NCBI GenBank assembly: GCA_027078545.1
Contig: JALWXN010000004.1
Location: 832,001 to 896,000 of the forward strand
Direction of reading: 5' to 3'
From: Nitrososphaeria archaeon
GTDB lineage: Archaea > Thermoproteota > Nitrososphaeria > Geothermarchaeales > JDFR-13
DNA: 64,000 bases
The notes under the pieces were generated by a model. It saw nothing but the letters and a program-made list of their open reading frames with translations. It ran no database searches and was not told the DNA's origin. Positions within the stretch are counted from its first letter, which is position 1; every line of letters begins with the position of its first letter. A program made the position numbers and the translations under genes. This document shows, piece after piece, positions 1 through 64,000 of the stretch.

Positions 1-120
1 GTAGCCGGGCCCCCTAGGCCTCAGGTATCTAAGGCTGTAGTACCATGTGTAGACCCCCTCCCCCAGGAGCTTCTTCGCGAGGGGGTTGGGGCTATCCTCA
101 TCACTACTCATTACAGGCAT
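1..120 (-). CDS. Partial hypothetical protein (N-terminus; runs off the window)
   Basis: ATG at 120-118 overlaps the TAA of the upstream HD gene (TAATG). Frame MPVMSSDEDSPNPLAKKLLGEGVYTWYYSLRYLRPRGPGY stays open to the edge. Confidence 0.55.
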   Translation of the reverse strand, partial: MPVMSSDEDSPNPLAKKLLGEGVYTWYYSLRYLRPRGPGY

Positions 121-722
121 TATTTACCCCGATACTCTATTTGAATATCCGTCTTTACCCTCTCCACAACCATACCAACCCATGACCTAACACCATCATC
201 CCCAATCATACCTAGGAGATCCTCCACATTCCCTAGGCTAGACCCGATGATCTCCATCACCTTAGGATCCCTAAAACCCCTCCTCCAATACTCATACCCC
301 TGTAGAAGCGTTGCTAGCTGCTCAGACAACTTATATAGAAGCGCCTCCGGAGAGCCGTCATCCATCCCACCAGGCATGTCTATGCCCAGCTCCCTAAGCA
401 TCCCGCTGAGAACCATAGCCTCACGCCTCCTATCCTCATCAGTCTTCTCAGGAGCTGGAACATCGCCCACCCTCGCCTCTGCCATGTCGTGTAGTAGGCA
501 ATACTCCACAACCCGGCCCCAGTCGACACCATCCATCTCTGACCGCCTCCTAAGTACGAGGGCTATAACGGCTGCGTGGTACATATGCCCAGCTATCGAC
601 TCACCCCTATAGATACCAGCCTCCAGCCACCCAGTCCTGACGGTATGTTTCAGGACATGGATATCCCTGGTGAGTATCTCGAAGGAGGTATCCAAGGCGT
701 GACACCCCACATAGATACACAT
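120..722 (-). CDS. HD-domain hydrolase (YfbR/HDDC2-like 5'-deoxynucleotidase); real start probably TTG at 695
   Basis: LKHTVRTGW...ESIAGHMY and LLHDMAEARVGD are motifs of the HD_3 family. Confidence 0.85.
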   Translation of the reverse strand: MCIYVGCHALDTSFEILTRDIHVLKHTVRTGWLEAGIYRGESIAGHMYHAAVIALVLRRRSEMDGVDWGRVVEYCLLHDMAEARVGDVPAPEKTDEDRRREAMVLSGMLRELGIDMPGGMDDGSPEALLYKLSEQLATLLQGYEYWRRGFRDPKVMEIIGSSLGNVEDLLGMIGDDGVRSWVGMVVERVKTDIQIEYRGK

Positions 723-758
723 AGAATTGTATGTACCCCAGGATTTAGAACAGTTTAA

Positions 759-777
759 ATTATAACACCGTTATTAT
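759..777. promoter_or_regulatory. Imperfect 19-bp palindromic operator ATTATAACACCGTTATTAT
   Basis: 17/19 identical to the perfect palindrome at 19986-20004. Lies between TATA (TTTAAAT 754-760) and ATG 785. Confidence 0.6.
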
Positions 778-784
778 CCTTGGT

Positions 785-1135
785 ATGAACAGGGTCGTGG
801 CCATCTCGGGCTTGATAGTACTACTGGCCGCTGTCCAGGTCTATATAGGCCTCAACATGTTCATGTTTGGGACTGGGGGGCTCCACCTACACATCACACT
901 GGCGGTTATACTGCTGGGCCTAGCCCATATACCCTTCCTAAGGACCACGGGGCTGGTGAAGAAGGTGTTTATGCTGATAATAGCCCTGATCACTATACAG
1001 GGAGTTATAGGGCTATACCTAGCCTTCGTTGACCAGGTTAGGCAGCTACTACTCATACACCATATCAGCGGCTGGATAATACTCCTCCTCACAATGGTCG
1101 CTGCAGCCCTAGTCCTTAGGAGCTTCAGGGCCTGA
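785..1135 (+). CDS. Small 4-TM membrane protein with intramembrane histidines
   Basis: Four hydrophobic segments; LHLHI and LIHHIS at the starts of TM2 and TM4; internal two-fold repeat. Confidence 0.75.
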   Translation: MNRVVAISGLIVLLAAVQVYIGLNMFMFGTGGLHLHITLAVILLGLAHIPFLRTTGLVKKVFMLIIALITIQGVIGLYLAFVDQVRQLLLIHHISGWIILLLTMVAAALVLRSFRA

Positions 1136-1504
1136 CCCACCTATTTTTTCCAATATCTCCATCCTATCCGGTATCAATGGGGTTATACAGAGGAACTCCG
1201 CCTCCCCATCACCATTGTTCTCATATCTATGGGGTATCCTGCTGGGTAGATACATGACGTCTCCCTCCCCGACGAGATACTCCTCATCACCTATCCTGAG
1301 CCGGATCTCACCCCTGAGCATGTACTGGAGGTGATAGACATTTGTATGTACATGGAGTGGGATCACACCACCAGGCTCAAGTATGAAGTGCCTCAGGTTA
1401 TAGTTGAACCCCCTCTCCCTAGTGGCACCCAGGACGGCCACCCTAGTCCTATACGCCCAGTCGACTGGATAGTATCTCCTATCACCCGACCTGTAGACCG
1501 GCAT
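1109..1504 (-). CDS. Cupin-2 domain protein
   Basis: PGGVIPLHVH...H motif 1 and GDVMYLPSRIPHRYEN motif 2. Confidence 0.9.
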   Translation of the reverse strand: MPVYRSGDRRYYPVDWAYRTRVAVLGATRERGFNYNLRHFILEPGGVIPLHVHTNVYHLQYMLRGEIRLRIGDEEYLVGEGDVMYLPSRIPHRYENNGDGEAEFLCITPLIPDRMEILEKIGGSGPEAPKD

Positions 1505-1535
1505 GGATAAGGATTAGGCCCTCGGGGATAGTTAA

Positions 1536-1940
1536 CTATTCAGCCCCGTGCTCCTCCCTCTTAAGCGTCTTGCTAAGAACCACGGTCCTCAGGAGGGTGA
1601 CCGCCGCGCTGATAACTAGGAGGCCCACGCCTATGGAGGCTACACCAGCGACGACCGAGTATTTACCCGGTGTCAGTAGGTCTATGCCGAGGAGTAGGAA
1701 ATACATGCCAGTAGCCACGAGTAGGGCGGCCATAACCTCCGCTATGATGTTGTCAAGATCCATCCCCCGCTCCACCCACCTAATATAGAGATATACCCCT
1801 ATATAGGTGAAGAATATGCCTAGTAGGGAGGAGAGTGTGAAGAAGGTTGGGGAATAGGTGACATATCCAATTGAGTGGAATAGTATTAGGAAGCCGAACA
1901 TGAGTATCCCCATAAGAAGGTGGCTCCTAAGGCTCGGCAT
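1536..1940 (-). CDS. Hypothetical 4-TM membrane protein (MoxR operon)
   Basis: Four hydrophobic helices; abuts the preceding gene. Confidence 0.75.
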   Translation of the reverse strand: MPSLRSHLLMGILMFGFLILFHSIGYVTYSPTFFTLSSLLGIFFTYIGVYLYIRWVERGMDLDNIIAEVMAALLVATGMYFLLLGIDLLTPGKYSVVAGVASIGVGLLVISAAVTLLRTVVLSKTLKREEHGAE

Positions 1941-1941
1941 C

Positions 1942-3015
1942 TCAGAACACCAGTCTGACGAGGAGGCGGAGTAGGCCTCTATACAGCTCGATCAGCTTCT
2001 CAAGCTCCGCCTGGTCGAACGTCTGGTTGATCACAGGGTCTAGTGGGGTCTGGTAAGGGTAGTGCGTCATGCTGGTGAGGTCGTTGAAGTACTGCTGGGC
2101 CAAGAGTGAGAAGTAGGTTATGGGGTCTCTGAATAGGTATGCTATATCTCCGAAGTATAGTATATGTATAGCGATCACCACGGCGAGGGAGAATAGGTAG
2201 GGGATGCCCTTCAGGACATTATATATCAGACGTATCCTCACGATCTTCAGGGCCCACCTCCTCTCCTTCTCATAATCCCTCATCAGGAGATCCCTCGCCT
2301 GCCCCCGAAGCCCAGCGGTATAGACGACGAGAGGCTCCACAAGGTTATAGAGGATGTATGTCACTATGGATAGGTAGGCAAGGAGAATAACCAAGTATCC
2401 AAAGTTACTCGTCACAATCTCTGTCACTAGCCCCCTAATCCTCTCGGGCACGGCCCCGGATATCTCTACAGCCGATTCGTAGAAGCGGATACCCATCTCC
2501 CTAAAGATTAGGGCTGCGCCGACAGTGAGTATCAACGCGACGGCTATGTCTATGCCTATGTAGCTGGGCCTATCAATTGTGAGGCCTACCCTCCCACCCA
2601 GCAGCCCGGGTAGTCCACTCGCCAGGTTGTGGAGAACGATCACGGCGAAGCCTAGCAGTATGATTGTGACCCCCGGCCCAACCAGTGTAGCCATTACCTC
2701 GACATCCCTATACTCGGAGACCGCCCTATACACCACGGGGTAATGGGTTATCACCCCGACCATGAAGGTCAGGAGTAGTGAGAAGACTGGTATCCAGTCC
2801 CCCCTATACCTGGCCCAGGCCAGTGAGGAGGATATACCAGTGCCTAGAGACATTACTAGGTAGATGTTCTTAACCTCCTCAACCCCCTGGGATACACCTA
2901 GATAGCGATCCAGCCATGCTGAGAAGGAGTCGTAGAGCATTATGTGGAGATATAGGATTACTATCCCAGCCGCAGCCGTCAAGACCACTGGGAATACATT
3001 CCTAACACTCTTCAT
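1942..3015 (-). CDS. Hypothetical multi-TM membrane protein (MoxR operon)
   Basis: About 7 hydrophobic helices; ATGA overlap with the DUF58 gene. Confidence 0.8.
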   Translation of the reverse strand: MKSVRNVFPVVLTAAAGIVILYLHIMLYDSFSAWLDRYLGVSQGVEEVKNIYLVMSLGTGISSSLAWARYRGDWIPVFSLLLTFMVGVITHYPVVYRAVSEYRDVEVMATLVGPGVTIILLGFAVIVLHNLASGLPGLLGGRVGLTIDRPSYIGIDIAVALILTVGAALIFREMGIRFYESAVEISGAVPERIRGLVTEIVTSNFGYLVILLAYLSIVTYILYNLVEPLVVYTAGLRGQARDLLMRDYEKERRWALKIVRIRLIYNVLKGIPYLFSLAVVIAIHILYFGDIAYLFRDPITYFSLLAQQYFNDLTSMTHYPYQTPLDPVINQTFDQAELEKLIELYRGLLRLLVRLVF

Positions 3016-4355
3016 GTAGGGGTCAGCCTCCTAAACTCCTCGAACCGGGCCATTATATAGTCAAACATCGTGTCTGGCCCAACCTCCACCACGGGGACAC
3101 CCATCGCCCCCAACCTGTCCTCGGCCTCCCTACGCCTCTCCTCGGTCTCGACCTGTGAGGCCAGGTATAAGACCCTGTCGACGCCCTCCAGCTCCCTGAT
3201 GTCGAAGTGTACGGCTGCCGGGCTTATCACATATACCACGTGGCCCATCCTCCTTAGGAGGCTGATCATCTCTACATCGCCCTCCATCGTCAGGTCTGTT
3301 ATGTAGATGTATAGCGTCTTACCCATCACCCCCATCCCCTGGATAAGCATCGAGGGTGTAGGTAAGAGATACTCATCCCTCCCTAGGAAGATGGGTACCC
3401 GGGCCAGCGTATCCGTGAACCTCTTTAGACTAGCCTCGGTTACACGTGTCAGTGGGACGGCGAGCCGGGCCACACCTGTGATTACTAGGCCCACCCTGTT
3501 ATAGCTATGTATCTGGCTAGCCACTATCTCAGCAGCCACCCTGGCTACGTAGTCATACCTCCTCTCACCAAGCCTACCAGCCAGCATCTGCCTAGTGGCT
3601 GAGATCACGATGACTATGTCCGACTCACTCTCCCTGTAATACTCCCTTAGCATGAGCTCCGCCCTCCGGGCAGTGGCCTTCCAGTCTATGAAGCGTGTAT
3701 CGTCACCAGGGACATACTCCCTAATCTCCTTGAACTCCATGCTGTAGCCATGCTCTATACTCGTCTTCACCCCAATCATGTACCTACTGCTAGCCTCGTA
3801 GGAATCTCCAGTGGCGACAGCGGGTACGGGTACACATCTTATGGCTGACACCTCGACCGCGGCGTCCCTCCTCTCAATGGTGTATATGCTCAGAACATCC
3901 CTGGTTCTGAGATATACGGGGCCGAAGACATGTGTACCGACACCCCTAACCCTGATCCTATATGTCAGGACAGCCTCGCTCCTAGGGGGTAGGTAGAATA
4001 CAGCCTTGTTACTCCCCCCTACAAGCCTCGTCGATGATGGGTAGTGATCCACGACGCTGATAGGGTAGTGCCCAACCCAGCCCCTATTCCTGATCCTGAG
4101 CCTCACAACCGCCTCCTCCCCATCCCTGACCACTCTGGGACACTCCCTAACTATCTCGAGCCTCTCCAGGGAGGCGGCTCTAAGCCTTGAGTATAGCCAT
4201 CCACCTACGAGCAATAAGTATATCACTATCGGCATTAGGATCAGGGATGGAACCGCCTCGAGCCAGAGCATCGGGATGGCTATGGAGAAGAGCGTAGCCG
4301 CTACAACTATCAAGACCTTGCCCAGGCTATTGATGCCTAGGGATACCCTACTCAT
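3012..4355 (-). CDS. DUF58 domain protein (MoxR-associated, vWA-like)
   Basis: EFKEIREYVPGDDTRFIDWKATAR signature; two N-terminal TMs; adjacent to MoxR. Confidence 0.92.
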   Translation of the reverse strand: MSRVSLGINSLGKVLIVVAATLFSIAIPMLWLEAVPSLILMPIVIYLLLVGGWLYSRLRAASLERLEIVRECPRVVRDGEEAVVRLRIRNRGWVGHYPISVVDHYPSSTRLVGGSNKAVFYLPPRSEAVLTYRIRVRGVGTHVFGPVYLRTRDVLSIYTIERRDAAVEVSAIRCVPVPAVATGDSYEASSRYMIGVKTSIEHGYSMEFKEIREYVPGDDTRFIDWKATARRAELMLREYYRESESDIVIVISATRQMLAGRLGERRYDYVARVAAEIVASQIHSYNRVGLVITGVARLAVPLTRVTEASLKRFTDTLARVPIFLGRDEYLLPTPSMLIQGMGVMGKTLYIYITDLTMEGDVEMISLLRRMGHVVYVISPAAVHFDIRELEGVDRVLYLASQVETEERRREAEDRLGAMGVPVVEVGPDTMFDYIMARFEEFRRLTPT

Positions 4356-5302
4356 ATCGGTACCCTTACGGCCCTGATAGCCTCGTCGATCACGTCCTCC
4401 GCCCTATGCCCCTTGAAGCTCGCCTCAGGAGTAAGGATTATCCTATGGGTGAAGACAGGCTTTATAAGCCTCTTGATATCCTCAGGGGCTACGTAGTCCC
4501 TCCCATTCATCATGGCATATGCCTTCGCCCCACGTATCAGGTGTAGGGCAGCCCTCGGACTTATACCCCACCTAACCCTACTATCCCCATGTATCTTCTC
4601 AATTATCTCGCCGATGTAGCGGTAGAGATCCTCACTAACAGTGACGTGGTCGATCATCCTCTGCATATCCTCGACCTCGGCCCTGGATACTATGGTCCTA
4701 GGCTCCTCCCTGGAGTATCCTCCATAGAGCTTCATAACCTCGATATACGTCTCTATAGGGGGGTAGCTCGCCACATTCTTAATCATGAACCTGTCTAGCT
4801 GGGCTGAGGGCAGTGGATAGGTCCCCTCCACCTCTATCGGGTTCTGGGTGGCTATGGTCATGAAGGGCCTAGGGAGCCTATACACCTCACCCTCAATAGT
4901 CACCTGGAGCTCCTGCATAGACTCTAGGAGGGCGCTCTGAGTCTTGGGCCCAGCCCTGTTGATCTCGTCGGCCAGCACTATATTTGCGAAGATAGGGCCC
5001 AGCCGGACCTCGAACTCACCAGTCTTCTGGTTATAGATCTTCACACCAGTTATATCGGTCGGGAGCAGGTCAGGCGTGAACTGGATCCTCTTGAAGCTGA
5101 GGTCTAGGAGCCCCGCGAAGGTCTTTGCAAGGGTCGTCTTAGCTATCCCCGGAGCCCCCTCAAGCAGTATATGCCCCTGCGAGACCAGGGCAATGAAGAG
5201 CTCCTCCTTGGTATCCTCCATCCCTATGATGAACCTGTCGAGCTCTGCACGTAGTCTACGCCAAGTATCCTGGACCAGTGTTATATCCGGCAATATATCC
5301 AC
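4352..5302 (-). CDS. moxR: MoxR family AAA+ ATPase
   Basis: HILLEGAPGIAKT, RIQFTPDLLPTDITG, LADEINRA and TQNPIEVEGTYPLPSAQLDRF. Confidence 0.97.
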   Translation of the reverse strand: MDILPDITLVQDTWRRLRAELDRFIIGMEDTKEELFIALVSQGHILLEGAPGIAKTTLAKTFAGLLDLSFKRIQFTPDLLPTDITGVKIYNQKTGEFEVRLGPIFANIVLADEINRAGPKTQSALLESMQELQVTIEGEVYRLPRPFMTIATQNPIEVEGTYPLPSAQLDRFMIKNVASYPPIETYIEVMKLYGGYSREEPRTIVSRAEVEDMQRMIDHVTVSEDLYRYIGEIIEKIHGDSRVRWGISPRAALHLIRGAKAYAMMNGRDYVAPEDIKRLIKPVFTHRIILTPEASFKGHRAEDVIDEAIRAVRVPI

Positions 5303-5354
5303 CCCGAGAGGTTAGACTAGGAATATATATCCGTGAAAATCCATAAATCGGTTC

Positions 5355-6785
5355 CTAGGCCGGTAGGAGCCTAGCAAGCTCCTCAAGTATTCGTCTAAGC
5401 TCCCTCCTCGCAAACCTCGTCGGATAGGGTGGGAAACGCCTCTCCATCCTCCTCCTAAGCCTAGCCACCCTCTCAAGGATCCTATCCACCCCGGGGGTGT
5501 CGCGGCCGAGGCCCTCCACAAGCATCTTCTCCAGGCTAACCACGTATCTATAGATATCACCCCTACCAGCGGATTCCAGGACTGTTATATAGTCCTTCTC
5601 TATCGCCACCTCGATCTCAGCCACATCACCAGGGGATATACCCGCCTCGTCCGGAACCCTGAGCCTCCGCCTAAGCTGATACGCTAGTGATACACTAGCT
5701 ATTAGGATCACCAAGATAGACCACTCCGACAATCCCCTGAAGAAGCGTGAGTAGCCCGTCTCAAACTCCCTGAAATACCTAGTCAGGGTCTCCACAACTA
5801 GGGTGCCTATATGGGGGAGCTCCACCCGAACATTCAGGGTCGCCATCTTAGATACATCGAAGACAATCTTTCCACCCTCCCTACCGGCCAGGAGGAACTC
5901 GAGGAGCCTAACCACAGGCCTCTGATACCTTTCAGACGAGAAGTAGTGGTTGATGAAGGGGGCGGTATCAGAGAGGGTTGCGAAGCGGCCGCCACCAAAA
6001 TATCCATAGGCGACCGTTCCAAACGTGGGTATATAGACCTTACCATCAGATACGGTGCTCTCACCGACGCTAAGAGCATTTAGAACCGCGGCGGACCTAT
6101 CATCAAGAGCTAGTGGGAACCCCGTAACATTTATCCATAGCTCAGTTGTCGAGTTGGGTGGCTCGATATATGGGGAGTTATACCTCCTTATCGACATCTT
6201 CACCCCTATACTCTCAACTATAGTGACCCCGTCCCCAAGATCAACCATGAGGGGGCGTGATAGATAGTCCTGACCCACAACAGCCTCTGTAGGTATGATT
6301 AGCACGATATTATTGCTAACGTCGAGCGGCAGTCTCCCCCCACATATGTTGCAGTAGGCCTCTCTAAAATCGACCTCGGCCAACTCCTTGGCGAGTGTAA
6401 AGGTGCTTATGTCTATGGGGGGCATCGTGATATAGATCGGCTCAACCAACAATCCCTTGTCAAACTCGTTTGCATAGAGGAGTGAGCCGCCACTCCTTAC
6501 ATACTCCAGTATCCTCCTCATCTCCTCAGGCGTATAGTCATCATCGGGGCCCAGAGCAATGTATAGGACGGTATCCCCGTCGAGATCCTCCGGCCCACCT
6601 ATAACTACTTGGTAGCCCCTCTCCCTGAGATACTCCGCCAGCATACTCGTGCCATACTTATCGGTGTTCCCAGGGTGGAGAGTCCCCTGTATCAGGGGTG
6701 CGGAGATTATCTTACGGGGTGCATATACCATCCCAAGAAATAGTAGGAGTATTAGGAAGATAATCACTGTGGAGCGTCTAATCAC
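5355..6785 (-). CDS. DUF4350-like membrane-anchored protein
   Basis: N-terminal TM; NTDKYGTSMLAEYL; EYVRSGGSLL; LSDTAPFIN; KIVFD; second TM. Typical MoxR-cluster member. Confidence 0.75.
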   Translation of the reverse strand: MIRRSTVIIFLILLLFLGMVYAPRKIISAPLIQGTLHPGNTDKYGTSMLAEYLRERGYQVVIGGPEDLDGDTVLYIALGPDDDYTPEEMRRILEYVRSGGSLLYANEFDKGLLVEPIYITMPPIDISTFTLAKELAEVDFREAYCNICGGRLPLDVSNNIVLIIPTEAVVGQDYLSRPLMVDLGDGVTIVESIGVKMSIRRYNSPYIEPPNSTTELWINVTGFPLALDDRSAAVLNALSVGESTVSDGKVYIPTFGTVAYGYFGGGRFATLSDTAPFINHYFSSERYQRPVVRLLEFLLAGREGGKIVFDVSKMATLNVRVELPHIGTLVVETLTRYFREFETGYSRFFRGLSEWSILVILIASVSLAYQLRRRLRVPDEAGISPGDVAEIEVAIEKDYITVLESAGRGDIYRYVVSLEKMLVEGLGRDTPGVDRILERVARLRRRMERRFPPYPTRFARRELRRILEELARLLPA

Positions 6786-7783
6786 AGCTCCTCAAGCCTC
6801 CTCCATATACGGCTCAGCCTATCCTCGCCCAGCCTCTTCCCACCATATCTATAGTCCTCGAAGCTCCTACTAACCTCGCTACCTACATCCCTGAGCCTCG
6901 GGTCACGGATCCCTACCACATGTTCAACTGGACCCATGTAGTCTGGCTTTGGATAGCCCCTCTTGCCAGCCCTGTCGAGGAAGTAGTAGTAGAAGTCTAG
7001 GGAGCCATAGATCCTCCGTCTAGGTAACGGTACACGCCTAACCCCTCTACGGAGCTTGGAGACGATCCTATCCAGCTCGTCCCCATACCTATAGAGTAGG
7101 AATGCCAGGAGGGTCGCCCCACCAACTATGAATACATAGGGGAGGAGGCCTAGGAAGCCCATCGATACACCCGGCGTGACGCCTGGCAAGACGCTTGGGA
7201 GCTGAGTAGAACCCTCAGGCTGCCTCGGGACTGGTGGCGAGACACTCTCAGGCGGGTTCACAATATCCGAGATACTAACCTCCTCAGAGGGGAGATCCGT
7301 CAATAGGTCAAGCCTATCCACAACCTCCGTGGCCGTGGCCACGACCTCCTCTGGATCAACATTGTCCGACTCGTAGGAGGCGTCTATCACCTCGGATAGG
7401 ATCCTACTTATCCTGGCTATGTCACTATTGATACCCTCTGCATCCATCTCAAGCACATTGGTCACGAGGCTATCCCTAGCGATTCTGAGCTGTGCGGCGA
7501 GGCCGGGGTCGATCTTCTCAGCGATCTCTATGGCGTTGTCCAGCTCCGCCAGTGTCTCGAGGAGGTACTGGTCTATGAGGTGGGGAGGAATCGTTGTGAG
7601 CGTTGCATTAGCGGATGTCTCGTTCCAGGCCTCGGGAGCCACGTTCCTGACATTCCCAAATACAGGTGTTATTGATGCTAGGATTACCGGGACTAGACAA
7701 ATTACTAGTGCCTCCCTCCCCACCACTACCTCCCACTTATCATAGGTGTCCCCTGGGCTACATATTTCTCCGGAGCTCCTCAA
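6782..7783 (-). CDS. DUF4129-like membrane protein; real start probably GTG near 7726
   Basis: Signal peptide, Pro-rich linker and TM, then a C-terminal 'FEDYRYGG' motif. GGAGGT SD precedes the GTG. Confidence 0.7.
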   Translation of the reverse strand: MRSSGEICSPGDTYDKWEVVVGREALVICLVPVILASITPVFGNVRNVAPEAWNETSANATLTTIPPHLIDQYLLETLAELDNAIEIAEKIDPGLAAQLRIARDSLVTNVLEMDAEGINSDIARISRILSEVIDASYESDNVDPEEVVATATEVVDRLDLLTDLPSEEVSISDIVNPPESVSPPVPRQPEGSTQLPSVLPGVTPGVSMGFLGLLPYVFIVGGATLLAFLLYRYGDELDRIVSKLRRGVRRVPLPRRRIYGSLDFYYYFLDRAGKRGYPKPDYMGPVEHVVGIRDPRLRDVGSEVSRSFEDYRYGGKRLGEDRLSRIWRRLEEL

Positions 7784-9035
7784 GTATCTCTACCGCCCGG
7801 CTATACCTAACATTCCCCTCCCTAACCATCTTCTCAGCCACGAGGTCGATCAACTCGCCCTCGGCCCCAGCCATGACCGCCAGGTTACGTGCATGCAACT
7901 TCATATGACCCCTCTGTATCCCCTCGGTGGCCAACGCCCTTATAGCGGCAAGGTTCTGCGCCAAGCCGACGGCACCCATGATCTCGGCGAGCTCCTTGGC
8001 AGTAGAGACACCCATTATCTTCAGGGCGATCCTAGCTATTGGATGAACCTTCACGGCACCCCCCACTATGCCCACCGGCATCGGCATCTCGAGGGTACCC
8101 ACGAGGTCTCCATTAGCATCCTTCTCCCACCTACTTAGGGAGGTGTAGACCCCGCTCCTCGCAGCGTAGGAATGGGCACCGGCCTCGATAGCTCTATGAT
8201 CTTGCCCCGTGGCGAGGGCCACCGCTATTACACCGTTCAGGATCCCCTTGTTATGGGTGGCTGCCCTATATGGATCCGCCTCGGCGAAGGCTGACGCGGC
8301 CACTATCCTATCAACCACATCCTCCCCACCTAGGACATCCTTCCTCACCCTCCCCCTCACCCTCACGAGCCTCCTATCAGCGAGGTTGGAGAGTATCCTG
8401 AGTAGCACCCTCCCACCAGTGATCTCCTCGATGATGGGTGCCACAGCCTCGCACATCGTGTTGACCGCGTTGGCCCCCATAGCGTCCCTAACATCGACGT
8501 AGAGGTGGACTATGAGCATGGGCCCTACCCTGGAGCCTATGATCCTGACGTCGAGGTCTTTAGCCCCTCCACCAAGCTTGGTGAGGGTCTTGCTCTGCTG
8601 GTTAGCCACCCTCAAGATCCCCTCCCTATGCCTATAGATGTCCACCCTTGCCCTCCAGGGGTCAGGCACATCTAGGACCTGTATCTGGCCGATCATCACC
8701 GGATCGGTGGCTATCGAGATTATCCCCTCCCCATCCCTCATCATCCTAGCCGCGTTGCTCGCCGCAGCCACCACTGAGGACTCCTCTATAACCATTGGTA
8801 TGAGGACATCCCTACCATTCACCCTGAAGTTCACCGCTATACCAAGGGGGTAGGGCATAGCACCCACTACATTCTCGATCATCACGTCCAGCGTCTTAGG
8901 ATCCACGTGGCCGAAGCTCCTAAGCATCCTCTTCTCCTCCTCGGTGAGACCGACCAGCTCCGCCACCTTATCTAGACGCTCCTCCATACTGAGCTTGTAG
9001 AAGCCGGGTATCCTACTGCTGTACATCCCAACCAC
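7758..9035 (-). CDS. HMG-CoA reductase, class II
   Basis: SRIPGFYKLS, IENVVG, EESSVVAAAS, DAMGAN, RILSNL, ATHNKG and EGIQRGHMKLH are class II (MvaA-type) motifs. Confidence 0.96.
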   Translation of the reverse strand: MVGMYSSRIPGFYKLSMEERLDKVAELVGLTEEEKRMLRSFGHVDPKTLDVMIENVVGAMPYPLGIAVNFRVNGRDVLIPMVIEESSVVAAASNAARMMRDGEGIISIATDPVMIGQIQVLDVPDPWRARVDIYRHREGILRVANQQSKTLTKLGGGAKDLDVRIIGSRVGPMLIVHLYVDVRDAMGANAVNTMCEAVAPIIEEITGGRVLLRILSNLADRRLVRVRGRVRKDVLGGEDVVDRIVAASAFAEADPYRAATHNKGILNGVIAVALATGQDHRAIEAGAHSYAARSGVYTSLSRWEKDANGDLVGTLEMPMPVGIVGGAVKVHPIARIALKIMGVSTAKELAEIMGAVGLAQNLAAIRALATEGIQRGHMKLHARNLAVMAGAEGELIDLVAEKMVREGNVRYSRAVEILEELRRNM

Positions 9036-9069
9036 ACAGAACTATTTTATTGCGACTAGGTATGAATAG

Positions 9070-9519
9070 CTAGTCCGCAACGACTACGATCTTCTCACCA
9101 GAGTCAAGTCTTACCGAGCCGGTCCATATATAGACGCCGCCGCCAGACTCTACACGCACCTCCTCCAAGACGCCGCCGACCCTCATGTCTATCGCGACGA
9201 CCCTATACCCATCATATTCCAGGCCTAGATCATCGATGACATATGGCGAGTAGAGGTAATAGTCCTCCCCATCAATGACCAGGACCACCCTATCCACCCT
9301 CTCCACAGGTGCCACGACAACGATTACTGCTGGGGTCGCCTGGAGGGCCAGCTCCCTGGAAGGGTATCCCAAGCCGTCGGAGGGGCCCACGCCATCGCCT
9401 CCCTCCTCACCAACCCCATAAACCTGGTCACCCGGGGCACCAGAGAGGTATATCGAGATGTATATAACCGCCCCGGATAGGACTAGGCCCAGTATAATCG
9501 GTAGGATGAGCTCCCTCAT
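9070..9519 (-). CDS. Hypothetical exported protein (N-terminal anchor, beta-rich)
   Basis: N-terminal TM, Gly/acidic linker and a beta-strand-rich domain. Confidence 0.7.
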   Translation of the reverse strand: MRELILPIILGLVLSGAVIYISIYLSGAPGDQVYGVGEEGGDGVGPSDGLGYPSRELALQATPAVIVVVAPVERVDRVVLVIDGEDYYLYSPYVIDDLGLEYDGYRVVAIDMRVGGVLEEVRVESGGGVYIWTGSVRLDSGEKIVVVAD

Positions 9520-9565
9520 ACCCTATCGATAATCTATGGGGCCCGTCACGAAATAAGGAAAAGTT

Positions 9566-9579
9566 TTTGAACATTACAG
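9566..9579 (-). promoter_or_regulatory. Putative regulator-binding motif CTGTAATGTTCAAA
   Basis: 13/14 identical to 10050-10063; ends 46 nt before the start at 9519. Confidence 0.55.
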
Positions 9580-9582
9580 TGC

Positions 9583-10002
9583 CTAGACGTAGAGCCTCCT
9601 ATAGCTACGGAGAGCCTCGAATAGGGATATCGTGGCCCCCACGAGGGAGGCCATGAGGGATATATACCAATAGGCCTGGCCCGGTGAGGGGAATAGGAGG
9701 CTGTAGACCAGGATCACCAGGAAGAAGACGGATAGAAAGAGGAGGCGTGGCACGATATACCTACCCATAAAGACGAAGTCCCGTAGATAGTCTATCTTCA
9801 CATCCCTCCTCACATAGTAGTCCCCATACCTCTTCTCCAGGAGCCCCATATGGACGAGCTTGTCGAGATGGTAGTAAGCGTGGCTAGGGCTCTTCATACC
9901 CATACCACGCATAACCTCACGGACACCCACCTTATCCTTCCCAGTCCTGAGGATGTAGAGATAGACCCTGAGCGTCGTGCCCTGGAGATCCTCCATACCC
10001 AC
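9583..10002 (-). CDS. Membrane-anchored transcription regulator (N-terminal wHTH plus 2 TM)
   Basis: LQGTTLRVYLYIL...VGVREVMRGMGMKSPSHAYYHLDKLVHMGLLEK wHTH, followed by two hydrophobic helices. Confidence 0.85.
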   Translation of the reverse strand: MGMEDLQGTTLRVYLYILRTGKDKVGVREVMRGMGMKSPSHAYYHLDKLVHMGLLEKRYGDYYVRRDVKIDYLRDFVFMGRYIVPRLLFLSVFFLVILVYSLLFPSPGQAYWYISLMASLVGATISLFEALRSYRRLYV

Positions 10003-10049
10003 TTAAATATGTGGCTCCCCTCAAAGTATATATTCTCCTCAGGCCGGAG

Positions 10050-10063
10050 CTGTGATGTTCAAA
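10050..10063 (+). promoter_or_regulatory. Putative regulator-binding motif CTGTGATGTTCAAA
   Basis: Twin of 9566-9579; ends 47 nt before ATG 10111. Confidence 0.55.
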
Positions 10064-10110
10064 CCTTTAGACCCAAATCCCCTTGCTGCATAGATTGCTA
10101 ATGGGGGAAC

Positions 10111-11883
10111 ATGTTAGGGAGGATACTGGGTGTCGCCCTCATAACGGCCCTACTCCTGGGTATGGGCCTCACCCTACTAGAGACCATGTATAGCTCTGCA
10201 CCTGATAGCGGCGTTGTGGGGGATGGGAGGTGGTACTTAGTCTCCTACCTAGCCCCCGCATCGAGTGTCGATGAGGTCTTAGAGAGGATATCCATCTCTA
10301 CTATTCTGATCCCAACCAGGACGACTCGGGGTATACTCGAGTCGGCTACACCGACGGCCTTGGCGGACTATAGCAGGACGAATGTCCAGGTATTAGGTGT
10401 GGACGAGCCCGACGTCGTCAAGACGGATGGACGTTTCCTATATATGGCTGGGTGGAGTGGATTCGGGGGCTCCTACATATTCATCTATAGCCTAGGCGAG
10501 GAGCCGGGACACGTCTCCACCATAAAGCTTGTCAACGAGAGTGTCTCCGAGATCATACTGGCGGGGGAGAAGCTCATAGCCATTTCACACCTATGGATAC
10601 CCCTGGACAAGCTGGAGATGGAGATGCGTATACTGTTCTACGGATACACCTCGGTCAGGATATTCGACGTCTCCAACCCATGGGAGCCTAGGGAGCTTAT
10701 CAACATGACCTTCTATGGCGACTATATAGATGCGAGGCTATACATGGATAGGCTCTACATATTCACCTACATCTTCAACCCGGTGAAGACTGTTGCCGAG
10801 GACATCCTTGAGAGGGGAAGGGTATACCTAAACACCTGGGGAGAGATGGTCCACCCAGGGCTCTGGGGCGTACATGTATACAGCCTAGACGAGATGGAGC
10901 TAGTGGAGAAACATGTAGAGGCGGGGCCGGGAACGGTATACATGACGTACGACTCGATCTACCTAGTGACCACAATCTACCAGAGATCAGTGATAACCCC
11001 ACTGGTACGGGGAGACGCTGAGATAAGGTTCAGGCCGGACATGCCTAGGACCGAGATAGTCAAGATAAGGATTATGGATAGTGGAGTAGAACCAGTCGGC
11101 TCGGTAATCCTGGAGGGGAGGGTAGGGGATAGGCTCAGGGTGGACGAGTACCGCGGCTACCTCAGAGTGGCTGTCCACCTACCAGTGGGGATCGGCTGGT
11201 CAGAGTGGGAGACTGCGATCTATGTCCTAGACTCTGATAGCCTAAGGCCAGTAGGATATATCGGCGGCCTAGGCAGGGGCGAGATGCTCTACGGAGTCCG
11301 GTTCCTAGGCAGATATGCATACCTAGTCACATTCAGGGTTATAGATCCCTTCTACGTAGTAGACCTAGGAATACCGACCAACCCGGCGGTACTAGGAGTC
11401 CTGAAGATACCTGGCTTCAGCACCCTCCTCCAGCCACTATGGAACGGACTCGTACTGGGCATTGGATACAACGCTACTGAGGAGGGCAGGGTTACGGGGC
11501 TAAAGGCGAGTATCTACGACGTCACAAACCCACTCATCCCTAGAGAGTTGGTTGCCATCCCGCTCGACGCTGACTGGACAGAGGCCCTCTTCAACATCAA
11601 CGCGTTAACCCTAGACCCCAGGAGAGGAATAGCCATAGTACCTATGAAGGAGTACCTAGGAAGGAGCTACGAGGTAGCGGCACTAGTAATCGACACTGGA
11701 TCACCACGGATAGAGACGATATCCTACCGCGTAGAGTGTGGACATGCCTGCATATACAGCCTGCACTGGGTAAGGAGTGTATATGCAGGTCAATACCTCT
11801 ACCTGATAGGCATGGATAGAATCGGCGTTTTCACATATCCGGGATTAGACGAAGTGGGGATATTCGAGATATCAGGTAAATAA
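10111..11883 (+). CDS. Secreted beta-propeller domain protein (Beta_propel family)
   Basis: YSRTNVQVLGVDEPDVVKTDG, GEMLYGVRF...AYLVTFRVIDPFYVVDL and LKIPGFS motifs; N-terminal signal/TM. Confidence 0.92.
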   Translation: MLGRILGVALITALLLGMGLTLLETMYSSAPDSGVVGDGRWYLVSYLAPASSVDEVLERISISTILIPTRTTRGILESATPTALADYSRTNVQVLGVDEPDVVKTDGRFLYMAGWSGFGGSYIFIYSLGEEPGHVSTIKLVNESVSEIILAGEKLIAISHLWIPLDKLEMEMRILFYGYTSVRIFDVSNPWEPRELINMTFYGDYIDARLYMDRLYIFTYIFNPVKTVAEDILERGRVYLNTWGEMVHPGLWGVHVYSLDEMELVEKHVEAGPGTVYMTYDSIYLVTTIYQRSVITPLVRGDAEIRFRPDMPRTEIVKIRIMDSGVEPVGSVILEGRVGDRLRVDEYRGYLRVAVHLPVGIGWSEWETAIYVLDSDSLRPVGYIGGLGRGEMLYGVRFLGRYAYLVTFRVIDPFYVVDLGIPTNPAVLGVLKIPGFSTLLQPLWNGLVLGIGYNATEEGRVTGLKASIYDVTNPLIPRELVAIPLDADWTEALFNINALTLDPRRGIAIVPMKEYLGRSYEVAALVIDTGSPRIETISYRVECGHACIYSLHWVRSVYAGQYLYLIGMDRIGVFTYPGLDEVGIFEISGK

Positions 11884-11911
11884 AAGGAGATTCCTTATCC
11901 AGGAGAAATCA

Positions 11912-11936
11912 TTTTTCCCGTTTTTCCAAATTTTTT
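11912..11936 (+). terminator. Oligo-T terminator (three T-tracts)
   Basis: TTTTTcccgTTTTTccaaaTTTTTT downstream of the stop at 11883. Confidence 0.55.
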
Positions 11937-11999
11937 AGGTTATCGCCTAAACCCTTAAATAGGATGCCCACGATGAGGATATATGCGGAGGTGGGGGCC

Positions 12000-12413
12000 A
12001 TGTCCAAGGAGGTGGAGAGGACTAAGGCCGATAAGGCTGAGGAGGAGCTCAGGACACTCTTCGGACAGGCCGAGAGCCTCCGACAGCAGATCAACACCCT
12101 CGACACCACGATCCTCGACATAGCAACGGTCATAGAGACCCTAGACTTCATAAAGGACAACGGCAAGGACAAGACCGTCCTAGTCCCAATCGGGGCGGGT
12201 AACTTCATAAGGGCTAGGATAGTGGATACCCAGAACGTTATAATGGGTGTCGGGGGGAGGCTAAGCATAGAGGCGAACATCGAGGAGGCCAGGAAGGTCC
12301 TCACAGAGAGGATGAAGGTTCTCGAGGATCTAAGGCTCGACCTTAGGAGGAGGCTCGAGGAGATCAACGCCAGGATAAGCAAGCTGGTGAGCGAGATCCA
12401 GCAGAAGGCCTAG
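12000..12413 (+). CDS. pfdA: Prefoldin alpha subunit
   Basis: Coiled coil, VLVPIGAGNFIRA...VIMGVGGRLSIE double hairpin, coiled coil. GGAGGTG SD before ATG 12000. Confidence 0.95.
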   Translation: MSKEVERTKADKAEEELRTLFGQAESLRQQINTLDTTILDIATVIETLDFIKDNGKDKTVLVPIGAGNFIRARIVDTQNVIMGVGGRLSIEANIEEARKVLTERMKVLEDLRLDLRRRLEEINARISKLVSEIQQKA

Positions 12414-12458
12414 TTGTCTCCACCCACCCCACCTTTTTCCCCAGCCCTGGTGCCCCCT

Positions 12459-12668
12459 ATGGAGAGGAGCCTGGAGGATGAGGTTAGGGAGCTGAGGACT
12501 GCTATAAGGCTTATAGAGAGTGGGGAGGCTAGGGAGATATTCCTCGTATTCGGTGGGAAGGTATATATAGAGGCTGGGAGGGAGGAGGCCCTCCAATACC
12601 TTAGGAGGCGGTTGGAGGCGCTTGAGGCCTGGCTCAGGAGAGGAGCCTCCTCTTCAGGCCGAGCTTGA
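12459..12668 (+). CDS. Miniature prefoldin beta-like protein (69 aa)
   Basis: Helix, EIFLVFGGKVYIE hairpin, then REEALQYLRRRLEALE helix; directly follows pfdA. Confidence 0.55.
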   Translation: MERSLEDEVRELRTAIRLIESGEAREIFLVFGGKVYIEAGREEALQYLRRRLEALEAWLRRGASSSGRA

Positions 12669-13923
12669 AGCTTATCTTCATAGTCAGTATCCTCTCGCTC
12701 TCAAACATTTTCGCCAGCACCACCATCACTATCACTAGCCAGACGATGTTGACTATTATCCCCACGACGTACATCTCATACCTACCTATGACCAGGTATT
12801 CGAAGGACTTCATCAGGTATACATAGGGGATGCTGAAGTAGACCATCCTGGCATAGTCTGGGAGTAGTGAGAGGTCTATGAGGGCTCCCAATAGGATGAT
12901 CATCATGATCGGCATCGAGACGGTTGCCGCTACACCCTCAGCGGTCTTGGTATCCTGTGTGAAGAGTGATACTAGCAGTCCTATACCACCAGTTATCAAT
13001 ACTGTTAGGAAGAAGAGGAGGGTTAGGAGTAGGAGGACCTCTGGCCTAAGGCTTATCGACAGACTCTCCTCGATGATGTCTAGGCCCTCACCACCCGTAA
13101 CGGTGAACCTCGTGCCGAAGCCCAGCATAGCCACGTAGATGAGGAATCCCGCGGCATATGCAGCTGTGGCGGCGAAGGCCACTATCATACTACCCATAAT
13201 CTTCTCTAGAGCCAAGATCTTCCTATCGATGGGTAGGGTTAGGAGGGTCTCCAGCGTCTTATACTCCTTCTCCTCGCTGAGCATCGCGGCTGATACCTGT
13301 AGTATGCTGACTACGAGGCCGAAGACGACCCATGGCATTATGAATATCTGTATGAACAGGCTCGCCAGCTGCTGGGAGGGGAGCTCCATCCCCCAGTCCT
13401 CAACCCTGACATACACATCTGTGGAGAAGATGTCGTTGAGGAAGTCCGCATCTAGTCCGGCCTCTATCATCGCCTCCCTCCTCAGGTATGCCTCGAAGCC
13501 CGCCACCAGCCTGTTACCAATGTCTAGGACGCCCATAGAGCTGAAGGATACGCTCCCAATCCTCACCTTGATCTCTATACTACCCCTCTCCCCCGAGAGG
13601 TATGACTCGGTCAGGTTCTCAGGCAAGATGAACAGAACTACATAGTCAAGCCCATCTATCTGGCTGGGATCCACCAGCTCAACCGTTATGTTCCTATCCT
13701 GTAGATACTGTATAAACTTCTGGGAGACCTCGTCCTGGTCAAGATCCACCACGTATACTGTTAGGGTGGCTATCCTCTCCTGGGCAGTCTGGAAGCCCAG
13801 GTTGTATAGATAGCCTATGGCCGGGAAGATTATGAGTGGGAAGAGTACTGTGAATACTATATACCTCGGGTTCCTAAATGTCTCCTTAATCTCTTTCTTA
13901 ACAAGCTCCCATAGAAGGTTCAT
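12634..13923 (-). CDS. ABC-2 exporter permease (NatB-like)
   Basis: KKEIKETFRN, VVDLD extracellular domain and EEKEYKTLETLLTLP. Confidence 0.92.
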   Translation of the reverse strand: MNLLWELVKKEIKETFRNPRYIVFTVLFPLIIFPAIGYLYNLGFQTAQERIATLTVYVVDLDQDEVSQKFIQYLQDRNITVELVDPSQIDGLDYVVLFILPENLTESYLSGERGSIEIKVRIGSVSFSSMGVLDIGNRLVAGFEAYLRREAMIEAGLDADFLNDIFSTDVYVRVEDWGMELPSQQLASLFIQIFIMPWVVFGLVVSILQVSAAMLSEEKEYKTLETLLTLPIDRKILALEKIMGSMIVAFAATAAYAAGFLIYVAMLGFGTRFTVTGGEGLDIIEESLSISLRPEVLLLLTLLFFLTVLITGGIGLLVSLFTQDTKTAEGVAATVSMPIMMIILLGALIDLSLLPDYARMVYFSIPYVYLMKSFEYLVIGRYEMYVVGIIVNIVWLVIVMVVLAKMFESERILTMKISFKLGLKRRLLS

Positions 13924-14639
13924 ACACCCCTCACCAGGTTCGTGAAGACCTCCTCAAGGTTCTCCCCACCATAGCGCTCCTTCAACTCCTGTGGGGAGCC
14001 CTCGGCTATCAGCCTACCGTTGGATATGATTCCTATCTCGTCGCAGAGATACTCCACCTCGAGCATGTTGTGGCTGGATAGGAGTATCGTGACACCCTCC
14101 CCATTGATCCTCTTAATCATACGCCTAATCTCAGTCGCATAGACTACGTCCATCCCCGATGTAGGCTCGTCTAGGATGGCCAGCTTCGGTAGGGTCATCA
14201 AGGCCCTGGCTAGGAGGAGGCGTCTAAGCATACCCTTGCTATACTCCCCAATCTTACTATATATCCTACCGCCTAGGCCGGCAAGCTCGACACCCCTCTC
14301 AACATACTCCCTATACCCGTCGCCTGCGTAGATCTTGGCCATAAGCTCGAGGTATTCATAGCCCGTGAGGTGTTTATAGGCACCCGCCTCCTCGGGGAGA
14401 TAGCTTATTATACGTCTAACCTTATCCGCCTCCCCAACCACGTCATACCCAAATACGGAGACCCTCCCAGACGTCGGCTTCAGGAGGGTAGCTATTATCC
14501 TCAGGGTGGTTGATTTACCAGCCCCGTTGGGGCCTATGAGGCCATAGATCATACCCTCCTCCACACGGAAGGATATACCGTTTACCGCCACGAAGTTCCC
14601 ATACTTCTTCACGAGGTTCTCGACCTTAACCGCTTCCAT
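13920..14639 (-). CDS. ABC exporter ATP-binding subunit
   Basis: GPNGAGKST, YSKGM, LDEPTSG and SSH. Confidence 0.96.
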   Translation of the reverse strand: MEAVKVENLVKKYGNFVAVNGISFRVEEGMIYGLIGPNGAGKSTTLRIIATLLKPTSGRVSVFGYDVVGEADKVRRIISYLPEEAGAYKHLTGYEYLELMAKIYAGDGYREYVERGVELAGLGGRIYSKIGEYSKGMLRRLLLARALMTLPKLAILDEPTSGMDVVYATEIRRMIKRINGEGVTILLSSHNMLEVEYLCDEIGIISNGRLIAEGSPQELKERYGGENLEEVFTNLVRGV

Positions 14640-14673
14640 ATCCCTTTCACCAGCCTAGTAATGATTGACTGGT

Positions 14674-15522
14674 TTACGACGATATATACCTTAGGATATT
14701 GTCTAGACTCGCCTCACCCCTTAGGAACCTGTCGAGCCTGGAGAGGCCTTCAAGACCTATCATCACCAGCTCCCTCTCCATATCACCCAGCCTCTCATCG
14801 ATCCCCCTAAGGATGAGGAGGGCCGCCCCCACGAATACCCTGGCTCCAAACCTCTTCCTGAAGTAGTCCCTCAGGATAGGTAGGCTACTAGCCTCCATCT
14901 CAGTGGCCAGCACACCCATATCCCTCATTGCGCCATACCTCCTCCTAGACTCCTCCCCCTGTGGAGAGTTGTGGAAACCCTCCTGGAAGTATAGATCGTC
15001 CTTCGTCTCAACCTTCCCGAGGAATAGGTTCCTCCCCAATACCCAGCCGCGGGAGACGGCTGAGTCTAGGAGGGATAGATAGACAGCCGGATCCATATCC
15101 GCCGGGTAGCCTGGGAATATGATGTGGCTAGTCCCCGCCTCGTTCCTCACCACGGATGATGCTACGACTATGGAGTATCTAGGGATGTCCTGGAGCGCCC
15201 CAGCCGTCCCAAGCCTAACCATATATGCCTGCCCCACCCCATCAGAGATCTTCTTCAATGCCTCCGTGACGCCTATAAGTGCTGAGCCGATCCCCATACC
15301 AGTGGTGAAGCCGAATATCTTTATATCGCCGTAGTACCCCGATACCCAGTTGAGACGCTCACCACCACGCCTAACATCCTCGAGCAGTTCACCTAGGATC
15401 TCGAGCCTCCTCCTAGACCCCATCGTCAGGATATAGGTGGATAGCTCGTCGCCACGTATACCTAGGTGGTACGTCCTCCCATCACCATACTCGAATATAA
15501 GTCCCTCGAATATCCTATCCAA
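14674..15522 (-). CDS. Nucleoside phosphorylase (uridine phosphorylase-like)
   Basis: YHLGI, TGMGIGS, VRLGTAGAL and ATEME motifs of PNP_UDP_1. Confidence 0.85.
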   Translation of the reverse strand: MDRIFEGLIFEYGDGRTYHLGIRGDELSTYILTMGSRRRLEILGELLEDVRRGGERLNWVSGYYGDIKIFGFTTGMGIGSALIGVTEALKKISDGVGQAYMVRLGTAGALQDIPRYSIVVASSVVRNEAGTSHIIFPGYPADMDPAVYLSLLDSAVSRGWVLGRNLFLGKVETKDDLYFQEGFHNSPQGEESRRRYGAMRDMGVLATEMEASSLPILRDYFRKRFGARVFVGAALLILRGIDERLGDMERELVMIGLEGLSRLDRFLRGEASLDNILRYISS

Positions 15523-15570
15523 GGCGGGTCACCACGGCATACTATATTATCCATACCACCCCCGTATAAC

Positions 15571-16920
15571 TCATCTCCTCTTGACGTTGATCCTTGCGAA
15601 GCCGCTCATAACCTCTCCGCTGAATACGTTGTCATTCCCATCCCTATACTTCGGCGGGACATTCCTACCATCTAGGGAGACGCTTACATATCCACTCCTA
15701 ACATCTATGTCGAATTCTACACCCTTCTTGTAGACCGCTGCGTCGAGGCTTAGGAAACCGTTCCTAAGGTTTATGCCCACGGTGTTTCCTGAATCCATGA
15801 GCCTCGAGTCTATCCTGACATAGCTATTCTCACTCTCTACTTCTAGCTTTCCGCCGTGGATAACCGGGAAGATCTCCACTGCGGAGGAGGCTATCTCCAG
15901 CTCCATCCTACGGGCCTCTATCTTCCCCTGGCTACTGAGTACACCCCTATTGATATCGATCCTGAACGATTCATAGACCCTCTCGGGCAGGGATATTATG
16001 ACGTAGGCGTTAGATGCATATACCGAGAACTCGCCCTTCTCCACCACGTATGATACGTCCGGCCTGACGTCGCTCACCCTCCACCCCACTATCCGGGGGT
16101 CACCCTTCTCTATCAGGACTCCCCCATCATGTACATGTATAGATACCTTGTTGAAACGGCCGTCATAGGTGAGCTCGAGATACTTCTCCCTACGCGCGAT
16201 CCTTCCACTCGTCTCGGGGAGTGTTGCGATGGCTGAAGACTTGGATACTACTCCCCCTAGCAGGTCGGATATGCCTGAAACTATCCCACCGATGATCTTG
16301 TCTAGGAAGTTGTCCTCGACCTTGACTATAACCGCCTCCCCCCTAAGCTCGTCCTCCCTACCAGGGTCGTACCGGACTATCCGGAAGACGTCCTCACACT
16401 TCTCCACAACGTCTTCATATAGGTAGTTGGGCGTGTATACCGTGAGGACGTCCTGTATACTCTCCACCGTCGCGTTGAATAGCTCCCTATCCATAGGGTA
16501 GATAACTAGTTTGAGGATGTCGCTGAAGACCGCCTTACGCCCCTGCTCCCTGAGCCTTCTAGCCATCCTAGGAGTATACTCCATACTCATCTTGTCGCTG
16601 AAGATCTTCAGCCTCTCCTCACCAGGCTCCGGCTCCTCCTCAGCCCTGGCCCTACCCCCATTCTCCAGCCTATCGAGTATCTCGAGGGCCTTCCTACCCA
16701 GGTCGCTCAGGCTATACTCTCCAAACTCGTTCTTCCGGAGGAGGCGGCTCATCTTCTTGAGGTGGAAGCCTAGTGTGCCAGAGTCCTCAATCCCCAGCCT
16801 CTTCATGATCTTGGTATATGTCAGGCCCGGCTCCTGGGCCAGGAGCCTAAGGATACGCCTCCGCGTATCATTGCTTATCGCCTGGAGTATATAGTCGAGG
16901 TCATCAGCCATCCACCACAC
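15571..16920 (-). CDS. ArsR-type HTH regulator fused to a C-terminal beta-rich (DUF4097-like) domain
   Basis: AISNDTRRRILRLL...SGTLGFHLKKM wHTH; C-terminal repeats of the 'IDINRG/VESENS/INLRNG/IDVRSG' type. Confidence 0.8.
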   Translation of the reverse strand: MWWMADDLDYILQAISNDTRRRILRLLAQEPGLTYTKIMKRLGIEDSGTLGFHLKKMSRLLRKNEFGEYSLSDLGRKALEILDRLENGGRARAEEEPEPGEERLKIFSDKMSMEYTPRMARRLREQGRKAVFSDILKLVIYPMDRELFNATVESIQDVLTVYTPNYLYEDVVEKCEDVFRIVRYDPGREDELRGEAVIVKVEDNFLDKIIGGIVSGISDLLGGVVSKSSAIATLPETSGRIARREKYLELTYDGRFNKVSIHVHDGGVLIEKGDPRIVGWRVSDVRPDVSYVVEKGEFSVYASNAYVIISLPERVYESFRIDINRGVLSSQGKIEARRMELEIASSAVEIFPVIHGGKLEVESENSYVRIDSRLMDSGNTVGINLRNGFLSLDAAVYKKGVEFDIDVRSGYVSVSLDGRNVPPKYRDGNDNVFSGEVMSGFARINVKRR

Positions 16921-16960
16921 CCAATGAGATATATAGCCTAATCGACATGGATAAGGAGTC

Positions 16961-17023
16961 TATCGAGAAGGCTCTACATACCCGGTAAAAAGTATGGGTA
17001 TGGGTTGTCGAGAAGCCTCGACA
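16961..17023. promoter_or_regulatory. Two copies of the palindrome TGTCGAG-N4-CTCGACA (perfect 17006-17023, degenerate 16961-16978)
   Basis: Directly visible; a third copy lies at 30827-30844. Confidence 0.55.
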
Positions 17024-17028
17024 GGCCA

Positions 17029-17274
17029 CTACTCCTTCTTAACACTGACCTCCTGGCCAGTCTCGGTGGGCCCAGCCTCACACGTATTGATACCAAGCAT
17101 CTTATAGAGGGCGCAGAAACCCACTGCACCAGTACCGATCATCACTAGGCCGATCAGTGCTAGGACGATCCCTATAGGCTCTGCTAGGAGGCCTGTGAAG
17201 TAGGTCCCAGCCAAGACCACCAGGCCGAAGACTATCCTGGCGGCCCTGTCAGTCTTCCCCACGTTACATTCCAT
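17029..17274 (-). CDS. DUF2892 (YgaP-like) membrane protein
   Basis: NVGKTDRAARI...TGAVGFCALYKMLGINTC signature. Confidence 0.92.
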   Translation of the reverse strand: MECNVGKTDRAARIVFGLVVLAGTYFTGLLAEPIGIVLALIGLVMIGTGAVGFCALYKMLGINTCEAGPTETGQEVSVKKE

Positions 17275-17386
17275 GTGGGGTCACCCTATAACTATACTGG
17301 GTAGATACTTAAAATACATATACCCCCCGTAGATGGTCTTCGAGGGATTTATCTATAGCTGTGGCTATGAATTGAGGGGTGGTAGG

Positions 17387-18103
17387 GTGGAGCCCCTCAC
17401 CAACGCATTGATATTCGGCGCTATCGTCTCAGGCGTATCCCTAGTCGCCATATTATTGGTGAGGGCGCTCCGCCTAGACAGGATAGGTATAAAGTATCAG
17501 CTCGCACTAGCATCGGGAGTATTCATAGGCATAGCCTTCCTAGGAGCGTTACCCAGGATTGTAGAGACGGGGGACGAGGCATATGCACTCCCCGTATTCC
17601 TAGGCTTCATAGCCTTCTCACTCCTGGAGCTCTCGCTCGGCTACCATGAGCACCACCATATCGGGAGGAGCCACCTAGGCGTCATGAACCTAGCCAGCGA
17701 CCTGCTCCACAACTTCATCGACGGGATATTCATATATACAGCCTTCGCCATAGACTACGGCCTAGGCGTAACCATCTCACTCGCCACGGTGCTACACGAG
17801 GTGCCACAGGAGGTCAGCGACTTCATAATCCTGATAAACAGCGGCTTCAGCTATGGCAAGGCCGTCATCCTAAACCTGTCCGTATCACTATCCACCATAC
17901 TGGGCATACTTATCTTCAGCATGGTTGAGGTGGACACCTTGATGGTCCTAGGCTTCATAATGGGGAACTATCTTTACCTAGCCGCTGTAGACCTGATACC
18001 CGAGGTTTCGAGGGAGACCTCGGGATTGGAGAGGCTTAAGGCATACCTCTTCTTCGCCCTAGGGATAGCTGTTATCTATCTTCTCCACACCTATACCCAC
18101 TAG
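17387..18103 (+). CDS. ZIP family metal transporter
   Basis: HNFIDG and LHEVPQEVSDF motifs; HEHHH loop. GTG start 17387 chosen; the ORF is open from 17333. Confidence 0.93.
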   Translation: MEPLTNALIFGAIVSGVSLVAILLVRALRLDRIGIKYQLALASGVFIGIAFLGALPRIVETGDEAYALPVFLGFIAFSLLELSLGYHEHHHIGRSHLGVMNLASDLLHNFIDGIFIYTAFAIDYGLGVTISLATVLHEVPQEVSDFIILINSGFSYGKAVILNLSVSLSTILGILIFSMVEVDTLMVLGFIMGNYLYLAAVDLIPEVSRETSGLERLKAYLFFALGIAVIYLLHTYTH

Positions 18104-18717
18104 CCCTTCCTACGCCACAGGAACGCGATAGTAACGCTTGAAATCACTAGAAGGAGGACGATTGTAGGTAGATATTCAAGGATGTAGAACGGCCTACCTT
18201 TACCAGAATATTCTAGGACATCCTCATATGTAGTGGGAATTCCTGATAGATAGTCGTCGAAAAAGGTTACTCTAGCTATATCTACAGACTTTAGGCTTGT
18301 CCCAATATAAACTTCCAGCTTACCATTAGGGTTGTTTATTAGTTTTTCCCAGAAGTTGTCCTCAAGAACAGCTCCAACAACAATGGCCTCAGGTCTACCA
18401 TTTACAACCAGTACTACCGTAGGAGTCCCCGCCTGAAAGTCGTAGTCAGAGGCGAGCCTCTTCAAAAGGTTATTATTAACCTCCTCCTCTATCCAAAACC
18501 AAGTGAAGTTCATGTTGTTCTCAATAATGTAGTTGGCTAGGTCGTGACAGTGGGGACAAGGCCTCCATCCATAGACATACAGCGTGTAGTTATTCTCCAC
18601 TTCTAGACCACTTACTATTATAGTCGTACCTACCATTACATTACCTGCGAAGAGGCCAGAGAAGAGAAGTACAAGCAATACGTAACGATACCATATCTCA
18701 ACTTTCATTTCACACAC
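18100..18717 (-). CDS. Exported thioredoxin/glutaredoxin-fold protein with C-terminal membrane anchor
   Basis: Signal peptide, CPHC, GTPT cis-Pro loop, C-terminal TM and WRRKG. Confidence 0.8.
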   Translation of the reverse strand: MCEMKVEIWYRYVLLVLLFSGLFAGNVMVGTTIIVSGLEVENNYTLYVYGWRPCPHCHDLANYIIENNMNFTWFWIEEEVNNNLLKRLASDYDFQAGTPTVVLVVNGRPEAIVVGAVLEDNFWEKLINNPNGKLEVYIGTSLKSVDIARVTFFDDYLSGIPTTYEDVLEYSGKGRPFYILEYLPTIVLLLVISSVTIAFLWRRKG

Positions 18718-18734
18718 CTATGGATTATGTTGGT

Positions 18735-18796
18735 GGGCTCAGGGTACCTCGATACGGCCATACTATTTTGGCCGGGCAGTTCGGTCATCATAGCCC
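18735..18796 (-). ncRNA. Box C/D guide sRNA (predicted 23S rRNA targets)
   Basis: GGGCT-ATGATGA(box C)...CTGA(box D)-GCCC with a terminal stem. D guide ATCGAGGTACC is complementary to the 23S PTC sequence GGUACCUCGAU. Confidence 0.85.
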
Positions 18797-18831
18797 TAAA
18801 ACCACCATATTCGACACGAACTATAAATCTT

Positions 18832-19161
18832 TTATCCATCTGAATAACCCCTCCTAGTCAGATATAGGGCGTAGAGGAGGAAGATTAGTAAGAGTATCAA
18901 GAGTGGTATGTGCTCAGTAGCTCTCTCAGCCACTTCACCCCTACTCGTCAAAATGGAGCGTGAAAGTCTTCCTATGTTAAAGGAGATAAGTATTATAAGT
19001 GGCCAGTGCGTCCCTCTGTTGAAGAGATATATTGACATTATGTAGAGGAACACTAATAAAATATTCTCATACTTGATGAAGAGTGGTATGGGTATGAAGG
19101 CCGTGACCAATATATATGAGGCAAGGACTAGTCCTGAGATTATGGCTAGTCCTTTGTCCAA
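18832..19161 (-). CDS. Small 4-TM membrane protein
   Basis: Hydrophobic; overlaps the FTR1 stop. Confidence 0.7.
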   Translation of the reverse strand: MDKGLAIISGLVLASYILVTAFIPIPLFIKYENILLVFLYIMSIYLFNRGTHWPLIILISFNIGRLSRSILTSRGEVAERATEHIPLLILLLIFLLYALYLTRRGYSDG

Positions 19162-19970
19162 ACCACTCCCCTCAAATAAAGGTATATAGCCGTAACTAGG
19201 TATCCAAACTGGAGAATAACCCTTCCGACCTCCATCTTGGAGGAATATCCAATCAGGGCTGACAAGACTCCTCCTATTACATTCTTCTCACTCATGGGGT
19301 GGTCACTTGGAAGGTTGAGGTTATACACATAGGTTCCGAAGGGATCCACAGCCACCCCATTCTCCTCCATATACTCAATAGTCTCATGTACAGCATAGCC
19401 CAGTATACCGGAGGCTATAAATATAATCATTATCGAGGTGACTACGAACATCTTTTTCAGAGGCAGCCTTATCTCCAATACATAGATTAAGAAGGCTATA
19501 AAGACTGCTAAAAGTATTCCCCCGAGTAGACCTATAATATTCTCCACGGGAGTGTACTGACCTAGGAAAGGTATCATAAACAGAACCATTTCCACGCCTT
19601 CCCTAAATGTTACGATGAAGCCGATAACTAGTAGTGCGGTAGGCCTGTAGAGATTCATTGCTACTTTTTCTCTAAGTTCTGAAACCAGAGTCTTAGCGCT
19701 TCTACCCATGTGATACACGACGTAGGTAAGGACTACAACAGCTAGGTATGACCCTGCAATCTCGAATATTGCCTTATAAGCAGTTAGCTCGTACAAGGTG
19801 TAAACACCTATTCCAAGGAGTAGACTTGTAATAACCGCTAACCCTACACCCATAAAAATGTGTTTATTGTTCTGCCTCATCCCTAGCTTGTACAAAGCAC
19901 CTGTCAGGACAGCTACGATGAGGACTACCTCTAAGGCCTCCCTGAAGCTAATTATGAACTGTGGGATCAA
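19146..19970 (-). CDS. FTR1 family iron permease
   Basis: Two RExxE motifs (REALE, REGVE); about 7 TMs. Confidence 0.93.
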   Translation of the reverse strand: MIPQFIISFREALEVVLIVAVLTGALYKLGMRQNNKHIFMGVGLAVITSLLLGIGVYTLYELTAYKAIFEIAGSYLAVVVLTYVVYHMGRSAKTLVSELREKVAMNLYRPTALLVIGFIVTFREGVEMVLFMIPFLGQYTPVENIIGLLGGILLAVFIAFLIYVLEIRLPLKKMFVVTSIMIIFIASGILGYAVHETIEYMEENGVAVDPFGTYVYNLNLPSDHPMSEKNVIGGVLSALIGYSSKMEVGRVILQFGYLVTAIYLYLRGVVWTKD

Positions 19971-19985
19971 TCCCCTACCCCTCCG

Positions 19986-20004
19986 ATTATAACACTGTTA
20001 TAAT
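19986..20004. promoter_or_regulatory. Perfect 9-1-9 palindromic operator ATTATAACA-C-TGTTATAAT
   Basis: Lies between the minus-strand TATA-like box (about 20021-20027) and the FTR1 start. Confidence 0.7.
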
Positions 20005-20052
20005 GGATTCTCCTCAGGCGTTTTAAAGCCCCCGTATATATAATCTTAAGCT

Positions 20053-20937
20053 CTATAGGAATCCACTCAGGACGACCAGGGTAACCCCCAGGGTGATGGT
20101 GGCGTTGGCCATGATGACGGGCCCGGTTATCTCTTCATACCTCCTGTTTATCAGGTAGGAGAGTAGGAGTACCTGTAGAGGCATCGTGCTGAATATCGGT
20201 GATAATACGGTCACCCCAATGAATAGGAGGGCTAGGTATCTAAATAGCTGGCCGAGATTCACAGTTATGCCCGAGACGATATAGTAGGTTATGACCTCCC
20301 GTGAGGCCCTCTCCATCCTGTCTCGGTGGACGTGGAATGATATCAGGGTTGGGAGTGATGCGAGGTATGATATGAAGAGCCCGGCATATGGATATGGATA
20401 GTTGGTGAGCCCATATCTCACCAGGTTTGTAGATACTGCGAACACAACTGTGGAAAGGAGGCCGATCACTATGCCCCTAAGATACCCAACATTCTCGAGA
20501 TGGGTATATGCCAGGAGGAGTACACCGGCTGTAGAGATGATTATTCCTAGGCCCTTCACTAGGTTCACCGTCTCCCCCAGGATGAAGACGGCTATGAGTA
20601 TGGCGGAGATCTGGGTCAGGGTGACCACGGGGGTTGCTGATGTAGCCCCGGTTAGCTGGATAGCCTTGTAGTAGAGGTACCTGCCAAGGATGAAGTGTAG
20701 GAGGCCGGCGGCTGTGAATACTGCTAGGAAGCCGGGATCAGGGCTTAGGAGGACCCCCAACTCACCAGCCAGTAGCGTAGCCACTAGGAACATTGGTATC
20801 CCGAAGAGGGTGGCATAGGCCACGGCCTCGAATACATGGCCCTCTACGACCCCTCTCCGGGTAATAACAGTATTAAGGGTGAAGAAGAGGGATGATGCGA
20901 AGCCTAGTCCTATACCCAGTGCATACCCCTCCAGCAA
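20053..20937 (-). CDS. DMT/EamA family transporter
   Basis: 10 TMs in two repeats; AVFILGETV motif. Confidence 0.9.
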   Translation of the reverse strand: MLEGYALGIGLGFASSLFFTLNTVITRRGVVEGHVFEAVAYATLFGIPMFLVATLLAGELGVLLSPDPGFLAVFTAAGLLHFILGRYLYYKAIQLTGATSATPVVTLTQISAILIAVFILGETVNLVKGLGIIISTAGVLLLAYTHLENVGYLRGIVIGLLSTVVFAVSTNLVRYGLTNYPYPYAGLFISYLASLPTLISFHVHRDRMERASREVITYYIVSGITVNLGQLFRYLALLFIGVTVLSPIFSTMPLQVLLLSYLINRRYEEITGPVIMANATITLGVTLVVLSGFL

Positions 20938-21027
20938 GCCTCTCCCACCCTAGAGGCATAGAGGTTTAGCTGGTTATCCTATATATATTGAATACCCTAA
21001 TCTAGGTGTAGCCCCACACATGGACCA

Positions 21028-23553
21028 GTGGTCGAGATGACTCGGGAGTGGAGGAGGATCCCGCTATTACTCATCCCCATCCTACTATCCCTCTATCCAT
21101 ACTATGGCTATAGGACGCTCCTCCACTCCCTGATACCGGGAGCCGACCCGATATGGAGGATATTCGAGTCGAACCTCTGGCCGAGCCCCTCACCCATAGA
21201 GCTCGTCCTTTTCAAGTCTATAGACCCGGCCATAGTCTATGCATTATCGGGAGCCCTCGTCTCATACGCCCTCATCCGGGGCCTAGACACCAGGCTACTC
21301 CCGGGCTACAGCCTACTATTTCTCTTGGGAGACCCCCTGACACCCCTACTACACACAGCCATGAGCCTTGGCAGGCCCGCCTATATACTCGGCCTGGCAG
21401 GCCTCATGATACACAGCCCCATAGCCGTATTAGGCCTAGCCCTACTGGGCATACTCCCTAGGAGGGCTCTAATTCCTTCACTAGCCTCGATAGCACTCCA
21501 ATACGAGAGGTACTACACAGCTCTCGTAAACCCAACTCCAGAGAGTATAGTACTGGGTATCCTAGTAGTGACACTCCTCCTCTACATTGATAGGAGACCT
21601 GGGCCATGGCTACTAACACCCATATTCCCAGAGGCCTCCATAGCCTATAGAGCGGGTGGGGAGCGGGAGAGAGCCGCCCCGATACTCATAGCGATAATCA
21701 TCACGGGCCTACTCCTTATACAGCTCCCAATAAACCCCGGCCTGAACGGGGGGCTCGACGAGTTTATAGCCAGCAGTATAAGGGACGACGCAGTCCTACT
21801 CCTAAGCGACGACCCCACCATAGTAGCTACACTACAGGCTATGGGGATATACACCTACCTATATGGAGACGCGATGGACTGGAACTGGAGCGACCGGGGG
21901 GAGATAGAGGATAGGCTCTGGGACGCTATATGGACCATGATGAGGCTTGGATACCGATACATAGTCCTGGAGAAGCCAGAGGAGCTGGCCTACTGGGTAA
22001 GCCCGGCACACTTCAACGAGTATAAATACCCGGTGAGGGAGGAGACCACCCGCTACATAATAGTGCTCGAGAGGAGAGGGCTACCAGGAGGGGCTCCCCA
22101 CTACATGGTGACCGACTTCACACCACTGACTAATTTAGAAGGGCTCTACGACTGGACATGGAGCAACGTATCAATAGAGGTAGAGGTATCAAGGGAATGG
22201 ATCACCATATCCTCGGACAAGGCCTATGAGGCCTATATCCACCTAAACAACGTGTCTAGCTACTCAGGACTCGTATTCATGGCTGAGGACGGGCTGATCG
22301 AGAGTATCGAGATATACAGTCTCGAGGATGGAGTATTAAACAGCCTCTGGGAGTCGGGCAGACTATTACCAGGCATAGTCGTACCCGTGGAGCTAGACCT
22401 ATCCGGTGTAGAGACCCTGGTATTCAAGGTGGAGGCCAAGGGGGATAGATCCATCAAGCTAGGGCTCTACGGTGGCGGGGAGCTCCTTGAGGTGGTTAGG
22501 GAGGGCGGCATAGTCAGGGTTATGCCCAACGATGGGCTGAGGGAGGTGAGATATAGACCAATCGATGGATCACCGGAAGGTGGGGGGAAGCTAGGCCTAA
22601 ATATCCAGCTACTCAGCCTAATCCTGGGGATCGCCGCGACGTTCATACCTATAGAGAGGCATTACAGCCTAGGATCTCCACTAAAGCTGGACACTAGGGA
22701 GCTCATGCTATTCATAGTCCTTGGCCCAGCCCTACTCTACATAGCCATCCCCGATATGTTAGAGGTGAGCTGGATAGGTGCTGGGGTATTCGTGATAGCC
22801 CTGACGATGTATATCCTCAACTATATTGATGAGGAGGGCCTTGGCGAGACTGGACACACCACTATACTGGCGCTGATGCCCCTGGCAGCCCTACTCACAT
22901 ACCTGGTTAAGCTCCTATATGGAGACGTCTTCGACCTGATAGGGGATTTCTGGAGGAACAGGGCTTTATACGCCACGATCGACGCTGGGATATACTCAGC
23001 ATTCCTAACGCTCACAGCCATATACATAGGTGGCTGGAGAATGCGTATACTAGCCCCTGGGCTATACCTAGGTCTCAGCACAGTGGCATTCATAACCGAT
23101 CTCTCGAGGACTTCAAACCCTGTCCTACAGGCGGTTCTCGAGGCCAATGTATACCTGGTCGACCTAACGATGGAGCTACTAGGCTACAGGGTGGAATACG
23201 TCTATACACCGCTGGGATACCCCCTATACCTCTTCGAAGGCACGAGGCTCCTGACAATAGTTATCCTGGCATGGCCCTGCGCAGGAGTTACCGGCCTATT
23301 CCTCTTCACCGGCTACGTATCAACACTGAGAGACATATACCTCAGGAGTGAGGAGCCCATATCCCGACTAGCCGTGGCAGCAGGCCTCCTAGGCACCTTC
23401 CTACTCAACATAGCCAGGGTGGATGCGATCCTCCTACTACAGGTGTTCTATGGAGTAGATGCTGCAGAGCTCTTCCACAGCACTGCCTACGAGTTCATAT
23501 TCCTAGCCTGGCTAGGCATCTACTGGTTGATATATAGGGTTTCGAGGCGCTAG
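21028..23553 (+). CDS. Archaeosortase/exosortase (ArtH-like) fused to a long N-terminal membrane and extracellular region
   Basis: C-terminal WPCAG (Cys), LLNIARV (Arg) and ELFHS (His) triad within multiple TMs. Confidence 0.85.
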   Translation: MVEMTREWRRIPLLLIPILLSLYPYYGYRTLLHSLIPGADPIWRIFESNLWPSPSPIELVLFKSIDPAIVYALSGALVSYALIRGLDTRLLPGYSLLFLLGDPLTPLLHTAMSLGRPAYILGLAGLMIHSPIAVLGLALLGILPRRALIPSLASIALQYERYYTALVNPTPESIVLGILVVTLLLYIDRRPGPWLLTPIFPEASIAYRAGGERERAAPILIAIIITGLLLIQLPINPGLNGGLDEFIASSIRDDAVLLLSDDPTIVATLQAMGIYTYLYGDAMDWNWSDRGEIEDRLWDAIWTMMRLGYRYIVLEKPEELAYWVSPAHFNEYKYPVREETTRYIIVLERRGLPGGAPHYMVTDFTPLTNLEGLYDWTWSNVSIEVEVSREWITISSDKAYEAYIHLNNVSSYSGLVFMAEDGLIESIEIYSLEDGVLNSLWESGRLLPGIVVPVELDLSGVETLVFKVEAKGDRSIKLGLYGGGELLEVVREGGIVRVMPNDGLREVRYRPIDGSPEGGGKLGLNIQLLSLILGIAATFIPIERHYSLGSPLKLDTRELMLFIVLGPALLYIAIPDMLEVSWIGAGVFVIALTMYILNYIDEEGLGETGHTTILALMPLAALLTYLVKLLYGDVFDLIGDFWRNRALYATIDAGIYSAFLTLTAIYIGGWRMRILAPGLYLGLSTVAFITDLSRTSNPVLQAVLEANVYLVDLTMELLGYRVEYVYTPLGYPLYLFEGTRLLTIVILAWPCAGVTGLFLFTGYVSTLRDIYLRSEEPISRLAVAAGLLGTFLLNIARVDAILLLQVFYGVDAAELFHSTAYEFIFLAWLGIYWLIYRVSRR

Positions 23554-24068
23554 CCAACTATGATTGTGTAGACCAGGTAGAAGACTATAGTCGAGACGAG
23601 TGTGGATATCGCCACTAGCCAGATGGGGGAGATCCTAGCCGACTTGATTATCCTACCACGGGGACGGACAGGGATCCTCCGCCTCTCCACATCCCTAAAC
23701 TCCCTACCCCATGAGATCTGCTCAGCCTGCCTAGAGGGCTGTGGAACGGTCACGGTGAAGGGCTCTATACATGGAGCCTTCTCAAGCTCGGCCCTCAGCT
23801 GATCCATATACCTATAGACGGTTGGGAATCGGCTCCTAGTCACAACCCTCCCGAGATCCTCCTTGTGACAGGCAAGCCTATCAAGGAGCCCCCTAAGCCT
23901 AAGACTCTCGAAAAACGTTGGGACTAGGGAGGGATCCTCCTCCTCAACCATCTCGATAGCGGTGTCCAGCTTTATGAGGAAGCCGTCGAGGCTATAGGTC
24001 AGCTCATGTGCCTGCCTAATATACTCGATAGCCTCCTCCAGCCTGGATCCCTCCATCAGTCTCCACAC
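23550..24068 (-). CDS. Hypothetical protein with C-terminal TM
   Basis: Helical N-terminal domain and tail anchor. Confidence 0.65.
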   Translation of the reverse strand: MWRLMEGSRLEEAIEYIRQAHELTYSLDGFLIKLDTAIEMVEEEDPSLVPTFFESLRLRGLLDRLACHKEDLGRVVTRSRFPTVYRYMDQLRAELEKAPCIEPFTVTVPQPSRQAEQISWGREFRDVERRRIPVRPRGRIIKSARISPIWLVAISTLVSTIVFYLVYTIIVG

Positions 24069-24298
24069 CTCAATAATTAGTGTCCATTATATACTGCCGT
24101 CCCTACGTATATAAACCATCGTATATCTTCTCAGACTGATGGGGAAGACGAGATAAATAATGGTTAATCACAGACCATACCATAAACAGATCCATATCCA
24201 CCCTAAAACCCTTCATGGAACGGTTCGGAGGGTTTATATAGTATATGTATCCATCAAATTGAGACTGGGGCCTCAGAGCCCAAGACGGTGCCCAACAC

Positions 24299-25291
24299 AT
24301 GGAGAAAGCTATAGTCGTGAAAAACCTGAGGAAGGTATATGAAGGAGAGGTAGTAGCGGTAGATGACGTATCCTTCGAGGTGGAGAGGGGAGAGATATTC
24401 GGCTTCCTAGGCCCAAACGGGGCGGGTAAGACGACGACCATAAACATCCTAACAACCCTAGTCCCACCCACCTCTGGCGAGGCCTACGTAGGCGACCATA
24501 AGGTGGGGGAGGAGGACGAGGAGATACGTAGGATTATAGGCCTCGTCCCCCAGGAGCTCACGGCGGACGACGAGTTGACGGGCTGGGAGAACATCTACCT
24601 CCAGGGGAGCCTCTACGGTATGTCGAGGAGCGAGATCAGGAGTGAGGCTAGGGAGCTCCTACAGATGGTTGGGCTGGAGGAGGCTGCAGATAGGCTCGTC
24701 AGGACCTATAGCGGGGGGATGAGGAGGCGTCTAGAGCTGGTTATGGGGCTTATCCATAAGCCGGAGATACTCTTCCTTGACGAGCCAACCCTAGGCCTAG
24801 ATGTACAGACCAGGGCCCACCTATGGGACCATATCAGGAGGGTACGCAGCGAGTATGACATGACGATCTTCATGACTACACACTATATGGATGAGGCGGA
24901 TAAGCTATGCGACAGGATAGCCATTATAGACCATGGAAGGATAAAGGCTATAGGCACGCCCGACGAGCTTAAACGCATGGTGGAGGGCGACCTAGTCATA
25001 GTGAGGACTGTGGACGGCCCACCCATAGATGTCAGGCTAGACGGGGTACCAGGCCTGAAGGACTACACCATAGACGGCACGGAGATAAGGATACGGGTGG
25101 AGGAGGGTGAGAGGGCAACCCCAGCCATCATCGAGAGCCTAGTCTCCAGGGGCTACCAGATACGGAGCGTCGAACTGGTCAGGCCAAGCCTGGAGCAGGT
25201 ATTCCTGACACTCACAGGGAGGAGTATCAGGGAGGAGGAGGCCCTCGACACGATAAGCTACCGTGTCATGATGAGAAGGAGGAGGGGATAG
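24299..25291 (+). CDS. DrrA-type ABC exporter ATP-binding subunit
   Basis: GPNGAGKTT, YSGGM, LDEPT, TTHYMDEAD and C-terminal PSLEQVFLTLTG. Confidence 0.96.
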   Translation: MEKAIVVKNLRKVYEGEVVAVDDVSFEVERGEIFGFLGPNGAGKTTTINILTTLVPPTSGEAYVGDHKVGEEDEEIRRIIGLVPQELTADDELTGWENIYLQGSLYGMSRSEIRSEARELLQMVGLEEAADRLVRTYSGGMRRRLELVMGLIHKPEILFLDEPTLGLDVQTRAHLWDHIRRVRSEYDMTIFMTTHYMDEADKLCDRIAIIDHGRIKAIGTPDELKRMVEGDLVIVRTVDGPPIDVRLDGVPGLKDYTIDGTEIRIRVEEGERATPAIIESLVSRGYQIRSVELVRPSLEQVFLTLTGRSIREEEALDTISYRVMMRRRRG

Positions 25292-25293
25292 AT

Positions 25294-26127
25294 ATGAGCG
25301 GCGCATTATGGGCATTGACGGAGAGGGAGATCAAGAAGTGGTATAGGAGGAGGATAGCCATAGTCTTCACATTCATAACCCCACTCATGTGGCTAGCACT
25401 CTTCGGGAAGTCCTTCAACCTACTGAGCCTATTCAGAGCCCCCGACGACCTCCCACCCGAGATCGTTAGGACTGTCCAGGAGGTTATAGACTCCATAATT
25501 ACCCGGGCCTTCGGGACCACCGACTACTTCACCTACGTAGCTACAGGCATGTTCACAGTCTTCATACTATTCACCTCGATGTTCAGCGGGATGAGCCTGA
25601 TATTCGATAGGAGGCTAGGCTTCCTAAACAGGCTCCTCGTATCACCAGTCAAGAGGGAGACGATCTATCTAAGCAGGGTACTGGCAACAGTTATACGGAG
25701 CATACTACAGTTCACAGGGCTATTCATAATAGCGATAGCCCTAGGGATAAACCTCGGCCCGGGAGTGGGGCCCCTACATATATTCCTAACCTATCTAAAC
25801 CTAGCACTGGTAGCGTACATCTTCAGCAGCATATTCATCTCGATGATGCTCAGGGTGACGGAGCATGACACAGCCATCTCAATGGCGAACCTACTCAACC
25901 TCCCACTGATGTTCGCGAGTAACAGTATCTTCCCAGAGGAGCAGATGCCCAGCTGGCTCAAGACTGTAGCCCTGCTAAACCCCATCTCCCATAGCAACGA
26001 GGTGGTTAGAACACTCCTGATCAGGGGCAGCCTAGAGATACCAGTGACAAGCCTGGCCTACCTACTCGGCCTAGCACTAGTATCCACGGTGATGGGCCTC
26101 TATCTAAGCAGGAGATACCTGAGGTAA
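25294..26127 (+). CDS. ABC-2 type permease (DrrB-like)
   Basis: DRRLGFLNRLLVSPV and MPSWLKTVALLNPISH. Confidence 0.94.
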   Translation: MSGALWALTEREIKKWYRRRIAIVFTFITPLMWLALFGKSFNLLSLFRAPDDLPPEIVRTVQEVIDSIITRAFGTTDYFTYVATGMFTVFILFTSMFSGMSLIFDRRLGFLNRLLVSPVKRETIYLSRVLATVIRSILQFTGLFIIAIALGINLGPGVGPLHIFLTYLNLALVAYIFSSIFISMMLRVTEHDTAISMANLLNLPLMFASNSIFPEEQMPSWLKTVALLNPISHSNEVVRTLLIRGSLEIPVTSLAYLLGLALVSTVMGLYLSRRYLR

Positions 26128-26132
26128 GGGGC

Positions 26133-27899
26133 CTACCTAGAGTATAGTGGGATCGGCGGCTTCCTAGCGAGGTAGATAGCTAGGCATACTAGGAACACGG
26201 CCACGCTCACCAGTATAGTGGCTGCACCGGCATTAACGTTGAAGTAGTAGCTCAGGTAGTACCCAACGAGACCACTGAAGACACCTATCGAGACGCTCAG
26301 CCCGATATACTGCCTAGGCCTCCTACTAACCAGGTATGCCGCAGATGGCGGGACGATGAGGGCGGCTATAGCGGGTATAGCCCCTATCGACATGAAGGCA
26401 GACACCGTGGATATAGCCAGGAGTAGGAGGAGGGCGTAGTGTATAAGGCCTATCCTCACTCCCATGGAGATCGCGGATACAGGGTCTATCGAGTATAGCA
26501 GGAGATGCCTATGGAAGAGTAGGAGTAGGACGCCTATCCCCAGGGCTGATAATACCGCCCTAGTCATCATCTCGCTGGAGACAGCCGTCACATCGGCGAA
26601 GAGCACGTCCTCAAGGGATATGTTGACACCTCCCATCGTAGAGATTATCAGTGTTGCTATGGCGAGCATAGAGGTGAAGGAGATAGCTATTATCACGTCA
26701 GCCCTAAGCGTGGTCACCCTCTCCAGCGTACCCACCGTAAACGCTATGAAGAGCCCTATTAGGAGGGCCCCCAGGTAGAAGTCCGTTGCGAGTAGATATG
26801 CCATGAGCAGCCCTACTATAGCCCCATGCCCAAGGGCATCACTAAATATGGACCAGCCCCTAAGAACGGCATATGCACCCACGGCCGACGTCATAGCCAT
26901 AAGGATTATGAGTGTAAGGAAGCCCCTCCTCAGGAAGTCATAGGCAAGAGGCTTTAACAGTGGGTTGTCAATACTAGCCACCTCTATAGCTACCTCCCCA
27001 GGCCCCTCTATGAGGGCTTCTCTAATCACCTCGGTATTCCACCTTATCATCTCGATATAGCTATAGACCCCGTAGTCGGGAGCTAGGCTCTCGAGGACGA
27101 TGAAGCCATACGTCTCAAGGCCGGCCTCCTCCGCCAGTGTCTCAACAACCTCCCTGAGGGTAGTGCCCATCTCCTCATACTCGATAATTATTACAACCTC
27201 GCCGCTCAGAACCACGTCTTCGAACTGCTCCACAACCCATGCCGTGGCCGGTTCATATACACCAGCCGTCCCGGTTATATACCCCGAAACCTCCAATCCA
27301 TATCTCTCTGCATAGTACATCAGGCCATTCCTAACAGTGAATATCGATCTAGTGGATAGCCCAGGGTCGGAGAGCACGTCTATAACCCATGCGTCGAGAC
27401 TCTCCAACTCATCGAGATACCTATCCGCATTCTCCATGTAGATATCTCCATACTGTGGAGCCAACTCGGAGAAGAGGCTGGCAAGCTCCTCCACAAGCCG
27501 CATAGCGAGGCTTACATCGTGCCAGAAATAGGGGTTCTCATAGACCCTGGGCTCATACCTGGCCACTAGGTCTAGGATACTAACCACCCCCTCGCCATCC
27601 CTGAGGCCAGCCACGTTACTCGCGATAGCCAGTTCGGAGCCATAGCCCACGTATAGGAATAGATCCGCTAGGTAGGCCTTCTCAGAGTCGGAGGGGGTGA
27701 ACTCATAGGTCGAGGCATGCCTCCCCGGGCGTAGGAGGCTCTCGGCATAGCCATACTCACCCAGTATGTTCCCGGCAATATCAGAGATGAAGGGGTAGGT
27801 AGTCACGATATATAGGCCCTCAGGCCTAGTCTGGACAGGGTCGCCAACGGCTAGGAGGGCTATGAATATTGCAATAACCACATATATCCATCTCCCCAT
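26133..27899 (-). CDS. Fused TroA/ZnuA-type solute-binding protein and ABC-3 permease
   Basis: The N-terminal half has the cluster A-I SBP pattern (IVTT, TYEFTP, ADLFLYVG, NPYFW). The C-terminal half is ABC-3 (DALGHG, LEDVLFADV, LIVPP). Confidence 0.9.
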   Translation of the reverse strand: MGRWIYVVIAIFIALLAVGDPVQTRPEGLYIVTTYPFISDIAGNILGEYGYAESLLRPGRHASTYEFTPSDSEKAYLADLFLYVGYGSELAIASNVAGLRDGEGVVSILDLVARYEPRVYENPYFWHDVSLAMRLVEELASLFSELAPQYGDIYMENADRYLDELESLDAWVIDVLSDPGLSTRSIFTVRNGLMYYAERYGLEVSGYITGTAGVYEPATAWVVEQFEDVVLSGEVVIIIEYEEMGTTLREVVETLAEEAGLETYGFIVLESLAPDYGVYSYIEMIRWNTEVIREALIEGPGEVAIEVASIDNPLLKPLAYDFLRRGFLTLIILMAMTSAVGAYAVLRGWSIFSDALGHGAIVGLLMAYLLATDFYLGALLIGLFIAFTVGTLERVTTLRADVIIAISFTSMLAIATLIISTMGGVNISLEDVLFADVTAVSSEMMTRAVLSALGIGVLLLLFHRHLLLYSIDPVSAISMGVRIGLIHYALLLLLAISTVSAFMSIGAIPAIAALIVPPSAAYLVSRRPRQYIGLSVSIGVFSGLVGYYLSYYFNVNAGAATILVSVAVFLVCLAIYLARKPPIPLYSR

Positions 27900-27906
27900 G
27901 GATCAC

Positions 27907-28629
27907 TCACCTATAGGCCTCCTCCAACACCTCCCTACGTAGGACCTCGCCCGGCGGCCCTATCCTCACGATTCCATGCCTGAAGAGGATCACCCTATCG
28001 ATCTCCTCCCCATCAGATATGTGGTGCTCCGTCAGGATGACGAGCTTTCCACGCCCCTTCTCCTCCTCGAGAACCCTCATGATCCTCTCCTCTGAGGGGA
28101 AGTCGATCGACTCGAAGGGCTCGTCGAGGATATAGATAGTTGGGTCCTGGGCCAATGCACGGGCTATCATTGCACGTGCTAGCTGCCCACCAGAGACCTC
28201 GGAGAGCCTATAGTCACGCCTATCCCAGAGGCCGACCCTCCTAAGGGCCTCCTCAACCATCCTATGATCCTCCTCCCCAGGCCTGGCTAGGAGGGGTAGC
28301 CTTGGATACCTACCCATCATGACGAAGTCGTAGAGTGTGATCGGCGCATATATGTTAACCTCGTCGAGCTGGGGGACATAGCCTATCTCCCTCCTGACAC
28401 CCGGATCCCTAACCGGGTCACGGCCTAGCACAGAGACCATGCCCGAGACGGGCTTGACGAGGCCTAGTATAGTCTTCACAAGGGTGGTCTTCCCACCACC
28501 GTTCGGCCCAGCTATTAGGACGATCTCGCCGGGATACAGCTCTAGATCCAGGCCCTCAAACACAGGGCCATTCCTATCGCTATACTTGACAGTCACGTCT
28601 CTAAGCACTATGTATGGCTCCCGGGTCAT
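27907..28629 (-). CDS. Mn/Zn/Fe ABC transporter ATP-binding subunit
   Basis: GPNGGGKTT, IGYVPQ, VMMGR, VSGGQ and LDEP. Confidence 0.94.
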   Translation of the reverse strand: MTREPYIVLRDVTVKYSDRNGPVFEGLDLELYPGEIVLIAGPNGGGKTTLVKTILGLVKPVSGMVSVLGRDPVRDPGVRREIGYVPQLDEVNIYAPITLYDFVMMGRYPRLPLLARPGEEDHRMVEEALRRVGLWDRRDYRLSEVSGGQLARAMIARALAQDPTIYILDEPFESIDFPSEERIMRVLEEEKGRGKLVILTEHHISDGEEIDRVILFRHGIVRIGPPGEVLRREVLEEAYR

Positions 28630-28648
28630 CCCAATATAGAGTCTAGTG

Positions 28649-28686
28649 TTTTAGGCTTATTTAAACTTTTTTACCTAGGCTAAAAA
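28649..28686. promoter_or_regulatory. Putative DtxR/MntR operator overlapping the metal ABC promoter
   Basis: TTTTAGGCTTATTTAAA and the imperfect palindrome TTTTTACCTAGGCTAAAAA flank the minus-strand TTTAAATA box; DtxR gene adjacent. Confidence 0.55.
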
Positions 28687-28691
28687 CAACA

Positions 28692-29123
28692 TCAATCCCT
28701 AGACTCCATACACTTCTTGAGGAATCTATACAGCTTCTCAATAGTCTCGTCGGATAGGAAGTGCTCGGCCAGCTCCGCCTCTATATTCGCACGCTCCTCA
28801 TCAACCCCCAGCGCCAGGAACAGTTCCAGGAGCATCCCATGCCTCCTCGAGATCCTGCTGGCCAGCTCCTCACCCCTCCTCGTAAGCTTAGGATTCCTGT
28901 AGCGTCTATATTCAACCAGGCCCTTCTCCTCCAGCCTCTTCAACATGTTCGTGACGGATGCAGGGGTTACCCCTAGTATCCTGGCTATATCGGTTGGCTG
29001 GGCATATCCATGGCTCTTCTCAAGCTCATAGATAACCTCTATATAGTCCTCCTCAGCCATCGAGGCGAACCTCTTCTTCCTCCTATGAGCCTCCGCGAGG
29101 AGCTCCAGCCTATCCCTAGCCAA
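28692..29123 (-). CDS. DtxR/MntR family metal-dependent repressor
   Basis: EEDYIEVIY, PASVTNMLKRL, RRH and EAELAEHFLS. Confidence 0.94.
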   Translation of the reverse strand: MARDRLELLAEAHRRKKRFASMAEEDYIEVIYELEKSHGYAQPTDIARILGVTPASVTNMLKRLEEKGLVEYRRYRNPKLTRRGEELASRISRRHGMLLELFLALGVDEERANIEAELAEHFLSDETIEKLYRFLKKCMESRD

Positions 29124-29217
29124 CCCGGGACACCACCAAAATATTCCAGGGCCTATCCCTATATCACATTCTATAGTCTTGGCTAGAGCTTATTCCTTCT
29201 AGGCCTGGACGTGGGTA

Positions 29218-29703
29218 GTGGGTGAGATGTGTATATTCAGGCGGGCCTTGGAGAGGCGTGTAGAGACGGGGCTGGCCGGGCATAGGGTGGCTGTGGAGCC
29301 CCTGGGGAGGGGTAGGTTCAGGGAGGAGTGGAATTATAGGGTCTATGTAGATGGTAGGCTGTTCTGCCACGCCAAGTATTTCATGGGTAGGGGAGTATAT
29401 AGGCCCTGGATAGAGCTGTACAGCTTCACAGATGAGTGGCTGAGGCATAGGGATGATGAGGAGTTTCTAGCCAGCCTCTTCAGAATGGTTGGTGAATGCC
29501 TGGGGATTGGCGAGTCACTATTCATAGAATATGTCCACGACCCATTATTGACTAGGGAGATGGAGAAGGCCCATGATCCTGGGGATACGTATCTGGGGAG
29601 GATCCTTAGGAGGGCAGGGTTCGACAGGTTGAAGGACTGGTATATCCCCGAGGGTATGTGGGAGGGTGGCCAGAAGATAGAGGCTTGGAGGAGCAGTAGG
29701 TAG
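29218..29703 (+). CDS. DUF1122 family protein
   Basis: FMGRGVYRPWIE, LFIEY and KDWYIPEGMWEGGQKI. Confidence 0.85.
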   Translation: MGEMCIFRRALERRVETGLAGHRVAVEPLGRGRFREEWNYRVYVDGRLFCHAKYFMGRGVYRPWIELYSFTDEWLRHRDDEEFLASLFRMVGECLGIGESLFIEYVHDPLLTREMEKAHDPGDTYLGRILRRAGFDRLKDWYIPEGMWEGGQKIEAWRSSR

Positions 29704-29732
29704 AGGGGAAAAAGGAGGGGTTGTTAGTAAGG

Positions 29733-30344
29733 TTAGGGCGGGTTGACAGGCTCCTTCTTCTCCAGCCTCTTCTCAACCTCGTCCCAGTTGATCACCTTCC
29801 AGAAGTTCTCGACGTACTCAGCCCTCCTATTCTCGTACTGGAGGTAGTAGCTATGCTCCCAGAGGTCTGAGACGAGGATCGGGACGAGGCTGGCCGGGTG
29901 GTTCAGGTTATGCTTCTCCACCTGTAGGATGTAGAGGTTGTCCTCCGGGTCGACGTAGAGGATTGCCCAGCCAACGCCCTCGAGGGTGTTGCTAGCCGTG
30001 GTGAAGACCTTCTTGAAGTTCTCGAAGCTCCCGAACTGCTTGTCGATCAGGTCGCCTATCCTCCCGCCGGGCTTATTGTCATCGCTGGGTGGCGCCAGGT
30101 TTGGCCAGAACAGGGTATGGAGTATATGCCCGTTTAGATGGAAGCTTAGATCCCTCATCACAGCCCTGACATCGATCTCGAGCTCGCCCTTGGCATACTT
30201 ATCCAGCTTCTCAAGGGCGGCGTTAGCCCCCTTGACGTATGCAGCGTGGTGCTTGTCGTGGTGCAGCTCCATGATCCTCTTACTGATGACCGGCTCCAAG
30301 GCGTCGTAGGAATATGGTAGTGGGGGTAGGTTGAACCTCTTCAT
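29733..30344 (-). CDS. sod: Fe/Mn superoxide dismutase
   Basis: LPPLPYSYDALEP, HHDKHHAAYV, GHILH and DLWEHSYYLQY. Confidence 0.98.
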   Translation of the reverse strand: MKRFNLPPLPYSYDALEPVISKRIMELHHDKHHAAYVKGANAALEKLDKYAKGELEIDVRAVMRDLSFHLNGHILHTLFWPNLAPPSDDNKPGGRIGDLIDKQFGSFENFKKVFTTASNTLEGVGWAILYVDPEDNLYILQVEKHNLNHPASLVPILVSDLWEHSYYLQYENRRAEYVENFWKVINWDEVEKRLEKKEPVNPP

Positions 30345-30392
30345 GTTAATTGATTTAACTCCCCCCGGATATTTAACGCCTAGATATATATA

Positions 30393-30761
30393 CTACCCGT
30401 TATCCCTATACCTGTCGAAACGCTCCCTATTCAGGCTCAGCTTCTTCCTGAACCACTCCTCGAGATCCATCTCCAATAGGTTGGCGGTTATAACGGTGTA
30501 GATGAATATGTCGATAAGCTCCTCCCTCAGCTGGTCCAGCCTCTCCCTCTCCTCCAGACCCAGGTGCATATACTCCCTCCTCATCTTCTTCACGATATTG
30601 GCGAACTCTCCCACCTCACCTGCGAGTGCGACTACCAGGTACTCCAGCCTGTCTAGGAAGTCTTCGTAACCCTCGATCCTCCAGAACTCTGGGAAGTATT
30701 CTAGGTCGAACTCCTTCTGAATCTTCTGTAGCTCCCTAAGCTCCATCCCACTATCCACCAT
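30393..30761 (-). CDS. MazG-like nucleotide pyrophosphohydrolase
   Basis: ALAGEVGEFANIVKK...EELIDIFIY (EXXE...EXXD). Confidence 0.88.
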   Translation of the reverse strand: MVDSGMELRELQKIQKEFDLEYFPEFWRIEGYEDFLDRLEYLVVALAGEVGEFANIVKKMRREYMHLGLEERERLDQLREELIDIFIYTVITANLLEMDLEEWFRKKLSLNRERFDRYRDNG

Positions 30762-30826
30762 TTAAGGTGGTCTCCCTAGATGGTTAAAAGCCTGTCCCAC
30801 CGCCTGATGATCAATGCATGACTATG

Positions 30827-30844
30827 TGTCGAGAATCCTCGACA
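30827..30844. promoter_or_regulatory. Palindrome TGTCGAG-AATC-CTCGACA
   Basis: With the trailing GGCC it is 21/22 identical to 17006-17027; extra half-site at 30881. Confidence 0.55.
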
Positions 30845-30907
30845 GGCCTATCCAGCCCACTAAACATATGTATTATTAAGTGTCGAGCCACCATAACACT
30901 GGGTGTA

Positions 30908-32638
30908 ATGAGTGGCGTAGCCGATCTCATGAAGAGGCTTGAGGAGCTTGTACGGCTTCCATTCTACGCGTTGATGGGTATAGCCGGTGATAAGCTGGTC
31001 TACATGACTACTGAGCAGGGCGTCGTACGGCTATGGGTATCCAACAAGGATGGGAGTGATAAGAGGCCTGCATCTGGTGAGAGGGTGACCGCACTCTCAA
31101 GGCCGGAGCCAGACTCCAACATCATCGTATATGCCAGGGACGTTACGAAGGGTCAGGAGCTGGGCCAGATCTACACCCTAGACTTGGATAGCCTCGCCGA
31201 GGAGAAGGCTCTAGAGATGACCCCAACAAGGGTCATAGGGCTCGTCAGGCGTGGGGAGAAGATAGTCTATTCAGGGGCTGCCGAGGACGGTGTGGGGATA
31301 TTCATGGGCGAGATAGGTGGGAAGGCTGAGAAGCTATATACCCATCAGGGCCTCCTCTTCGTGACTGACTATACGGGGAGATACATAGTAGGCACGGGCA
31401 TGTTCAGAGGCCCGAGGAGCTACGAGCTCTTCAGATACGACGTCGAGACGGGTGAGATAAAGGTATTCACGCCTAAGGAGGGTAGTGTAAACTTCTCTGG
31501 CAGGGCTAGGGATGGTAGGCTCTTCTTCAAGTCCGACTATAAGGGGAGCGACTGGATATACACCGTCAACGTGGAGGACTTCAGCATAGACTCTGTAGAG
31601 CCCTTCGAGAAGCCTGAGAAGGAGATTCTCGATGTAGAGCCCCTCAACTGGACCTATGACGGCGAGGTAGCATACCTAGTCTCGACTAGGGACGGCTTCG
31701 AGGCCTATCTAGGGACGGAGAAGCTACCAATAGAGGGGGGAACAGTCACTGGACTGGAGAAGGTTAGGGGTGAGATATTCCTGACATACTCGAGCTTCAA
31801 CACCCCATCAGGGATATATAAGCTGGTGGATGGGAGGCTCGAGAGGATACACGGCTCAGACCCCGACCCGGAGATAATTGGACGCCTTAGGAATGTCAGG
31901 TATGTATGGATAAAGAGCAAGGATGGTCTGGAGATACCCACCTACATCCTGGAGAGCGACGCCCCGAAGCCTGGGCCAACAGTCATCTATGTACATGGAG
32001 GTCCCTGGAGCCATGTCATGGATGCATGGAGCATCCTGATCCTAGGACTAGTCGCAGCCGGGTTCCACGTAGTCGCTCCAAACTTCAGGGGGTCCACCGG
32101 CTATGGAACCAAGTTCATGAAGATGGATATAGGCGACCCAGGCGGGATGGATATGGAGGATGTGGAGGCAGCTACTAACTACGCGGTGGAGACAGGCCTA
32201 GCATCGAAGAAGGCGATCATGGGCTACAGCTATGGAGGCTTCATGACCTTCCTATCAACAGTTAAGAAGCCCGACACCTGGGACGTCGGCGTAGCCGGAG
32301 CCGGGATAGTGGACTGGGAGGAGATGTTCGAGCTGGGAGACGCGTTCTTCAAACAGTTCGCCCTAACCCTCTTCGACAATAGGCGGGACCTATGGAGGGA
32401 TAGGAGCGCGATACACTTCGTCGACAACCTTAGGGCTCCGCTATGCATCATCCATCCACAGAACGACACCAGGACACCTCTGAAGCCGGTGCTTAGATAT
32501 ATGGAGAAGCTCCTGGAGAAGGGGAAGAGCTTCGAGGCCCACATCATACCAGACATGGGTCACACGATAACCACTGTGGACGACATCTTCAAGCTACTAC
32601 TACCCGCGGTGATATTCCTTAGGAACAAGCTGTACTAG
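30908..32638 (+). CDS. Acylaminoacyl peptidase (S9 family)
   Basis: VHGGP, NFRGSTGYG, GYSYGG nucleophile, QNDTRT (Asp) and DMGH (His). ATG 30908 chosen; the ORF is open from 30818. Confidence 0.95.
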   Translation: MSGVADLMKRLEELVRLPFYALMGIAGDKLVYMTTEQGVVRLWVSNKDGSDKRPASGERVTALSRPEPDSNIIVYARDVTKGQELGQIYTLDLDSLAEEKALEMTPTRVIGLVRRGEKIVYSGAAEDGVGIFMGEIGGKAEKLYTHQGLLFVTDYTGRYIVGTGMFRGPRSYELFRYDVETGEIKVFTPKEGSVNFSGRARDGRLFFKSDYKGSDWIYTVNVEDFSIDSVEPFEKPEKEILDVEPLNWTYDGEVAYLVSTRDGFEAYLGTEKLPIEGGTVTGLEKVRGEIFLTYSSFNTPSGIYKLVDGRLERIHGSDPDPEIIGRLRNVRYVWIKSKDGLEIPTYILESDAPKPGPTVIYVHGGPWSHVMDAWSILILGLVAAGFHVVAPNFRGSTGYGTKFMKMDIGDPGGMDMEDVEAATNYAVETGLASKKAIMGYSYGGFMTFLSTVKKPDTWDVGVAGAGIVDWEEMFELGDAFFKQFALTLFDNRRDLWRDRSAIHFVDNLRAPLCIIHPQNDTRTPLKPVLRYMEKLLEKGKSFEAHIIPDMGHTITTVDDIFKLLLPAVIFLRNKLY

Positions 32639-32728
32639 GGGGCTCCAGCCCCTACATCCCCCACAACTTTTTAGTAGGGCTATGGTTGGAAAAAGGAGGG
32701 TTGGGAGTAGATAGGGACTACTAGGTCT

Positions 32729-34702
32729 CTAGTCCTCCCACTCATCATCGTCGTGGTCATCCTCCTCGTCATCCTCGCCGTGGTCACCACCCATGTATCC
32801 ACCCTGTCCACCTCCTCTCCCATCATCGTCAGACCTATTCTCGTCACCATGCTGATCATCGTCCATCCCGTCCCCAGAGCCGCCCATATCCTCATCTGAC
32901 CAGTCGTCTCCATCGTCCTCCCCATAATCCTCGTCATGACCATCCTCCATATCTCTATCCATAATTATCTCGGCCTGCTCAATCATCTGTTCAGCCTCCA
33001 TGTAGAGCATCCTAGCCTCACTAACCAACTGAAGTGCCTCGGTATAGTTGCCCATCCTAGCCGCCTCGATAGCATTTTCCAGTATAGAGAGTGCCTGGCT
33101 AAGGATATCCGTGGCATTAGTCAGGAGAGCTGCCGCCTCCGAGTTGTTCCGTGACACCGCTCTCTCCCACATCCTCTCGGCCTCATACCTCTTCTCTATG
33201 ATCTCCTCCCTCAGATCAGCTATCTCGCTGAATATCTCGCCAGCCACGTCACCATGTATATCCTCCATGATGTCCTCCGCCATGTCTACCTGCTCCTCAG
33301 CATACTCGTAAAGCCTCTTAGCCTCTAGATACAACTCATATGCATCGACTATCGAGCCGTTATCAAGGGCTGTGAAAGCCATATCGAGCATCATAGATGC
33401 ATTCTCCAGGATCGAGATGCTGCTGTTTAGGAGGGCTATTGATGCGTTGTCACCTAGATCCATGGCACGGCCCAGTAGATATTCAGCCCTAGTCATCACC
33501 TCTGATATATCTAGCCTGAGCTCGTCCATCTCACGGACCAGCCAGTTTATATTGACGCTCTGGTTACCGCCTGGATGCCTAGGCTCCTCAGGCGTTATGT
33601 CTAGTGCGTCGGCGACATCGTCTAGAATGTTCTCTGCATAGTCGATCTTGACCTTCGCAGCCTCTAGATATGCCATGGCGTCTGGAAGCGTCCCGTTGAG
33701 TGCTAGGGCTTCTGCCATGTCTAGATCGCTTGATGCATTGGCTAGATACGTCCTAGCCTCCTCTATCAGTTGGATTAGGTATGTCTTGTTCTGTGCATTG
33801 GCCTCCCCCTCGAGCTGGAGGCTAATGTTTAGTAGCCTCTCTACCTCAACCCTCTCCTCACTAATCTCTATTAGGATCTTCTCAGCCAATGTACTGTTCA
33901 CAGCCTCCTCCACCACGCCTGGCAACGTCTGGTTACCTATCTGCTGAGCCACGTTCTCCAGGATAGCCAGTGTACCGTTCAACGTGGATATAGCTAGGTC
34001 TACAGCCAGTACTGCGGCTGGATCCGCACCCTCATCCGCCAAGTAATCCCTGATCTCGCCTAGGAGATCCATGGCTATCGAGATCCTCTCCATACCCTCC
34101 TCCAGGGTATCTACACCGTCTCCACTCGTGGATAGCTCCCTAACCAGCTCTATAGCCGCCTCCACCAGGTCACTACTTATACCGCTAACTGAGATCTCAT
34201 TCAGAGCCCTGGCCACGTCCTCCAGCTTAGCCAGTGCGGACTCAAGGTTCCCAGCCTCTACATCGGATGCGATGGAGCTGTATAGCTCCTCGATCGATGT
34301 GTAGTTATACTTCTCAGCCACCACCTGTAGGACGCTGAGGACCTCCCTTACAATAGCCTCCTCCACATCCCTCTGATCCAATACATCCTCGGGGAGCGTC
34401 TCCTTCAGATCCTCGAAGTAGCCTGCGAGAATATCCCTGACACTCCTCAACTCGTCTAGGCTTAGCATGGTGAGATCCATAGATGTGATGTTCTCTATGT
34501 AGGCCAGTGCCTCCTGGGCGAGTGACTCGTCAGAAGTTATGTATGCTAGGCGTCTAACCATCTCTACATATACGTTTATCTCCCCGATTACCACGCTCTT
34601 CTCAAGGCTGTCCTCCTGGGCCGCCGAGGGGGTTGGAACCCCTGGGACTAGTCCGACAAGCATCACGAGTAGTAGCCCGATCCCAATCAACACCCTATTC
34701 AT
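32729..34702 (-). CDS. Large secreted alpha-helical repeat protein with an acidic D/E/G/H tail
   Basis: Signal peptide MNRVLIGIG after a GGTGA SD; three repeats of about 95-100 aa; many N-x-S/T sequons. Confidence 0.85.
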   Translation of the reverse strand: MNRVLIGIGLLLVMLVGLVPGVPTPSAAQEDSLEKSVVIGEINVYVEMVRRLAYITSDESLAQEALAYIENITSMDLTMLSLDELRSVRDILAGYFEDLKETLPEDVLDQRDVEEAIVREVLSVLQVVAEKYNYTSIEELYSSIASDVEAGNLESALAKLEDVARALNEISVSGISSDLVEAAIELVRELSTSGDGVDTLEEGMERISIAMDLLGEIRDYLADEGADPAAVLAVDLAISTLNGTLAILENVAQQIGNQTLPGVVEEAVNSTLAEKILIEISEERVEVERLLNISLQLEGEANAQNKTYLIQLIEEARTYLANASSDLDMAEALALNGTLPDAMAYLEAAKVKIDYAENILDDVADALDITPEEPRHPGGNQSVNINWLVREMDELRLDISEVMTRAEYLLGRAMDLGDNASIALLNSSISILENASMMLDMAFTALDNGSIVDAYELYLEAKRLYEYAEEQVDMAEDIMEDIHGDVAGEIFSEIADLREEIIEKRYEAERMWERAVSRNNSEAAALLTNATDILSQALSILENAIEAARMGNYTEALQLVSEARMLYMEAEQMIEQAEIIMDRDMEDGHDEDYGEDDGDDWSDEDMGGSGDGMDDDQHGDENRSDDDGRGGGQGGYMGGDHGEDDEEDDHDDDEWED

Positions 34703-34775
34703 ACGGGTTTCACCGGGTAGGGATAATACGTTCCAACGTATTGAGGACATATGTGGAACACCGCGGAACATGGCT

Positions 34776-35642
34776 TCAGGGCTTCCTGAGTAGGCGGATC
34801 CTATTCCTCCTATACTCCTTGATCACCTCTACGTAGCCGAGCACCTCGAGCCTACGTATATGCCTCCATAGGGTCGTCTTCGGTATACCTAGCCTCCTCA
34901 TCAACTCGCTCTGATACATCTCTCCACCCGCCTCCTCCAGAGCCTCCAGGATCAGGAGGTCGGTCTCGTCTAGGAAGCCGGCCTCCTCCAGGTCTACCTC
35001 ACCTGTTTTGGCGGATCTGTAGCGCCAGGCCAGGAATCCAACAGCGGCTATCGATGCCAGTACGGCAACAAGTACTAGGTTCCAGGGGAGTGGCTCACCA
35101 GCCGTTGGAGGTGACCCCGGCTCAGTAGCCACGTCCGAGACGACGTATCTAATCTCGTATAGCCCCCTGAACTTCACGGTAAAGGTTCCGTCATCGTCGT
35201 AGAAGCTATCGAGTATGGTCTCGGGTAGGCTTAGCAGGACCACCCTGCTGGAAACCCTTAGTGTAGAGTCGTAGCCAGAGTAGTATCTGAATGCCACCCC
35301 CTCGCCCGAGGTGTCGACCTCGGGGATATACTCTATCATGAAGCTCTGGCCAGGCTGACCCGATATAATCACACTATTGTTTATCACCACCGGGGTTCTA
35401 AGCTCCCCCTCCACATATACCACTACAGATGCGGGCGTGGGATCCGCTGGGAGCTGGATCTCCTCAAGATCCCTCTCAAGAGTACCGTTGAGGAATATCT
35501 TGGGAACCCCATCCTCAGTAATCAGTATGGTGCCGGATATCGTGTATCCCCTGGTGGCCCCCATCATTAGGGAGAGGATGGTGATGGCGATCAGGAGGCC
35601 CATAACCATTGAGGCGATGCCGACCCTATTCATAACCACCAC
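34776..35642 (-). CDS. Membrane-anchored transcription regulator (COG2512-like: extracellular beta domain, TM, C-terminal wHTH)
   Basis: Signal peptide, P/T linker, TM and GGEMYQSELMRRLGIPKTTLWRHIRRLEVLGYVEV. Confidence 0.88.
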   Translation of the reverse strand: MVVMNRVGIASMVMGLLIAITILSLMMGATRGYTISGTILITEDGVPKIFLNGTLERDLEEIQLPADPTPASVVVYVEGELRTPVVINNSVIISGQPGQSFMIEYIPEVDTSGEGVAFRYYSGYDSTLRVSSRVVLLSLPETILDSFYDDDGTFTVKFRGLYEIRYVVSDVATEPGSPPTAGEPLPWNLVLVAVLASIAAVGFLAWRYRSAKTGEVDLEEAGFLDETDLLILEALEEAGGEMYQSELMRRLGIPKTTLWRHIRRLEVLGYVEVIKEYRRNRIRLLRKP

Positions 35643-35742
35643 TCATGAGCCATATCCCTATACTTAAATCCCGTCTCGATATAAAGTGGATGTTTCCAAC
35701 AGGTAGCGATTAAAATTATCGTTAAGCATATCATCTAATACT

Positions 35743-36186
35743 ATGACGAGGCCCATCACACTCGACGAGGTAGAGGTCGAGTTTAAAGGTGTAAAACATA
35801 CCTATTCGAGCCAGGGCAGGCCCTACAAACTAGCGGTCAGTGGATGCTGTGGGACATACGTATCCGGCGTCGTCCCTTATTCTAACCAGGGTCTAGTCTC
35901 GAATAACTTTGAGGAGCAGGTGGAGTTCGTCCTAACTGTTATTACCGAGGTAGCCAAAAAGATCGGCGGCTCATGCATAAAGACTGACAAGGAGGCTAAG
36001 AAGTCGATCCTGAAGCTGACGGTATACGTTGTCGACCTCGATAAGGGTAAGTACGATGCTCTAAACCAGGTCTTCAACGACTTCTTCAAGAATGTGGGCT
36101 ACTTCCCGGCTAGGACGACGATTGGTGTGGCCTCGATACCAATCCCTGGTGCACTTGTGGAGATCGATGCCGTACTTGACATCTAG
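35743..36186 (+). CDS. RidA/YjgF family protein
   Basis: YVSG, FEEQ, LKLTVYV, PARTTIGV (catalytic Arg) and GALVEIDAV. Confidence 0.9.
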   Translation: MTRPITLDEVEVEFKGVKHTYSSQGRPYKLAVSGCCGTYVSGVVPYSNQGLVSNNFEEQVEFVLTVITEVAKKIGGSCIKTDKEAKKSILKLTVYVVDLDKGKYDALNQVFNDFFKNVGYFPARTTIGVASIPIPGALVEIDAVLDI

Positions 36187-36207
36187 GGTAGGAGGGGTGT
36201 TAGAGGC

Positions 36208-37089
36208 CTGGCGGGTAGGCTGGACTATCTCCTCCTGGCTGTAGCGGTCGTATCAGTATCATTCGCGGCTATACTCTTCAGGCTATCCGAGGTAGCCGGC
36301 TTCCCAGCCGCGGCATGGAGACTAGGCATAGGTAGTCTAGTCACACTGGTTATACTACTATTCCTAGGCGGGCCGGAGAGGGGGATAAGGCCTAGGGATA
36401 TATTGTTAATGGTTCTTGGAGGCTTGGCACTAGCCCTCCACTTCGGCTTCTGGTTCATAAGCCTCGAGCATATAAGGGTGGGGCCCAGCACATTGATCGT
36501 CGATGCCTACCCAGCCGTGCTAGCGATTATTGGACACATCTTCTTCGGGGAGAGGTATGGATATAGGGATGTGGTCGGCTCCCTACTAGCAATAGTGGGT
36601 CTTGGAGGGATGATAGTAACGACCTATGGATACGAGCTGACAACCCCGGATGGGGACGTTGTCCTAGGCCTCGTGACGGTCCTCATATCCCTAGCCATGG
36701 TGACTACATACTTCATCATCGGGAAGTTTATGAGGCTTAGGATTGGGACCTGGACCTACACCTCAATAGTCTACCCCTCGGCATTCCTAGCCACCCTAGC
36801 AATTACACTGGCGACTGGAGAGTCGTTGATACCCCCGAGCCCCGAGTCCTACATCTACCTTATACTCCTAGGCATAGTCCCGATGATAGGTGGGCACACA
36901 GTCATCAACTACCTACTCCCGAGGCTTAGGAGCCTGACCGTGACTATACCCGTGATAACCGAGCCTATAGGGGCCAGCCTACTCGCATATATCGTGCTTG
37001 GAGAGACACTTCCCTTGGAGGCCTCGGTATGGATCGGGGTAACGGTTATTGGTGTAGGCCTAGTGATATCCTCGGAAGGAGCGGGCTAG
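36208..37089 (+). CDS. DMT/EamA transporter (probable CTG start)
   Basis: The frame is open upstream of the tracked TTG 36403 and encodes the canonical EamA TM1-2 (LLLAVAVVSVSFAAILFRLS...AAWRL). Confidence 0.85.
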   Translation: MAGRLDYLLLAVAVVSVSFAAILFRLSEVAGFPAAAWRLGIGSLVTLVILLFLGGPERGIRPRDILLMVLGGLALALHFGFWFISLEHIRVGPSTLIVDAYPAVLAIIGHIFFGERYGYRDVVGSLLAIVGLGGMIVTTYGYELTTPDGDVVLGLVTVLISLAMVTTYFIIGKFMRLRIGTWTYTSIVYPSAFLATLAITLATGESLIPPSPESYIYLILLGIVPMIGGHTVINYLLPRLRSLTVTIPVITEPIGASLLAYIVLGETLPLEASVWIGVTVIGVGLVISSEGAG

Positions 37090-37138
37090 CGGCTTAGGGG
37101 TCTTCTTTAAAGCAGTTCCTAGGCGATAATATAATTAG

Positions 37139-38371
37139 GTGCTGAGGATGGAGCTGAGCCACGTCCTTCCAGAGGTGGATAGGTACTTTGAGTATGCCCT
37201 CGACACTGTCTATAAATATATCCATAAGACCCCTATGGACTACAGCGCAACCCTCTCCAAGATGGTTGGTGGGGAGGTATACCTGAAGTGTGAGAACCTA
37301 CAGAAGACCGGTAGCTTCAAGGTTAGGGGCGCGATAACAAAGATCTCCAGGCTGAGGGGTAAGACCGAAGGCGTAGTAGCCGTGAGTGCGGGTAACCATG
37401 CACAGGGAGTGGCATATGCAGCCTCTATATACGGCTTGAAATCCATAATCGTCATGCCAAGAGACGCCTCGATATCTAAGGTGGAGGCCACTAAGAACTA
37501 TGGCGGTGAGGTAGTGCTCGCTGAGGGGGGCTTCGGACACCTTTTCCAGCTGGGCTACGAGATCTCTAGGAGCAGGGGGTACGAGTTCGTCCATCCCTAC
37601 GACGACCCCGAGATAATTGCTGGGCAGGGCACACTTGGATGGGAGATCCTTCAGCAGGTGAGCGATGCAGACACGATAGTAGTGCCCATAGGGGGTGGAG
37701 GCCTGATATCAGGCATCTCCTACATAGCGAAGAAGCTCAGGCCCAGTATAAGGATCATAGGGGTCGAGTCAGAGGCCGTGCCCAAGGCCAGTGAGGCGAG
37801 GAAGGCTGGTAGGATAGTCGATGTAGAGGTTAGGCCGACACTGGCGGATGGACTCTCGGCTAAGAGGCTGGGGGAGCTCACGTTCCAGTTCATCGAGAAG
37901 TATGTAGACGAGATCTACACCGTCTCTGAGGAGGCTATTGCGCAGGCGATATACTTTATCCTAGAGAGGAGCAAGATGCTTGTCGAGGGTGCGGGAGCCA
38001 CCACCGTAGCCATGATCTTCGATGGACATGGAGACCTCTTTAGGAATGGGAAGACGGTATTCCTACTATCCGGCGGGAATATAGACCTAACATCGATCTA
38101 CAGAATCCTGCTTAGGGGTCTGAGCGAGGCGAAGAAGATCGTCAGTCTCGAGGGGTATGCACTGGACGTGCCTGGGACACTTGCCAGGATAGCCGGGATA
38201 ATAGCGGAGAAGGGCGGCAACATTGTAGACGTTTTCCACGACCGGATGGATATCTATACACCACCTGGATACACCAACCTAAAGATCATTGTGGAGGTGC
38301 CCAACCCAGAGACGATAGAGGAGATCAAGGAGATGTTGCGCCACTCAGGGATATGGATAAGCAAGGGATGA
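37139..38371 (+). CDS. ilvA: Threonine ammonia-lyase with C-terminal ACT domain
   Basis: KCENLQKTGSFKVRGA (PLP Lys), SAGNHAQG, PIGGGGLISG, LSGGNID and ACT (DVPGTL). Confidence 0.95.
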   Translation: MLRMELSHVLPEVDRYFEYALDTVYKYIHKTPMDYSATLSKMVGGEVYLKCENLQKTGSFKVRGAITKISRLRGKTEGVVAVSAGNHAQGVAYAASIYGLKSIIVMPRDASISKVEATKNYGGEVVLAEGGFGHLFQLGYEISRSRGYEFVHPYDDPEIIAGQGTLGWEILQQVSDADTIVVPIGGGGLISGISYIAKKLRPSIRIIGVESEAVPKASEARKAGRIVDVEVRPTLADGLSAKRLGELTFQFIEKYVDEIYTVSEEAIAQAIYFILERSKMLVEGAGATTVAMIFDGHGDLFRNGKTVFLLSGGNIDLTSIYRILLRGLSEAKKIVSLEGYALDVPGTLARIAGIIAEKGGNIVDVFHDRMDIYTPPGYTNLKIIVEVPNPETIEEIKEMLRHSGIWISKG

Positions 38372-38374
38372 CCA

Positions 38375-39208
38375 CTACTCCCTAAGCCTATACACCCTTC
38401 TCTGACCCTCCCTAACAACCTCTACAACCCCATTCTCAACCAGTTTTGAGAGCCGACGATATAGTGGTGACTTGGGGATACCCGTCTCCTCCATAAGCTC
38501 CGCCGCAGTCATGGGCCTCCTCCTCAAAGCCTCGAGGATCAGCCTATCCCTCTCATCCTCCACCGCCTCCACGAACCTCCTCCTACCCCTATGGAGGATG
38601 AGGAGCGTTGCTCCCGCTGCTATGGCTACAATGAGTATGATTGGTAGCGGGTCTATTCCGCCTGTATCTGCCCCGGCACTCCCGTCGCCACTCTCCTCAC
38701 CACCACCATCTATGGGTGGTGGGCTCATAACATACTCAATCGTGACGTTACCTGGTCCGAAGTCGAGGGCTGGTGAGCTGTTCACAAAGGATATGCCGTA
38801 GTTTTCCCTTGAGACCGATAGGATGATGGTGCCCTCTGGGAGGATTATCCTATAGGGTGTCTCGAACCCTATCTCCAGCCTCCATATCTCGGCCTCCTTC
38901 GAGGTGAGGCCGTAGAAATAGGCCTCTACCCAGACCCTCTCAGAGGTGGATATGAATAGTAGCTCGTCACCCTCCAATAGGTATGGGAGGTCACCCCCCT
39001 CCGTATAGATCCTGACGTGGAACGGCTCCGAGGGCAGCTTGAGCGATACATTTTCGGGAGGCAGGGTTACCAAGTCATAGAGAACCATGACGGATCCGTC
39101 TCTATAAACCTCGACAAGGATATTCCTAACCTGGTATGGATACGCCCCCACAACCGTGGTGGCTATGAGGAGGAGGAGAAGGAGATATAACGTGGGGGCG
39201 AGCCTCAT
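38375..39208 (-). CDS. Second COG2512-like membrane-anchored wHTH regulator
   Basis: Signal peptide, beta domain, G-rich linker, TM and MTAAELMEETGIPKSPLYRRLSKLVENGVVEV. Confidence 0.88.
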   Translation of the reverse strand: MRLAPTLYLLLLLLIATTVVGAYPYQVRNILVEVYRDGSVMVLYDLVTLPPENVSLKLPSEPFHVRIYTEGGDLPYLLEGDELLFISTSERVWVEAYFYGLTSKEAEIWRLEIGFETPYRIILPEGTIILSVSRENYGISFVNSSPALDFGPGNVTIEYVMSPPPIDGGGEESGDGSAGADTGGIDPLPIILIVAIAAGATLLILHRGRRRFVEAVEDERDRLILEALRRRPMTAAELMEETGIPKSPLYRRLSKLVENGVVEVVREGQRRVYRLRE

Positions 39209-39228
39209 GTAAAAAGGGATTGGGTGGG

Positions 39229-40584
39229 TCAGCTATATTTCGCTAGGAGCTCGTCAACCCTCTGTATAAGGCTGTCTAGGTACTTGATGACGAAGTCGGG
39301 TATGTTGGGATAGCGTGAAAGCCTATCCCTAAGCTCGAGGAGCCCCTCCCTAATCATCCCAAGCTGGACTATTAGGTACTCCCTGGTTATCTCACCAGCC
39401 TCGTACTTCCTGACAAGCTCATCGATCCTCTCCTCGAACTGTCTAAGCATTGAGAGGAACTGGTTGGCCAGCCTATCCATACCACCCCTGATCCTCCTAA
39501 TCTCCTCCCTGATAAACTCCTTCATCTCCTCCAGCCTCTCCAGCACGGGCATGGGCACTGGTATACCTAGGCCTGGGAGCTCCTCCATGAGACCCTCAAG
39601 CCTGTTCAACGCCTGCTCCAGAGTAGCCAGCGCAGCCTCCACATCACCGTTGTCGAGGCTCTCGATAGCGCTGTCGACGAGGCTCTTGACATCCCTCATA
39701 ACCTCAACCACGTCTATAGCCTTCCTCCTAACCTTCTCATCGACACCGATCTCTACACCCTTCTCCGCTATCCTCTCGGCCCTCTCGATAAACTCGCCTA
39801 TGAGGCTCGATAGGAGGGCTAGACGTGCCCTGGCCTCGTTTATCTGGCCATCATTGATCAGGTTTATCGAGCTGTTTATCTCGGCCATGACCTTCATAAC
39901 GAAGGCCATGGTTATGGTGCCTGCAACCATCTGTAGGCTTATCGATGCCCAGTCCCTCCTGAGGCTCTGCCTAATACTCATTATAAGCTCCTCCAGCCTC
40001 TGATCAATCTCCCGGAGCCTCTCCATAGCTGCCTCAGGCCCTATCTCGTCGACCTCATCCATCAGCTGGAGCAGCTCGTCCCTAGCCTCCCTGAGATCAG
40101 CTATTATCTCGTCTATATTGATGTCGATACAGTAACCGGTGGAGGCGGCTCCACATACTACTCCAGACTCCTTCATCCTCTCAGCGGCCTCGATGGCCGA
40201 CTCCACTATCCTCAGCCTGACACTTATAGCTGCCATAACTGCCTCTACATCCAGGGTCTCCTCTGGGGGTGCGACGGTATAGACATACTTGATCACTGGG
40301 GCGAGGAGTGTGCCTGCCTTTATGAGCATGTCGACAGCCTCCTCCTCATCAGCCTCCCTGGCCTGGCTCACGAGGCTCTTGGCCTCCTCCAGATTAGCCT
40401 GTAGATCCTCTGGGAGGGATATGTTATGTGCCTCGATGTACTGCTCAAGCCTCTCAATAAGCCTCTCCATATACTCGATATACTTGTCTATAGGCCTCTC
40501 CGCACCGATCACAGAAGTATTTATCAAGACCCCGCTAAGCACGAGCGCCAGCAGCGTCACAGCCGAGAGTAGTCTATACATCAT
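39229..40584 (-). CDS. Secreted alpha-helical bundle protein
   Basis: Signal peptide MMYRLLSAVTLL after a GGTGAG SD; amphipathic helices; one Cys pair. The ORF is open from 40674. Confidence 0.85.
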   Translation of the reverse strand: MMYRLLSAVTLLALVLSGVLINTSVIGAERPIDKYIEYMERLIERLEQYIEAHNISLPEDLQANLEEAKSLVSQAREADEEEAVDMLIKAGTLLAPVIKYVYTVAPPEETLDVEAVMAAISVRLRIVESAIEAAERMKESGVVCGAASTGYCIDINIDEIIADLREARDELLQLMDEVDEIGPEAAMERLREIDQRLEELIMSIRQSLRRDWASISLQMVAGTITMAFVMKVMAEINSSINLINDGQINEARARLALLSSLIGEFIERAERIAEKGVEIGVDEKVRRKAIDVVEVMRDVKSLVDSAIESLDNGDVEAALATLEQALNRLEGLMEELPGLGIPVPMPVLERLEEMKEFIREEIRRIRGGMDRLANQFLSMLRQFEERIDELVRKYEAGEITREYLIVQLGMIREGLLELRDRLSRYPNIPDFVIKYLDSLIQRVDELLAKYS

Positions 40585-40624
40585 TGTACTACTCACCGTT
40601 GATATGTGTGGCCGGCTTCCTATT

Positions 40625-41284
40625 TTAGGGAGCCAGTGGGAATAGGATGGGAAGATAGTGGGAAATCCTCTCAAGCCCCCTCTCAGCCGATGCCTCCCTA
40701 GCGGAGAGCCTCCTCCCTAGGATCGCGAAGATATTGGCCAGTAGTGTAAGGCTCAATGTGGGGGACACAACTGGCCGGAGGGTGGTGCTGAGCGTCTCTG
40801 GGCTTCCCAAGACACTTATCGAGACAGCCACGCCTACCGATAGGCCGGGCCCTATAGAGCCGCCCAGCCCTATGAGTAGGAGGGAGTAGACTATCGTCAG
40901 GACCATCCCGGTCAGGGATGGGAGTTTGAATCCTATCAGCTCCCTGGAGAGCCTCCTATCCCTGACCAGCGAGCCTGCCACGAGTGAGAGCCCAGCAGCT
41001 GCATAGGAGAGCTTTGAGGAGATGTAGAGATAGCTGAGTATGGGCATCTCGCCGCTCGAACCGAAGAGTAGTATAGAGACCCTGTCGAAGCCGAAGGATA
41101 CCTCACCGGCCTCCGAGGCCAGCTTGACGAGTGGCCCCCCGAAAAGCACTAGGTATAGGGTTATCAGGCCGGAGAGGAGGGCCGGGACATTTATATGCCC
41201 CAGGTAGAAGACCCTCTCTAGCAGCGTCTTATCACGAGACGGAGATGTATCCGGTGAACTCGACCCTCCTGACGAATACCTCAC
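40625..41284 (-). CDS. Hypothetical membrane protein (start uncertain)
   Basis: About 4 hydrophobic segments; co-oriented in the cluster. Confidence 0.65.
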   Translation of the reverse strand: MRYSSGGSSSPDTSPSRDKTLLERVFYLGHINVPALLSGLITLYLVLFGGPLVKLASEAGEVSFGFDRVSILLFGSSGEMPILSYLYISSKLSYAAAGLSLVAGSLVRDRRLSRELIGFKLPSLTGMVLTIVYSLLLIGLGGSIGPGLSVGVAVSISVLGSPETLSTTLRPVVSPTLSLTLLANIFAILGRRLSAREASAERGLERISHYLPILFPLAP

Positions 41285-41735
41285 CCTGATACTCCACCTC
41301 CATGTACAACACTATGTTCACGTCATACCTACCCTTGGCGAACTGGGAGGCAGGTATCCCAAGCTCCACGGGGATCTCGAAGCTCAACGACTTACCAGCC
41401 TCTAGGGTGCCAAGATCCATGTCTAGGGACACGTCTTGTGAGAGTCGGAGCTCTGCACCTGTAGGATCGACACTTGAGATGTTTACACTCGCATTGATAA
41501 CCTTGAGACCGAACTCCCTGTTACCTGTGTTAAGGGCCTTGACGACGAGGAGCATCTTCGAGTCCTCGATAATCATGTCCTCCAGCCGGAACTCCGCCTC
41601 TATACGTATCGTCTCGAAGTCGAGCTGTAGAAACCTCTGTATATCGAAGTCGACGAGGTAGAGCCCATAGAGTATGGGGGCCGCGAACATAATGATGAGT
41701 ATAATGTTGACTAATTTTGATACATGGCTAGACAC
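41232..41735 (-). CDS. Membrane-anchored beta-sandwich protein (LEA_2/WHy-like)
   Basis: N-terminal TM; VKALNTGN...LEAGKS pattern of Ig/LEA-like folds. Confidence 0.65.
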   Translation of the reverse strand: MSSHVSKLVNIILIIMFAAPILYGLYLVDFDIQRFLQLDFETIRIEAEFRLEDMIIEDSKMLLVVKALNTGNREFGLKVINASVNISSVDPTGAELRLSQDVSLDMDLGTLEAGKSLSFEIPVELGIPASQFAKGRYDVNIVLYMEVEYQGEVFVRRVEFTGYISVS

Positions 41736-41780
41736 GCGGCACCCCCACCAACAAATCCATTATTAATATCACAATATGTA

Positions 41781-42563
41781 TTAAACCCTTGACTGCTTCT
41801 CCTCCAGCTTCATCCTTAGATACGTGAAGATCATCGCGACCAGCACTATGATCGTTGAGAGAGCGTTGATATCCAGCTCAACCCTACCCCTAGCCACCCT
41901 CGTCCAGATATATACTGGTAGGGTGTCGAAGCCGGTAGGCCTAGTGAAGAAGGTCTTTATGAAGTCGTCATAGCTCCATATGAAGGTTAGGAAGGCCGCC
42001 GCCATCACAGCCGGCATCATAAGCGGGATAGTTACCTTCACAAAAGTCCTGATCTCATCAGCCCCCAGAGTCATGGCGGCCTCCTCATACTCCCTGTTCC
42101 AGCCCTGGAACCTCGCCTTAAGGATCAGGTATGCCAGGGGTGCGTCGAAGGCAACATGCCCAATTATGATTGTAAATGGGCTGAGAGGTATCCCCACTAT
42201 GCTTAGGAAGAGGGCCAGCGTCACAGCCTCGACTATCTCGGGTATGATTATCGGCACCATGATAAGGCTGTCTAGGATCGTGCTCCCCCTAGGCCTGTAA
42301 CGGGTGACCCCATAGGCCATCAATATACCTAGGATCAGAGAGACGACCACTACTACCAATGCTGTCCATATAGAATTGTAGAATGAGCCCCACACCCTCT
42401 CATTGGAGAATAGGCTGATATAATTCTCCAGGGAGAAGCCCTCAAAAACCACCTTCGACCTTGAGGCGTTGAATGAGAAGGCAACCATGACAGCGATAGG
42501 GATGTAGATGAGAATCATAACCGTCCAGAAGAATATCTTAAGAAGTGTATCCACCAGCTTCAA
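41781..42563 (-). CDS. potC: Polyamine ABC permease (PotC-like)
   Basis: IYIPI..AFSFN, EEAAMTLGA (EAA loop), SYDDF and INALST. Confidence 0.88.
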   Translation of the reverse strand: MKLVDTLLKIFFWTVMILIYIPIAVMVAFSFNASRSKVVFEGFSLENYISLFSNERVWGSFYNSIWTALVVVVVSLILGILMAYGVTRYRPRGSTILDSLIMVPIIIPEIVEAVTLALFLSIVGIPLSPFTIIIGHVAFDAPLAYLILKARFQGWNREYEEAAMTLGADEIRTFVKVTIPLMMPAVMAAAFLTFIWSYDDFIKTFFTRPTGFDTLPVYIWTRVARGRVELDINALSTIIVLVAMIFTYLRMKLEEKQSRV

Positions 42564-43501
42564 ATGAGGGTCACCTCCCTACCCACGAAGCGGAAGTAGA
42601 GGTAGGTAGCGATAACTATGAGGCCTACATAGACCATCGCCGCGGCACTGCCCAGTGCCCAGCCCTGTATACCACTCACCTTTATGAACTGGTCGAAGAT
42701 TAGGCGGCCTATCGGGTATGACTTACCGCCACCCACTATGATAGGTATTATGAACTCACCCATTGCGGGTATGAATACTAGTAGGCTCCCGGCTATTATC
42801 CCCGGCTTGGCCAGCGGCAGTGTAACCTTCACAAGGGTCTTGAAGGGAGTCGCTCCAAGTGTATACGCAGCCTCTATAAGCTCCTTATTAATCTTCTCCA
42901 CCACCCCGTAGATCGGGAGGAGCATGAATATCAGGTAGCTATAAACCATCGTGATCAGGACAGCGGTATCCGTACCGATTATGGATATCGGGCCATCAGT
43001 TATACCGAGAGCCATCAAGGTTGTAGAGACGATCCCATCGGGATGGAAGAGGAATCTTATGGCGTAGACACGTATGATGAAGTTTACCCAGAAGGGGAGG
43101 AAGATAAGGAAGAGGACGAAGTTCTTCCTCCTCCTATCAAGCTTGAAGGCCATGTAGTAGGCCATGGGGAAGGATATCAATAGTGTCCCAATAGTCGTGA
43201 AGGAGGCGTAGTAGAGGCTCTGCATAATGCTGACCGAGGTACCCGGGCTCGTGAAGAAGCTTATATAATACTCGAGACTAGGCTGGAGACTCAATACCCA
43301 TACAAGTGCGTCACCAATCCTTTCCCTAACAAGCATACCGAAGCTGAGGAGGAGCGCGACAACGAAGGGGAGGAAGAAGAATATCGCAAGTGTTATTAGG
43401 CCAGGGGATAAAAAGAGTATGGTTTTCAGCCGCCGGTCCCTACGTATCCTATCCGCCAAGCGGCTAAGCAGCGACACTACGCAGTCTGCACCTGCTGCCA
43501 A
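42560..43501 (-). CDS. potB: Polyamine ABC permease (PotB-like)
   Basis: LPFWVNFIIRVYA, LIEAAYTLGA and GSLLVFIPAMGEF. Confidence 0.88.
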   Translation of the reverse strand: MAAGADCVVSLLSRLADRIRRDRRLKTILFLSPGLITLAIFFFLPFVVALLLSFGMLVRERIGDALVWVLSLQPSLEYYISFFTSPGTSVSIMQSLYYASFTTIGTLLISFPMAYYMAFKLDRRRKNFVLFLIFLPFWVNFIIRVYAIRFLFHPDGIVSTTLMALGITDGPISIIGTDTAVLITMVYSYLIFMLLPIYGVVEKINKELIEAAYTLGATPFKTLVKVTLPLAKPGIIAGSLLVFIPAMGEFIIPIIVGGGKSYPIGRLIFDQFIKVSGIQGWALGSAAAMVYVGLIVIATYLYFRFVGREVTLI

Positions 43502-44661
43502 TACCTCTGCCAGAGCTCCTCCAACTCGGGTGTCAGCATAGTCCAGTAGAGCTTGTCGTAGAGGCTCTCCGGGACGAAGATAGTCGGGTCGTTCCTAAGT
43601 ATCTCGGGGACATACTTGATACCGGCTGGGAATGGATACTTCACAGTCATGGTGTGGATAGCAGATATCACCGGGTCGAGGAACCAGTTGATGAAGGCGT
43701 GGGCATTCTCGATGTTCTTGGCATTAGCAGGTATCGCGAAGTTGTCGAACCAGGCTACGGCACCCTCCTCGGGAACCACATACTTGATCTGTGGATTAGC
43801 GATACCCATCAAGACCTCTGTCTCACTAGACTCATAGATGATACCGGCGATATCACCGTTCCAGGCCTGGGAGATGTAGAAGAGACTTCCCGTTGGAAGG
43901 TTCTCCATAATCGCCTCGGTAGATACGTATCCATATAGATACTGCTTCTGGGCAATAAGCAGGTCGGCTATGTCTTGAAGCTGGTTCTCATCCATAGTGT
44001 CGATGGGATATCCAAGGTAGATAGCGGCCGCGTCCATCACCTCGATACTCTCCTCTAACATCGTCACCTTACCAGCATGTCTCCTAATGATGCTGTCGGG
44101 ATTGTCAACGTCGAAGAGGTCTCCCCAGCTGGTTATCTCGTCCCCGCCAAGCTTATCCTCGTTATATGCTATAGCCGTCGTACCATAGCTATAGATCACG
44201 GTATACTCGTTGTCTGGATCCCACTCCCTACCCATGAAGTTCTCGGGGATGTACTCAACGTTGGGGATCTTGTCGAGATCGATCTTCTGTAGAAGCCCCT
44301 TCTCAATCAGGGATGGGATGTAGGAGGCGCTCGGAACGACGAGGTCATAGCTAACGGTACCCAGCTCAAGAGTGGCGACGAGCTCATCGTTAGACTCGTA
44401 GTGGTCGATCGTCAGCCTGATACCATTCTCCTTAGCCCACTGGTCGATAAGCTCAAGATTGGCGTACCACGTCCAGTTGTAGAAATTGAACTCCTCCTCC
44501 AGCTCCACACCAGCCCTAGAGGCAAGCTCCCTAATCCTCTCGTTGAGGCTGTCGACCTCACCCTGCCTAGCCATGTAGCCAGCTCCGACGCCCAGCGCTA
44601 GCCCGGCGGCCCCGGCCACCGCTACCCTCAAGAAGTCACGGCGACTAGACACCTTAACCAC
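43477..44661 (-). CDS. potD: Polyamine-binding protein (PotD/PotF-like) with Tat signal
   Basis: SRRDFL; FYNWTWY; YESNDEL; YDLVVPS; WNGD; PEEG..WFDN. Confidence 0.9.
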   Translation of the reverse strand: MVKVSSRRDFLRVAVAGAAGLALGVGAGYMARQGEVDSLNERIRELASRAGVELEEEFNFYNWTWYANLELIDQWAKENGIRLTIDHYESNDELVATLELGTVSYDLVVPSASYIPSLIEKGLLQKIDLDKIPNVEYIPENFMGREWDPDNEYTVIYSYGTTAIAYNEDKLGGDEITSWGDLFDVDNPDSIIRRHAGKVTMLEESIEVMDAAAIYLGYPIDTMDENQLQDIADLLIAQKQYLYGYVSTEAIMENLPTGSLFYISQAWNGDIAGIIYESSETEVLMGIANPQIKYVVPEEGAVAWFDNFAIPANAKNIENAHAFINWFLDPVISAIHTMTVKYPFPAGIKYVPEILRNDPTIFVPESLYDKLYWTMLTPELEELWQRYWQQVQTA

Positions 44662-44703
44662 CAGGGCCTGATGTTATTCTTATCCCTGAAAACCTCTTTT
44701 AAA

Positions 44704-44758
44704 TCAACCTACTCTTTCCTGTAGGTTGAGCGAAGTAACACTAAGTATGCATATTTAG
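44704..44758. promoter_or_regulatory. Inverted repeats in the divergent potD / 44874 promoter region
   Basis: TCAACCTAC-N8-GTAGGTTGA (44704-44729) and CTAAGTATGCATATTTAG (44741-44758). Confidence 0.45.
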
Positions 44759-44873
44759 GTGATCGGCTAGACCCCAACACCTATACAAGGGTTTTTATCG
44801 CTATGTGATTCCTCTCCCTAGCCCGTGACGATTGATAGGGTCTCATTAGCATGGTCGAGCCATATATTTTGAC

Positions 44874-45326
44874 ATGGGATGCATCGATCCACGCTTCTTC
44901 GACCAGGAGATATACGCAATCTATAGGGCAGTCAACGAGAAGATTGGGGAGGATACGTGGTGGATAGTCTGGAGGGCTGGAGAGATCCTACTCGACGAGC
45001 TATGGCAGGAGCTCGGCCTATCAAGCCTAGGCCTGGGAGAGGCGCTCAAGAAGCTTGGCGAGTGGCTGAAGAGGGTCGGCTATGTCGAGGATATAGAGGT
45101 CCGTCTCCACGATGGGGAGGCGGAGTACATCATGACCGAGCCAGTCATCACTCCTGGTGCCAAGAGGCTTATAGAGGAGGGGATGGTGCCCCCACACATC
45201 TCCACCAGCCTACTATTCGCCCTCCTGAAGAGGCATGGTTACCGAGCCGAGATGGCGGGGGATCCAGTATTCCTGGAGGACGGCCGGGTACTCGAGAGGT
45301 GGAGACTTGTAAGGCTTGAGGAGTAG
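44874..45326 (+). CDS. Hypothetical protein, possibly V4R/H-NOX-like ligand-binding fold
   Basis: Pattern helix-'IG'-helix-'AGE'...'L.K.L..WL...GY' followed by beta strands; pattern recognition only. Confidence 0.6.
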   Translation: MGCIDPRFFDQEIYAIYRAVNEKIGEDTWWIVWRAGEILLDELWQELGLSSLGLGEALKKLGEWLKRVGYVEDIEVRLHDGEAEYIMTEPVITPGAKRLIEEGMVPPHISTSLLFALLKRHGYRAEMAGDPVFLEDGRVLERWRLVRLEE

Positions 45327-45337
45327 GTGGTCATCCC

Positions 45338-47158
45338 TTGATAGGCTTTGAGGAGTGGGACCCATCCCTTAGGGACGAGGTCTTCCAAAAGCTGAAGAGC
45401 TTCTCGAAGCCAGGAACGGAGTATAGGCTTGCCGGGACAGAGGCGGAGGAGAGGGCGGCCCATTACATAGCGGGGAAGATGGGGGAGCTAGGTCTAGAGG
45501 TTGAGCTACAGCCAGTACCCATAGATGGATGGAGAAGGATCGATGGATACATAAGATGCGAGGATGGATATAGAGCCGAGCTCTACACCTATGCCGGGAA
45601 CCCCGGCGGCTCTGCCGAGGGTGAGCTAATAGCTATAGAGGACCCCCTCGAGGGAGATGTGGAGGGGAGGATAGTCCTCTTCCTAGGTGATACCTACCCC
45701 TCACACCTGATAACCATGGCTATAATAGCCAGTAGAGGGGCGAGGGCCATAGTCCTGGGGAAGAGGAGTGATAAGTATCCTAGCCACTACCACATAGCGA
45801 ATAACGAGTCGGCCGACTACATCCCACTGGGAGTAGTACGATGGGGGGATGTGGAGAGGCTCCTAGAGAGGGTTGGCAGACATTTCGAGCTGTCAATCGA
45901 GACAGAGATATTCAGGGGGACGGGCTACAACGTCATAGGCACGATTGGAGAGGGTCCGGAGATACTCGTGACGGCCCACCACGACGCCTACTACCCAGGA
46001 ATAGTCGACAACGCATCTGGCGTAGCCGCTATACTAGACCTAGCCAGGGCGATCAGAGACTCACCATCCCGCAGCAGGTTCAGATACAGGTTTATCAGCT
46101 ATACAGCGGAGGAGTATGGGCTTAGGGACCAGGTCTTCGACTACCTAGTGGGGAGTAGACACTACTTCCGCGAGTTAGCAGGCGATCCCTCAAGGCTGGG
46201 CAGGATAGTCGCGATGATAAACTTCGACGTTATAGGGCTTAGGGGGGAGCCGATAGGTATAGCCTATACCCCAGACCTTGAGGAGGCCGTTGTATCCACC
46301 GTCAACAGCCTATCAATAGAGAGTAGGAGTGGGTATAGACTGATCGATATGCCCAGCATATGGCTAGACATGTGGCCAGCCACCATATGGGGTATAAGCA
46401 CGGTAAGCTTCTCCCAGCTGGGTGATAACACTTATCACCAGTACTACTACCACACCGAGGGGGACACCGAGGAACTGATAGGCGATGAAAATTATCTAGA
46501 GACACTGGAGACCGCCTATGAACTAATTGAGAACATATCCAGGACGAGGACACCATTCCGAGTCTCAAGGATACTCAACAGGCTATCCAAGACCCTGCGG
46601 GAGGACTGGGGACCAGGACAGAGAAGCAGGTATAGAAGGGCAGTAGATAGGGTCATAGAGCTCGAGGCCCGGCTCCAGCAGCTCGAACATCTGAGGGAGG
46701 CTGGGGGAGAGGTCAGGGGGTATAGGAGGATAATGGGTATGCTCAGGAGGGATCTATATAGACTGCTATATAGCTACGGCCTCAGATTCCCCACCACACT
46801 CTTCCCACTGCCCTGGGGAGTGGTCCTCACACATATAGAGAGGGCCTTAGAAAGGGGTGGGGATAACGCCAGGGAGATCCTACGGACATATATGGGGGCT
46901 ACGTGGCCACTACACCTTGAGGAGAAGTATCTCAAGGATATTTTGGATAGGCTGAGGAGGGTGGAAGGCCTAGGGCTTGGCCAGCCACCAATATATCCGG
47001 AGCCTGATAGGCTGGATAGGGATCTACTAGACTGGCTAGCCACGACCCGTGAGGCCTATATAGACATGCTTTGGAACGTCTTGGAGGCGCTGGGGGAGAT
47101 CGTTAAGCACTATGAGGAGGAGGCTAAGCAGTCACCCTCCCGAGAGACCTCTCCATAA
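45338..47158 (+). CDS. M28 family peptidase with PA domain
   Basis: RLAGT, TAHHD, DNASGVA, AEEYG, INFD and YYHTEGD. Confidence 0.92.
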   Translation: MIGFEEWDPSLRDEVFQKLKSFSKPGTEYRLAGTEAEERAAHYIAGKMGELGLEVELQPVPIDGWRRIDGYIRCEDGYRAELYTYAGNPGGSAEGELIAIEDPLEGDVEGRIVLFLGDTYPSHLITMAIIASRGARAIVLGKRSDKYPSHYHIANNESADYIPLGVVRWGDVERLLERVGRHFELSIETEIFRGTGYNVIGTIGEGPEILVTAHHDAYYPGIVDNASGVAAILDLARAIRDSPSRSRFRYRFISYTAEEYGLRDQVFDYLVGSRHYFRELAGDPSRLGRIVAMINFDVIGLRGEPIGIAYTPDLEEAVVSTVNSLSIESRSGYRLIDMPSIWLDMWPATIWGISTVSFSQLGDNTYHQYYYHTEGDTEELIGDENYLETLETAYELIENISRTRTPFRVSRILNRLSKTLREDWGPGQRSRYRRAVDRVIELEARLQQLEHLREAGGEVRGYRRIMGMLRRDLYRLLYSYGLRFPTTLFPLPWGVVLTHIERALERGGDNAREILRTYMGATWPLHLEEKYLKDILDRLRRVEGLGLGQPPIYPEPDRLDRDLLDWLATTREAYIDMLWNVLEALGEIVKHYEEEAKQSPSRETSP

Positions 47159-48554
47159 GGCCTTCAGGGATGTATGGCGGGAACCTCTGTCTAAGCTCCG
47201 CAAATATCTCGTCAGTCGTCCTGGCCCACTCAGCTATCCCCTCAGGCCTCTCAGGATAGTCTAGGTAGTGCTGCTTCACCCTCTTCATAACCTTCAACGT
47301 ATAGTCGAGATCCCTGATCACACCCATCTTCCCATGGGCCATAGCCTTCAACACCTTTACGAGCTTGTCATAGACACTTATAACGTCATCCTCATCCCTC
47401 GCCTTGGAGACCTCCTCACTCTTCAGAATCCCATACCTAATCACGAACTCATACTCGGCATCGCTATACGCCTGCATCAGGTGTCTAAAGACGTCTAGCC
47501 TAGCCTGCCTCACACCATAGGGGCTAGTCATATATGCATGTTGATACCTCCACATCATCTCCATGCTGTAGTCCCCGGCCTCCACAGCCTCGGCTACATA
47601 TTTCGACAATAGGTATGCACCATAGAGACCATAGCCTATCCCCTCAGCCGTCGCAGGGTCAATCATTATCGCGCTGTCACCCACAGCCGCGAAGCCGTTC
47701 CCCACGAAGACGTGTCTAGGCCTCCTGTTAGGGATGTTCCAGGTGCCCTTCTTAATGATCTCCCTCTCCGCCAGTAGGTCCGGCATGAACTCCCGGATAT
47801 ACCTCTCCATCAGGATGTGGGGCTTAGGTATGTCGGGGTGGGGCATCACCCCATTCCCAATGTTGAGCATGTATCCCTCCCTATCCCATGGGAAGAGCCA
47901 TACATAGCCCGTAGGGGCATACTCGCTTATGAACTGTAGATGGACATAGTCAACCTCCTCAAACCTCTTCTTTATACGTACAACCTCTCTATACGCGTTG
48001 ATGATATCCCTATCCAAGATCTCCTTCTCAATACCCCATGTCTCGGGGGCCTTCCTTATCAGTATCGAGCTGTAGCCAGTTGCATCCACAACCACCTTAG
48101 CCCTTATCTCGTAGGGCTCACCACCTCCCCGGGGCCTGACCACGATCCCCTTTGCATAGCCATCCTCAACAACCAGGTCCTGTATGATTGTGGAGCTATA
48201 GAGCTCAGCACCCGCATCCAGCGCCATTCTGAGGAGCTCTTGCCCCCATCCATGCCTATCAACCACGTATCCACCCTCCCTAGTCTCAACGGCTATGCTA
48301 TACCTCATATCCCTGGGGTAGACCTTTATCCCCTTGATATAGCTCCTCACAATGCTGTCACTGGGGTGTGGAAGGCCCGTTGCAGAGAAGTGGTGGCCAG
48401 CTATAGCGTCTCCACATATCTTATCCCCAATATCCTCCCTACTACGCCTATCCACCAGTGCTACGCTCAGCCCCTTCTTTGCCAGGAGGTATGCAGCCGT
48501 CATCCCAGCCGTCCCGGAACCTGCTACTACGACGTCATAGGTCTTCTGCTCCAT
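47124..48554 (-). CDS. Geranylgeranyl reductase family flavoprotein (DGGR-like)
   Basis: GSGTAG dinucleotide motif, KICGDA, GYVWLFP and VGDSA..IDPATAEGI. Confidence 0.9.
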   Translation of the reverse strand: MEQKTYDVVVAGSGTAGMTAAYLLAKKGLSVALVDRRSREDIGDKICGDAIAGHHFSATGLPHPSDSIVRSYIKGIKVYPRDMRYSIAVETREGGYVVDRHGWGQELLRMALDAGAELYSSTIIQDLVVEDGYAKGIVVRPRGGGEPYEIRAKVVVDATGYSSILIRKAPETWGIEKEILDRDIINAYREVVRIKKRFEEVDYVHLQFISEYAPTGYVWLFPWDREGYMLNIGNGVMPHPDIPKPHILMERYIREFMPDLLAEREIIKKGTWNIPNRRPRHVFVGNGFAAVGDSAIMIDPATAEGIGYGLYGAYLLSKYVAEAVEAGDYSMEMMWRYQHAYMTSPYGVRQARLDVFRHLMQAYSDAEYEFVIRYGILKSEEVSKARDEDDVISVYDKLVKVLKAMAHGKMGVIRDLDYTLKVMKRVKQHYLDYPERPEGIAEWARTTDEIFAELRQRFPPYIPEGLMERSLGRVTA

Positions 48555-48691
48555 CTAACCACCTACTTGTATATCCGGGTATCTATCTAGTATTCCCCCG
48601 GGTTACTATATATCGGCTGTAAATACCTCACGGGGGATGGGTATATACCTATACAGGGTTATCAAGCCGGATAGTCAATACTATATGGTGG

Positions 48692-49174
48692 ATGAAGGGG
48701 TACGCCGCGGTAGCAATAGTACTAAACGGCTCAGAGGTATTGATGATTAGGCGTGCCGAGAGGGACGACGATCCCTGGAGTGGAGACCTAGCCCTCCCCG
48801 GGGGTAGACATGTGGAGGAGGATAGGGACATGCTCGACACGGCTATCAGGGAGCTATGGGAGGAGGCCGGAGTATCCATAGGGAGGGGCGATACCGAGCC
48901 GATCACCCTGGGTGTGTTCCACCCCATGTCCTACCCCGAGTATAGGGTGTATGCCATAGCCTTCATCCTCGGGAAGAAGCCGAGCACCAGGCCGGGTGAG
49001 GAGGTTACACAGGTATTCTGGCTAGACCTCGGAAACGCGAGGGAGGACACCTGCCTCAAACATGTCAGGGCGAGGGGAGTGGATCTTGAGGTTCCCTGTA
49101 TAAAGACGAGGTATGGAGATGTATGGGGACTGACGTATAGAGTCTTGAAGAGGGTTGTGAGGGACCTCCTATGA
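48692..49174 (+). CDS. Nudix hydrolase (CoA pyrophosphatase-like)
   Basis: DDPWSGDLALPGG, TAIRELWEEAGV and VWGLT. Confidence 0.9.
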   Translation: MKGYAAVAIVLNGSEVLMIRRAERDDDPWSGDLALPGGRHVEEDRDMLDTAIRELWEEAGVSIGRGDTEPITLGVFHPMSYPEYRVYAIAFILGKKPSTRPGEEVTQVFWLDLGNAREDTCLKHVRARGVDLEVPCIKTRYGDVWGLTYRVLKRVVRDLL

Positions 49175-49407
49175 AGATAGACACCCTCCTAGAGGTGATA
49201 CACCAAGTGATACGGAGGGCGGGGGCGGATAGTCCGGAGGAGGTGGAGCTATGTATAGAGGGGCTACACAACGACCTGTTGAGGGAGTTGGCTGCCAGGC
49301 TGAGGACGGCATACATCTCCAGTAGGTGTGAGGACGGGGTCTATAGGGAGGAGCTCGAGATAAGTGGGCAGAGAATAGTCGTGGGTGTCAGGAGGCTGGA
49401 GATATAA
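49171..49407 (+). CDS. Small hypothetical protein
   Basis: ATGA overlap with the Nudix gene; typical codon usage. Confidence 0.55.
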   Translation: MKIDTLLEVIHQVIRRAGADSPEEVELCIEGLHNDLLRELAARLRTAYISSRCEDGVYREELEISGQRIVVGVRRLEI

Positions 49408-49424
49408 AGAGTAGGGGGTGGAGG

Positions 49425-52400
49425 CTACCTCCTCATCCTCCTAAGCAGTATGAGGAGGCCTACGGCCACGAGGGCTATGGCTATGATGTAAACCATGAGT
49501 GTAAGGTTGTTCTGACCCTCGATGGTGACCTCCTCCGATAGGAAACCGTCTACACTGACCTGTAGAGTCTCGCTGTATGACACTGATACAGTGGGTATGG
49601 TCACCCTGTAGACACCTCCCTCAACGATGGCGCCATCGACGCTTAGGGACTCGACCGGCTCTCCAAGGACGCGGTAGCTAGCCCTTATCTCATAGGTAAC
49701 GCTGAAGAGATCCTCAGAGACCTTCACAACCTCGAGGTCGACAGTGTCGAAGACAACCTCTATAGGCTCCGATACATAGGCATCTACGTTGTAGACGTTA
49801 TCAGCTATGCTGGTGACGCTGTAGGACACCCTTCCAGGCGTGGCCGTATCGCCGTCAGGCTCTATAACAACCTCGCCGTTGAAGCTCCTACCATCACTCT
49901 CATAGTATGCCGTGTAGCTTATCCCTGGATCACCCCCGACTGGTAGGTGGGTCTCCTCCGCACTCAGCTCCACGACCACCCTGTCGAAGACGATGGTTAT
50001 CGGGGTGCCGTCGACCGTGGCGGTCAGGCCTGGCGTGAAGACTAGTAGGCCAGAGTCGTCCCTAACCATTGATACACTGATCGATACTAAACCTATATCA
50101 TCCATCGAGACCTGGTAGACCGCCCTATATACCCCATCCTCCATAGCCAGTGCCAGCTCCACATCCTCCCCATCAACGTCTAGGATTATGACCGGGTTCT
50201 CCCCCAGCATCCCCATGGGCTCCGAGACCACTACCACCTCGATCGTCACAGTCTCCCCTACAGAGACCCTAGCCTCGCCATCCACCACCCTGAGCCAGTC
50301 AGGAGTGTTGACCTCTATAGAGACGCCTATGAAGACTATAGATATCGGCTCTGGAAGTGCTACTTCCTCGATGTCTATGTATGGATTCAGTATCTCCACG
50401 TCATCCACCGAGATAGATACCTCGCCTGGGGAGCTGCTCGAGATGTTGAGCATGACAACTCCGTCCTGAGCCTCGTACCACTCGCCGTTAACCATGATCC
50501 TTGCAGGGCCTATCGGCGACATGTTGCTGGCCAGCCTGAGAGCCACCTCCACCACTACAGTGTCGCCCACAGCCGCCCTGTCCTGCGAAGCCTCCATAGT
50601 TACAGTCAATCCAGTGTAGAGTATCCTCCTAGTTATCTTTATAGGCTCGGTGAAGGATGATGGCCCAGTATACACATCTACCCTGGTGCCATTGGTGATC
50701 AGTAGGATGTCCGAGTCCAAGACCCACTCACCACTACTCATTTCCATGGGGAGTGTCAGTAGGTCGAACCCGGCTATGCTTACAGTGACTCCGAAGCCCT
50801 CAACCGGTGTGGCGTAGACCAGCCTCGGATCCTTACCCTCATCCATGATTACGGGCCTGACATCCACCTCCAGGCCAGTAGCCAACGGATCCTCAAGGGA
50901 GAGCACCACCACGTCCTCATAGCTAGACTCATGGATGTTTCCATAGGAGTCCTCGGCAATGATCGATATGGATAGGCTGTCACCCATCACGGGTATCTCC
51001 ACCCTGTGTAGAAGCGCCAAGCCTGGGGGTGAGAAGAGTGTCCTGTCCACACCCACCTGCTCTATCTGCGCCCTCCTCGGGGTGGAGCCGTCCCAGCTAT
51101 ACAGGAACTCTAGGTTCTCCAGCCGGGAGGCCTCTGAGACCGTGAAGAGGATCTCGACCTTGTCGTCCAGGACCTCACTCTCCATCCTCAGTATGATGGG
51201 TGGCTCACGGTCAATCTCACCGGTCTTGAATACTGAGCGTCCCTCGATCTTTGTGAAGAGTAGATACTCATCATTCACCATCTCATACTCAACCTCATAG
51301 ATCGGCCCTGTCCTCAGGTTCCTGAAGCTAAGCAGTGGTATCCCGGAGTCCTTACCCCTCTCCAATACCTCGCCATCAGCCTTGAGTACATACTGAACGT
51401 CATAGTCGCCTGCTATGACGAAGGGGGTATAGCTAGACATCACGTATATGGAGAGGTTAGTCCTAAGCGTGAAGTCCGGCATTATAAGGGTACGCTCCCT
51501 ATTATAGACGAAGTATGGAGTCCTGCCAGGCTTAAACACCTTGTTAGCCGTCTCCTGGAAGAGGACGTCGAGACTAGTTATCCTAAAGTCCTCCGAGACT
51601 GTGAGGAAGTATTTGAACTCAGTGTCGAAGGTCTCCACGTCAGCTGTGAACCTAACATTGTAAAGACCACCCTGGAACATGGGGGCCACTACTAGGAATG
51701 TGAACTGCTGGCCAGGCGGGAAGACGGCGAACCCACCAAACACCGACTCGTTAGCTCTCTGAAAGCCGGTGTCCAGCCTGTTCTGGAAGAATGTGGGCCT
51801 CGGCAGGGAAGAGACATAGTCGCTCAGCAGCCAGGACGCGGAGGCGTATGTTGTTGTGTATCTCAGCCTCTCCGTATAGTTCCAGTCCCCTAGGATTGGG
51901 GGCCTCCTGATATACTGGCCGTTGAAGAAGAACTCCCTAGGGAGGCTATAGCCGTAGTACATGTAGTAGTCAGCCGAGATGTTCCATAAGCCATAGAGGT
52001 AGAGGCTTAGAGGCTCATCCGAGGGGCTGTAAAACGTTATTATATGGCCCATGGGGACGTAGGACGTCCCAATACCCTGCGGCTGTAGACTGGTGGTTGG
52101 ATACTCCTCCACATCCACTGTCAGGGTTATGTCATTATCAACCGTGATGTTCTCGGAGTAGACGAATATTGGCCCCTCGATCAGGTCTTCAGACATGAAT
52201 GTATTGGCTGAGACGCCTACGAAGGTATAATCGCCTGGTGGAAGGTCGAACCATAACACGTAGCTAGTCCCCTCGTCATCTATGGAGCCGCCAGTCGGGA
52301 GTAGCCAGTCCTTATCCACAGGGTTGTAGGTAGCAAATAACGTGAAGAATACCTCTCCATTAAGCGTCGAGTTTAGGGTTACCTTGTAGAGCCAGTAGAC

Positions 52401-54104
52401 GCTGAACATTATCTGGTATCTCTCACCAAGGTCGTCACGAAGCTTGATGATACCCATGTAGACGTCTGGAGGGACAGTGTCGGAGATGAACACCTCTATG
52501 GTTCCATGGGTCTCATTGTCCTGTACGTAGAAGGCCGTCACCATCTGTATATCGGGGCCAGTACCATACAGCCTGGCCCAGTCAACACCGAGGACCTGTA
52601 GCCTAGACGCGTCACCAAGCGTATAGACGGTGATGTTTAGATGCCTTATACCCGTCCTTGCATTGACCGATATGCTGGGCATCGTGATTATGAACGAGGC
52701 ATTTATAGCATCAACAGCGTCTACAAGGCCGGCTCCATAGGAAAAGACGTCCGGCTCAATAGGGTCAGCAGTCGTAACTATAAGACTCTTGATCTCGAGT
52801 GGGGATAGGTTTGGCCTTGCCTGCTTAATAAGGGCCACTACCCCCGCCACGTGGGGTGTAGCCATGCTCGTCCCACTGAGGGCTATGTAGCTACCCCCGT
52901 CACCCTGTATGGCAGAGTCGCCAGCCATCTCCTCTAGGAGGCTTCCCTTGGCTAGTGGTGCTATGATATTGACCCCTGGGGCCAGGACATCGGGCTTTAC
53001 ACGTAGATCTCCAGTGGGTCCACGGCTACTGAAGTCCACCAATGTACCGTTCTTGAAGGTGGCTCCAACCGTAATCGCCTTCCTGGCGACGGCGGGGCTC
53101 CCTAGGGATGAGTATGAAGGCCCATCGTTACCAGCGGCAACCACCACCACTACACCGTTGTCTACAGCCCAGTCAACAGCCATGCTTAGAGGGTCTGTAC
53201 CGTCGCCGTTGAGGCCACCGCCTAGGCTCATGTTTATCACGTCGGCCCCGTTCTCCACAGCCTCCTCTATACCAGCTATGATCCAGCTCACCAGGCCGAA
53301 GCCCTCACTAGATATCACCTTGATATTCATTAGCAGGGCGCCTGGAGCCACACCAGTGAATTCACCATCACTGGCAGCCCCTGTACCAGCAGCTATACCA
53401 GCCACGTGTGTACCATGCCCATGTAGATCCTCAGGCCCCTCCTCAGGCACCATCGAAACGCTATAGACTATCTTCGATGTGCCATTGGGGAAGAAGAAGT
53501 CTGGATGGGTGGGGTCTATACCCGTGTCTAGGATGGCTATCTTCACCCCGCTCCCATCTATATTGATGCCCAGCCTATTAGAGATCGTCTCGAGCCTATC
53601 CCTATCCACAATCAGGCCCACACTCTCATTCAGGCTTATCCTGATCTTGATGTCCGGAGCGAGACTCGCACTGTCTACACGGCTGACAAGCTGTGGAGCC
53701 CTTGACAAGGGTATCTCTAGCGCTATGAGGGGTAGCTTTCTATATACATAGGTGACCTCACCATCCATCCTCTCGACGAGCCTGATCAGCGAGACCTTCT
53801 CCAGGGGGTCTTGATACCTAGCTATAAACCTGAGCTCTATACGGTCCAGGGCCTCTGGGCCGAGGCTATAGATCCTCCTCCCATCCACATCGAGGCCATC
53901 AATATCCGATAATGGGTAGAGAAGCGTCGGCGTTAGCATCAGGTATGGCTCGCCACCTACACCTATGACGGCCAGGTTCCTACCACTATCCGTGACCAGG
54001 ATCCCTATACTGCTGTATCCACCCTGGCTCACCGAGGATCCAATAACGAGGACTAGGAGTGCCACTAGGAGGACTGGTCTCGACTCTCCCTTAGGAATAG
54101 CCAT
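49425..54104 (-). CDS. Large surface-anchored subtilisin-like (S8) serine protease
   Basis: ILDTGID, HGTHVAG, AAGNDG and SGTSMATPHVAG; signal peptide; long beta-rich stalk; C-terminal TM and RRMRR. Confidence 0.95.
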   Translation of the reverse strand: MAIPKGESRPVLLVALLVLVIGSSVSQGGYSSIGILVTDSGRNLAVIGVGGEPYLMLTPTLLYPLSDIDGLDVDGRRIYSLGPEALDRIELRFIARYQDPLEKVSLIRLVERMDGEVTYVYRKLPLIALEIPLSRAPQLVSRVDSASLAPDIKIRISLNESVGLIVDRDRLETISNRLGINIDGSGVKIAILDTGIDPTHPDFFFPNGTSKIVYSVSMVPEEGPEDLHGHGTHVAGIAAGTGAASDGEFTGVAPGALLMNIKVISSEGFGLVSWIIAGIEEAVENGADVINMSLGGGLNGDGTDPLSMAVDWAVDNGVVVVVAAGNDGPSYSSLGSPAVARKAITVGATFKNGTLVDFSSRGPTGDLRVKPDVLAPGVNIIAPLAKGSLLEEMAGDSAIQGDGGSYIALSGTSMATPHVAGVVALIKQARPNLSPLEIKSLIVTTADPIEPDVFSYGAGLVDAVDAINASFIITMPSISVNARTGIRHLNITVYTLGDASRLQVLGVDWARLYGTGPDIQMVTAFYVQDNETHGTIEVFISDTVPPDVYMGIIKLRDDLGERYQIMFSVYWLYKVTLNSTLNGEVFFTLFATYNPVDKDWLLPTGGSIDDEGTSYVLWFDLPPGDYTFVGVSANTFMSEDLIEGPIFVYSENITVDNDITLTVDVEEYPTTSLQPQGIGTSYVPMGHIITFYSPSDEPLSLYLYGLWNISADYYMYYGYSLPREFFFNGQYIRRPPILGDWNYTERLRYTTTYASASWLLSDYVSSLPRPTFFQNRLDTGFQRANESVFGGFAVFPPGQQFTFLVVAPMFQGGLYNVRFTADVETFDTEFKYFLTVSEDFRITSLDVLFQETANKVFKPGRTPYFVYNRERTLIMPDFTLRTNLSIYVMSSYTPFVIAGDYDVQYVLKADGEVLERGKDSGIPLLSFRNLRTGPIYEVEYEMVNDEYLLFTKIEGRSVFKTGEIDREPPIILRMESEVLDDKVEILFTVSEASRLENLEFLYSWDGSTPRRAQIEQVGVDRTLFSPPGLALLHRVEIPVMGDSLSISIIAEDSYGNIHESSYEDVVVLSLEDPLATGLEVDVRPVIMDEGKDPRLVYATPVEGFGVTVSIAGFDLLTLPMEMSSGEWVLDSDILLITNGTRVDVYTGPSSFTEPIKITRRILYTGLTVTMEASQDRAAVGDTVVVEVALRLASNMSPIGPARIMVNGEWYEAQDGVVMLNISSSSPGEVSISVDDVEILNPYIDIEEVALPEPISIVFIGVSIEVNTPDWLRVVDGEARVSVGETVTIEVVVVSEPMGMLGENPVIILDVDGEDVELALAMEDGVYRAVYQVSMDDIGLVSISVSMVRDDSGLLVFTPGLTATVDGTPITIVFDRVVVELSAEETHLPVGGDPGISYTAYYESDGRSFNGEVVIEPDGDTATPGRVSYSVTSIADNVYNVDAYVSEPIEVVFDTVDLEVVKVSEDLFSVTYEIRASYRVLGEPVESLSVDGAIVEGGVYRVTIPTVSVSYSETLQVSVDGFLSEEVTIEGQNNLTLMVYIIAIALVAVGLLILLRRMRR

Positions 54105-54180
54105 ATCTTCACCTCTTGTATAAGGATAATTAAATAGGTATTTCGGGGGCCACCCCTATAAAACCATTGGTCGGGGTGGA

Positions 54181-54909
54181 CTACCTAGTTATACCGAGGT
54201 AGAGCCTAGAGAACTCGGGGTGCTCCAGGAGCTCCTTCGGGTCTCCACTATACCTTATCTCGCCACTTACGAGTAGGTAGGCATAGTCGCCTATCTCGAG
54301 TGCCTGCTTAGCGTTCTGCTCCACAAGGAGTATGGTCAGGCCAAGCTCATCCCTAAGCTCCACAACCTTCCTCATCATCATCTTGACTAGTAGGGGCGCC
54401 AGGTCGGTGGACATCTCGTCCAGCATGAGTAGCTTAGGCCTCCTCATAAGGGCCATAGCGATGGCAAGCATTCTACGCTCACCACCGCTGAGCGTGCCGG
54501 CCTTCCTATCCATGAATTCCCTAAGCCTTGGGAAGAGCTGGACAACCTCTTCTATCCTACTATCCACCTCATCCTTTGGAAGAAGGTATCCACCGAGGAC
54601 AAGGTTATCCCGCACCGTTAGGCTTGCAACCACATTCTTCATCTGGAGTAGGTATGAGATCCCCATCTGGGCTATCTTGTGTGGAGGGACACCGACTATC
54701 TCCTGCCCGTTAAATTTTATCGAGCCTTTATAGATCGTTGTGAGCCCAGCTATACTGTTGAGGAGAGTCGTCTTACCAGCCCCGTTGGGGCCGACCACCA
54801 CCGTTATACTCCCCTCCTCAACCTCCATGTTGACGTCGAAGAGGACCTTGAGCGGACCATACCCAGCCGATAGATCTTTGACGATAAGTGTCTTGGGCAT
54901 ACCCATCAC
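54181..54909 (-). CDS. livF: Branched-chain amino acid ABC ATPase (LivF-like)
   Basis: GPNGAGKTT, AGTLSGGERRM and LLVEQN. Confidence 0.92.
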   Translation of the reverse strand: MMGMPKTLIVKDLSAGYGPLKVLFDVNMEVEEGSITVVVGPNGAGKTTLLNSIAGLTTIYKGSIKFNGQEIVGVPPHKIAQMGISYLLQMKNVVASLTVRDNLVLGGYLLPKDEVDSRIEEVVQLFPRLREFMDRKAGTLSGGERRMLAIAMALMRRPKLLMLDEMSTDLAPLLVKMMMRKVVELRDELGLTILLVEQNAKQALEIGDYAYLLVSGEIRYSGDPKELLEHPEFSRLYLGITR

Positions 54910-55700
54910 TCCCCGATATAGACCTCTATGACCTTCGGGTTGTTGGCCACCTCGTCGGGCAGTCCCTCGGCAATAACGGTTCCACGGTCCATGACGTAGA
55001 CATAGTCTGCGAATGGGAGGGCTATATCGATCCTATGCTCTATGAGGAGGAAGGAGACGTCCCACTTCTGTAGGAGGCCCCTGATGTAGGAGAGTATCTC
55101 ATTTGCATACTTCGGGTCGGTACCGCCTATAGGCTCGTCCAGAGCTATCAGCTTCGCATTGGTAGCTAATGCCCTAGCCACTTCCAACATCTTTAGCTGA
55201 CCAGCGCCCAGGGAGGATGCTGGCATATCCCACTTCTCCTCTAGGCCGACGCTCCTAAGTATCTCGAAGGCCCTCTTTACATTCGCCTCCTCCTCATTTA
55301 TCCATAAAGGCCTGATCGGAGCCTTCAGGGGGTTCTCACCACTATTCTTGAGCGCAACCAAGACGTTGTCCAGGACGGTCAGCCCTATGAAGGGCTCCGG
55401 GATCTGGAAGGTTCTCACAAAACCCACCCTATATACCTCGTGGGGCTTCCACCCTGTGATATCAATCCCGTTATAGAATATCCTTCCACCATCAGGCTTC
55501 AATACACCTGTACATACATTTACGAATGTAGATTTACCCGCCCCATTAGGACCCATCAACATGGTTATCTTGTTCCTAGCCACCTTCATAGACACATTGT
55601 TAACTGCTACGAGGCCGCCAAACCTCTTAACCACGTTAAACGTCTCCAGAATATACCTATTAGGATCAAGTGTATAGGTCTCAGCAGTATCCTGCAGCAT
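54906..55700 (-). CDS. livG: Branched-chain amino acid ABC ATPase (LivG-like)
   Basis: KRFGGLVAV, RTFQI, LIEH and VIEVYIG. Confidence 0.92.
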   Translation of the reverse strand: MLQDTAETYTLDPNRYILETFNVVKRFGGLVAVNNVSMKVARNKITMLMGPNGAGKSTFVNVCTGVLKPDGGRIFYNGIDITGWKPHEVYRVGFVRTFQIPEPFIGLTVLDNVLVALKNSGENPLKAPIRPLWINEEEANVKRAFEILRSVGLEEKWDMPASSLGAGQLKMLEVARALATNAKLIALDEPIGGTDPKYANEILSYIRGLLQKWDVSFLLIEHRIDIALPFADYVYVMDRGTVIAEGLPDEVANNPKVIEVYIGE

Positions 55701-55827
55701 AAATAAGAAATTCGGGTCTAGACGGTTAAAAAGGTATTCAGAGCAGTAGAGAACTAGGGAAGGATTACTATAGACCTAGGAATAGATGGCTAATTAAATA
55801 AAAAGTGAATGTTTAGGGTTAGGCGGT

Positions 55828-57144
55828 CTAAGACCTTGCCAGCCACCAGTCCTCCCAGACGATCTGACCTGTTGTGAATAGCCACTTACCAGCTCTCTTC
55901 CAAGTGGCCTGACCATCCTCAATCACTGGCACGTATATGTCGTAGTCGGCGTTGGCCCTATCACCATTCTCGTCTAGCTGGAAGACACCAGATGCGCCGA
56001 CCATCCTCTCGACAGTCATTGGGAGGATCTCCTTCACCTTCTCAGGATCAGCATCCTGGACATACTGGATTGAGAGTGCAATTGCCCATAGAGCGTCGTA
56101 TGAGGCGAAAGCGTAGGCGTCTGGAGTCCTACCCAGCTCCTGCTCAATATAGTTCCTTAGCTTCTCGTTGAAGGGAGACTCACCAGGTGCGAATATCGGG
56201 TTGAGGAACTCTACCGAGGCTGCAAACTCTGCTACTGTGGCGTCAGCCACTATATCTCCCAGTAGGGCAGAACCATCGCTACCAATCCACTTTACCTGTG
56301 AAAGGACGTCATAGCCAGAAGCGGCTGAGAAGACTGCCGCAACCTCCCTGAAACCTAGAAGTGCTACTCCTACCTTGTCAGCACCGAACTGGTTTACTAG
56401 CTGGGACACAGTGTCAGCCAGTGTGGCGACCTCAGATGTGAACTCCTCCTGGTCAGGGTTGTACCTTGGACCCTCGTGTACCATGATGCCCTTCTCCTGA
56501 GCACTCTCAGCCATGGACTCCTTTAGACCGTCACCCCAAGTGTCGCCACGCCACATGATGACCAGGTGCTCGATGCCCTGCTCAAATGCTATCTGAGCGG
56601 CTGCTGGACCCTGAAGAAGATCTGTTGGACAGAACCTGAATATGTAGTCATTCGGGATTGCCAGTGCTGGAGAGGTGGATGACGGTGATATTACCAGGAT
56701 CTTGTTGTTAGTGGCGAACTCCCTGATCTCCTTCACCTCACCGCTGGACATCGGTCCTATGACGAACTTGATACCCTGGGCGTTGAACGTCTGTATCTTG
56801 GATAGGGCTATGTCAGGCTTGACCTGTGTATCCTCCACCCTAACCTCAATCTGCCAGTCCTCACCAATGGCCTCCAGCCAGTCATTGATCTCCTCCTGTG
56901 CAAGCTCGAGGGCCTTCTGGCTATTCTCACCATATGTAGCTAGGCCGCCGCTGAGGTCTAGGAGGGCGCCCACAGTAACTGTGCCGGATACACCTACTGC
57001 TGGTGGCTGCTCACCAGGTGCCTCAGCAGGGGCCTCCTCAGCGGCTGGTGGCTGCATAGCTAGTCCGAAGGCATAGCCAAGGATGATGCCAACCACAAGG
57101 GCGACGATGATCAGCGTATAGGCTCTATTAGCGGGCATTGACAT
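55828..57144 (-). CDS. Branched-chain amino acid ABC substrate-binding protein
   Basis: N-terminal anchor; VGALLDLSG, IGPMSS, ISPSSTSPAL and GASG..LDENGDR. Confidence 0.92.
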   Translation of the reverse strand: MSMPANRAYTLIIVALVVGIILGYAFGLAMQPPAAEEAPAEAPGEQPPAVGVSGTVTVGALLDLSGGLATYGENSQKALELAQEEINDWLEAIGEDWQIEVRVEDTQVKPDIALSKIQTFNAQGIKFVIGPMSSGEVKEIREFATNNKILVISPSSTSPALAIPNDYIFRFCPTDLLQGPAAAQIAFEQGIEHLVIMWRGDTWGDGLKESMAESAQEKGIMVHEGPRYNPDQEEFTSEVATLADTVSQLVNQFGADKVGVALLGFREVAAVFSAASGYDVLSQVKWIGSDGSALLGDIVADATVAEFAASVEFLNPIFAPGESPFNEKLRNYIEQELGRTPDAYAFASYDALWAIALSIQYVQDADPEKVKEILPMTVERMVGASGVFQLDENGDRANADYDIYVPVIEDGQATWKRAGKWLFTTGQIVWEDWWLARS

Positions 57145-57300
57145 ACACGCTACACCCCCTTAAATAGGGCTTAATATTAATGTAGCCCCCTCGATTTATA
57201 AAGAAAAATTCGTTGAAGCCTTCCCCGGGGAGAGTCCAATATATATCCCGACCGTCTTTATTCTCTATTCTAAAATACAGCATTTACACGGTGAGGCGCA

Positions 57301-58239
57301 GTGTTAGAGGTTATACTCACGGCCCTCGTCATCTCTGCAGGGATAGCCCTAGCAGCTGCGGGGATCACGATCATATACATGTCGACCGAGACCTTCAACT
57401 TCGCCCACGCCTCATTCACCACGATAGGTTTCTTCGTCGTCTACAACATGCTACTAGTCTTTGGAGGCTCGCCCTACTACTACTTCGTCTTCGCAGCCAT
57501 CTTCACAGGCCTCGTAGGTGTGGCGGTATACCTAACCGTTAATAGGTGGCTCATCAAGCGTGGAGCCGACATGGTAACCCTTATGATGTCTACCCTAGGT
57601 GTGGACCTCATACTCTTTGGACTGATAAACCAGTGGGCAGACATAATCAGGGACACAATACCAGGCTCATCCCCAAGGAACTTCCTACTCAGAACCATCG
57701 ACTACCCTATCGCTGAGGTAGCAGGCACGACGATCTATGCAAGAGTACCGATATCCATAGCCATAGTAATTCTGATCATCATAGGGCTACACACATTCCT
57801 CACTAAGACAAAGTTCGGGATAGCTATGAGGACAACCATTGAGAACCCGACCCTCGCTAGGATTATGGGCGTCAACACCGAGATGGTATATCTAACCGCC
57901 TGGTTCCTAGGAGGAGCCTTGGCAGGCCTAGGCGGGGCCGTTCTCGCAATGATAGAGACGGGCTCCCCACAGGTAGGTGTAAGGTATATTGTGCCACTCT
58001 TCGCAGGATCCATCGTCGGCGGGCTATACAGCGTCTTTGGGAGCCTCCTAGGCGGCTTCCTAATAGGTCTGAGCCAGCAGATAGGGATATACGTCCTCTC
58101 GCTATGGGTAGGGACATTCATCAATGCCTACAAGCCCGTGATACCACTCGTCATCATGGTCGTGGCCCTCCTATTCTTCCCTGAGGGCCTAGGCGCACTG
58201 GCTGAGAAATATCTAGCCAGGAGGGGGGTGAAGAAGTAG
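57301..58239 (+). CDS. livH: Branched-chain amino acid ABC permease (LivH-like)
   Basis: FNFAH, TKFGIAMR...LARIMGVN and IVGG. Confidence 0.9.
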   Translation: MLEVILTALVISAGIALAAAGITIIYMSTETFNFAHASFTTIGFFVVYNMLLVFGGSPYYYFVFAAIFTGLVGVAVYLTVNRWLIKRGADMVTLMMSTLGVDLILFGLINQWADIIRDTIPGSSPRNFLLRTIDYPIAEVAGTTIYARVPISIAIVILIIIGLHTFLTKTKFGIAMRTTIENPTLARIMGVNTEMVYLTAWFLGGALAGLGGAVLAMIETGSPQVGVRYIVPLFAGSIVGGLYSVFGSLLGGFLIGLSQQIGIYVLSLWVGTFINAYKPVIPLVIMVVALLFFPEGLGALAEKYLARRGVKK

Positions 58240-59324
58240 TGGCGATAGTAATACCTCCATTCCTAATAGAGATACTACTGACCTTCGGAATATTCCTCAT
58301 AATAACGGTGAGCCTAAACTTCGAGGTTGGATACGCCGGGATACCCCAGTTCGGCCGCGTACTTACAGTTCTGGTAGGGGCGATAGTAGCGGCAGCCATA
58401 CCGGGTAGGCTCCTAGTACTTATGGCCGGGATAACAGTCGAGTTCCGTGGCGAGGAGATAGTCCCCTACGGCGCCGAGTACGCCAACCACCTCGTGAACT
58501 TCAGGCTGGTTGATCAGATAAACACCCAGATACTAGGGGTCAACCCAGGCCTATCCATAGTCATGTTCATAGTCACATTGATACTCGCAGCTATATTCGG
58601 GGCTATAATCGGGTATCTCACCAGCTACCCCGCCCTTAGGCTTAGGGAGGCATACCTAGGCATCACCCTACTAGCATTTGGAGACGCCCTACAGCTCATA
58701 GCCCTCAACTACGACCCACTAGTAGGGGCTACACAGGGAGTATTCGTACCAAACTTCTTCCTATGGGTAGGGCCTACACAGACCAGTGCGAAGATAATAG
58801 CCATACTCATAGTAGCGGCATTGATATATGTCCTTGTATACTTCTGGGTCAACAGCCCCTTCGGTAGATCCCTCAAGGCTATGAGGGATAGTGAGCAGGC
58901 GGCAGAGGTATATGGTAAGAACGTGCCACGGCTCAGGGGATACACGCTTATGATTGGTGGTGCATTAGCGGCAATCGGTGGTGCCCTATGGGTGATATAC
59001 ACTGGCTCGATGGATGCGAGGACATTCAACAGGCTCACATGGACCTTCTGGCCCTGGGCCTTCATGATGCTTGGAGGGACCGGTAGCCACAAGGGTATGC
59101 TGGTCGGCGTCTTCTTCTTCGCACTCTTCCGCTACCTCATATTCGCCTATAAAGGAGTCCTAGAGCCCTTCATACCCATCAGTATCCAGTGGCTAGAATA
59201 CATATTGATAGGCCTGATAATAGTCCTGGTATCAATGTTTAGGCCACAGGGACTCCTACCGGAGAAGCCGAGGACACTCCTACCTAAGGAGAGGGTGGAG
59301 GAGCTGGCAAAGCCCTCCGCCTAA
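58239..59324 (+). CDS. livM: Branched-chain amino acid ABC permease (LivM-like)
   Basis: LNFEVGYAG, LRLREAYLGITL, SPFGRSLKAMRD and RPQGL. Confidence 0.9.
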   Translation: MAIVIPPFLIEILLTFGIFLIITVSLNFEVGYAGIPQFGRVLTVLVGAIVAAAIPGRLLVLMAGITVEFRGEEIVPYGAEYANHLVNFRLVDQINTQILGVNPGLSIVMFIVTLILAAIFGAIIGYLTSYPALRLREAYLGITLLAFGDALQLIALNYDPLVGATQGVFVPNFFLWVGPTQTSAKIIAILIVAALIYVLVYFWVNSPFGRSLKAMRDSEQAAEVYGKNVPRLRGYTLMIGGALAAIGGALWVIYTGSMDARTFNRLTWTFWPWAFMMLGGTGSHKGMLVGVFFFALFRYLIFAYKGVLEPFIPISIQWLEYILIGLIIVLVSMFRPQGLLPEKPRTLLPKERVEELAKPSA

Positions 59325-59354
59325 CCCACACACCTATTTTTCACGGGTCTTCCT

Positions 59355-59425
59355 GGGATCAGCACTTAAAGGAGTCTTCATCACCCCTCCCATAGGGGCT
59401 CATATTCACCTCCCTCATCATCCCC
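59355..59425 (-). ncRNA. Box C/D guide sRNA
   Basis: GGGG-ATGATGA(C)-GGGAGGTGAAT-ATGA(D')-hairpin-GTGATGA(C')-AGACTCCTTTAAGTG-CTGA(D)-TCCC; terminal stem; intergenic. Confidence 0.9.
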
Positions 59426-59463
59426 AATATTTATTCAGGCCTCTATGGATATGAGGCTGGCCA

Positions 59464-60615
59464 CTATAGACGCCTACTCCTCTCCACCGCCTCGTATACG
59501 GGTAGGCCCCTCTTCCCAAGCTCCCTGATCCATAGCATCGGCTCCTCCACCTTCTCAGGCGGAGTGACGCCTTTAGGCACCTTACCCTGTACAAGCATCT
59601 CCAATCCGGCCACAGCTCCAAAGGCTGTCGTAACGGCAGTTACTCCCGCGTCCCACTCCTCAATGCCCTGCACCGGGCCTAGGTAGTATGTCAGCCTGGC
59701 CTCCTCCCCCTCATACACACCTCTAAGCTCCACCTTTAGACAGCCATACGTCCTTGGATCCTCCCTCGGCTTCAGGAGTGTACCCACCACGTGGAGGGGC
59801 TTCACCTTCACGCCGAGGACGTCTATCTCCTCCCTACTGGTCAGGCCGGACCTCCTAAGGAAGTCTAGCACGGGGAATATCGACTCGTCCCACGTATCCT
59901 TATATGTTATTGTCTCTACACCCTCCAATGTGTATGGTAGTGTGGCCAGCTCACTATGTATTATCGCATAGGTATACATGTACCCGATGGGGTCTGGGAA
60001 GTAGGTGAGCTCCTTCTCACTCAGGGGTGGAAGCTCCACTAGGCGGCCCTTGATATAGGCCACCGCATTCATCGAGGCCTCATCCATTATCGTGACCACG
60101 GAGAAGCCGAAGAGATCCTCCTCGCCACCCTTGCTGCCCCACCTGATATGGATCTCCCTCACACTATCCATCTTGTCATAACCTATCCTTGCCAGGATGT
60201 TGCTCGTCCCAGGATCGTCACCAGCACCTAGGAGTAGTGAGAGACCCCTCCTCCTAACCTCCTCGTCCCACTCGAGCTCCTTCCTAGTCATCCAGTATAG
60301 GCCGCCCAGGTCTAGCATATCCCTACCAGCCTTCAGCATCGCCTTTATAGCGTGGATGTTGAACTCGTACCACGCAGCGTTTATGACGTAGTCCCCCCTC
60401 CTCATCTGCTGGGCGGTCAGGTCTATATCCCTTATATCACCCTTCTCAAGTATCACCTTCTCACTGCCTAGGGACTCGACGAAGGGCTTAGCGGCCTCCA
60501 CGTTATAGTCTACGGCGTATATCCTACCCACCTTCTCATTCCTGACGAGATCTCTAAGTATTACCCTACCAACATTCCCCAGGCCTATGAGGACGACATC
60601 GTAGCTACTCATCAC
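59464..60615 (-). CDS. Saccharopine dehydrogenase-family oxidoreductase
   Basis: IGLGNVG Rossmann motif, DLGG, GAGDDPGTSN, HSELATLP and KGVTPPE. Confidence 0.88.
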   Translation of the reverse strand: MMSSYDVVLIGLGNVGRVILRDLVRNEKVGRIYAVDYNVEAAKPFVESLGSEKVILEKGDIRDIDLTAQQMRRGDYVINAAWYEFNIHAIKAMLKAGRDMLDLGGLYWMTRKELEWDEEVRRRGLSLLLGAGDDPGTSNILARIGYDKMDSVREIHIRWGSKGGEEDLFGFSVVTIMDEASMNAVAYIKGRLVELPPLSEKELTYFPDPIGYMYTYAIIHSELATLPYTLEGVETITYKDTWDESIFPVLDFLRRSGLTSREEIDVLGVKVKPLHVVGTLLKPREDPRTYGCLKVELRGVYEGEEARLTYYLGPVQGIEEWDAGVTAVTTAFGAVAGLEMLVQGKVPKGVTPPEKVEEPMLWIRELGKRGLPVYEAVERSRRL

Positions 60616-60703
60616 GGGTCACTGGATACCCTTTTAAGAGGCGATTCATTATCACCCCATGTATATAGTCAGCATCAATAAATAGGTGTAGAGCCCGGTG
60701 GGC

Positions 60704-63442
60704 CTAGTCCCTAGGGTTGAGTATGTTTGCCTGTGCAGCCGCCAGCCTGGCGGGTATTATCCTATAGGGACTCGCACTTACATAGTCTAGCCCCGCCATA
60801 TGGAGGAGGTGTATCGAGTCTGGGTCTCCACCATGCTCCCCACAGATACCTATCTCAATATTCCTCTTTACACTCCTCGCCTTCTCCACACAGATCCTTA
60901 TCAGCTGGCCCACACCCTCCCTGTCAAGTGTCTGGAATGGGTTTGTCTTTAGTATGCCTAGCTCGAGATACTTAGCCATAAACTTGTTCTCCACATCGTC
61001 CCTGCTGAAGCTGAAGACGGCCTGTGTAAGGTCGTTTGTGCCGAAGCTGAAGAAGTCGAGCCTCTTGGCCAGCTCATCTCCGAGTAGGGCGGCTCTCACA
61101 GTCTCTATCATCGTCCCTATCTTCACGTCCAGCTCGACGCCATACTCCTCCTCAACCTCCCTGATCATTGGTCTGAGGATGTTGTCCACCACGTAGTCGA
61201 CCTCCTCGGGTATCGCCACCTGTGGGATCATTATCTCCGTCCTAGGCCTATAGCCCTCCTTGATAAGCTCGGCAGTCGCCTCGAGTATCGCCTTGGCCAG
61301 CCCCCTATAGATCTCTGGGTGGGTTATGCCCACCCTCACACCCCTATGCCCCATCATCGGGTTTGCCTCCTCAAGGGCTGTGACACGTCTATACAGCTCC
61401 TCCAGCTCAGCGGTATCCTCACCCCTCTCCCTAGCCTCGTAGATCCTTTTGAGGAGCTCCCTAGAGTCGGGTAGGAACTCGTGGAGAGGAGGGTCTATAA
61501 GCCTGATAACCACTGGGAGGCCATCCATCACCTTGAGAACCTCCTTGAAGTCTGGCTTTATCATCTCGGCCAGCCTCTCCATGTTATGCATCCTCTCCTC
61601 CGGTGACTGGCTCAGGATTACGCTCCTAAGCACCTCTAGCCGCTCAGGCTTCCTGAACATCCTCTCAATCCTCAGCAGGCCTATGCCCTCCGCCCCGAAC
61701 CTCCTAGCCGTCTCTGCGTCCTCGGGGAGGTCTGCATTGGCCCATACACCCAGCCTCCTGAAGCTGTCAGCCCACTCGAGGAGCGTCTCCATCTCATCAG
61801 GCCATTTAGGGGTCTCCGTCGGGACCTTGCCTAGATATATGTTCCCCGTCGAGCCGTCTATGGTTATCCATTCACCCTCCCTCACAACTACCCCGTTGAC
61901 CGTGAAGAGTTTCTCCTCATAGTTGATCTTGATGGCCTCGGCACCGACTACCGCCGACTTACCCATAGCCCTAGCCACTACAGCCGCGTGGCTCGTGTTC
62001 CCACCCTTGGACGTCAGGATACCCTTGGCCGCATAGAAGCCGTGTACATCGTCTGGGGTCGTCTCGACCCTCACAAGGATTACGTCAAGCCCCTCCCTAG
62101 CCTTCTCAATAGCAGCGTCGGGGGTGAAGACCACCACGCCTGACACCGCTCCTGGAGATGCGGGTATCCCCCTGGCTATCGGTTTTCCATTATAGTCCTC
62201 ACTTATCGATGGGTATAGGAGCTTCTCTACGTCTCTAGGGCTGACCTTCAGGACTGCCTCCTCCCTAGTTATTATCCCCTCCCTAGCCATGTCCACAGCC
62301 GTCTTGACCCTGGCCTTGGGGGTCATCTTCGCATTCCTAGCCTGGAGGAAGTATAGCCTCCCCCTCTCCACGGTGAACTCTATGTCCTGGACATCCTTGT
62401 TGATCCGCTCAAGCCTCTTAGCCTTCGTCACGAGCTCCTCATACAGCTGGTCACTTATACTCCTGAGGTACTCGATCGGCTTCGGGGTCCTGATACCTGC
62501 CACCACGTCTTCCCCCTGCGCGTTGGGGAGGAACTCGCCGTAGATCCTATCCTCACCCGTGGCTACGTCCCTTGTGAATACGACTCCTGTACCACTGTCC
62601 TCTCCCATATTGCCGAAGACCATGGCCTGTATATTTACAGCTGTGCCGTGGGCCATCTCCTCCGTGATCCTGTTTATATGCCTGTAGAAGATCGCCCTGG
62701 TGTTCATCCAGCTTCGGAAGACTGCCTTCACAGCCTCCTCAAGCTCCCTCCAGGGGTCGAGGATATCCTCTCCAAACCTCTCAACGATTATTGACCTATA
62801 CCTCTCGACGAGCTCCTCCAAGCCCTCTACACCGAGTCCACTGGGCTCCTCCGCACCATACCTACTGAGGACCTCCTCCTCAGCCTTGTTGAAGAGCTCC
62901 TTCCCTATGCCGAGGGCTATCTCGCCATACATCTGTAGGAAGCGTCGATAGGCGTCCAGTGCGAATCGCTCGTCACCAGTCTGCCTCTTAAGACCTTCCA
63001 GCGTCTCGTCGTTGAGGCCTAGGTTGAGGATGGTGTCCATCATACCTGGCATTGAGACTGGTGCCCCACTCCTCACTGATACGAGTAGTGGGTTCTCGGG
63101 GTCGCCGAATCTACGCCCCATCCTCTCCCCGAGCAACTCCATATACTTCTTAACCTCATCCATGAGGCCCCTTGGGAGCTCGAGGCTCCTCACAAGCCTG
63201 TTGATCTCCTCCTCTATACGGCTCCTCTCCTCGGCCGTGGATGCATTCACCAACTGGTTAGCAAGTCTATCCAGCTCCTTTTTAACAGGCCTGTAGAACT
63301 CGACACAGGCCTCCGTGGTTATGGTGAAGCCTGGGGGGACGGGGAAGCCGAGCTGGGTCATCTGTGCCAGGCTACTCCCCTTACCCCCTAGGAGTTTCTT
63401 ATTCTTCCAGTCCGCCTCCTCAAAGGTGTATATGTACTTCAT
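60704..63442 (-). CDS. ppdK: Pyruvate, phosphate dikinase
   Basis: LLGGKG, PLLVSVRSGA..SMPGMMDTILNLG, TSHAAVV (phospho-His), FSFGTNDLTQ and GICGEHGG. Start MKYIY at 63442. Confidence 0.98.
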   Translation of the reverse strand: MKYIYTFEEADWKNKKLLGGKGSSLAQMTQLGFPVPPGFTITTEACVEFYRPVKKELDRLANQLVNASTAEERSRIEEEINRLVRSLELPRGLMDEVKKYMELLGERMGRRFGDPENPLLVSVRSGAPVSMPGMMDTILNLGLNDETLEGLKRQTGDERFALDAYRRFLQMYGEIALGIGKELFNKAEEEVLSRYGAEEPSGLGVEGLEELVERYRSIIVERFGEDILDPWRELEEAVKAVFRSWMNTRAIFYRHINRITEEMAHGTAVNIQAMVFGNMGEDSGTGVVFTRDVATGEDRIYGEFLPNAQGEDVVAGIRTPKPIEYLRSISDQLYEELVTKAKRLERINKDVQDIEFTVERGRLYFLQARNAKMTPKARVKTAVDMAREGIITREEAVLKVSPRDVEKLLYPSISEDYNGKPIARGIPASPGAVSGVVVFTPDAAIEKAREGLDVILVRVETTPDDVHGFYAAKGILTSKGGNTSHAAVVARAMGKSAVVGAEAIKINYEEKLFTVNGVVVREGEWITIDGSTGNIYLGKVPTETPKWPDEMETLLEWADSFRRLGVWANADLPEDAETARRFGAEGIGLLRIERMFRKPERLEVLRSVILSQSPEERMHNMERLAEMIKPDFKEVLKVMDGLPVVIRLIDPPLHEFLPDSRELLKRIYEARERGEDTAELEELYRRVTALEEANPMMGHRGVRVGITHPEIYRGLAKAILEATAELIKEGYRPRTEIMIPQVAIPEEVDYVVDNILRPMIREVEEEYGVELDVKIGTMIETVRAALLGDELAKRLDFFSFGTNDLTQAVFSFSRDDVENKFMAKYLELGILKTNPFQTLDREGVGQLIRICVEKARSVKRNIEIGICGEHGGDPDSIHLLHMAGLDYVSASPYRIIPARLAAAQANILNPRD

Positions 63443-63525
63443 ATATCCACACCATTTAAACGGAGAAGGCAAAGATAGTATTCCCGAGACCCTGTTATAA
63501 ATCGATTTTGAGGTGTACATGTAAA

Positions 63526-64000
63526 ATGTACCGGATAGTCATCCACGGGGGAGCGGGAGACTGGAGAGAGAGGAATGTGGAGGCCGCTCTGAAGAGTATA
63601 GGTGAGGCCCTGGAGAGGGGGCTGGAGATCCTCAGGAGTGGTGGCACAGCCGGCGAGGCCGTGGTAGAGGCGGTAGCGTCGATGGAGGACAGTGGATATT
63701 TCAATGCAGGTATAGGCAGCAGCCTCAACATAGAAGGGGTGAGGGAGATGGATGCTGGCTACGCAGACTCAGATGGCAATATAGGGGCGGTCTCAGGGGT
63801 CAGGAGGCCTAGGAACCCGGTCAGGCTGGCCTACTGGGTAGCCATGGAGACTGACCACGTCCTACTGACGGGTGAAGGAGCCGACAGGATCTCCGCCTGG
63901 ATCGGGCTCGAGGAGATAGGTGAGATACCGAGACACGTCCTGAGGAGGTATCAAGACCTCATAACCCAGAGGAGGATCAGGGGTGAACGTAACAAGAGGG
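63526..64000 (+). CDS. Isoaspartyl peptidase / plant-type L-asparaginase (partial)
   Basis: Read directly: MYRIVIHGGAG...MEDSGYFNAGIGS...EMDA...RNPVRLA...HVLLTGEGA; runs off the window. Confidence 0.93.
   Translation, partial: MYRIVIHGGAGDWRERNVEAALKSIGEALERGLEILRSGGTAGEAVVEAVASMEDSGYFNAGIGSSLNIEGVREMDAGYADSDGNIGAVSGVRRPRNPVRLAYWVAMETDHVLLTGEGADRISAWIGLEEIGEIPRHVLRRYQDLITQRRIRGERNKR

Follow-up and report, generated by a model that had tools for sequence, protein, structure and literature searches.

Two gene pairs on the minus strand of the window, i.e. the whole stretch of 64,000 nucleotides from a Nitrososphaeria archaeon that was analysed here, each combine a membrane-tethered regulator (Reg) with a secreted protein (Hel). 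We regard it as moderately probable that such a pair forms a self-contained trans-membrane module, present twice here, in which Hel is both the output and the extracellular partner of Reg. The initial annotation had read the helical protein as output and/or extracellular partner, and this reading gained support from an adjacency survey, a model of the complex and phased repeats that are specific to each module. To our knowledge, membrane-tethered transcription factors of archaea have been counted, almost never studied, and signal transduction at the archaeal envelope is poorly understood. A search of the literature on COG2512, on the membrane-bound regulators of Nitrosopumilus and on archaeal membrane-tethered factors retrieved no study of the Reg family, which is widespread in a class that appears to include abundant marine ammonia oxidisers. 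The Reg/Hel gene pair, unstudied and phylum-wide, offers a testable route from the cell surface to gene expression: the partner and the operator of Reg are both predicted and its target is apparently the only one, so that a handful of proteins and two short probes of DNA would suffice to test the circuit. The duplication provides a built-in specificity test, because recognition helices, repeat motifs and partners all differ between the two modules.

Gene layout and predicted architecture of the two pairs

Four open reading frames were confirmed on the minus strand at the positions initially annotated, with the hel gene located once upstream and once downstream of its own regulator (Table 1). 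According to the list of open reading frames, HelB is followed by RegB after a gap of 20 nt and RegA by HelA after a gap of 73 nt when read along the minus strand, the two paralogous regulators being about 3 kb apart. The 20-nt gap suggests that helB and regB are probably co-transcribed. Public collections contain the same 657-aa (HelA) and 451-aa (HelB) products as well as an exact match to the RegB product. The two membrane proteins encoded upstream of helB gave nothing above the cut-offs of Pfam and NCBIfam.

Table 1 The two reg/hel gene pairs of the window and the promoters with candidate operators predicted upstream of the hel genes.
Feature	Coordinates	Strand	Description
helA	32729..34702	-	657 aa when started at MNRV; secreted and strongly acidic, rich in helices and sequons; D/E/G/H-rich C-terminal tail
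helA promoter and candidate operator	34723..34770	-	TGTTCC at 34770-34765 and 34760-34755 (10-bp period); inverted GGAAC at 34734-34730; weak TATA-like TATTAT at 34728-34723
regA	34776..35642	-	288 aa; type-I membrane-tethered wHTH protein; alternative ATG start at 35633 possible
regB	38375..39208	-	277 aa; paralogue of regA; shared architecture, recognition helix diverged
helB	39229..40584	-	451 aa; secreted protein, all-alpha in the model
helB promoter and candidate operator	40621..40664	-	TTCCCA x3 (11-bp period), then TATA element TAAAATA at 40627-40621

The architecture initially proposed for both regulators was borne out by Pfam and an AF2 model, which together indicate a signal peptide, a beta-sandwich ectodomain, a linker, a TM helix and a C-terminal wHTH. 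In Pfam, the wHTH was located at about residues 218-285, with HTH_24 (3.4e-11) and HTH_20 (7.9e-10) exceeding their respective cut-offs. In the AF2 model of RegA (pLDDT 81), an N-terminal helix spans residues 5-28 and the beta domain residues 36-168 (pLDDT about 90), after which a disordered linker (169-186) leads to the TM helix (187-212) and then to the wHTH (226-284); a 13-residue stretch of low confidence lies at the junction between TM helix and wHTH. Candidate TM segments are the hydrophobic stretches at ~187-212 in RegA and ~190-208 in RegB, which are helical in the model and are accompanied by basic residues on the wHTH side. The signal peptides of the Reg and Hel proteins were assigned from hydrophobic N-termini and A-x-A-like sites rather than with a dedicated predictor. 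In a comparison with MarR/ArsR structures, the Reg wHTH reached a Z of 11.4 and an rmsd of 1.5 Å over 68 residues, and the closest structures were DNA-bound and of the MarR type.

The paralogy of RegA and RegB, which had also been claimed, extends over the full length of both proteins. It becomes visible only with HMMER and the family alignment, which spans the full length, ectodomain included, whereas the BLASTP match between the two is confined to the wHTH (47% over 60 aa). Within the recognition helix, RegB carries (S/T)PLYRRL where RegA has TTLWRHI. The Reg ectodomains matched no Pfam or NCBIfam model above cut-off, and a homologue search by sequence words returned four matches for RegB and two for HelB, none of them named, with cluster look-ups likewise nameless. 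On the level of structure, Foldseek related the ectodomain model to the luminal domains of ribophorin I (OST1) and to the N-terminal beta-sandwich domains of M1 aminopeptidases with E about 1e-5 to 2e-5, the TM-scores being low when normalised to the whole model. The OST chains of roughly 560-580 residues among these matches are presumably ribophorin I. The ribophorin I profile PF04597 had no match anywhere in the genome, even at E ≤ 10. Judged from the model, the likeness to ribophorin I is one of fold only, and a shared fold shows no function.

The description of the Hel proteins as secreted and all-alpha stood for HelB, whose model consists of a hydrophobic N-terminus followed by 13 helices (pLDDT 71), and in part for HelA, which is likewise secreted and is described as helix-rich. 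HelA contains 18 N-X-S/T sequons, or 2.74 per 100 aa, whereas the proteome averages 0.27 and its 99th percentile stands at 1.65. This extreme density points to an extracellular location of HelA; its charged residues comprise 154 D+E vs 40 K+R. A direct BLASTP comparison of HelA and HelB was non-significant (E 0.12) and a profile comparison gave a probability of 78%, so that the two appear to be related only through intermediates, the relationship being carried by the profile and by intermediate family members. Neither protein belongs to a Pfam or NCBIfam family above cut-off. An assignment of HelB to YfdX (PF10938) was rejected, as the match reached 19.6 bits over one 36-residue stretch at a gathering cut-off of 26.6 bits; in the fold search, a Salmonella YfdX chain appeared at rank 50 with a TM of 0.38. 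The HelB model had no match in the PDB at E ≤ 0.001, the matches listed being generic helical bundles, and none of the ESM Atlas models retrieved by shape both covers HelB and exceeds a TM of 0.5. A search with language-model features pointed to unnamed Nitrososphaerota clusters only (0.86), which serves as a lead only.

Conservation of the gene pair and of the upstream repeats

Members of the Reg family were found in 237 of the 301 genomes of the class, i.e. about four fifths, and in 76 of 151 genomes of the phylum at E ≤ 1e-25; at E ≤ 1e-30 the family comprises 504 representative clusters. The neighbourhood survey that had been suggested was run, and a secreted helix-rich protein flanks Reg in about 19 of the 25 sampled genera of the class and at 9 of 19 loci in other classes of the phylum, helicity being judged from composition only for most of these neighbours. 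Under background conditions, 9 of the 1334 open reading frames of this genome (0.7%) encode secreted helix-rich proteins, two of which are HelA and HelB themselves. Among these 1334, the Hel neighbours from other genomes match only HelA and HelB. Orthologues of HelA adjoin orthologues of RegA in four genomes (G002, G003, G008, G012), and two genera keep both Reg/Hel pairs at 22-38% identity. Across genomes, reg and hel are arranged on the same strand, divergently or convergently, and from this variation we conclude that co-transcription alone is insufficient to explain their linkage.

New in this analysis are helically phased repeats, putative operators that closely precede the hel TATA boxes and are conserved in other genera. 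The array of the helA type, i.e. two to three copies of TGTTCC at a spacing of 10-11 bp followed by a TATA box, and the array of the helB type, i.e. three to four copies of TTCCCA or TTCCC directly before the TATA box, are both kept in G003, G008 and G012. On the plus strand, the helB repeats read TGGGAA at 40637, 40648 and 40659. The phased TTCCCA triple occurs once in the 1.24-Mb genome, namely in the helB promoter, compared to about 5e-4 occurrences which we estimate from the hexamer count. A second genomic pair of TGTTCC at C4:578534 lies inside the coding sequence of aEF-2 and was dismissed as a chance occurrence. The helB promoter sits within the 3' end of the upstream open reading frame. 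Since the repeats stand upstream of the TATA elements, activation is suggested.

Related motifs accompany the gene pair in more distant lineages. In family f6, which is much better sampled and appears to comprise marine ammonia oxidisers that are in culture, GTTCCGCT-N4-GTTCCGCT precedes the operon at 10 of the 12 loci that have a small first gene, and one of the two remaining loci carries three direct repeats of GTTTC. Other families and classes show GAAAC/GTTTC or GGAAC/GTTCC palindromes together with a proximal (G/A)TTCC that abuts the TATA box. The motif was detected in front of 14 of the 35 hel genes that adjoin a Reg gene, compared to 9 of 531 other genes, most of these 9 being associated with a module. 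Within family f1, recognition helix and operator change together between the RegA and RegB lineages.

Predicted RegB-HelB complex and alternative explanations

The proposed check of the cognate interface was favourable. The model of the RegB ectodomain with HelB reached an ipSAE of 0.83 (three runs, 0.82-0.84) compared to 0.49 for the best control, a score that expresses the model's own confidence, refers to the cognate pair only and is derived from shallow alignments (7 rows for HelB). Of 80 solved complexes, 58 attained the mark applied, as did 2 of 110 mismatched pairs, in a benchmark that is only roughly valid here, custom alignments having been used. Contacts agreed to at least 88% between runs at a partner pLDDT of at least 82, and the interface involves about 150 contacts and the N-terminal half of HelB (residues 31-279). 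The model thus speaks in favour of HelB being bound by the RegB ectodomain.

Alternatively, Hel might be a regulated target only, which acts independently at the surface, while the Reg ectodomain senses a small molecule, an envelope component or a glycan. The operator evidence is silent on contact between the proteins, and at the predicted interface, the residues of both proteins show no higher conservation than elsewhere (P 0.83 and 0.21). Moreover, Reg is kept in some lineages without a Hel neighbour, i.e. in f9 and in genus g15 of f8, and in G042 and G163 the same palindrome precedes the gene for a secreted 625-aa protein without detectable similarity to Hel, which would fit an exchangeable output. 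However, the modelled complex stands up to its controls and has an extensive interface, and the pairing survives very deep divergence of both proteins and all gene orientations, so that we consider a target-only role of Hel unlikely.

It is also conceivable that Reg becomes active only after proteolytic release near the TM helix, the free wHTH then binding the repeats and Hel protecting or exposing Reg. The long disordered linker outside the TM helix and the low-confidence stretch before the wHTH would suit such a cleavage, and shielding of a regulator from proteolysis by its partner is the model for ToxS/ToxR and TcpH/TcpP (PMC9214523). On the other hand, no protease gene is conserved in the Reg neighbourhoods examined, and we infer that a target located beside reg in every orientation suits a tethered factor and would be unneeded by a diffusing one. 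We therefore judge proteolytic release to be improbable.

The repeats could furthermore be read by another soluble factor, e.g. the HTH_45 protein of f6, in which case Reg and Hel would form a structural or surface complex and the wHTH would be non-transcriptional. Indeed, a small soluble HTH_45 gene comes first in the f6 operon, directly downstream of the repeats, at nearly all loci, and this genome encodes a distant HTH_45 homologue (C4:390436-390669). However, the same class of motif precedes hel outside f6, where no second DNA-binding gene accompanies the module, the two Reg paralogues of f1 differ in operator and recognition helix alike, and the C-terminal domain of Reg is a canonical DNA-binding wHTH. 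Reading by another factor is hence very unlikely in our view. Fortuitous adjacency combined with chance repeats deserves hardly any weight, given that the background of 0.7% contrasts with about three quarters of the sampled genera and that the TTCCCA triple, far exceeding its expected number, lies precisely at helB and is conserved in other genera.

Proposed circuit and its relation to known systems

In the module that we favour, Reg is a type-I membrane protein with its beta-sandwich ectodomain outside and its MarR/ArsR-type C-terminal wHTH at the inner membrane face. The tethered and probably oligomeric Reg would bind the repeats and thereby control transcription of hel, which in module B would extend to the apparently co-transcribed regB; that a membrane-held Reg can reach the DNA in this organism is assumed from comparable regulators of bacteria. 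Secreted Hel would bind the Reg ectodomain via its N-terminal half and close a feedback loop, which would report on anything that titrates Hel at the cell surface, modifies it or takes it away. RegA would read TGTTCC and RegB TTCCCA, with recognition helices that differ correspondingly, so that, as far as the sequences indicate, the two modules appear to be insulated from each other.

A comparable logic is known from CpxP of E. coli, a secreted all-alpha protein which is encoded beside signalling genes, is a regulated output and binds the outer domain of CpxA. Since CpxP both binds the sensor and is an output, the loop reports the state of the envelope. Unlike Reg/Hel, the Cpx system works as a two-component phosphorelay whose response regulator is soluble, and the comparison is a working analogy only: no sequence or fold link to CpxP was found, nor did the Pfam scan detect a CpxP-type family. 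More speculatively, and with a low probability in our estimate, the pair might represent an ancient surface-surveillance circuit of the Thermoproteota, in which the ribophorin-I-like ectodomain monitors folding or N-glycosylation of its sequon-rich partner and reports to the promoter of that partner. If true, archaea would have their own version of the feedback on envelope stress or unfolded proteins, possibly with an evolutionary tie to one subunit of the machinery for glycosylation in eukaryotes.

The initial annotation likened the system to ToxR/ToxS or CadC, which holds as an analogy only: the topology of Reg is the opposite one, its wHTH resembles MarR/ArsR proteins instead of OmpR, and its putative partner is an all-alpha protein. 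Trans_reg_C had no match in Reg at E ≤ 0.1, all matches being C-terminal and of the MarR/ArsR/IclR/Lrp type, and a ToxR/CadC-type receptor was rejected for Reg, which has neither an N-terminal cytoplasmic wHTH of the OmpR/PhoB type nor an N-in/C-out topology with a periplasmic sensor at the C-terminus. Co-component transmembrane regulators of bacteria include ToxR/ToxS, TcpP/TcpH, VtrA/VtrC and PsaE/PsaF (Kinch et al. 2022, PMC9214523), an account from which archaea are absent. Like these, Reg is a single-pass membrane protein with an intracellular winged-helix DNA-binding domain, an adjacent gene (often overlapping in the bacterial systems) encodes a fast-evolving extracytoplasmic partner (putative here) of the outer domain, the operators consist of direct repeats (predicted here), and the target or partner gene adjoins the regulator (PMC9214523). 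In contrast to them, Reg combines a signal peptide and an N-terminal ectodomain with a C-terminal MarR/ArsR/Lrp-like wHTH, and its partner is an all-alpha secreted protein of 450-650 aa instead of a membrane-anchored lipocalin barrel. Of the features of VtrA/VtrC, the adjacent gene for an extracytoplasmic partner is present, whereas the lipocalin-like barrel is absent from the helical HelB model. A heterodimer of the two extracytoplasmic domains, a further feature of VtrA/VtrC, is predicted by the RegB-HelB model (0.83 compared to 0.49 for the best control). The TATA/BRE promoter, which is due to the archaeal host, is a further difference from the bacterial systems. In our best reading, Reg/Hel represents a co-component transmembrane regulator of archaea, which resembles ToxR/ToxS by analogy and without homology.

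Among archaea, a census of transmembrane transcription regulators (TTRs) counted about 4 per genome, and the archaeal members treated there as known control genes for motility and pilins (Demey et al. 2023, PMC10269533); as a census, it does not describe the ectodomain, the secreted partner or the operator of the Reg family in its accessible part. In the working definition of that census (Demey et al. 2023, PMC10269533), a TTR combines a predicted DNA-binding domain with one or more TM regions, and Reg, with its wHTH and its TM helix, has both.

Gene layout and regulator architecture

The four genes of the initial annotation, which encode two membrane-tethered wHTH regulators (RegA and RegB) and two secreted helix-rich neighbours (HelA and HelB), were all found on the minus strand as co-oriented pairs at the positions proposed. 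On this strand, helB is followed by regB after a gap of 20 nt and, further on, regA by helA after 73 nt, with three unrelated plus-strand genes (RidA-like, EamA-type transporter and threonine dehydratase) between the two pairs. The genome assembly comprises 1.24 Mb and is 92% complete; the class of the organism includes many AT-rich genomes of 1.6 Mb.

Table. Features of the two modules (nucleotide positions in the window) and of the RegA protein (residues).
Feature	Position	Strand	Basis
helA	32729-34702	minus	ORF
regA	34776-35642	minus	ORF
regB	38375-39208	minus	ORF
helB	39229-40584	minus	ORF
TGTTCC x2, 10 bp apart, upstream of helA	34770-34755	minus	sequence
TTCCCA x3, 11 bp apart, upstream of helB	40664-40637	minus	sequence
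RegA N-terminal hydrophobic helix	residues 5-28		AF2 model
RegA beta domain, confident	residues 36-168		AF2 model
RegA disordered linker	between beta domain and TM helix		AF2 model
RegA TM helix	residues 187-212		AF2 model
RegA wHTH	residues 226-284		AF2 model

Pfam searches and the AF2 model of RegA (mean pLDDT 81) support the claimed architecture of signal peptide, extracellular beta domain, linker, TM helix and wHTH. Pfam detected the C-terminal winged helix in RegA and RegB (HTH_24, 3.4e-11; HTH_20, 7.9e-10) and gave no match across the first ~200 residues. The wHTH superposes on MarR/ArsR-type regulators (Z 11.4, rmsd 1.5 Å, 68 residues) and is nearest in sequence to archaeal Lrp/AsnC-type HTH domains. 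In Foldseek searches, the ectodomain matched the N-terminal beta domain of M1 aminopeptidase and an OST subunit of ~560-580 residues, which we take to be ribophorin I (E ~1e-5 to 2e-5); since the Ribophorin_I profile has no match in the window's genome, this likeness concerns the fold only. The BLASTP similarity between RegA and RegB is confined to the wHTH, and a family alignment of 20 sequences revealed ectodomain motifs common to Reg members, from which we conclude that RegA and RegB are paralogous over their full length.

Several further genes were observed around these modules. Directly upstream of helB, two overlapping minus-strand ORFs (40625-41284 and 41232-41735) encode a protein of 219 aa with multiple TM segments and one of 167 aa with a single TM segment at the N-terminus, neither of which matched a Pfam or NCBIfam family; they accompany the module within the genus (genomes G002 and G003) and are not conserved with it in genus g5, and the predicted helB operator falls within the 219-aa ORF, at its 3' end. 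The EamA-type transporter ORF (36403-37089, plus) is listed with 228 aa from a TTG start and is probably longer, the G002 orthologue having 284 aa and a start further upstream, in which case the 88-aa minus-strand ORF 36225-36491 would be spurious. A different family within the order has a third gene (locus L032, G014:C7, 10752-11939) 3' of the one for a 740-aa Hel protein; the product of this third gene combines, in one chain, a Reg-like ectodomain (7e-28 against the Reg profile) with Ig-like domains of bacterial type (Big_7, 3.2e-11; Big_13) and a C-terminal TM segment, and has no wHTH.

Helical proteins and their linkage to Reg

The model of HelB (pLDDT 71) consists of a hydrophobic N-terminus followed by 13 helices and had no significant match among solved structures and Atlas models; in a search with language-model features, its nearest look-alikes were Nitrososphaerota proteins. 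HelA is extremely acidic (154 D+E vs 40 K+R), has a D/E/G/H-rich C-terminal tail of ~70 residues, and carries 18 N-X-S/T sequons, i.e. 2.74 per 100 residues (proteome mean 0.27, 99th percentile 1.65), a density that fits an extracellular glycoprotein. The proposal of secreted all-alpha partners thus holds for HelB, and for HelA it rests on composition, which is helix-rich. A direct comparison of HelA with HelB revealed no similarity, and a profile-profile comparison gave a probability of 78%. A single phmmer network (E<1e-3) unites 30 of the 34 Reg-adjacent helical proteins, the chains from HelA to HelB running through members from other families, and Hel proteins of other genomes significantly matched only HelA and HelB among all 1334 ORFs. 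From this indirect evidence we conclude that both probably belong to a single, rapidly evolving family in which they have diverged strongly; the duplication of the cassette is therefore firm for reg and, based on the profile and network links, only probable for hel. A zinc-protease motif of the matrixin type (Peptidase_M10, 1.5e-9, residues 451-489) lies close to the C-terminus of one Reg-adjacent Hel homologue (L045, G284:C1, 4376-5980), a hint that some family members may have an enzymatic end.

To survey the neighbourhoods, we defined secreted helix-rich proteins as those of at least 200 aa with an N-terminal hydrophobic segment, no further strong one downstream and an A/E/L/M/R/K/Q content of at least 45%, a composition criterion that is a crude proxy for helicity, HelB being the sole helical protein actually modelled. 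Only 9 of the 1334 ORFs in the window's genome belong to this group, HelA and HelB among them. Of 301 genomes of the class, 237 were positive in a search with a Reg profile, a tally that takes in three unpublished genomes (G131, G230 and G282), the examined loci coming from others. Of the 25 genera sampled at one or two loci each, ~19 had a secreted helix-rich protein as the immediate Reg neighbour, as did 9 of 10 families; genus g1 accounts for two apparent misses, one due to a contig end and the other to threshold rounding. Elsewhere in the phylum, 76 of 151 genomes sampled from other classes contain the Reg family (E<=1e-25), and a neighbour of this kind was seen at 9 of 19 sampled loci, with three or four further borderline. 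Compared with the genomic background, secreted helical neighbours are thus enriched at the regulator, although the genomes are related rather than independent and any formal statistic would be overstated; despite this kinship, the association is seen across the phylum.

The partner gene can sit on either side of reg, or be divergent from or convergent with it; an operon by itself would not account for this linkage. A second genus of the organism's family retains both pairs in unchanged order and orientation, with a protein identity of only 22-38% and different intervening genes. In the large AT-rich family f6 (1.6-Mb genomes; L029-L031, L046-L056), the module is an operon of three tightly packed genes whose stop and start codons overlap; they encode a small soluble HTH_45 winged-helix protein (first gene, 95 aa, N-terminus nearly invariant), Reg and Hel. 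A distant homologue of this HTH_45 protein is encoded in the window's genome at C4:390436-390669.

Repeats at hel promoters

Both hel genes are preceded by short phased repeats, which represent predicted operators. At helA, a GGAAC in inverted orientation directly adjoins a weak TATA-like element; at helB, the last TTCCCA copy ends 9 nt 5' of TAAAATA. These layouts recur at the orthologues in G003, G008 and G012, where the flanks have diverged: helA orthologues show TGTTCC two or three times with a spacing of 10-11 bp ahead of a TTAATATA-type box, and helB orthologues TTCCCA or TTCCC three or four times directly ahead of the TATA box. The TTCCCA triple occurs once in the whole 1.24-Mb genome (~5e-4 expected by chance from hexamer frequencies). 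The only other phased TGTTCC pair (C4:578518-578534, outside the window) lies antisense in the first codons of the aEF-2 coding sequence and was judged to be a chance occurrence. Since the arrays are essentially unique in the genome, each regulator would have essentially one target.

Among the 12 f6 loci in which the small first gene was found, 10 have a GTTCCGCT-N4-GTTCCGCT direct repeat upstream of the operon, one has three GTTTC direct repeats and one a single copy only. Other families and classes have palindromes (GGAACG-N2-CGTTCC or GAAAC-N4-5-GTTTC), typically followed by a third (G/A)TTCC abutting the TATA box. As a control, the 120-nt upstream regions of all ORFs of 100 aa or more were scanned across the whole set of fetched loci. 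This motif class was present upstream of 14 of 35 Reg-adjacent hel genes, the misses being mostly operon-internal f6 hel genes, vs 9 of 531 other genes; these nine are mostly module-associated themselves (f6 operon first genes, borderline Hel proteins and genes sharing the same intergenic region). It is rare in reg's own upstream region (3 of 58).

The recognition helix of the RegA lineage (TT-L-W-R-H-I-R-R-L-E) is common to most of the family and its operator core is the common GTTCC, while the RegB lineage combines (S/T)-P-L-Y-R-R-L with the shifted repeat TTCCCA; across these two lineages only, helix and repeat co-vary as would be expected if Reg helices read the repeats.

In two families (L042 in G042, 6873-8747; L044 in G163, 6943-8820), reg faces a convergent gene for a secreted protein of ~625 aa that is unrelated in sequence to Hel; the GGAACG-N2-CGTTCC palindrome precedes this gene, as though a different output had replaced Hel.

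Predicted complex and working model

A complex of mature HelB (30-451) and the RegB ectodomain (22-170) was modelled from custom alignments. The cognate pair scored 0.83 (three runs: 0.82, 0.84 and 0.83), compared with 0.00, 0.49 and 0.00 for the controls, and thus has a predicted interface, as the initial annotation had led us to expect; in calibration, which is only roughly valid with custom alignments, 58 of 80 solved complexes reached the pass mark, as did 2 of 110 mismatched pairs. Contacts agreed by at least 88% between runs, with a partner pLDDT of at least 82, and ~150 predicted contacts join the N-terminal half of HelB (31-279) to several beta strands of the ectodomain. The predicted interface shows no preferential conservation. 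No similar complex is known to us, so recall of a solved structure by the model is unlikely. The model supports, rather than shows, binding of HelB by the RegB ectodomain.

The Reg architecture, the conserved pairing with hel and the conserved module-specific repeats at hel promoters are evident from sequences and models, and the pairing, the repeats and the complex model together support, as a working model, the earlier reading as a one-component system analogous to ToxR/ToxS or CadC. Reg would remain in the membrane, and several copies would bind the repeats on one DNA face, as suggested by the phasing of 10-12 bp. Its effect on the neighbouring promoter would probably be activation, because the sites lie upstream of the TATA box and the helA box is weak in the window's genome. 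Secreted Hel would then come back to bind the Reg ectodomain, closing a feedback loop whose input would be anything altering the amount or state of free Hel. In our view, a target adjoining reg in any orientation would fit a factor that enters the membrane near the place where it is encoded.

The working mode is closest to that of ToxR/ToxS, VtrA/VtrC and other co-component transmembrane regulators of bacteria (PMC9214523), and the feedback logic resembles CpxP/CpxA. However, the module belongs to neither group, since its topology is reversed and its wHTH is of another class; moreover, its partner is all-alpha instead of a lipocalin barrel, and its promoter is archaeal. Reg falls within the broad definition of transmembrane transcription regulators in a 2023 census (PMC10269533), the relevant passages of which contain no description of the Reg family, its partner or operator, and our literature search found no paper on the family. 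The Reg/Hel family is uncharacterised and widespread, and the duplicated, mutually diverged copies in the window's genome provide an unusually clean test system.

In a quick maximum-likelihood tree of Reg, the RegA and RegB clades join long-branched sequences of other classes and not the rest of their own class, which could reflect gene transfer or long-branch attraction. Both genera are represented in the well-supported clade of RegA orthologues and in that of RegB orthologues, and the duplication is therefore older than the split of the two genera.
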